Shown here: positions 1-20,000 of the stretch, in pieces
Layout: the number at the start of each line of letters is the position of its first letter
Position numbering within the stretch: the first letter of the stretch is position 1
Virus record (IMG/VR): IMGVR_UViG_3300046524_000073
DNA: 20,000 bases
Source of the DNA: an uncultured virus (IMG/VR IMGVR_UViG_3300046524_000073)
Lineage: Duplodnaviria; Heunggongvirae; Uroviricota; Caudoviricetes
Strand: one strand, 5' to 3'
Translations under genes and position numbers: made by a program
The notes under the pieces: generated by a model
What the model was told of the DNA's origin: nothing
Seen by the model: only the letters and a program-made list of their open reading frames with translations
The model's database searches: none

Positions 1-34
1 TAATCTTCCGGATCGCAGCACTGCCGCCCATCTA

Positions 35-169
35 CTAACTCACGCGAGCACCACCAGCAGCGTAGCGCTCGGAGACGCCGATAAGCCAGTCTGCCCATTC
101 TGTATAGCCTTGCGCCAGTCCAATGTGAACGGTAGAGAGCCACAGCAGCCATGCGGTTAGTGGATTCAT
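35..169 (-). CDS. small hypothetical protein (44 aa, hydrophobic N-terminus), early part of late operon
   Basis: Read manually: MNPLTAWLLWLSTVHIGLAQGYTEWADWLIGVSERYAAGGARVS*. ATGA overlap with the upstream 166..288 ORF. Confidence 0.5.
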   Translation of the reverse strand: MNPLTAWLLWLSTVHIGLAQGYTEWADWLIGVSERYAAGGARVS

Positions 170-288
170 TTCGTCAGCGCCCGCAATTGGTCAAGCCGTG
201 CGACCATCGAAGCCCTGAGAGCCGGATCAATGTTGCGCATACGTTCCAGATCCAATTCCAAGCTGTCGATCAACTCTTGAACGTTCAT
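166..288 (-). CDS. small hypothetical protein (40 aa)
   Basis: Read manually: MNVQELIDSLELDLERMRNIDPALRASMVARLDQLRALTK*. Helical composition, coupled to the next ORF. Confidence 0.55.
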   Translation of the reverse strand: MNVQELIDSLELDLERMRNIDPALRASMVARLDQLRALTK

Positions 289-348
289 TTGATACTCGAA
301 TTCTGGCCGGCGAACCGGCAAGAGCCATATTGCATGGCTGCGGGCGGG

Positions 349-609
349 TTACAGCTCACGAACGGGCTGCGGCGGGATTGGTACGTCAAACAATGCTTCT
401 GCGGCCTCTCTTGCTGCACTCCAGCACTTCGCTCGTTCGGCTGCCGTCCCTCGCTTTAGCGTCAGGATTGGGCGTCCAATTGCGGGCGCATTCGCCTCAA
501 GTTCTGAGGCGCGCTTTGCTTCATTCGCCGCTTCTGCCTGCTGCCTCTCCAATAGGAGCATCGGATCGACACCAAAGGTGCGCGATTCGAATGTGACGGA
601 GCGGGACAT
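349..609 (-). CDS. hypothetical protein, first gene after the late terminator tR'
   Basis: Part of ORF 349..732. Start placed at ATG 609 (MSRSVTFES) because the upstream part overlaps PR'/tR'. Confidence 0.55.
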   Translation of the reverse strand: MSRSVTFESRTFGVDPMLLLERQQAEAANEAKRASELEANAPAIGRPILTLKRGTAAERAKCWSAAREAAEALFDVPIPPQPVREL

Positions 610-625
610 GGCGAGGCCGGAAATG

Positions 626-653
626 AAAAAGCCCCGCATCGATAGCAGGGCTT
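626..653 (-). terminator. intrinsic terminator tR'-like
   Basis: Minus strand AAGCCCTGC-TATCGAT-GCGGGGCTT followed by a T run, about 35 nt after the PR'-like -10. Confidence 0.8.
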
Positions 654-688
654 GTTTCGGCCAAGCACAGGAACTCAGCCTTTCCGAA

Positions 689-717
689 ATCATATGGAAA
701 CAAGCCCTTTTACTCAA
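689..717 (-). promoter_or_regulatory. late promoter PR'-like
   Basis: TTGAGT (717-712), 17-bp spacer, TATGAT (694-689). Directly after the Q-like gene and before a terminator, as in lambda. Confidence 0.7.
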
Positions 718-748
718 CCACTGTTTTATCAACTATGGAGTTTAGTAT

Positions 749-1141
749 TTATAGGCCGGAGAGCATGCGGTGATACGCGCGGTGAGCATTCGTCCGAAAC
801 GTCTTGACCATCTTGTGCATGCCTTGCTCCGTGACTTCGAGCTCATCGGCCAACAACTTCAGCGGGCGAACGCGGTGCAGGTAGTAGCAGTAGAACGCCA
901 GCTTCGGTCGACCTTCCGGCATTCCCAATAGCGCGAGATTGAAGTAGCTTGCACTCGCGCTCAACTCTGCGTCGGGCACTTCACCGCCCGGAAGGTTCTG
1001 CAAACGCACCAGAAGATTTTGCGGGACGGGCGGAGCCCATATGCGTCGCGAACGATGCCATGACGCCCACTTAAGGCAGAACTCATGGATGCGCTTATCC
1101 TCGCTTTGTGCAATGACTTTGCCTTCAGTAACCACGTCCAT
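749..1141 (-). CDS. late antiterminator Q-like protein
   Basis: 130 aa from ATG 1141. N-terminal 'LKWASWHR' and C-terminal HTH-like segment. Last early gene before promoter plus terminator. Confidence 0.6.
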   Translation of the reverse strand: MDVVTEGKVIAQSEDKRIHEFCLKWASWHRSRRIWAPPVPQNLLVRLQNLPGGEVPDAELSASASYFNLALLGMPEGRPKLAFYCYYLHRVRPLKLLADELEVTEQGMHKMVKTFRTNAHRAYHRMLSGL

Positions 1142-1201
1142 ATGAACCCCGCAACACGATATATAGTGAAGACACAAAAAACGACACAACTGGTAGCGGT
1201 C

Positions 1202-1210
1202 ATTATACCA
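1202..1210 (-). promoter_or_regulatory. extended -10 promoter candidate upstream of the Q-like gene
   Basis: TGGTATAAT (TGn plus perfect TATAAT) in a 120-bp intergenic gap. Confidence 0.5.
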
Positions 1211-1261
1211 AGAAACGCGCAGTACTCCTACTGAAAAGCGTTGTCAATCAGCAAGTTGCGA

Positions 1262-1477
1262 TCATTCTTCTAGACCGGTAACGCCATACATGTACATAGG
1301 CTCTGGCGGCGATTCCCGCTCCGGCGTGATTACTTCCGGAACCCTATCCCGATTCCTCCTCCGGCTGAGTGTCGGTGCTTCGTAGCGGGGGCGGTGCAGG
1401 ATGACTAGAAAGATCAGCAGGCCGAGAGCGAAGATGCCCAAGATAAAGCCGACTAGAAGAACGCCTAGATTGATCAT
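1262..1477 (-). CDS. small membrane protein
   Basis: N-terminal hydrophobic stretch followed by a basic tail. ATGA overlap with the upstream gene. Confidence 0.7.
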   Translation of the reverse strand: MINLGVLLVGFILGIFALGLLIFLVILHRPRYEAPTLSRRRNRDRVPEVITPERESPPEPMYMYGVTGLEE

Positions 1478-1656
1478 GATTGTTCCTTCAGCGCCCGGAT
1501 AAGGCCGGCGATCTCGTGGCCTTCAATCGTTCCCATGTCGTAACACTCTGCAATGTCTGCGCAGCGCTCGATGAGGGCTAGATAGTCCTTATGCAGGACA
1601 TAAAGCCCGCTTTCGCAGGGCATCGATGAAACGCCGTATCTTTGGGGTTTGGTCAT
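1474..1656 (-). CDS. hypothetical phage protein
   Basis: 60 aa, coupled by ATGA overlaps at both ends, GGAGG RBS. Confidence 0.7.
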   Translation of the reverse strand: MTKPQRYGVSSMPCESGLYVLHKDYLALIERCADIAECYDMGTIEGHEIAGLIRALKEQS

Positions 1657-1835
1657 GCCGCCTCCGGCACAGGAATTCCCATCCGCTTTGCCTCCTTAAT
1701 AACCCATGGCAAACGCCAGCCAGTATTGACCTTGCGCGAAATCTCGATTCGCTTTTCATCCTCCGTCAGGTAGCCATATCCTTTGCGGGGATAGTCGCCC
1801 GATTGGCGCAGGGCATCGTAGTAGCAATCTGTCAT
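1653..1835 (-). CDS. hypothetical phage protein
   Basis: 60 aa, AAGGAGG RBS, ends EAA* with ATGA overlap. Confidence 0.7.
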   Translation of the reverse strand: MTDCYYDALRQSGDYPRKGYGYLTEDEKRIEISRKVNTGWRLPWVIKEAKRMGIPVPEAA

Positions 1836-2602
1836 GCTGCCTCCTTGTCATTCATTTGAGAGTAGGGTGAATGCTGCCGCAGCCACGCTTGGAATTTGTC
1901 CATTCCCAGAGGCTTTAAGTCGGTCCACGCTGGCGGCCACACCATCAGCCAATCCTGGAAGTCCGCATTCACTGTGCGCCCCGAAACTACTTGGCCGCCA
2001 TGATTGAGGCTTAACCAGGCGAGGTAATCTTCGATCTGGCTGCGATGGTCGCCGCTCTTCGCGCGCTTCCAGCAGATTCCGTGCGTTCCGACGCTCGCCC
2101 TTGGCGTGGGCAAGTATCCAGACTCGTTCTCGACGCTGGGCGGCTCCAATGTGGTTACCTCCCAGCACTCCCCATCGCGCATCAAGCCCCATCGCGGCCA
2201 GGTCACCGAGGACTGTTCCGATGTATCCAGAAACAATGAGGCCTGTGACGTTCTCCAAGAGCACGAATCGCGGTCGAACATGGCGAATGACATCTGCCGT
2301 TGCGGGCCACATGTTTCGCTCGTCAGCTTCGCCGAGTTGCTTTCCTCCGAGTGAAAACGGCTGGCAGGGGAAACCTGCTGTAACCACGTCAGCAATTCCT
2401 CGGTATTGGTCGGCTGCACCGGACTGTGCGAACTGACGCACGTCAGTGAAGATTGGAGCGGCAGGCAGGATGCCGTCTCGGATGCGCGCTGCGATGACTC
2501 GCTGGCAGTAGTCGTTCCATTCGACATATCCGACAGGTTTCCACCCAAGCAGATGGGTTCCAAGCAATCCACCTCCAGCCCCGGTAAAGAGTGAAAGCTC
2601 AT
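1832..2602 (-). CDS. overprinted alternative-frame ORF, putative beta subunit (motif IX carrier) of the C5 methyltransferase
   Basis: Open for 256 codons across the MTase gene. Contains 'LPTPRAS' and motif IX-like 'VNADFQDWLMVWPPAWT'. Ends KEAA* coupled to the next gene. True start uncertain (2602, 2527 or later). Confidence 0.7.
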   Translation of the reverse strand: MSFHSLPGLEVDCLEPICLGGNLSDMSNGTTTASESSQRASETASCLPLQSSLTCVSSHSPVQPTNTEELLTWLQQVSPASRFHSEESNSAKLTSETCGPQRQMSFAMFDRDSCSWRTSQASLFLDTSEQSSVTWPRWGLMRDGECWEVTTLEPPSVENESGYLPTPRASVGTHGICWKRAKSGDHRSQIEDYLAWLSLNHGGQVVSGRTVNADFQDWLMVWPPAWTDLKPLGMDKFQAWLRQHSPYSQMNDKEAA

Positions 2603-2606
2603 TCAA
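1848..2606 (-). CDS. DNA cytosine-5 methyltransferase (alpha subunit)
   Basis: Motif I LFTGAGG, IV GFPCQPFS, VI ENV, VIII QRRERVWI, X LKASGNG. No motif IX in this frame. TTG start overlaps the ninG stop. Confidence 0.9.
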   Translation of the reverse strand: MNELSLFTGAGGGLLGTHLLGWKPVGYVEWNDYCQRVIAARIRDGILPAAPIFTDVRQFAQSGAADQYRGIADVVTAGFPCQPFSLGGKQLGEADERNMWPATADVIRHVRPRFVLLENVTGLIVSGYIGTVLGDLAAMGLDARWGVLGGNHIGAAQRRERVWILAHAKGERRNARNLLEAREERRPSQPDRRLPRLVKPQSWRPSSFGAHSECGLPGLADGVAASVDRLKASGNGQIPSVAAAAFTLLSNE

Positions 2607-3208
2607 GCCGCCTCCCGTTTCATTTCAATCCGACGCTCCAACCTGCGAGCCTTTTTGTTCATGACTTTCTTGATCCGCTGCAAGTACTCGACGGACCACT
2701 TAGCCGTCCACTGCATTGACTCGATTTCCTCGACGCGCTCTATCGTGATTCTCTGTACCAGTCCTTTCCGGTATTCAACCGTGTTCGATCCCAAGTCGCG
2801 GTTGCACCTCTTGCATTGCAGGTGGATGTTCGGCAGGTAGTAGCGCAAATGTGGCGCACTGCCTACTGATCGGTAGTGGCCGGCATCGACCGATCCTCCG
2901 AATCTCCAATCCGGGTTTGCTCCGCACGAGATGCACCCATGCCCCGCCAGAATGTCCCGTAGCCTCGCCACTTTGTTGACGACTGCCTGCGCTTCAGCGA
3001 TCCACTCCCGGCGCGTCTTGAGCTTGGCTTTCCGCTCTGCGAGAGATTTCCGCTCAACACGATTGGCTCGGGCGGCTTTCTGGGCGGCGACCTTGGCGGA
3101 CCAATCGGCCGCACATTTGGGCCCGCATACCTTCTGCATTGAACGCTGCGGGGTGAAGACCGTTTTGCATGCCGCACAGCGTTTGGGATTCAAACTGGCT
3201 CGGATCAT
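2603..3208 (-). CDS. ninG: NinG/Rap-family recombination endonuclease
   Basis: CxxC...CxxxC N-terminus, CISCG, DAGHYRSVGSAPHLRY, NIHLQCKRCN. Start ATG 3208 overlaps the ninB stop. Confidence 0.9.
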   Translation of the reverse strand: MIRASLNPKRCAACKTVFTPQRSMQKVCGPKCAADWSAKVAAQKAARANRVERKSLAERKAKLKTRREWIAEAQAVVNKVARLRDILAGHGCISCGANPDWRFGGSVDAGHYRSVGSAPHLRYYLPNIHLQCKRCNRDLGSNTVEYRKGLVQRITIERVEEIESMQWTAKWSVEYLQRIKKVMNKKARRLERRIEMKREAA

Positions 3209-3618
3209 TCGAAGCAAACTCCCAGCGCGTCTCCCGCATAGCTCTGCACGGCATCCAGGTACTCGCTGAATTCCCCCACGCTCATCTGCGTCGTCGACTT
3301 CCGGCGCGCGATGATCTCGCCATCGGGCAGCGTCAGTTCGTCCAGAATCCCGTACTTGCGCGCGAAGTACTCGTGCCAGGTGTCTTTGTCGTATTGCTTG
3401 CCATCCACCCAAGCCTGTTCGCTGACTTGTTTGAGAACGGCCCCGAAGTAGAAGCGGTTCTGAGCGGCATTCCGTTGCTTTTCCTCAGCCGTCACAATCA
3501 ACCGCAACGGCTCACCCTTGTCGGCAAAGACGGGCGCGTTGGCCTTGATGAAGGCGACGACGGCATTCCAGACGCCGCCGTTCTTGAGTGTGAACTCACG
3601 GTATAGGGCGGCGGTCAT
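3205..3618 (-). CDS. ninB: NinB/Orf-family recombination protein
   Basis: RNAAQNRFY, 'QAWVDGKQYDKDTWHEYF', STTQMSVGEFSEYLDAV motifs. Confidence 0.85.
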   Translation of the reverse strand: MTAALYREFTLKNGGVWNAVVAFIKANAPVFADKGEPLRLIVTAEEKQRNAAQNRFYFGAVLKQVSEQAWVDGKQYDKDTWHEYFARKYGILDELTLPDGEIIARRKSTTQMSVGEFSEYLDAVQSYAGDALGVCFE

Positions 3619-4145
3619 GCGGCCTCCGCATTGCTCTCAGCTATCTGCCGGGCGTCGGTCTCGCGCGCATCGTGCTCCGCCATCGCGTTGCTGTCAGCGA
3701 TGGTGTAATGCCGAGGATCTTTCGCGGCGTGCAGCGCTTTCAGCCGGGCAACGTGTGGCGTGAGCGCCTCCAGCATCTCCAGATAGCCCCCAGCCACCAT
3801 GCGATCGTCATTCAGCTTTCCAGCGGCCTCCGCGTCGACTAGGATGGCGAGGCAGGCGAGAGCATGGGCAAAGTGGGGCAGCCCGCTATCGGCGTCGTTG
3901 TCTTGTCCCTCGAACCACTTATCCAGATGGCGTTTGGCGGCGTCCACATAGATCGATGCGCGCACGCCAGCTACGCGCCAGTTAGAGCGCCCATACTTGA
4001 GCATGCCGTCGAGCAGGCCCAGCGAGCCAAGCGCTGAGGCTGTCGCGGGCCAGAGGTGGAGCGGCAACTTGCCCGAGCCGATAGCGTCCTTGGGGTTCGT
4101 ATTTTTGAGTTGACTATCATCGACTTTTTGCCAGTGCTCTCTCAC
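3615..4145 (-). CDS. dATP/dGTP diphosphohydrolase domain protein (DUF5664-like)
   Basis: NPKDAIGSGKLPLHLWP, GMLKYGRSNWR, DADSGLPHFAHALACLAIL. GTG start at 4145 after GGAGG. Confidence 0.85.
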   Translation of the reverse strand: MREHWQKVDDSQLKNTNPKDAIGSGKLPLHLWPATASALGSLGLLDGMLKYGRSNWRVAGVRASIYVDAAKRHLDKWFEGQDNDADSGLPHFAHALACLAILVDAEAAGKLNDDRMVAGGYLEMLEALTPHVARLKALHAAKDPRHYTIADSNAMAEHDARETDARQIAESNAEAA

Positions 4146-4336
4146 GCGACCTCCTTCTTGCCCAAATATTCCCGAGTAGCTTCCTGCTCCAACTCCTCGA
4201 CGCGGTTGCTCAGTTCGGAGATCAGTTTGATTGCAACTCCGTCTTTGAACCCCTTTGCGCTGGCTTCCTCGATCTGCTGCGAGAGTTGTCGCACGCGTAC
4301 TACAAGCTCGGATGCAGTGGTCGATGTGTAGGTCAT
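4142..4336 (-). CDS. hypothetical coiled-coil protein
   Basis: 64 aa, coupled at both ends via GGAGG-N-ATGA/GTGA junctions. Confidence 0.7.
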   Translation of the reverse strand: MTYTSTTASELVVRVRQLSQQIEEASAKGFKDGVAIKLISELSNRVEELEQEATREYLGKKEVA

Positions 4337-4665
4337 GCGGCCTCCATCTGAACGAGGTCTGCTGCGTTGTAGACTGCAAGGCCAAGCTTTTGGGCGGTCA
4401 GATGTTCGATCTGCGCACCAAAGGACTTCTCCCAGCCAGGAAGCAGCGCGATCGCGTCACACTTTTCGACGTGTCGAAGATCGGCGATGATGCAGTCGAT
4501 CCAGCGGGCTTCGGGATCGCCATTGATATCCACTGGGTTCACAACGTCCCATCCGAGTCCGCGGAGTTGTGCGGCTACGCGATTGAACAGTGGGAAATTC
4601 AAATCCGGCATCCCGCTCATCGCGCCCGACAGGTAGATCCGGCTAGGCTTATTCAGCATCGTCAT
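4333..4665 (-). CDS. DUF4406 family (nucleoside deoxyribosyltransferase-like fold) protein
   Basis: RIYLSGAMSG..LNFPLF, VVNP, CDAIALLPGWEKSFGAQIE. Start ATG 4665 after GAGG. Confidence 0.85.
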   Translation of the reverse strand: MTMLNKPSRIYLSGAMSGMPDLNFPLFNRVAAQLRGLGWDVVNPVDINGDPEARWIDCIIADLRHVEKCDAIALLPGWEKSFGAQIEHLTAQKLGLAVYNAADLVQMEAA

Positions 4666-4837
4666 GTTTAACCTCTTCCTTCTCCGTGGTGTGGGCGAGA
4701 GCACGACGCTGTGCGTCCTGCAGGATGCGAGCGAACTTATCGACTGAGCAGAACACGCCGTTCGCGGACATGATGTCGATCATTTCGCGGTGGCTGAGTC
4801 CGATGACTAATTGGTTGGGGGCGGGTAGGGTGGTCAT
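4649..4837 (-). CDS. hypothetical phage protein
   Basis: 62 aa, GGAGG RBS with ATGA overlap. Confidence 0.7.
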   Translation of the reverse strand: MTTLPAPNQLVIGLSHREMIDIMSANGVFCSVDKFARILQDAQRRALAHTTEKEEVKHDDAE

Positions 4838-5148
4838 GCCGTCACCTCCAGATCGTCAGTTACTTTGTCGTTGAGAGAGATGCCGCTTACGGGCCGTAGG
4901 TGGACGTCCGCCGTTGGAGTCTCGTATGCGTGGTACAACACTCCGTAGCTGGTCCTCCACGGGAGCGGCGTGTCGCTTCTAACTCTCCAAGAAGGTCGAG
5001 TTCCTTGAAACACAAGTGTTACGCCTTCGATGGTGTCGAAGACCTCGCTATTTACGGCAGGTCGACAGATTTCAACGATCCGGCCGATACCTTCTGGCGT
5101 GCAGTTCGCAGCTACGACAATCGCCAAATCACCCGGTTTGCAGTTCAT
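4834..5148 (-). CDS. hypothetical phage protein (MNCKPGDLAIV type)
   Basis: Start ATG 5148 after GGAGGT. N-terminal CKPGDLA and C-terminal LRP segments. Confidence 0.75.
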   Translation of the reverse strand: MNCKPGDLAIVVAANCTPEGIGRIVEICRPAVNSEVFDTIEGVTLVFQGTRPSWRVRSDTPLPWRTSYGVLYHAYETPTADVHLRPVSGISLNDKVTDDLEVTA

Positions 5149-5327
5149 TTTTCTACCTCCCGATACCTGTCGTACGGCATAATTTCCAACCCAAAGCTCC
5201 CGATCCACCGTCCGTCTTCCCACTTCAGAACCTCCGGCTCTGTCAGCGGCTCGCCGTCAGGGAACAGGCACTGGACTTCGTATAGCCCGTCGCGCTCTGG
5301 CGGCGTTGCGCAGGTTTTCCAGGTCAT
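5145..5327 (-). CDS. hypothetical phage protein (W...PP..DG.Y type, DUF551-like)
   Basis: MTWKTCATPPERDGLYEV, coupled at both ends. Confidence 0.65.
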   Translation of the reverse strand: MTWKTCATPPERDGLYEVQCLFPDGEPLTEPEVLKWEDGRWIGSFGLEIMPYDRYREVEK

Positions 5328-5812
5328 GCGGCCTCCAATTCGGGCTCATCCCACAGATGCCGGTAGACGCGCCCGGAACCTCCGGGAGGGGCTTTGATCG
5401 TTCCTGCTGCAGCACCGAATGGGCTGGCGCGAAGAACTTGCTCAGCCAGCCTGTCGCAACTCGACCAGACCTTCGTCGCGCCCCGTCCATCGCGCCGCTC
5501 TTTTAGATAGACCTTTCCCGCAATGCGCAACCTCTGCAAAACTTCGCTCGCGGTGCATTCGGCAATGCCCAGCGCCTTAGCAATGTCCGCACGGCACATA
5601 TCGCGTTTGTCCAGAAGCTTCATCGCGCGCTGCTGCGCGACCGGTGGTCGGCCAGGGTATTCATGCGCTTTGCCGTATCCGCGTTTGTAGGCCTGTTTGC
5701 GCAGCGACTCGACGGTTCGCCCCGGAAACTCGGGCAGATGCTTGGCAAATACTCCAGGCTGATTGCAAACCTCTTTGAGCCGCGCCAGTTCTTTGTTGGT
5801 CCAGTACTTCAT
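5324..5812 (-). CDS. DNA-binding protein (Myb-like N-terminus plus winged HTH)
   Basis: WTNKEL...FPGRTVESL, then MCRADIAKALGIAECTASEVLQRL. Start ATG 5812. Confidence 0.7.
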   Translation of the reverse strand: MKYWTNKELARLKEVCNQPGVFAKHLPEFPGRTVESLRKQAYKRGYGKAHEYPGRPPVAQQRAMKLLDKRDMCRADIAKALGIAECTASEVLQRLRIAGKVYLKERRDGRGATKVWSSCDRLAEQVLRASPFGAAAGTIKAPPGGSGRVYRHLWDEPELEAA

Positions 5813-6285
5813 GCTGCCTCCCGATGCTTCCAGTACTCGCGCTCGACAATCTTCGTAGCGGCATCGACTTCGCCAATCGTCGCCATGCGGAGCTGTTGTC
5901 CCCACAGTGCGATCGCTTCTTCGACGGCTGCCTGGTCAGTTTCCGAAGCGAATTGCAGCTTGCCGGTTGACTCGTAGCCGGGGATCATGCGGCGCATCGC
6001 TTCGTGTGCCGCGTTGAATGTGTCGAGCGCTTCGGCCCCGAGCCCCCCCTTTGCGAAAAGCCACGCCTGATTCAAGCAGTTAGCGAGTGTGTCCCACTGG
6101 CTTTTCTGGCCGTAGCCGCGCGTCACAGCATCGAGCGACGTCAGCGCCGCCATTTCGAATTCGCCCGCAAACACCTCATTGACGTCTTGGCGCAGCACCT
6201 TGAAACGCTCGAGCGCGATCATGCAGGAGTTCGGGTTGACCATGCGCGGGCGGTAGGCCTTGCGCGGTTTTTGACTGCGGCTCAT
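5809..6285 (-). CDS. hypothetical phage protein (MSRSQKPRKAYRPR)
   Basis: Own GGAGGCCGC-ATG start at 6285 inside the ORF-track fusion 5809..6594. Confidence 0.75.
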   Translation of the reverse strand: MSRSQKPRKAYRPRMVNPNSCMIALERFKVLRQDVNEVFAGEFEMAALTSLDAVTRGYGQKSQWDTLANCLNQAWLFAKGGLGAEALDTFNAAHEAMRRMIPGYESTGKLQFASETDQAAVEEAIALWGQQLRMATIGEVDAATKIVEREYWKHREAA

Positions 6286-6594
6286 GCGGCCTCCAGCATC
6301 GGTTGTTTGGTGAGACGTTGTCGGGCTGCCTCTTGCATGCCGCGCAGCGTTTCCATTGCGCGAAAGATTGGGGGGGGTGCCGCCGTCTTCAGGGTTAGCC
6401 AGACGCCAGAGCGAATCAGAGCGGGATTTGCCCTGCTCGGCCAGAACCACCTGGTATCGTCCAAGCATCAAAAGCAGGGTCTGGCCGATACTCGTGTCAG
6501 TGACGTCGAGTTCTCCGGCGATCTGCCAGCCGTAAGCCCCGTTCGGACTTGCGCGAAGTATTTCGAGAACGAGTGGAATTTTTGGTGCAGTCAT
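6282..6594 (-). pseudogene. winged-helix-like gene frameshifted at a C8 tract
   Basis: Removing one base from G8 (6370-6377) joins MTAPKIP...GGTPP to IFRAMETL...MLEAA*, whose stop overlaps the next start. Confidence 0.65.
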
Positions 6595-6598
6595 CGAT

Positions 6599-6883
6599 TT
6601 AATCCCCCATCAAGATCGCGATAGCCTGTTCCGCCGATTCCACGACGTGAGCCTCGCCTTTCCATGTTCCAAACCAGATCGCCTCGTCGTCAGTCAACTT
6701 CCGTGCGCTTGGTGGTTTGGTGCCGTCCTTCAACTCGAACAGATAATTCTTTGCGCGCCAGCCAACGACCAGATCCACAAACCCATTTCCGATTTGGTGT
6801 GTCGGAGTGACGCTCGCTCCAATCTTGCGAAGCGCTGCGACGATCTCGGCTTGATTGGCGTCTACCTTTGCCGCGCGCCTCAT
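6599..6883 (-). CDS. PD-(D/E)XK / VRR-NUC-like endonuclease
   Basis: AKVDANQAEIV, GFVDLVVG, LFELKDG, LTDDE pattern. Confidence 0.8.
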   Translation of the reverse strand: MRRAAKVDANQAEIVAALRKIGASVTPTHQIGNGFVDLVVGWRAKNYLFELKDGTKPPSARKLTDDEAIWFGTWKGEAHVVESAEQAIAILMGD

Positions 6884-7137
6884 GCGTCCACCGTTTCCTC
6901 AAGCTCGCCCACGTAAGGGTGAGCAATTCCGTGCGTTGAGCAGAAGACAGCCAGTCCGCGTCCGTTGTCCTCTTCGTAACCGGCGCGGTGAGCTGCTGCC
7001 AGCGACGACAGGTAGTGTGTGAACTCTGCCGGCGACTCCCGCAGCGCAGTCTTGACGTAATCCTTCATGCGTTGGCCCCACGTGTAGTACCAGGACAAAT
7101 ATTTGAGGTCTTCGAGCATCTTTGGAGTGATCTTCAT
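6880..7137 (-). CDS. hypothetical phage protein
   Basis: ATG 7137 (MKITPKM) just after the helicase stop, GGAGG RBS. Confidence 0.7.
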   Translation of the reverse strand: MKITPKMLEDLKYLSWYYTWGQRMKDYVKTALRESPAEFTHYLSSLAAAHRAGYEEDNGRGLAVFCSTHGIAHPYVGELEETVDA

Positions 7138-7138
7138 T

Positions 7139-8098
7139 TCAGAAATCCTCCAGGCTGACGGCGGCTCCGTCGACCGGATACTTGCGCGGGAGTTGTCCGC
7201 GGTGTTCGACGTACTGCATGGATGCGACGTCAAACCAGAACCCAAACACGCCTTCGTAGTCGCCGTTGCGTTGCTTCTCGATCGAGAGGTAGCAATCCGG
7301 CTCGCCCATCACCAGATCCGCTTCGTCGCGCTTGAGCTTCAACTTTTCACTGCCGACTGCCTCTTTGCGCTTGTTGCGCCACACGATGAAAAGGTTGTCG
7401 GCCAGATCGGTGATTGATCCGCTACCCTTGATATCGAACTTTCCCGGGCGCTCGTATTCGCTGCCGCCCTTCTTCACGTGTGCGATCAGGTGAACGTGTG
7501 CACCAGTGTCTTGAGCGATAGCCGTAAGCGCGTTGACGAAATCCTTCTGGCCGTTGTAATCGTCATCGCCGGGGACGCACTTCATCAGGTTGTCGATGAC
7601 GAAGTGCTGGATGCCAAAGGTCTCGACCGCGTAACGAACGACGGCGAGCATCTTGGCCGGCTTGACGCTGCCGGTATGGTCGTATAGCCACAGGCGCTCG
7701 TCGGTCCAGCTATGCATGCTGCGGATGAACTCCGCATCGGGCCTTGCATCGCCAGCCGCCTGGCGGACCATGCGCAGCATCGTCTTTTCCGGCTTCATTT
7801 CGAGCGAGGCGATGCACACACGCTGGTTCTGCAGGCAGAGGTCTAACGCCACCTGGCTCGTCAGCATCGACTTGCCGTGGCCGTTAATTCCGCCCCAGAT
7901 CGTCAGCTCGCCAGTGCGGAAAGCGAACCGGCCTTCGCATTTCTCCCAGCCCAGTTCAACCAGCGGGGCAGTGGTACGGGCGTACAGTGCGTCGACCACA
8001 CCTTGCGCCCACTCGCTGGCAGGGCGAATCTTATGAACGTCTTCCGGCTCCGACATGTAGTCGGACAGGTTGATGGTTGCGCCGTCGATCACTTGCAT
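7139..8098 (-). CDS. replicative helicase, SF4/DnaB-like RecA-fold domain
   Basis: Walker A GGINGHGKS, SLEM, Walker B FVIDNL, IKGSGSITDLADN, IEKQRNG arginine finger. Confidence 0.9.
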   Translation of the reverse strand: MQVIDGATINLSDYMSEPEDVHKIRPASEWAQGVVDALYARTTAPLVELGWEKCEGRFAFRTGELTIWGGINGHGKSMLTSQVALDLCLQNQRVCIASLEMKPEKTMLRMVRQAAGDARPDAEFIRSMHSWTDERLWLYDHTGSVKPAKMLAVVRYAVETFGIQHFVIDNLMKCVPGDDDYNGQKDFVNALTAIAQDTGAHVHLIAHVKKGGSEYERPGKFDIKGSGSITDLADNLFIVWRNKRKEAVGSEKLKLKRDEADLVMGEPDCYLSIEKQRNGDYEGVFGFWFDVASMQYVEHRGQLPRKYPVDGAAVSLEDF

Positions 8099-8509
8099 TC
8101 AAAACCCCATTCTCAAAAACTCGCGGGTCTGCCATGAAAACCACGGCAGCAACTCAATCCCCATTGTTTTGTTCGTCAACTTCCGGTGTGCATCGGCGTA
8201 CTTTTCGGGAAAATCGAAGTACACCTGCGCGCCCGTTTTCAAATCCACATCCCACAGCGAAAGAGTTTTCGGTCGTTCGTTGCGGATAGCTTTGAGCTGC
8301 TGTGCTACCGCCTGGCCTTGTCGTGCAAAAGCGATCAGGTCAAGCCCAACAACCCAGCGCCAGTCGTATTCGTGATCCGGCTTTGCGTACACCGTGGCTC
8401 CGTTGTCTTCGTTCTCAATGCGGCCGATGAACGAGACCAGAACCCATTGCGCCGGCTGTTTGCCGTGTTTGCGCATCTCGACGATCTGACTGGCGTTTGC
8501 AGCAATCAC
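8099..8509 (-). CDS. hypothetical protein between initiator and helicase
   Basis: 136 aa, overlaps the initiator stop and abuts the helicase start. Confidence 0.75.
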   Translation of the reverse strand: MIAANASQIVEMRKHGKQPAQWVLVSFIGRIENEDNGATVYAKPDHEYDWRWVVGLDLIAFARQGQAVAQQLKAIRNERPKTLSLWDVDLKTGAQVYFDFPEKYADAHRKLTNKTMGIELLPWFSWQTREFLRMGF

Positions 8510-9384
8510 AGGTATTTCTCCGTAGGCAACGTCGAGCTAGCAGGTGATGCCGTTCCGATCTGCCCGATGTACCCGGCAAACTTCGTCGCGTTAAACAGCG
8601 TCTCTGGCCGGAGGTACTGATTCATCTTCGGGTCCTCCAGCCATTCCCGTGTTTTGGCATCGATCACCGCTATACAGTCTTCAGGCGTTGCGCCTTCCTT
8701 CAAGCGCGCCCGGATCAACTTCAGGCTTGAGTCGACAGGCTGATACGCACGACCGGCCATTTCGTTCAAATGCTCCAGAACCTGTTTTGCAATGTCGGGC
8801 TCGCCCGACGAATGCTTTCCTTCCTGTTCCTGTTCCTGTTCCTGTTCCTGTTCCTGTTCCTGATTAGGACATGTCTTGCTGATAGCCTTTCCCGAAGCCT
8901 TTCGGTTAGGGTTACTAAAAGCCTTGTCGAAAGCCTTACCGAAACCCTCTCCGAGCGCCCATACACTGGATTTCAGGGAATCGAAAGCCTCTCGCTTCAG
9001 GTCGCATTCGGGGATCAAGTCCCACTCAGATCCCCATGAAGTGACCACGTTGGGAGATTCCGGTTTGTTGCACTTCAAGGCATTCGGTACCCATACGACC
9101 TTGGCTTTCCAGTCGGCTTTCACCATGTCTTGCTCTAAGGCTTCGGCGAAGGCTTTGTCGAAGTCTTCCAAAGACCAATCGAGTTCTTCCGCCATCGCGG
9201 CACGCCCGCTGCGAAACAAGCCGGGGATAGGGCCGGTATGAGGGCCGGTGAGAAGAAAAAGCCACAGACCTTGCCCACACGGCGGAATCGGCGTTAGCTT
9301 TTTAAACTTCTCGTCGCCCCAGATCCGAACCTCGATCTTCCGATAGCGAGATTTCTTCTCGGGCTTTCCGGCTTGCTCAGTCAC
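8506..9384 (-). CDS. phage replication initiator (O-like) with Phg_2220_C-type C-terminal domain
   Basis: SRYRKI..IWGD N-terminus, (QE)7 linker, C-terminal YLRPETLFNATKF, internal iteron-like repeats. Confidence 0.85.
   Translation of the reverse strand: MTEQAGKPEKKSRYRKIEVRIWGDEKFKKLTPIPPCGQGLWLFLLTGPHTGPIPGLFRSGRAAMAEELDWSLEDFDKAFAEALEQDMVKADWKAKVVWVPNALKCNKPESPNVVTSWGSEWDLIPECDLKREAFDSLKSSVWALGEGFGKAFDKAFSNPNRKASGKAISKTCPNQEQEQEQEQEQEQEGKHSSGEPDIAKQVLEHLNEMAGRAYQPVDSSLKLIRARLKEGATPEDCIAVIDAKTREWLEDPKMNQYLRPETLFNATKFAGYIGQIGTASPASSTLPTEKYL
8821..8862. repeat. (TTCCTG)7 perfect tandem repeat encoding (QE)7
   Basis: Seven exact 6-bp units. Confidence 0.95.
8881..8952. repeat. 12-bp-period degenerate repeats, candidate replication origin iterons
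   Basis: GATAGCCTTTCC, CGAAGCCTTTCG, GTTAGGGTTACT, AAAAGCCTTGTC, GAAAGCCTTACC, GAAACCCTCTCC inside the initiator gene. Confidence 0.6.
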
Positions 9385-9567
9385 TCACTTCCCCTTTCCA
9401 ACAAAAGCCGTAGCCGTCAAATCGCGCATATATTCGGCGATGGCGGCCTTCAATTCCTTGCCCAACTGCATCCGCACCTCGATCGCCGATGCGACGGTGA
9501 TGCGGGCTATGAGTTCGTTGATGCCGAACAACGACAGATCAAGCGCTCGAGAATCGGATGCGTTCAT
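9385..9567 (-). CDS. hypothetical phage protein
   Basis: 3' part of ORF 9385..9672. Probable start ATG 9567 (MNASDS), stop abuts the initiator start. Confidence 0.55.
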   Translation of the reverse strand: MNASDSRALDLSLFGINELIARITVASAIEVRMQLGKELKAAIAEYMRDLTATAFVGKGK

Positions 9568-9652
9568 TGCGTTCTCACGATCAGTTCGCAGGAGGCCCAT
9601 ACGATCAGACAGCACAGGCAGAAAAGGGACGTAAAGAAGATCAGAGCTCGCA

Positions 9653-9997
9653 TTAAGCCGCCCTCTGCGCAATCACTTCTTCCAGGATCGTCAGATTTGA
9701 CTGACGAGCGAGCCATTGCTGAACGCCCCAGTTACCGACTGCCGCCGCCCACGCATTCAGCTTTTCAGCCGAGAGATTGCGTCGCGTCGGTTTGTCGTCT
9801 TGAGCGAGGTAATCCGAGATGTGCGACGGATAACACTCGATACGTTCAGCAAGAGTCCGCAATGTCATTGCCTTGATCCTTCGATTCGTCCAGGACAAGC
9901 GCACGACTTCCCGGAAGGTTTTGCAGGCCAATACGTCGTCTGCGGGAAGAAAGGCGGGTGCGTGCACAACGCCACCAAACAGTCTCAGCTCGTCCAT
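9653..9997 (-). CDS. CII-like transcriptional regulator
   Basis: HTH-like MTLRTLAERIECYPSHISDYL. Lies between cro and replication genes. GGGAGG RBS before ATG 9997. Confidence 0.7.
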   Translation of the reverse strand: MDELRLFGGVVHAPAFLPADDVLACKTFREVVRLSWTNRRIKAMTLRTLAERIECYPSHISDYLAQDDKPTRRNLSAEKLNAWAAAVGNWGVQQWLARQSNLTILEEVIAQRAA

Positions 9998-10061
9998 AAA
10001 ACCTCCCTGATAGTTAGAAAACATTGAATAACCGGTTGCGCCCCCAGTTGATCTGGAGCTA

Positions 10062-10086
10062 ATTTAAAGGCGTCACGAAGACGCCT
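10062..10086 (-). terminator. tR1-like hairpin between cro and cII
   Basis: AGGCGTC-TTCGT-GACGCCT followed by a weak TTAAAT tail. Confidence 0.5.
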
Positions 10087-10149
10087 GAAAAAACGAAACC
10101 CCCTACCTACCTTTTCTTTTCCGGTACTGCCTTGAGTACTCCTGAGCTG

Positions 10150-10455
10150 CTACAGCGTTTTCTTTGCTTCTTTCGTCTTGCGACTCGCACCGCCCGTAAT
10201 GCGGGCCGGCGAACACAAAACCTCGCGCATCGTCTTCCAGTCGATGTCCGGATTAAGGTCTTCGCACCGAACTCCTGTAACCTTCTCAATCAGAACGCAT
10301 CGCTCGAGCGGAACACCCCGCGTCATCCAGTTGGCAATCGTCTGAGACTTAGTGCCCTCGCCAAGCAACTCGGCGAGCTTCGTGAGTCCGCCAGCCTTCT
10401 CGATCGCATCGCGAAGGGCTGGGGCGCCGGGGTGTGGGTTCGGTGTCTTCATCAT
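10150..10455 (-). CDS. cro: Cro/YdaS-like repressor
   Basis: AIEKAGGLTKLAELLG..SQTIANW..RGVP.ERC..IE..TGV...DLNPD. Divergent from cI. Confidence 0.88.
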   Translation of the reverse strand: MMKTPNPHPGAPALRDAIEKAGGLTKLAELLGEGTKSQTIANWMTRGVPLERCVLIEKVTGVRCEDLNPDIDWKTMREVLCSPARITGGASRKTKEAKKTL

Positions 10456-10462
10456 GCTCACA

Positions 10463-10491
10463 AAGATACACGCAATGTGAGTTGTGCGCAA
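10463..10491 (-). promoter_or_regulatory. PR promoter
   Basis: TTGCGC-17 bp-TATCTT, then 7 nt to the cro ATG. Confidence 0.7.
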
Positions 10492-10531
10492 TCATTTTGT
10501 GAGTTCACGTTGTGAGTCACAACACGTGTGT
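10466..10531. promoter_or_regulatory. OR operators (three 17-bp sites)
   Basis: ACTCAC-N5-GTGTAY-like sites at 10466-10482 (-), 10488-10504 (-) and 10515-10531 (+). Confidence 0.7.
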
Positions 10532-10544
10532 GAACGGGTACCCT
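10516..10544 (+). promoter_or_regulatory. PRM promoter
   Basis: GTCACA-17 bp-TACCCT, then 6 nt to the cI ATG at 10551. No SD present. Confidence 0.6.
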
Positions 10545-10550
10545 TCGCCC

Positions 10551-11294
10551 ATGGAAACAACGAATATTCCGTGGCACGTTATCCAGCAGAAGCTGGACAC
10601 GCTCACCAAGAACCAGGCATGGCTGGCGCTCCAGTTAAGGACCGGAACTAACACGATCACCAATTGGAAGAAGAGGGGTGGCGCGCCGCTGGCGCGGGTG
10701 CGTGAAATAGCCGAAGCGCTGCAGTGCAGCACAGATGAACTGCTTTCGGCTGCCGCGCAACCAACTCACATTTCAGTGGCTGCTGATGGGCCAATAAAGC
10801 GGCAAATCTCAGGCATGATTACCGATTCGCTCCAGATAGTGGGCGATATCATCGGTACGAATAACACTGAGCCAGGACCAGAAGGAACGGGACCATATCC
10901 CCTTATCTCGTGGGTTCAGGCTGGAGCCTGGGAACGAATTGTGGATAATTTTGCGCCGGGAGACGCGGAGCAGTGGATCGAGGCACCTGTAAAGGTCTCG
11001 AAGAGCTCCTACTGGCTGCGGGTATGCGGCGAGAGCATGTATGACCCAATGGGGAAGCGCTCATTCAAAGATGGCGATTTGGTTCTGGTCGAACCTCACG
11101 CATATGCGGAGAATGGATCTCTTGTAGTAGTGCGCCTGGATGACGAGTCTGAGGCCACGTTCAAACAACTCATCATTGAGGGAGGGCGAAAGTTCCTCAA
11201 GGCCCTGAATCCGAACTGGCCGAATCGTATCTTTGAGGTCAACGGCAACGCCACAATCTGCGGCGTCATCAAAGCCAAGACCGAGGTCTACTAG
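10551..11294 (+). CDS. cI: CI repressor (HTH plus S24 LexA-like peptidase)
   Basis: NQAWLALQLRTGTNTITNW HTH, PLISWVQAG cleavage site, VCGESM serine, ATFKQL lysine. Confidence 0.95.
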   Translation: METTNIPWHVIQQKLDTLTKNQAWLALQLRTGTNTITNWKKRGGAPLARVREIAEALQCSTDELLSAAAQPTHISVAADGPIKRQISGMITDSLQIVGDIIGTNNTEPGPEGTGPYPLISWVQAGAWERIVDNFAPGDAEQWIEAPVKVSKSSYWLRVCGESMYDPMGKRSFKDGDLVLVEPHAYAENGSLVVVRLDDESEATFKQLIIEGGRKFLKALNPNWPNRIFEVNGNATICGVIKAKTEVY

Positions 11295-11313
11295 GCCGCC
11301 AGCCTCCCGGAAA

Positions 11314-11438
11314 ACTCACGCAGTTTGTATATAGCCCGCCACCGAGCGGGCTTTTTTGCGTCTGTACAACACATACTCACAAACCCCTACAAACAAAAAC
11401 TCACAAAACGTTTGACATCAAACTCACACGACGTGTAC
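11314..11438. promoter_or_regulatory. OL operators
   Basis: ACTCACGCAGTTTGTAT (11314), ACTCAC half-site (11375), ACTCACAAAACGTTTGA (11399), ACTCACACGACGTGTAC (11422). Confidence 0.7.
11333..11357 (+). terminator. intrinsic terminator after cI
   Basis: AGCCCGC-CACCGA-GCGGGCT-TTTTT. Confidence 0.85.
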
Positions 11439-11441
11439 TAT
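11412..11441 (+). promoter_or_regulatory. PL promoter
   Basis: TTGACA-18 bp-TACTAT, overlapped by two operators. Confidence 0.8.
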
Positions 11442-11491
11442 TCATCCATGGAAGCAAGCAACACCGCACCAACCACTAACCGGAGAGCGAG

Positions 11492-11719
11492 ATGAGCCAG
11501 AACGCACGTACGCAGGGGATCGCAGCATTCAATGATGTAGCGAAGCCGGTGTACCAGAATCCGTACGCTTTCTCTGCAGACCCGAATTCCGACTATGAGC
11601 AGTTTCGCCTTGGATATTTCGTGGCGCGGCACGAAGGCCATCAAAGCGTTATCCAAAACATGCGCGGCGCGGAACTGCCAGCCGGATACATCAAAGGGTC
11701 GCAGCGTTACACCGCATAA
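11492..11719 (+). CDS. first PL gene, hypothetical (possible Rmf/CrpP-like motif)
   Basis: GGAGAG RBS. G..AF...NPY...F..GY pattern. Confidence 0.7.
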   Translation: MSQNARTQGIAAFNDVAKPVYQNPYAFSADPNSDYEQFRLGYFVARHEGHQSVIQNMRGAELPAGYIKGSQRYTA

Positions 11720-11760
11720 AGCTCAAAACCGCCGCAGAGCACCGCGGCAACAGGAAGGAA

Positions 11761-11863
11761 GGTCGAAACCCGGGCCAAACCTAGTGCATGAGTGCACACG
11801 CTATAGGCGAGTACCTAACAGTACGCACCCGGGTCTGAGCGTAACGCGCTCACTGACGAGACC
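11761..11863 (+). ncRNA. type II hammerhead ribozyme
   Basis: GGTC-GAAA-CCCGGG...CCCGGG-TC^-TGAGCG-taacg-CGCTCA-CTGACGA-GACC. Full conserved core, three perfectly paired stems, GUC cleavage triplet. Confidence 0.9.
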
Positions 11864-11918
11864 GTGAATAACCGCAGTAGAGGAACACAGGCGCACGGCG
11901 TCGCCTGGTGGGGCAAGA

Positions 11919-11930
11919 GATCTTTAACAA
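11919..11930 (+). promoter_or_regulatory. boxA-like antitermination element (nutL candidate)
   Basis: GATCTTTAACAA versus the boxA consensus GCTCTTTAACA. Preceded by hairpin CAGGCG/CGCCTG (11888-11907). Confidence 0.65.
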
Positions 11931-11931
11931 C

Positions 11932-12239
11932 GTAGTGGTTTGAGTTTGATCAGAGCTGGCGGCTTGTGTCCGTACGCGGAACATGACGAGCAGTTGGCCA
12001 TGATAGTCGCCAGCCCTGATCACATTCGAACCACTGCAACAGAAGGCATACCAGTAATGGCGGGGCCAACGCGCTACCCCGGAAAAGATCGGCGCCTATC
12101 AAGCCGTGGTGGTTCGGCTAGTGATCCACGGTGAGATTGATAGTGCATCCATACCGAGAGCCGACCGCGTCGGGTGTAACTCGGGTGGATGCACATGCTT
12201 CACCAGTGCGCATTTGAAGAGTGCGCAGTGGCGTGGCAT
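11932..12239 (+). ncRNA. structured non-coding block of tandem long hairpins
   Basis: 33-bp stem 11932-12037, then abutting hairpins 12096-12143, 12143-12194 and 12195-12239, with G-U pairs valid on the + strand. Confidence 0.65.
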
Positions 12240-12261
12240 TAACTAAAGGACGGAACATCTG

Positions 12262-12735
12262 ATGCTCACTGCCGAGAGACTGCGCGAGGTAATTGACTAC
12301 GACCCGGAGAGGGGAGTTCTTATCTGGAAAAAATCGGGCAACGTTGCCGGCTATGTCGGGAAAGAAGGTTATCGAAATGTGTGTGTCGATGGTCGTATGT
12401 ACCGAGAGCACAGACTCGCGTGGCTTCATGCAACAGGGAGTTGGCCCAAACAGAGCCTCGACCACATCAACGGGTCGCGGGCCGACAACAGATTAACCAA
12501 TCTGCGCGAAGCGTCTGGAATGCAAAACGCTAAAAACATGAAGCGGCCCGTCACAAACACGTCTGGACTTAAAGGTGCTAGTTGGCACAAGCGTTCAGGA
12601 AAGTGGCAGGCGGCCATCATGTGCGATCGGAAACTAAAGCATCTCGGGTTATTTGAGACTGCGGAAGAAGCGCACGCTGCCTATTGTGAGGCCGCATCAA
12701 GGCTGCACGGAGATTTTGCCTGCCTTGATCGCTGA
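12262..12735 (+). CDS. HNH homing endonuclease with C-terminal AP2 domain
   Basis: HRLAW...DHINGSRADNRLTNLR (HNH) and NTSGLKGASWHKRSGKWQAAI...HLGLFETAEEAHAAY (AP2). Confidence 0.92.
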   Translation: MLTAERLREVIDYDPERGVLIWKKSGNVAGYVGKEGYRNVCVDGRMYREHRLAWLHATGSWPKQSLDHINGSRADNRLTNLREASGMQNAKNMKRPVTNTSGLKGASWHKRSGKWQAAIMCDRKLKHLGLFETAEEAHAAYCEAASRLHGDFACLDR

Positions 12736-12745
12736 GAGTTGCAAC

Positions 12746-12905
12746 GCTGGATGTTGAGAGGATGGGAATGCGCGAGTGGTGATCGCGTACTCGGCTAGTT
12801 GTCGATGTCCCGAAGCTGGAAATTCACCCCCAGCCCCATCCCTTGAACACCCAGCACGATTCTCCTTGCATCTGCCGATTCTCGCGAGTCGGTAGCGGCG
12901 AGGGG
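12746..12905 (+). ncRNA. structured non-coding block: cloverleaf-like four-way junction plus long hairpin
   Basis: GGATGGG/CCCATCC closes three hairpins, with an extended outer stem 12746-12855. Separate hairpin 12862-12905. Confidence 0.55.
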
Positions 12906-12963
12906 TATCTAGTATCAACACAGATTAGTACTGCTACGCGCTGCGGCGCACAAAGGAACTGGA

Positions 12964-13668
12964 ATGGGATGCGACATTCACCTGTACGTTGAAAAGAGAA
13001 TCGATGGTAAGTGGATCGCTCAAGGCACGTTCACCCGCGAAGACGTCGAATCTGATGGCTCTGGCGGCTGGATCGATGGTGGGCAAGACATCTACGACGG
13101 GCGGAACTATGACCTCTTCGCAATTCTCGCCGACGTGCGGAACGGTCGCGGATTCGCTGGCGTAAAGACTGGCGAGGGATTCAACCCGATTTCTGAGCCG
13201 AGGGGTATCCCCGAAGACGCCAGCGAACAGTACAAAGAGATCGCCCAACGCTGGGATTGCGACGGCCACTCCCACTCGTATTTCACCGTCCGCGAGTTGC
13301 TTGACTACGACTGGACTCAGGAAACCGGGAAACAGGGCTGGCTCAGCATAGCCGAGTGGGAGAAATGGTCTCGATGGGATAGAGAGCGCGGCCTCGGTCC
13401 GGATTCGTGGTACGGCTTTATCGACGGCGGAGGAGTCAAGCATATCTCCACAGAGGATGCCGATGCGCTGTTCAAGGGTGTCGGTTGGTCGGATCGCGAC
13501 ACGGTTGTCGCCAAACACCCACAGACCTACGTGCAAGCCTCATGGGGAACACCGTATTACCGAGCAGCTGGCAACTTTATCGAAGAAACGTTGAGCAAAT
13601 TGCTCAAGCTGGCCGGCGGAACGAAGGGTATCGATGACGTTCGGATCGTCTTCTTCTTCGACAACTGA
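12964..13668 (+). CDS. hypothetical phage protein (MGCDIH...RNYDLFAILADVRN...RIVFFFDN type)
   Basis: 234-aa ORF with AAGGA RBS, in operon direction. Confidence 0.85.
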   Translation: MGCDIHLYVEKRIDGKWIAQGTFTREDVESDGSGGWIDGGQDIYDGRNYDLFAILADVRNGRGFAGVKTGEGFNPISEPRGIPEDASEQYKEIAQRWDCDGHSHSYFTVRELLDYDWTQETGKQGWLSIAEWEKWSRWDRERGLGPDSWYGFIDGGGVKHISTEDADALFKGVGWSDRDTVVAKHPQTYVQASWGTPYYRAAGNFIEETLSKLLKLAGGTKGIDDVRIVFFFDN

Positions 13669-13680
13669 TCGGAGGCTCAG

Positions 13681-13821
13681 ATGTTCTACAGCGACTACGG
13701 ATTTCGATCCTATTCCGCCCGGATTTCGAACTACATCATCCGATTCGTTTCGCACTATGACGAGTACGTTAATTCTAGGCTTGTTCGGAGCGTGGATCTG
13801 AATGACGTCGTCTGGTGCTGA
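13681..13821 (+). CDS. small hypothetical protein (46 aa)
   Basis: Read manually: GGAGG RBS, MFYSDYGFRSYSARISNYIIRFVSHYDEYVNSRLVRSVDLNDVVWC*. Confidence 0.6.
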   Translation: MFYSDYGFRSYSARISNYIIRFVSHYDEYVNSRLVRSVDLNDVVWC

Positions 13822-13870
13822 CTCACAAACGCATCACGAACCCACTTTGCGACTCATATACGAGGCAATC

Positions 13871-14011
13871 ATGAACATCTACCACTGGATAGCAGTCATC
13901 TTTCTCGCTGATTTGGCGCTCGCAATGACTGTGTTTCTACCGTTCGTGCGTGGCGCGGACGAACGCCGCGGTGAGGCGCCGAAGCGGAAAACTAAGTTGG
14001 GGGTGCAGTGA
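13871..14011 (+). CDS. small membrane protein
   Basis: GAGG RBS, MNIYHWIAVIFLADLALAMTVFLPFV hydrophobic stretch, basic tail. Confidence 0.65.
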   Translation: MNIYHWIAVIFLADLALAMTVFLPFVRGADERRGEAPKRKTKLGVQ

Positions 14012-14265
14012 TGGACCAGAAGACGATAGTCATTTGGGACCAAATCGGACAGGACGATATCAAGTTCGCAATTCTCGACGGCGATTACAGCGAACTGGAT
14101 GGCATCTACATCAACAACAGTCTTCAGGAGCCGGAAGACGTCAATCGCCTCTCTGATCTGATCTACGACGACAACGGACGAGAGATTGCGACGTTCGTCG
14201 ACAAGTTCCCGGTCGATCTTGTGAAAGAGGGCGCGGTCGTCATCGTTGCGGGATTCCTGCCATGA
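14008..14265 (+). CDS. hypothetical acidic protein
   Basis: 85 aa, overlap-coupled on both sides. Confidence 0.75.
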   Translation: MMDQKTIVIWDQIGQDDIKFAILDGDYSELDGIYINNSLQEPEDVNRLSDLIYDDNGREIATFVDKFPVDLVKEGAVVIVAGFLP

Positions 14266-14393
14266 AAACTGAACTAGACGAGTGGATCGAATTCACTCGC
14301 GCATGGCTTGACGAGGAAACCCGCAAGCAACGTGAGGTCGACGAGGCCGACTGGATTCGCTTCAGAGCGAAGGTGCTGGGGCCGTTTGATTGA
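14262..14393 (+). CDS. small hypothetical protein (43 aa)
   Basis: Read manually: MKTELDEWIEFTRAWLDEETRKQREVDEADWIRFRAKVLGPFD*, ATGA overlap. Confidence 0.55.
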   Translation: MKTELDEWIEFTRAWLDEETRKQREVDEADWIRFRAKVLGPFD

Positions 14394-14424
14394 ATACTAA
14401 GCGACGGCCGCTCTTAGCTTCTAT

Positions 14425-14820
14425 AAGCCGCAGCGGTGAGACGCCGCAACGAACACAGCGCCCAGCCGAAGGTGGCCTCGAAACATCGGCAGATGCAGCG
14501 TTACGGGTTTGCCAGCAATGGCTCGCGATTGCATACCGCGGCTCCTTCCCCGGCTTCTGAAAATGCTTGGCGTGGTCCCCGTCTGTGCGGACTCGACTGT
14601 TCCTTGTCGCTAGTAAAGAAGTGCGTGATGCGTTTGACAGCCGGGAAAGACCGGCGCCCTGACGAGTAGCGGATTCCCACTGCAAGAACGCCGGATAACC
14701 GGGGACCGGCCCGCTACTCGCCAGGGCCAAAGCGGATGCCATCTATTGATCCTGAGCCGTTATTGCGTAGCTAGCCGTAGGCGGAACAACTCAGGTGAAG
14801 GTGGATGCAGCGAGTAACCC
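14425..14820 (+). ncRNA. third structured non-coding block (multibranch domain, c4-like element, long hairpins)
   Basis: Stems AAGCCG/CGGCTT, GCCGG-GAAAGA-CCGGC, CCCTGACGAGTAGCGG/CCGCTACTCGCCAGGG, CCTGAG/CTCAGG. No convincing RBS-led ORF. Confidence 0.55.
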
Positions 14821-14842
14821 TGACAAACATTTCGGAGTCCAT

Positions 14843-15052
14843 ATGGGACAGCATGCAAACGCCCGTGCTTGGGCAGAGTACGAGCGCCTTGACCGTCTGA
14901 AGCAAGACGAGCAGCTAGAAAGTGATCCGCCGCTGACTGAGGAAGAAAAGGCTGCGGCATGGGATGACTCCTACTGGGAGCGGCTTGACGCTGCGGCGCG
15001 GTATGCGGGGGCGGGGCGGCATGTGTGGGGCGAGATGGGGAGGGCGGGATGA
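14843..15052 (+). CDS. hypothetical phage protein
   Basis: GGAG RBS before ATG 14843, coupled to the next gene. Confidence 0.65.
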   Translation: MGQHANARAWAEYERLDRLKQDEQLESDPPLTEEEKAAAWDDSYWERLDAAARYAGAGRHVWGEMGRAG

Positions 15053-15282
15053 AGATCATTCAACTGGCTGTGGCGCTGAATAACGAAGGCGAAGAAAGCC
15101 TGTATGCGCTCTGCGATGACGGATCGGTATTGCAGCGGCGTTGGGCATCAAAACCGAGGGCAGTCGTTGGCCGTGCTCCAGGAACTACCTATATGGATGG
15201 CTGGACTGAGGGCTGGATTCCCGTCGACGCCGGTTGGTCGGTTGCCGTAAAGCACCCCGAAGATACCCGGAGCCAATCATGA
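15049..15282 (+). CDS. hypothetical phage protein
   Basis: MKIIQLAV...LYALCDDGSV, ATGA overlaps. Confidence 0.75.
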   Translation: MKIIQLAVALNNEGEESLYALCDDGSVLQRRWASKPRAVVGRAPGTTYMDGWTEGWIPVDAGWSVAVKHPEDTRSQS

Positions 15283-15470
15283 GCGCGACATATTTCGAAG
15301 ACGACGGCGTGACGGTAGTCATATCAGACATCGCACGCCAGAAGCTCGCCACCGAGCAGCGCGACATTCGCCACGATCAGCAGAGGGCGGAGATATTGAC
15401 GTGGGGCCTGGCTATTTCGGTCGCAATCATTGCGGCGGTGGTTATTAAATATTTGATGGGGACGTCATGA
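15279..15470 (+). CDS. small protein with C-terminal transmembrane segment
   Basis: Start ATG 15279, ILTWGLAISVAIIAAVVI. Confidence 0.7.
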   Translation: MSATYFEDDGVTVVISDIARQKLATEQRDIRHDQQRAEILTWGLAISVAIIAAVVIKYLMGTS

Positions 15471-15664
15471 GCTTTTCGCGAGACATACAGCACACGCAGT
15501 ATCGGACACCGCGCTCCCTGAACGATGCCTTCGGGCCGTATAGCACCTGGCGCGTAGAGCGCAGGAGTGAGGCGAAAGCGTGGGTCTGGGCGATTGGCTG
15601 CGGCATTGCGATTGGTGTTGTCTGGTGGCTGGCTGTGGCGCTGCGGGCTGGAGGTGGCGCATGA
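15467..15664 (+). CDS. small protein with C-terminal transmembrane segment
   Basis: TPRSLNDAFGPY segment followed by a hydrophobic helix. Confidence 0.75.
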   Translation: MSFSRDIQHTQYRTPRSLNDAFGPYSTWRVERRSEAKAWVWAIGCGIAIGVVWWLAVALRAGGGA

Positions 15665-15945
15665 GCGATTACTCGAGGCATGTCACAAGCGCCGAAGTCT
15701 ACGCCGTAATCATGGCTCGCCACCGCGACCAGATGGCCGCCTTCGCGACGTTCAGCGATCCAGACGGAACTTTCAACGGCGGTAGCGGAGCCGTTGGCCG
15801 GATGGACACAGTTTGGGGAATCGCCGGAAGCGACTATCCGATTCTCGAAATTCAGACGCGCTGGGACATTGACCAAGAACAGCCGCACAGGCGCATCAAC
15901 CAGACGCATTCGTATTTTCTGCTGATGGCAATCAAAGACGAATAA
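15661..15945 (+). CDS. hypothetical phage protein
   Basis: GGAGGT RBS, ATG 15661 (MSDYSRH). Confidence 0.7.
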   Translation: MSDYSRHVTSAEVYAVIMARHRDQMAAFATFSDPDGTFNGGSGAVGRMDTVWGIAGSDYPILEIQTRWDIDQEQPHRRINQTHSYFLLMAIKDE

Positions 15946-15955
15946 GGGGAAAGAC

Positions 15956-16258
15956 ATGAAGGCAACGATCAACGTACACGTACACGCGAAGCAGGTTCAG
16001 CGCTATAGCGCTGAGACACATTCCTTCGACGAAGCGATCGAATGGGAAGTGTATCCGTTTGACATGAGTCAATCCGGCAGCGACCGAGTCAACATCGGCG
16101 TGCAGGAACTGACGATCGAAGTCCCAGAGGGTTTTGATATCCGAAACGGACTTGTTGGCAATTTGGAGCGCGAGAAAAAGCGCCTGATGGGCGAATTCCA
16201 AGCGCGCGTAACGGCCATCGACAATCAGATTCAGAAGTATCTCGCGATCGAGGCATGA
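15956..16258 (+). CDS. hypothetical phage protein
   Basis: 100 aa, AGGGGA RBS, C-terminal coiled-coil ending LAIEA. Confidence 0.8.
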   Translation: MKATINVHVHAKQVQRYSAETHSFDEAIEWEVYPFDMSQSGSDRVNIGVQELTIEVPEGFDIRNGLVGNLEREKKRLMGEFQARVTAIDNQIQKYLAIEA

Positions 16259-16259
16259 C

Positions 16260-16454
16260 ATGACCTCTGACGATGGGCCTGATTGGCGCCAGCAGCAGGA
16301 ACAGGAGGAGCAGCAGCAATGGCTCGAATGGTACGAACTCTCCGGAGCACAACGTGAAAACAAGCGAAAGTCAAACGAAGTTTGCGCCAGCCTTCCTAGC
16401 CGCGCAGCAGGCAATAACATTCGCGTCGAAGGATGCGACGAATCCCCATTTTAA
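16260..16454 (+). CDS. small Gln/Glu-rich hypothetical protein overlapping the erf start
   Basis: GAGG RBS, MTSDDGPDWRQQQEQEEQQQW. Confidence 0.45.
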   Translation: MTSDDGPDWRQQQEQEEQQQWLEWYELSGAQRENKRKSNEVCASLPSRAAGNNIRVEGCDESPF

Positions 16455-16974
16455 AAACAAGTACGCAGACTTGCCCGCCGTGGTGGATGCGATCAAACCT
16501 GCGCTCAACGATGCGGGCATTTCATACATTCAATCGCCCAGCCCATCGGATGACGGCAAGTTGCATTTGACAACGCGCCTGCTGCACGAATCGGGCGAAT
16601 GGCTCGAAGACACGCTGGTGATGCCGCTGCCCAAGCAAGATCCGCAGGGCTATGGCAGCGCAATGACCTATGCGCGCCGTTACGCACTTGCCGCCATTAC
16701 GGGGTTGTATCAGGACGACGACGACGGCAATGCGGGTTCCGGGGTCGTAGATCGCCCTGCGTCGAACAAGCAAAGCGGCGCGTCACGGGTGGGCGGAAAA
16801 AAGAACGGTAGCGAGCCTGAAGATCCGGTTGATATGGCGATTGTCGAGCAGATGAACGGAGCCGACTCAGTGCCGGAGCTGGTCAAGATCATGAACGGTC
16901 TGACCAAGGAGCAGAAGGCAGTTGTGAATGAGACATTCAATCGCCGCATGGGCGAACTGAAAAAGGCGGCGTAA
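16354..16974 (+). CDS. erf: Erf-family single-strand annealing protein
   Basis: [50 protein letters not shown]. Probable GTG start at 16354 after GGAG. Confidence 0.92.
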
Positions 16975-17315
16975 TGGCATCGATCAACAAGGTAATTCTC
17001 GTCGGTAATGTCGGGGCAGACCCGGAAACTCGATACGCATCAAGTGGAGACGCAATCACGAATCTCCGGCTGGCTACATCCGACAAGTTCAAGGACAAGA
17101 CGACCGGCGAGCCGAAGGAGGTGACTGAGTGGCACCGGGTGGCGTTCTTCGGGAAGCTCGCCGAGATTGTCGCGGAGCATGTCAAGAAAGGCTCTTCGCT
17201 GTACATCGAGGGCCGCATTCGCACCCGTAAGTGGCAGGGCAGCGATGGCCAAGACAAGTACTCTACTGAAATTATCGCCGATGTGATGCAGATGTTAGGA
17301 GGCAAACAATCATGA
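16974..17315 (+). CDS. ssb: single-stranded DNA-binding protein (OB fold only)
   Basis: [41 protein letters not shown]. Lacks the acidic tail. Confidence 0.95.
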
Positions 17316-17812
17316 GCCCGAGTCTATTCGCGATCGCTGGCGAGTATCGTCAGCAACTCGACCAGCTTGAACAGATGGGGCTGGACGAGCAGACGTTTCA
17401 AGATACGTTAGAGTCGATTAGCGGCAGCATTGAGGAAAAGTCGATCAATGTCGCGATGTTTGTCCGTAATCTGGAGGCTAGCGCGGCAGCCATTGATACT
17501 CAGATTGAGTCGATGGAAGAGAGATCCAAGGCGATCCGGAAGAAGGCCGACCATGTGAAAGATTATCTGCGCGCCAACATGGAGCATGCGAAGCTTCAGA
17601 AGATCGAATCGCCATTCTTTGTTCTATCGATCAGGAAGAATCCGGCCTCGCTCGTTCTGGATGACGAGTCCAAGGTGCCGACGTCGTTCCTGAAGACTCC
17701 GGAGCCACCCCCGCCGATGCTGGACAAGGCGAAGATCAAGGAGGCTATCAAGAATGGCCACGTTGTGCCGGGCGCCCATCTTGAAACGAAGACCCGGCTG
17801 GAGATCAAATGA
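17312..17812 (+). CDS. siphovirus Gp157-family protein
   Basis: DTLESI...EEK, coiled coil, [26 protein letters not shown]. Confidence 0.88.
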
Positions 17813-18495
17813 GCGCTTACATTTTCGATACGGAAACGACCAGCGCCGACGATCCTCAATTGATCGAGGCCGCATGGTTGCTATTGAGCGGTGACCTTAA
17901 CGACAGCGCGCCACGGAATTCATTTCTCCAGCGTTATCAGCCGACGAAAGCAATCAGCTTTGGCGCGATGGCAGTTCACCATATCCTGCCGTCCGACCTG
18001 GCGGATTGTGCACCCAACGCGGAATTCCGCCTGCCCATCGATATGCAATACATGATCGGGCACAAGGTGGACTTCGATTGGGAAGTCGTCGGGTCACTCA
18101 ACGTTAAGCGTATCTGCACACTGGCAATGGCTCGGCGCGTATGGCCGCAGGCGGAGTCGCATACGCTGGGAGCACTGAGCTACATGCTATCCGATAACCT
18201 GGAGGCAGTTCGATTGGAATTGCGCGATGCGCACAACGCGTTGGCCGACTGTTATCTATGCGCTCGCGTTTTATATGCAGTAATCGATCATTGCGGCGAA
18301 GACCTGATGACCTGGGAAGACGTCTATCAGTTCTCGGAGAAAGCGCGTGTGCCGACACACATGGCGTTTGGCAAGCACGCCGGCAGGCCGATCGCCGATG
18401 TGCCATATGACTACCGAGCATGGTACGCGCGCCAACCCGATCCCGATCCATATCTGCTGCGCGCCTTCGGCCTGCCCGTACCTACCGTCGCCTGA
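17809..18495 (+). CDS. DEDDh 3'-5' exonuclease (exonuclease X-like)
   Basis: FDTETT, GHKVDFD, AHNALAD, C-terminal MAFGKHAG..IADVP.DY..W. Confidence 0.9.
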   Translation: MSAYIFDTETTSADDPQLIEAAWLLLSGDLNDSAPRNSFLQRYQPTKAISFGAMAVHHILPSDLADCAPNAEFRLPIDMQYMIGHKVDFDWEVVGSLNVKRICTLAMARRVWPQAESHTLGALSYMLSDNLEAVRLELRDAHNALADCYLCARVLYAVIDHCGEDLMTWEDVYQFSEKARVPTHMAFGKHAGRPIADVPYDYRAWYARQPDPDPYLLRAFGLPVPTVA

Positions 18496-18619
18496 CCCTC
18501 ACGCACCTTCGCCCGCACGTTGATTGGCTAACGCGTTTCCAGCGGTAAGCCGGGCGGAGGTGCGCCCCTCGCAGCAAATCCCCAGGCGCTATCGGTCCTC
18601 CGCTTGGGGGCGTGTGTTT

Positions 18620-18648
18620 GGCCCGCTAGTTTAGGGGCCGCTTTTTTT
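18620..18648 (+). terminator. probable intrinsic terminator
   Basis: GGCCC-GCTAGTTTAG-GGGCC then GC and T7. Confidence 0.55.
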
Positions 18649-18658
18649 GGAGGTCAAT

Positions 18659-20000
18659 ATGATTGGTTATGAGGAATTTATCGCGAATAAGGGCTACGCG
18701 GATCTTCCTACTGGATTTGACTATGACGTTCCGGTCGGCCCATTGTTCGACTTCCAGGCTGCTTGCGTCAAATGGGCGCTAAAGCGCGGTCGCGCGGCGT
18801 TGTTCGAGGATACCGGTCTCGGCAAGACATTACAGCAGACCACGTGGGCGAAGTACGTCTGCGAGCACACTGGCGGCAACGTCATCATCGTGGCTCCCCT
18901 ATGCGTCGCCCAGCAGACCGTCGAGGAAGCGGGCAAGTTCGACATTGCAATCAAATACTGCCGCCACGATTCGGAAGTGGAGGCGGGCATCACGATCACG
19001 AATTACGAAATGCTTGAGCACTTCGCGCTCGATTTGTTCGTCGGCGTGGTTCTGGATGAGAGTTCGATCCTGAAATCGCACAGCAGCAAGACCCGGGCAT
19101 TCATCACGGATTCATTCCGCCGCACCCCATACAAGCTGTCATGCACGGCGACGCCTAGCCCTAACGACTGGATGGAGCTAGGCAATCAAGCGGAATTTCT
19201 CGGCGTGATGAACGCTGTCGAAATGCTGTCTACGTTCTTCACGCACGATGGCGGCGATACGGGCAACTGGCGTCTGAAGGGTCACGGCAAGGTCAAGTTT
19301 TGGGAGTGGATGGCGACGTGGGCAGTCTGTATCCGCAGCCCTGCCGACCTTGGTTTCGACGGCTCGCGCTATCTCCTGCCGCCGCTCGAACTCGTTGAGC
19401 ATGTGGTGGAGAGTGATGCCGCGCCAGAAGGACAGCTTTTCACGATCATCGCTCAAAGCCTGACGGAGCGCCGGCAAGCGAAGAAAAGCACGATCGACCA
19501 GCGTATCGAGCTTGCAGCGAGCATCGCGAACAGCACCGACGAGCCGGTCATTGTCTGGTGCCACCTGAATGAGGAAAGCGAGCGCCTGACAAAAGCTATT
19601 CCCGGCGCCGTCGAAGTGACTGGCTCAATGAAGCCCGAGCAGAAGGAAGCAAACATCATGGCGTTCGTCCATGGCGAGGCGCGGGTGATTGTCAGCAAGC
19701 CGTCCATCATGGGTTTCGGATTAAACCTCCAGCACGTCTGCCGGCGCATGGTGTTCGCCAGCATGGATGACAGTTTCGAGTCCTATTACCAGGCGGTGCG
19801 CCGCTGCTATCGGTTTGGGCAGAACCGCCGCGTGCTGGCACACATCATCACCGCCGATACCGAGGGCGCCGTGAAAACCAACATCGCCCGCAAGCAGGCG
19901 CAGAGCGACGCCATGGCGGCCGAAATGGTGGCCCTGATGCGCGAGATCACCAAGAAACAGATTGAAGGCGCCCGGAGCGGGACCGAGGCTTACCGTCCGA
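18659..20000 (+). CDS. SNF2-related SF2 helicase (partial, runs off the window)
   Basis: Absent from the ORF track, consistent with no stop inside the window. Read manually: GGAGG RBS, MIGYEEFI...LFDFQ...EDTGLGKT, VLDESSILK, CTATPSPND, FGLNLQ, QAVRRCYRFGQ. Confidence 0.9.
   Translation, partial: MIGYEEFIANKGYADLPTGFDYDVPVGPLFDFQAACVKWALKRGRAALFEDTGLGKTLQQTTWAKYVCEHTGGNVIIVAPLCVAQQTVEEAGKFDIAIKYCRHDSEVEAGITITNYEMLEHFALDLFVGVVLDESSILKSHSSKTRAFITDSFRRTPYKLSCTATPSPNDWMELGNQAEFLGVMNAVEMLSTFFTHDGGDTGNWRLKGHGKVKFWEWMATWAVCIRSPADLGFDGSRYLLPPLELVEHVVESDAAPEGQLFTIIAQSLTERRQAKKSTIDQRIELAASIANSTDEPVIVWCHLNEESERLTKAIPGAVEVTGSMKPEQKEANIMAFVHGEARVIVSKPSIMGFGLNLQHVCRRMVFASMDDSFESYYQAVRRCYRFGQNRRVLAHIITADTEGAVKTNIARKQAQSDAMAAEMVALMREITKKQIEGARSGTEAYRP

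Follow-up and report, generated by a model that had tools for sequence, protein, structure and literature searches.

What is encoded, if anything, in the three gaps, 1,219 nt in total, that interrupt the leftward, repressor-controlled operon of a lambdoid phage of Paraburkholderia type, a virus of a soil bacterium? The phage is represented by a 20,000-nt stretch of DNA from an uncultured virus (IMG/VR record IMGVR_UViG_3300046524_000073), hereafter called the window. An initial annotation, made from the letters of the DNA, had proposed that the gaps are filled with folded RNA modules and that the PL transcript is cut into several small RNAs or carries RNA-based antitermination. These proposals were followed up by comparison with related loci, database searches and folding statistics.

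Organization of the leftward operon

The gaps were found where the initial annotation had placed them, at 11720-12261 (block 1, 542 nt), 12736-12963 (block 2, 228 nt) and 14394-14842 (block 3, 449 nt). No ORF of a known family lies in them, and inside are just weak-SD ORFs of 21-77 codons. The operon is preceded by cro (10150-10455, minus strand), a cI-type repressor gene with HTH and S24 peptidase domains (10551-11294, plus strand) and the promoter-like site PL, TTGACA-18-TACTAT (11412-11441, plus strand), which has the top promoter score in the window; ACTCAC repeats near PL at 11375, 11398 and 11421 are putative operators. The first ORF (11492-11719, plus strand, 75 aa) belongs to no family and is missing or different in relatives. 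Blocks 1 and 2 are separated by an HNH-AP2 homing endonuclease gene (12262-12735, plus strand), and because their modules run contiguously in the related locus L083 they are regarded as one array divided by this gene. The end of its coding sequence overlaps a stalk arm of 15 nt found in L123; a folding attempt on its flanks found no surrounding stalk. The HNH part was uncovered in four runs, which carries no weight as evidence. HNH or GIY-YIG genes accounted for four of five ORFs checked next to other arrays, in addition to the one in the window.

With module boundaries drawn by hand, modules that have homologues fill 494 of 542, 197 of 228 and 426 of 449 nt of blocks 1, 2 and 3. The same modules occur in varying order in 28 related loci, where arrays of 0.3-1.3 kb contain many tandem modules and no intervening gene. 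When cultured phages were searched with 11300-15100, coding matches and one terminator match were returned and nothing else; the cultured phage phi644-2 has an 840-nt gap holding PL, boxA and a cloverleaf cassette. Model R1 matched one of 151 genomes in an order-wide sample, in which few candidates were scored, block-3 DNA was found in 7 of 213 genomes (one being a coding chance match) and in 2 of 69, and block-1 DNA in 5 of 396. The arrays are thus patchy rather than ubiquitous. An Rfam scan of the window gave two chance matches and nothing that reached threshold, and among 20 related loci a single tRNA match was made at gathering level.

A hammerhead ribozyme ahead of boxA

All modules described here lie on the plus strand. 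The ribozyme claimed in block 1 is indeed present as a type II hammerhead at 11761-11864, with GUC at 11833-11835 and a predicted cut after 11835. It has the core CUGANGA, GAAA and NUH, three stems and an open stem II. The core is invariant in eight distinct copies from related loci. In the seven aligned copies all 13 pairs are intact and all six stem-I pairs are altered on both sides; the score was reached by none of 500 shuffles, a control that takes no account of relatedness among these few, related sequences. The stem III domain is 63 nt long in the window versus 10-24 nt in relatives, and this long insert could slow the predicted ribozyme. Rfam model RF02276 gave no match to the window copy and 20.4 bits, against a cut-off of 37, to the relative in L258. 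No clear 4-bp pairing between loop I and the 3' tail was seen by eye; such a pseudoknot is common, not universal. Upstream of it (11720-11752) lie the remains of another hammerhead, a degenerate 5' half that retains the stem III hairpin and has lost GUCGAAAC. In L241 the same hairpin is stem III of a complete hammerhead, L258 contains a dead half, an ORF and an intact copy, and loose ends occur at 11752. Comparison by eye with the twister, pistol, HDV and group I consensus gave no fit.

In seven of the eight copies the hammerhead lies 48-59 nt upstream of boxA. The boxA proposed for the window was found at 11919-11930, as GATCTTTAACAA, at the end of a conserved leader with two small hairpins (11871-11930). 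A boxA was present in 15 of 20 arrays that had been found without a boxA pattern, against a background of 2 in 256,822 nt outside arrays. The strict form was absent from the first 320 nt of the other five, three of which had an edge or near match. Its letters are identical at multi-copy host sites, presumed to be rrn leaders or spacers, and as in rrn operons the sequence is kept ahead of non-coding RNA; the E. coli consensus is UGCUCUUUAACA (PMC13753749). Scanning viral contigs for boxA yielded 40 matches, mostly unrelated, and 14 of 20 boxA-like genomic sites inspected were without modules. The boxB-like hairpin of a lambda nut site is missing: a 31-bp stalk begins immediately after boxA. No N-like gene was matched in Pfam, PHROGs or NCBIfam, N proteins being divergent.

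Stalks with exchangeable loops and other modules

This stalk (11931-12037; loop 35 nt; joint 11961>12008) had been described as a stem of 33 bp; the stem stands, at a length of 31 bp. Its loop varies from about 32 to 142 nt in relatives. The terminal stalk of block 3, GCCCUGA...AGGGC (14655-14728), has 16-19 bp and an exchangeable loop; its letters, which we take to resemble lambda boxB, continue as a long stalk, and a boxB assignment was rejected. Across the arrays, stalks of 16-32 bp have covarying arms and exchanged loops (32-142 nt). In three sets of comparisons the stalk's own 3' arm outpaired a foreign arm in 52/56, 125/132 and 108/110 cases, counts that include the mis-anchored L060a. 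Loop exchange was also visible in contigs from two other rhizosphere runs. The sequence pattern is one of conserved arms that permit exchange of cargo by recombination.

Block 1 further contains an H-type pseudoknot module with a GUAA hairpin (12047-12100), absent from Rfam, whose helix stays paired in a comparison of three lineages, with three different pair types at one position. It is followed by three stems (12098-12240), at 12098-12143, 12144-12194 and 12195-12240; the middle one is a long stem with a conserved GAR / G[UA]GUA internal loop in seven distinct copies. In block 2 the claimed cloverleaf is present as a tRNA-like cassette (12746-12855; joints 12766>12813 and 12773>12830) with a D-like hairpin, a variable middle and an 18-bp stalk on which a T-like hairpin is stacked. 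Eight of its 14 pairs are altered on both sides in nine sequences, counted on the alignment from which the structure was taken. A true tRNA was rejected: neither ARAGORN nor Rfam made a call, and the T-like loop, AAAUUCACCC, is not canonical. Aberrant tRNA folds were found in 3 of 25 related loci scanned. A conserved long hairpin (12858-12910) has 6 of 23 pairs altered on both sides in five sequences.

The 5' part of block 3 (14399-14452) has a presumably T-loop-like hairpin with UGAGA and a 2-nt bulge, whose stem covaries. It is followed by a multi-helix domain of about 180 nt (14453-14632; GCAA hairpin 14512-14521) known from seven distinct sequences; 11 of 41 pairs are altered on both sides, in a structure derived from the same alignment, and 0 of 500 shuffles, again in a control blind to relatedness, reached its score. 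A GGGAAAGA hairpin (14635-14655) also occurs verbatim in unrelated phages, and the last cassette before ORF 14843 (14729-14826; joint 14739>14806) has its inner part swapped in relatives. The window gave no match to Proteo-phage-1 RNA (RF03044) at E<=10. L317, a distant block-3 relative, scored 27.2 bits (E 1.8e-4 in its 56-kb record; cut-off 42) over the part that matches about 14425-14497.

Folding, strand and antisense analysis

Whole blocks were folded on the plus strand and compared with 40 dinucleotide shuffles. The expectation of unusual stability was borne out for blocks 1 (z -5.2) and 2 (z -4.8), for which no shuffle was equally stable, and failed for block 3 as a whole (z +0.1), for which 21 of 40 shuffles were as stable. 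Five coding controls on the plus strand gave z +0.5 to -1.8, and one control, cI on the minus strand, -3.1. Among sub-elements, z was -7.05 for the boxA stalk, -4.0 for 12135-12205, -4.1 for the cloverleaf region and -5.0 for 14630-14740; six of the 14 pieces folded had a z of -0.2 or weaker. Covariation, another check proposed initially, was seen in the alignments of hammerhead, stalks, cloverleaf, pseudoknot and block-3 domain.

The GNRA loops noted earlier, GUAA at 12054 and GCAA at 14515, are both present. G-U pairs did not hold up as a strand signal: window helices have 17 G-U versus 7 A-C, and 27 homologous stalks 42 versus 39 (p 0.82). Nor were 12079 and 14641 confirmed as related hairpins: 12079 belongs to the pseudoknot, homologues of which break the hairpin pairing. 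The suggested antisense role found no target in the window. When 10 modules were scanned against the window for cis-antisense matches, eight were at shuffle level and two at 1/30, these two being one of the long-range complements given next and one same-sense match. Two long-range complements, 12867-12879/14485-14497 (13/13) and 13826-13841/14621-14636 (15/16), were rejected as absent in three relatives, which have 3-6 mismatches at these sites; variants at 12868 and 14494 disrupt them, and both segments lie in local covarying helices. A C4/CI-type cis-antisense immunity RNA was likewise rejected, with no Rfam match and the 13- and 16-nt complements absent in 3/3 relatives.

Comparison with known systems

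The closest known system is the dicBF intercistronic region (ydfC-dicF-dicB) of the E. coli K-12 cryptic prophage Qin, which is cut by RNase III/E. As there, a long non-coding region with RNase III-sized stems lies in a repressor-controlled early operon, and the stem after dicF is laid out like the stalk of the cloverleaf cassette. That stem was the top of 17 R1 matches in 5 kb of K-12 (16.5 bits, E 0.0034) and was not reported by R1 genome-wide, which leaves layout and a weak score as the grounds for homology to dicBF. In PMC5069750 the 72-nt end of DicF is attributed to RNase III; it would map to 2954, within the 5' arm (2944-2963) of the Qin stem. In contrast to Qin, the window has no DicF-like sRNA ending in an intrinsic terminator; it adds the hammerhead, boxA, pseudoknot, further stalks and a second array site, its phage is one of Betaproteobacteria, and its cargo is swapped among phages.

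Lambda has the rIII stem, of RNase III type, near the start of its PL transcript. The window resembles nutL in pairing such a stem with boxA (for nut, PMC10250234), but has no boxB-like hairpin and no detected N-like gene. Like rrn operon leaders, with which boxA-led CRISPR arrays are grouped as boxA/Nus precedent, it places boxA before a long helix enclosing cargo (PMC10250234, PMC4807359, PMC13753749). The rrn leader-trailer helices are cut by RNase III; the phage cargo differs in being 30-140 nt, variable, interleaved with mRNA and phage-borne. Prophage type II hammerheads (RF02276; Perreault et al. 2011, PMC3088659) share the core, GUC site, open stem II and prophage operon setting, whereas the window copy falls below the Rfam cut-off, has a 4-bp stem II and the longer stem III domain, and its type holds a fixed place ahead of a boxA-led RNA array. 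To call the system undescribed was therefore too strong, the dicBF region and prophage hammerheads being published precedents; the literature found contains no account of these modules or of the array logic.

Discussion

We give a probability of roughly 60% to the PL transcript being an rRNA-operon-like precursor that is Nus-protected without N and from which RNase III and the hammerhead release several RNAs. For the precursor and antitermination proposed at the outset, the covarying structure, ribozyme, boxA and stalks gave support, no cis-antisense target or DicF-like sRNA was found, and cleavage is predicted; we infer RNA cleavage, expression and function in the PL array. On release from repression the hammerhead, judging by its intact core, would cut during transcription, some 85 nt ahead of boxA, and so part the first ORF from the array of RNAs. 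By rrn and CRISPR precedent, boxA would, without a phage N, bring in the NusB-S10/NusA/NusG/SuhB complex of the host; this complex would keep Rho off about 1.2 kb of untranslated RNA, and it may aid annealing of the following stalk. The 16-32-bp stalks are predicted RNase III sites punctuating the message, at which, as in dicBF and rRNA leader-trailer helices, loops and the modules in between would be freed as separate RNAs. Conserved arms let cargo be swapped between phages, as the sequence pattern shows, and homing endonuclease genes insert into the arrays. The cargo (pseudoknot, cloverleaf, multi-helix domain and the aberrant tRNA folds of relatives) would most likely act in trans on host proteins or RNAs in early infection. 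Because fold and tertiary-motif letters are conserved, action by shape fits better than antisense.

It seems unlikely that hammerhead and stalks do no more than divide the early mRNA into gene-sized pieces, whose stability and translation they would govern, with no job for the released loops. Prophage hammerheads flank genes and have been proposed to yield operon- or gene-length mRNAs (PMC3088659), and in relatives the terminal stalk and the end of block 2 lie just upstream of start codons; but the long tandem arrays have no genes to separate, and the pseudoknot, cloverleaf arms and tRNA folds exceed the needs of a cut site. A put-like device, in which boxA, stalk and pseudoknot alter RNA polymerase so that left-operon terminators are read through and processing is incidental, would explain why boxA is conserved near the array start, often directly after PL, and the lack of a detected N-like gene. 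It is nevertheless improbable: the plus strand has no terminator-like site from 11358 to 15420, the sequence after boxA varies among phages (stalk, pseudoknot or other modules), and the modules recur in block 3, 2.7 kb downstream, without boxA.

Inverted repeats acting as DNA, for recombination or homing of endonuclease genes with no RNA function, would accommodate the loop swaps within conserved arms, the neighbouring HNH/GIY-YIG genes and the missing G-U bias of the stalks. The hammerhead core, boxA, pseudoknot and tRNA T-loops make sense just as plus-strand RNA, however, which renders this explanation very improbable. That the gaps are small unannotated ORFs or fold by chance is hardly credible: short ORFs exist and block 3 folds like its shuffles, yet SD sequences are weak, in relatives the loops are swapped and indels come in any length, and the pairs show covariation.

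Beyond the precursor reading, we tentatively raise a further possibility, that proteobacterial temperate phages keep an exchangeable early-operon "RNA moron" array, an N-less rRNA-style unit delivering a set of structured RNAs specific to each phage (with tRNA shapes, pseudoknots and T-loops). These would act on proteins of host defence or of translation, either as decoys or as inhibitors, and several uncatalogued RNA classes would be among them. The arrays would then be an RNA counterpart to early anti-defence protein islands. At least three modules (pseudoknot, cloverleaf cassette and block-3 domain) are candidate new RNA families. Early-operon gaps of lambdoid prophages, such as that of phi644-2, go unannotated; if they are multi-RNA precursors, dicF would be one case of a general design, N-less phages may use host rRNA machinery for early transcription, and phages would own a variable RNA toolkit overlooked by protein-centred screens.

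Phage context and folding of the non-coding gaps

The window belongs to a lambdoid phage or prophage, with cro (10150-10455, minus strand), cI (10551-11294, plus strand), a terminator (11333-11358) and a PL-like promoter (11412-11441), downstream of which lie small ORFs and then Erf, SSB, Gp157 and exonuclease genes. The named relatives nearest to it are Burkholderiales prophages, those of Paraburkholderia among them, and its DNA was found in rhizosphere metagenomes. Family-less small ORFs at 13681-13821, 13871-14011, 14262-14393 and 14843-15052 are kept among relatives; their neighbours in three of these (L067, L080, L242) carry a pilin-like N-terminus that the window lacks. Judged by eye, an open-ended SNF2/helicase-like ORF (18647-19999) lies 3' of the exonuclease gene, and one relative has a Doc/Fic-like gene pair between cI and PL (L082, 8920-9490).

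Three non-coding gaps of the leftward operon (block 1, 11720-12261; block 2, 12736-12963; block 3, 14394-14842) sum to 1,219 nt. Every element named in the initial annotation was present in the window. Folding far better than shuffled controls held for blocks 1 and 2 (z -5.2 and -4.8) and for 14630-14740 (z -5.0), but not for block 3 as a whole (z +0.1). A segment inside the SSB gene (16981-17100) also folds strongly on the minus strand (z -6.3, 30 shuffles). G-U pairs, previously used as a strand signal, were weak as such (in the window 17 G-U against 7 A-C, across 27 stalks 42 against 39); what fixes the RNA strand is the hammerhead, together with boxA and the tRNA folds. The Rfam search proposed earlier, like ARAGORN, returned nothing real in the window. 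Covariation among homologues, on which the RNA reading had been made to depend, was found in the hammerhead, a pseudoknot module, the cloverleaf and a block-3 domain.

Conserved RNA modules

The hammerhead (11761-11864; GGUC-GAAA-stem III-GUC-stem I-CUGACGA-GACC) has eight distinct copies among the window and its relatives. Across seven aligned copies none of the 13 counted pairs is broken and each of the six stem-I pairs shows changes on both sides; boxA lies 48-59 nt 3' in 7/8 copies. The hammerhead of one relative scored 20.4 bits in Rfam, below the cut-off. Type II hammerheads of prophages are published and were proposed to cut phage transcripts into gene-length pieces (PMC3088659, in part). 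A dead half-hammerhead (11720-11760) adjoins the intact copy; an ORF separates the two in L258 and other runs, which suggests that a gene flanked by hammerheads has been lost from the window phage.

The pseudoknot module (12047-12100) combines nested stems with a pseudoknot helix. Four of its pairs show covariation when two lineages are compared, and the pseudoknot helix is altered again in a third. A stem with a fixed internal loop (12144-12194) has seven copies. Eight of 14 cloverleaf pairs covary (nine sequences), and R1, a model of the cassette (12746-12855), detected previously unseen copies in L292, L082, L242, two further Paraburkholderia genomes and phage phi644-2, with matches in only 1/151 genomes across the order. 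The phi644-2 copy (79.9 bits) lies in an unannotated 840-nt gap (L312, 3052-3893) with a promoter-like site, boxA and an internal-loop stem. The cloverleaf was rejected as a tRNA, ARAGORN and Rfam being negative in the window. tRNA folds with aberrant anticodon loops occur in 3/25 loci; those inside PL arrays at L067 6318-6390, L241 4054-4141 and L272 4135-4232, with a true T-loop and undefined anticodon (ARAGORN tRNA-???), are candidate tRNA decoys. The block-3 multi-helix domain (14453-14632; seven sequences) has 11/41 covarying pairs, counted on the alignment from which its structure was derived. One distant block-3 relative weakly resembles Proteo-phage-1; the window does not. The hairpin at 14635-14655 has verbatim copies in 17 stretches of viral DNA, all from unrelated phages. 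As the 24-mer GTTTGACAGCCGGGAAAGACCGGC (14632-14655) it is repeated exactly in such phages of 37-57% GC, non-coding and at times in a tRNA-like context; no Rfam family was seen for it.

Module exchange, stalks and boxA

Arrays, meaning tandem folded RNA modules without intervening genes, were compared in 28 non-identical loci hand-picked from BLAST tables out of protein-anchored and motif scans. Each has a non-coding array of ~250-1,300 nt near PL, and most have a second array site ahead of the ORF 14843 homologue; modules reappear in varying order and number. Because block-1 and block-2 modules share a single ORF-free stretch in L083, the HNH-AP2 gene is an insertion. Arrays are adjoined by HNH or GIY-YIG genes in four of five other ORFs checked. 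Modules at L123 4337-4422 and 3840-3931 have counterparts in unannotated DNA of Bordetella phage PHB04 and in that of Salmonella/Klebsiella phages of 70 kb; modules are thus not confined to one group of phages.

Stalks are long stems whose paired arms enclose an exchangeable loop, the cargo. When each 5' arm was paired with its own versus a foreign 3' arm in three stalk families, the own arm was better in 52/56 cases for the boxA stalk (11931-12037; 27-32 bp, loops ~32-142 nt), 125/132 for the cloverleaf stalk and 108/110 for the terminal stalk (14655-14728; 16-19 bp). Two of the four other runs had contigs with joints 11961>12008, 12766>12813, 12773>12830 and 14739>14806 (likeness 85, intervening letters mostly not known), which also skip ORF 12964; judged from these contigs, arms are kept and loops replaced. 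By length and cargo-bracketing layout, the stalks would fit RNase III substrates.

The strict pattern of boxA (11919, GATCTTTAACAA) was found in 15/20 arrays, none located via a boxA pattern and some through neighbouring block-1 DNA, versus two matches in 256,822 nt of flanks. Identical letters occur at multi-copy host sites, taken to be rrn leaders and spacers. BoxA suffices for the rrn complex to load; this complex then blocks Rho and helps helices cut by RNase III to fold (parts of PMC13753749, PMC10250234 and PMC4807359). No boxB follows the window boxA, and no N-like gene was detected in the window.

Interpretation

At the level of sequence, the comparisons establish that the RNA modules are conserved and covary, that the ribozyme core is intact and boxA enriched, that cargo is exchanged and that an endonuclease gene has inserted. 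We favor, at a probability of about 0.6, an rRNA-operon-like precursor, Nus-protected without N and cut into several RNAs: the array would be transcribed from PL, the hammerhead would self-cleave, Nus factors would load on the transcript, and RNase III would release RNAs that may act in trans. Punctuation of the transcript in cis is a distinctly weaker contender, put-like antitermination is less probable again, and DNA-level or coding explanations, even jointly, are improbable.

The precursor reading has a counterpart in the dicBF region of E. coli Qin, which RNase III and RNase E cut out of a polycistronic RNA under repressor control (bioRxiv 2023.04.14.536235 and PMC5069750, in part). In layout the Qin stem 3' of dicF matches the window: its parts are a stalk of 20 bp, a D-like hairpin (AAUGCG), a variable middle and, stacked on the stalk, a T-like hairpin. 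This stem was the best R1 match in 5 kb (E 0.0034); a genome-wide R1 search of K-12 did not report it. Unlike dicBF, the window lacks a DicF-like terminator RNA. Taken together, these points suggest that the array works like dicBF, its membership being only partly established.

Titles and abstract openings searched contained no description of boxA-led RNA arrays in Burkholderiales phages; Faubladier 1990/1994, known from citations, may bear on novelty. Such arrays are not described in the portions covered of PMC5737381, whose supplement may also bear on novelty, or of the Pas/STnc100 preprint. The window array is a variant of an already known kind of system, and would be of greater interest if its cargo proved to be anti-defence RNA.

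What the first reader, a model, noticed from the sequence alone, without database searches (positions are those of the whole stretch)
11761..11863. Type II hammerhead ribozyme with a structured insert, at the head of the PL operon
Seen: GGTC (11761-64), GAAA, stem III CCCGGG (11769-74)/CCCGGG (11828-33), GUC cleavage triplet (cut predicted after C11835), stem I TGAGCG/CGCTCA, core CTGACGA (11853-59), and GACC closing the open stem II. The stem III loop is a 53-nt insert that itself folds (CCTA/TAGG, GTGCA/TGCAC, GTAC/GTAC). Established: CUGANGA/GAAA/NUH is the hammerhead catalytic core, and hammerheads occur in phage contexts with mostly unknown roles. Inference: self-cleavage separates the first PL cistron from the downstream RNA and creates a defined 5'-OH end just upstream of boxA and the hairpin array.
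Basis: partly seen in the sequence, partly recalled or inferred. Interest (0 to 1): 0.9.

Follow-up and report, generated by a model that had tools for sequence, protein, structure and literature searches.

The report
Phage hammerhead ending a swappable gene
A temperate soil phage carries a real but familiar self-cutting RNA that most likely cuts its first early gene off from the long non-coding RNA behind it; the odd insert in it looks like dispensable filler.

Summary
The type II hammerhead is real. It has all 13 core positions, stems II/III/I of 4/6/6 bp, and a cut after C11835. It was the only hit in the window, and 0 of 150 shuffles gave one. It also has U1.7 and the A before stem II; neither was in the search patterns, yet they hold in 173 and 174 of 175 related hammerheads. 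The 53-nt insert is not special: the closest relative has a 12-nt stem III in its place, the insert folds no better than shuffles (289 of 1000), and I found no homologue. Type II hammerheads in prophages are known (Perreault 2011), including a related one in phage Bcep176. The context adds something: 18 loci read promoter, unrelated small gene(s), hammerhead, boxA, non-coding RNA, while 10 related leaders have neither gene nor hammerhead. Best reading: a constitutive cut that ends an exchangeable gene cassette and gives the boxA-led RNA its own 5' end. No cleavage or RNA data were available. This scan noted the same kind of region on other DNA (e1-4301103, e1-5874228, e1-6223724).

The parts
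10512..11294 (+). CI-like repressor gene (context)
   Evidence: PHROG 4, E 2.9e-34
11333..11357 (+). Intrinsic terminator after cI
   Evidence: 7-bp stem plus T run
11412..11441 (+). PL-like sigma-70 promoter
   Evidence: Only promoter match in 9900-15100, 10 of 12 consensus bases (shuffles give 2.4 matches on average, so position carries the case); same region conserved in CI relatives
11492..11719 (+). First cistron, 75 aa, exchangeable cargo gene with Shine-Dalgarno at 11482-85
   Evidence: No PHROG or Pfam family; Atlas hits below 0.9, RMF-like lead only; unrelated ORFs fill this slot in relatives
11731..11748 (+). Small GC hairpin between stop codon and ribozyme
   Evidence: Predicted; shared by many rhizosphere contigs that diverge at 11752
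11760..11760 (+). A just 5' of stem II, likely partner of U1.7
   Evidence: A in 174 of 175 hammerheads, not fixed by the patterns
11761..11768 (+). Stem II 5' strand and GAAA (G12-A15.1)
11769..11833 (+). Stem III (6 G-C pairs) closing the 53-nt insert 11775-11827
   Evidence: P>=0.86 in all contexts folded; longest of 175; insert not conserved
11834..11835 (+). U16.1 and C17; cleavage 3' of 11835
   Evidence: NUH rule, established hammerhead chemistry; not assayed
11836..11852 (+). Stem I (6 bp) with 5-nt loop; U1.7 at 11842
   Evidence: 78 of 78 pairs Watson-Crick in 13 distinct versions, with a change on both sides at each of 6 positions; U1.7 in 173 of 175
11853..11863 (+). CUGANGA core and stem II 3' strand
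11919..11929 (+). boxA (GNTCTTTAANA consensus)
   Evidence: Single match in the window; the same 10-mer lies before 16S (4 copies) and 23S (4 copies) in a Burkholderia genome
11932..12261 (+). Non-coding hairpin array; long hairpin about 11932-12037
   Evidence: 11836-12262 folds at z = -6.97, 0 of 100 shuffles; no credible Rfam family

Best explanation
An active, constitutive type II hammerhead that forms the 3' end of an exchangeable 'small gene + ribozyme' cassette sitting between the PL-like promoter and boxA. Shown: core, stems, conserved tertiary-contact bases, cassette architecture across relatives. Inferred: it folds as it is transcribed and cuts after 11835. Only the 4-bp stem II holds the products, so they part. 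The upstream mRNA ends in stem III, where any hairpin will do, so the insert is filler. The downstream RNA starts with a 5'-OH and the stem I hairpin, 83 nt before boxA, much as ORF-less relatives start about 40-50 nt before boxA. The cut acts like a terminator plus new start that does not stop polymerase, so cargo mRNA and boxA-led non-coding RNA get separate ends and lifetimes.
For: Perfect core, 0 of 150 shuffles. Stems not demanded by the search pattern are present in 128 of 131 distinct pattern matches. U1.7 173/175 and 5' A 174/175, with neighbouring positions variable; this matches the U-A trans-Hoogsteen contact described in PMC9217987 passages. 18 hammerhead+boxA loci keep the core, with cut-to-boxA distances of 60-85 nt. 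Upstream ORFs are unrelated: one blastp pair among the 20 ORFs compared. The CI relative at 88% identity lacks 11468-11918 altogether. Ten promoter-boxA leaders without an ORF have no hammerhead. Of 147 hammerheads without boxA, 96 start within 15 nt of a stop codon and 105 have a Shine-Dalgarno and start within 45 nt, so this family punctuates operons. Perreault 2011 showed cleavage of clustered prophage hammerheads in vitro and in E. coli.
Against: No cleavage assay and no transcript data. Stem II probability falls from 0.6-0.8 to below 0.1-0.5 once RNA beyond 11895 is added, so slow cleavage could lose to refolding. Two loci have an ORF before boxA and no hammerhead (L056/L062, L060). 13 of the 18 loci were reached only through hammerhead-based searches, and the loci share ancestry. 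Four of 18 consensus hammerheads were inactive in Perreault 2011. Product stability rests on recalled RNase knowledge, not tested here.
Confidence: 0.55

Rival explanations
1. Active but incidental: the hammerhead travels with gene cassettes by recombination between phage early regions, and its place before boxA has no selected effect on the downstream RNA.
For: The family follows stop codons whether or not boxA follows (96/147 vs 8/14 within 15 nt). The same ribozyme runs straight into a gene in L200, L207, L208 and BcepC6B. The region is a mosaic of modules. A homologue in Bcep176 carries a damaging A6C change.
Against: Core intact and stem I fully paired with compensatory changes in all 18 boxA-linked loci, which argues for selection on cutting, though not on what it is for.
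Confidence: 0.2
2. The cut is needed for boxA/Nus antitermination: it detaches upstream ribosomes and Rho and removes a strand that can pair with boxA, restoring a short 5' leader.
For: In the window boxA is predicted 0.36 unpaired uncut and 0.86 cut; ORF-less leaders have 0.83-0.99. In the sets not chosen by the hammerhead pattern, 5 of 7 ORF-bearing leaders and 0 of 9 ORF-less ones have a hammerhead (Fisher p = 0.005; rows not independent).
Against: The gain in boxA access is seen in only 9 of 18 loci, and both pairing strands are fixed for other reasons, so there is no covariation. Lambda nutR works just after cro without a cut (recalled). Cleavage on a scale of seconds to a minute may be slower than transcription of 83 nt (inference).
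Confidence: 0.13
3. The 53-nt insert is a sensor or protein-binding domain that regulates cleavage.
For: Longest stem III of 175 (65 nt, next 63, median about 17); none of 70-100 nt in IMG/VR under the pattern; three small hairpins predicted.
Against: L039 is 94% identical over 11832-12101 yet has a 12-nt stem III; lengths 12-65 nt among the 18; no homologue among loci held; stability at chance level; six G-C pairs insulate it from the core.
Confidence: 0.04
4. A decayed or misfolded ribozyme that does not cut in vivo.
For: Competing folds for stem II in longer contexts; Rfam gives no call.
Against: No departure from Perreault's acceptance rules; Rfam also under-scores a short sibling (18.9 bits against cut-off 37); folding programs ignore the tertiary contact.
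Confidence: 0.08

Closest known systems
Type II hammerhead ribozymes of bacteria and prophages (Perreault et al. 2011, PMC3088659; Rfam RF02276)
   Same: Same permutation and core; found beside small prophage genes; proposed to cut long phage transcripts into gene-length pieces. The Bcep176 hammerhead tested in that paper has the same layout and matches L046 by blastn.
   Different: 4-bp stem II and no loop I/tail pseudoknot (pairing no better than permuted), whereas most type II there use one; 65-nt stem III; followed by boxA and non-coding RNA, not by a gene; below Rfam's cut-off.
Minimal hammerhead with the U1.7-A trans-Hoogsteen contact (O'Rourke 2015, seen only as described in PMC9217987; conserved reverse Hoogsteen pair of types I and III in PMC6155905)
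   Same: U seven bases after the cut and an A at the position of the last base of loop II.
   Different: Here stem II is open, so the A is a dangling base from the upstream RNA; the contact is inferred from conservation only.
boxA/Nus antitermination of rrn operons and CRISPR arrays; lambda nutL
   Same: GNTCTTTAANA match, same 10-mer as the host-type rrn boxA, ahead of a long untranslated stretch in a PL-like operon.
   Different: No N-like gene or GNRA boxB identified; a ribozyme and cargo gene lie upstream; Nus binding not tested.

Membership tests
Hammerhead ribozyme | Core C3 U4 G5 A6 N7 G8 A9, G12 A13 A14 A15, U16 H17 | tested here: met
   rules as
Hammerhead ribozyme | Three stems, paired next to the core | tested here: met
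   covariation
Hammerhead ribozyme | Stem I-stem II tertiary contact | tested here: inconclusive
   U1.7 and 5' A present and nearly invariant; the contact itself not observed
Hammerhead ribozyme | Site-specific self-cleavage to 2',3'-cyclic phosphate and 5'-OH | not testable with these tools
Type II hammerhead (Perreault 2011) | Stems I and III closed, stem II open | tested here: met
Type II hammerhead (Perreault 2011) | Loop I / 3' tail pseudoknot of 4 or more pairs (majority feature, not obligatory) | tested here: not met
   Best run 2-3 pairs in the window; family mean 2.33 vs 2.29 permuted, 121 of 500 permutations as high
Rfam RF02276 Hammerhead_II | Score at or above 37 bits | tested here: not met
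   Not listed for the window; short sibling L067 18.9 bits
Nus boxA site | GNTCTTTAANA and identity with host rrn boxA | tested here: met
   host rrn copies have GC or GT where the window has GA
Nus boxA site | NusB/E binding and antitermination | not testable with these tools
   No assay
Allosteric ribozyme / riboswitch | Conserved, covarying sensor domain coupled to the core | tested here: not met
   Insert absent from close relatives, no homologue, chance-level stability

The most novel reading that the evidence does not exclude
Burkholderia-group temperate phages reset the 5' end ahead of boxA whenever a gene is inserted into the PL leader, using interchangeable RNA cutters: usually this hammerhead, and in two loci an uncatalogued four-way junction with covarying kissing loops, which would then be a tRNA-like RNase P substrate or a new self-cleaving RNA. 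The reset would be needed for Nus-dependent transcription of the downstream non-coding array.
Probability: 0.13. Interest if true: 0.75.

Novelty: new member of a known kind. Interest (0 to 1): 0.35.

Why it matters
The role of phage hammerheads is still called an open question (PMC6155905 passage). The ribozyme itself is ordinary, but here nature supplies the comparison: closely related leaders with and without the gene+ribozyme cassette ahead of the same boxA and hairpin, so a short reporter series could show what the cut does.

Tried and rejected
Loop I/tail pseudoknot: suggested by three early loci, rejected on 175. Insert as sensor: rejected. Insert as relic of a second hammerhead 5' half: inconclusive, 205 of 2000 shuffles and 19 of 338 window tiles score as high. 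'Cleavage frees boxA' as a general rule: 9 of 18 only. Rfam miRNA matches at 11935-12036 are long-hairpin artefacts far below cut-off. Of the 27 core+boxA pattern hits in IMG/VR, 8 were type II hammerheads; the other 19 were dropped: three (L015, L019, L033) look like type I hammerheads whose cut site overlaps the 10-mer, and the rest show no hammerhead. Two of 8 metagenome hits (L071, L073) and both hits were not hammerheads. Four of 13 boxA+hairpin hits were unrelated. boxA patterns in 213 Paraburkholderia-genus genomes mostly hit host loci: I looked at 6 of 11 and 4 of 65 places, and recognised two more by coordinates. The CI-anchored scan gave boxA in only 2 of 80 loci, both the phage already known. 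The family-wide DNA search matched 3 of 396 genomes scored; 5 were not scored. blastn of the window leader against cultured phages matched only the terminator. No RNA holder listed. ARAGORN and Rfam do not call the cloverleaf. ORF75 stays unassigned. PMC10250234 proved irrelevant.

Full report
Observation. A type II descriptor finds one site in the window, with stems II, III and I of 4, 6 and 6 pairs plus a possible U-G pair, and none in 150 dinucleotide shuffles. The predicted fold is the hammerhead junction. The insert is the weak part: one of the three helices named has probability 0.07, another pairing is preferred, and the insert folds no better than chance (289 of 1000 shuffles). It is real DNA: contigs from 4 of 4 runs laid, from four listed studies that may be one campaign, span it with 0-1 differences. 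Rfam misses the ribozyme and also under-scores a sibling with a short stem III (18.9 bits against 37).

Setting. The window is a lambdoid early region: cro and replication genes on one side; cI, a terminator, a PL-like promoter, ORF75, the ribozyme, boxA, a strongly folded non-coding stretch (z = -6.97), an HNH gene, and later Erf, SSB, Gam-like and exonuclease genes on the other. No terminator-like site lies between promoter and ribozyme. The host is not given; the nearest named loci are Paraburkholderia and Burkholderia. The boxA fits GNTCTTTAANA (consensus from a passage of 10.64898/2026.07.09.737519), occurs once in the window, and the same 10-mer precedes 16S and 23S four times each in one Burkholderia genome.

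The family. Pattern scans of IMG/VR, metagenomes and genomes gave 175 distinct type II cores passing the descriptor. The pattern did not ask for stems, yet 128 of 131 distinct matches have them. Nor did it ask for U1.7 or the A before stem II, found in 173 and 174 of 175 while neighbours vary. These are the positions of the U-A trans-Hoogsteen contact described in PMC9217987; the window has both (11842, 11760). A loop I/tail pseudoknot is not supported. Stem III runs from 10 to 65 nt, median about 17; the window is longest, L003 has 63, and none of 70-100 nt was found.

The cassette. Eighteen loci, the window included, have hammerhead then boxA or a near variant 60-85 nt after the cut. Their 13 distinct stem I versions are fully Watson-Crick paired, with compensatory changes at all six pairs. 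Stem III varies from 12 to 65 nt; L039, 94% identical over 11832-12101, has 12. The ORFs upstream are unrelated, apart from one near-identical pair among 20 compared (two of the 20, L034 and L016, are doubtful calls, and none was found for L046); only a KilA-N domain was named among 16 scanned. Ten leaders go from promoter to boxA with no ORF and no hammerhead: the 88% CI relative L040-42, L222, L239 (kind of element unverified) and seven cultured phages found by similarity downstream of boxA; in the eight measured the start lies about 39-52 nt before boxA. Two leaders have an ORF and, in the ribozyme's place, a four-way junction with complementary loops (L056/L062, L060). In sets not chosen by the hammerhead pattern, 5 of 7 ORF-bearing and 0 of 9 ORF-less leaders carry it (p = 0.005, before the tenth ORF-less leader was added). 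That figure overstates the case: two of the five share one cassette, one lies in a genome first reached through the hammerhead, and several ORF-less leaders are close kin. Elsewhere the family is usually followed by a ribosome-binding site (105 of 147), never in the boxA subset (0 of 14, which was selected for boxA).

Mechanism. Shown: anatomy, conservation, cassette layout. Inferred from established chemistry: a cut after 11835 leaving a cyclic phosphate upstream and a 5'-OH downstream. Inferred from topology: the products are held by four pairs only, the upstream mRNA keeps stem III at its 3' end and the downstream RNA begins with stem I. Recalled, not tested: 3' hairpins slow exonucleases and 5'-OH ends are poor RNase E substrates. 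Together this makes the ribozyme a punctuation mark that ends a cargo gene without stopping polymerase (0.55). Rivals are an incidental passenger (0.2), a requirement for boxA function (0.13), inactivity (0.08) and a sensing insert (0.04). Against the best reading: stem II competes with other folds once RNA beyond 11895 is made, and no assay or transcript evidence exists here.

Literature. PMC3088659: parts 1-5 of 8 read (abstract, results, discussion, methods) plus a term search of 11 supplementary files, with no 'boxA'; figures not seen and the sequence alignments of Dataset S1 not examined, so this subfamily may already be listed there. It reports type II hammerheads flanking prophage genes and tests the Bcep176 variant, which I find in the Bcep176 record with the same layout. 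Passages only: PMC9217987, PMC5725501, PMC3177189, PMC6155905, PMC10085705, PMC10250234, 10.64898/2026.07.09.737519. O'Rourke 2015 and Stringer 2020 were seen only as cited. Searches listed no paper on a hammerhead placed before boxA in a phage leader; the library lacks most subscription journals. Earlier notes of this scan describe the same kind of region on other DNA.

Verdict. A real, probably active type II hammerhead: a new member of a known kind. The cassette-before-boxA layout is the part worth testing. Interest 0.35.

Noticed in passing
window 12757-12843; L024, L056, L060, L278, L279, L282: Uncatalogued four-way junction whose first and last loops are complementary over 4-6 bases, with covariation across three loop variants; tRNA-like in plan, not called by Rfam or ARAGORN; one arm recurs in Klebsiella, Escherichia, Pseudomonas and Aeromonas phages.
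   Followed up: partly
window 11932-12037: Long hairpin right after boxA whose outer arms are conserved while the inside is swapped between phages.
   Followed up: partly
window 11731-11748: Small hairpin resembling stem III of the L072 and L119 hammerheads; many contigs leave the window sequence at 11752 and run into another gene.
   Followed up: no
window 11492-11719: ORF75 gives weak Atlas leads to RMF-like and DUF2623 small proteins (scores below 0.9).
   Followed up: partly
window 12262-12735: HNH endonuclease gene set within the non-coding array; L039 has other sequence of similar length there.
   Followed up: no
window 14266-14800: Second long intergenic stretch, partly conserved in L014, L024 and L039, folding at chance level overall (z = -1.17).
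   Followed up: partly
L010, L011, L096, L099/L100: Phage regions with four or more type II hammerheads each, mostly one before each small gene, with stem II letters changing on both sides in some copies.
   Followed up: no
L058 2061-2148 (-): tRNA-like element (Rfam tRNA 44.4 bits, no clear anticodon) inside the boxA-led array of a relative.
   Followed up: no
L015, L019, L033: Apparent type I hammerheads whose cut site overlaps the boxA 10-mer, seemingly by chance.
   Followed up: no
L281 (phage BcepC6B) and L280 (Bcep176): Unannotated type II hammerheads of this subfamily in cultured phages; the Bcep176 one is the A6C variant of Perreault 2011.
   Followed up: partly
window 1848-2606 and 1832-2602 (-): Two long overlapping ORFs in different frames; the first reads like a cytosine methyltransferase by eye, not scanned.
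   Followed up: no
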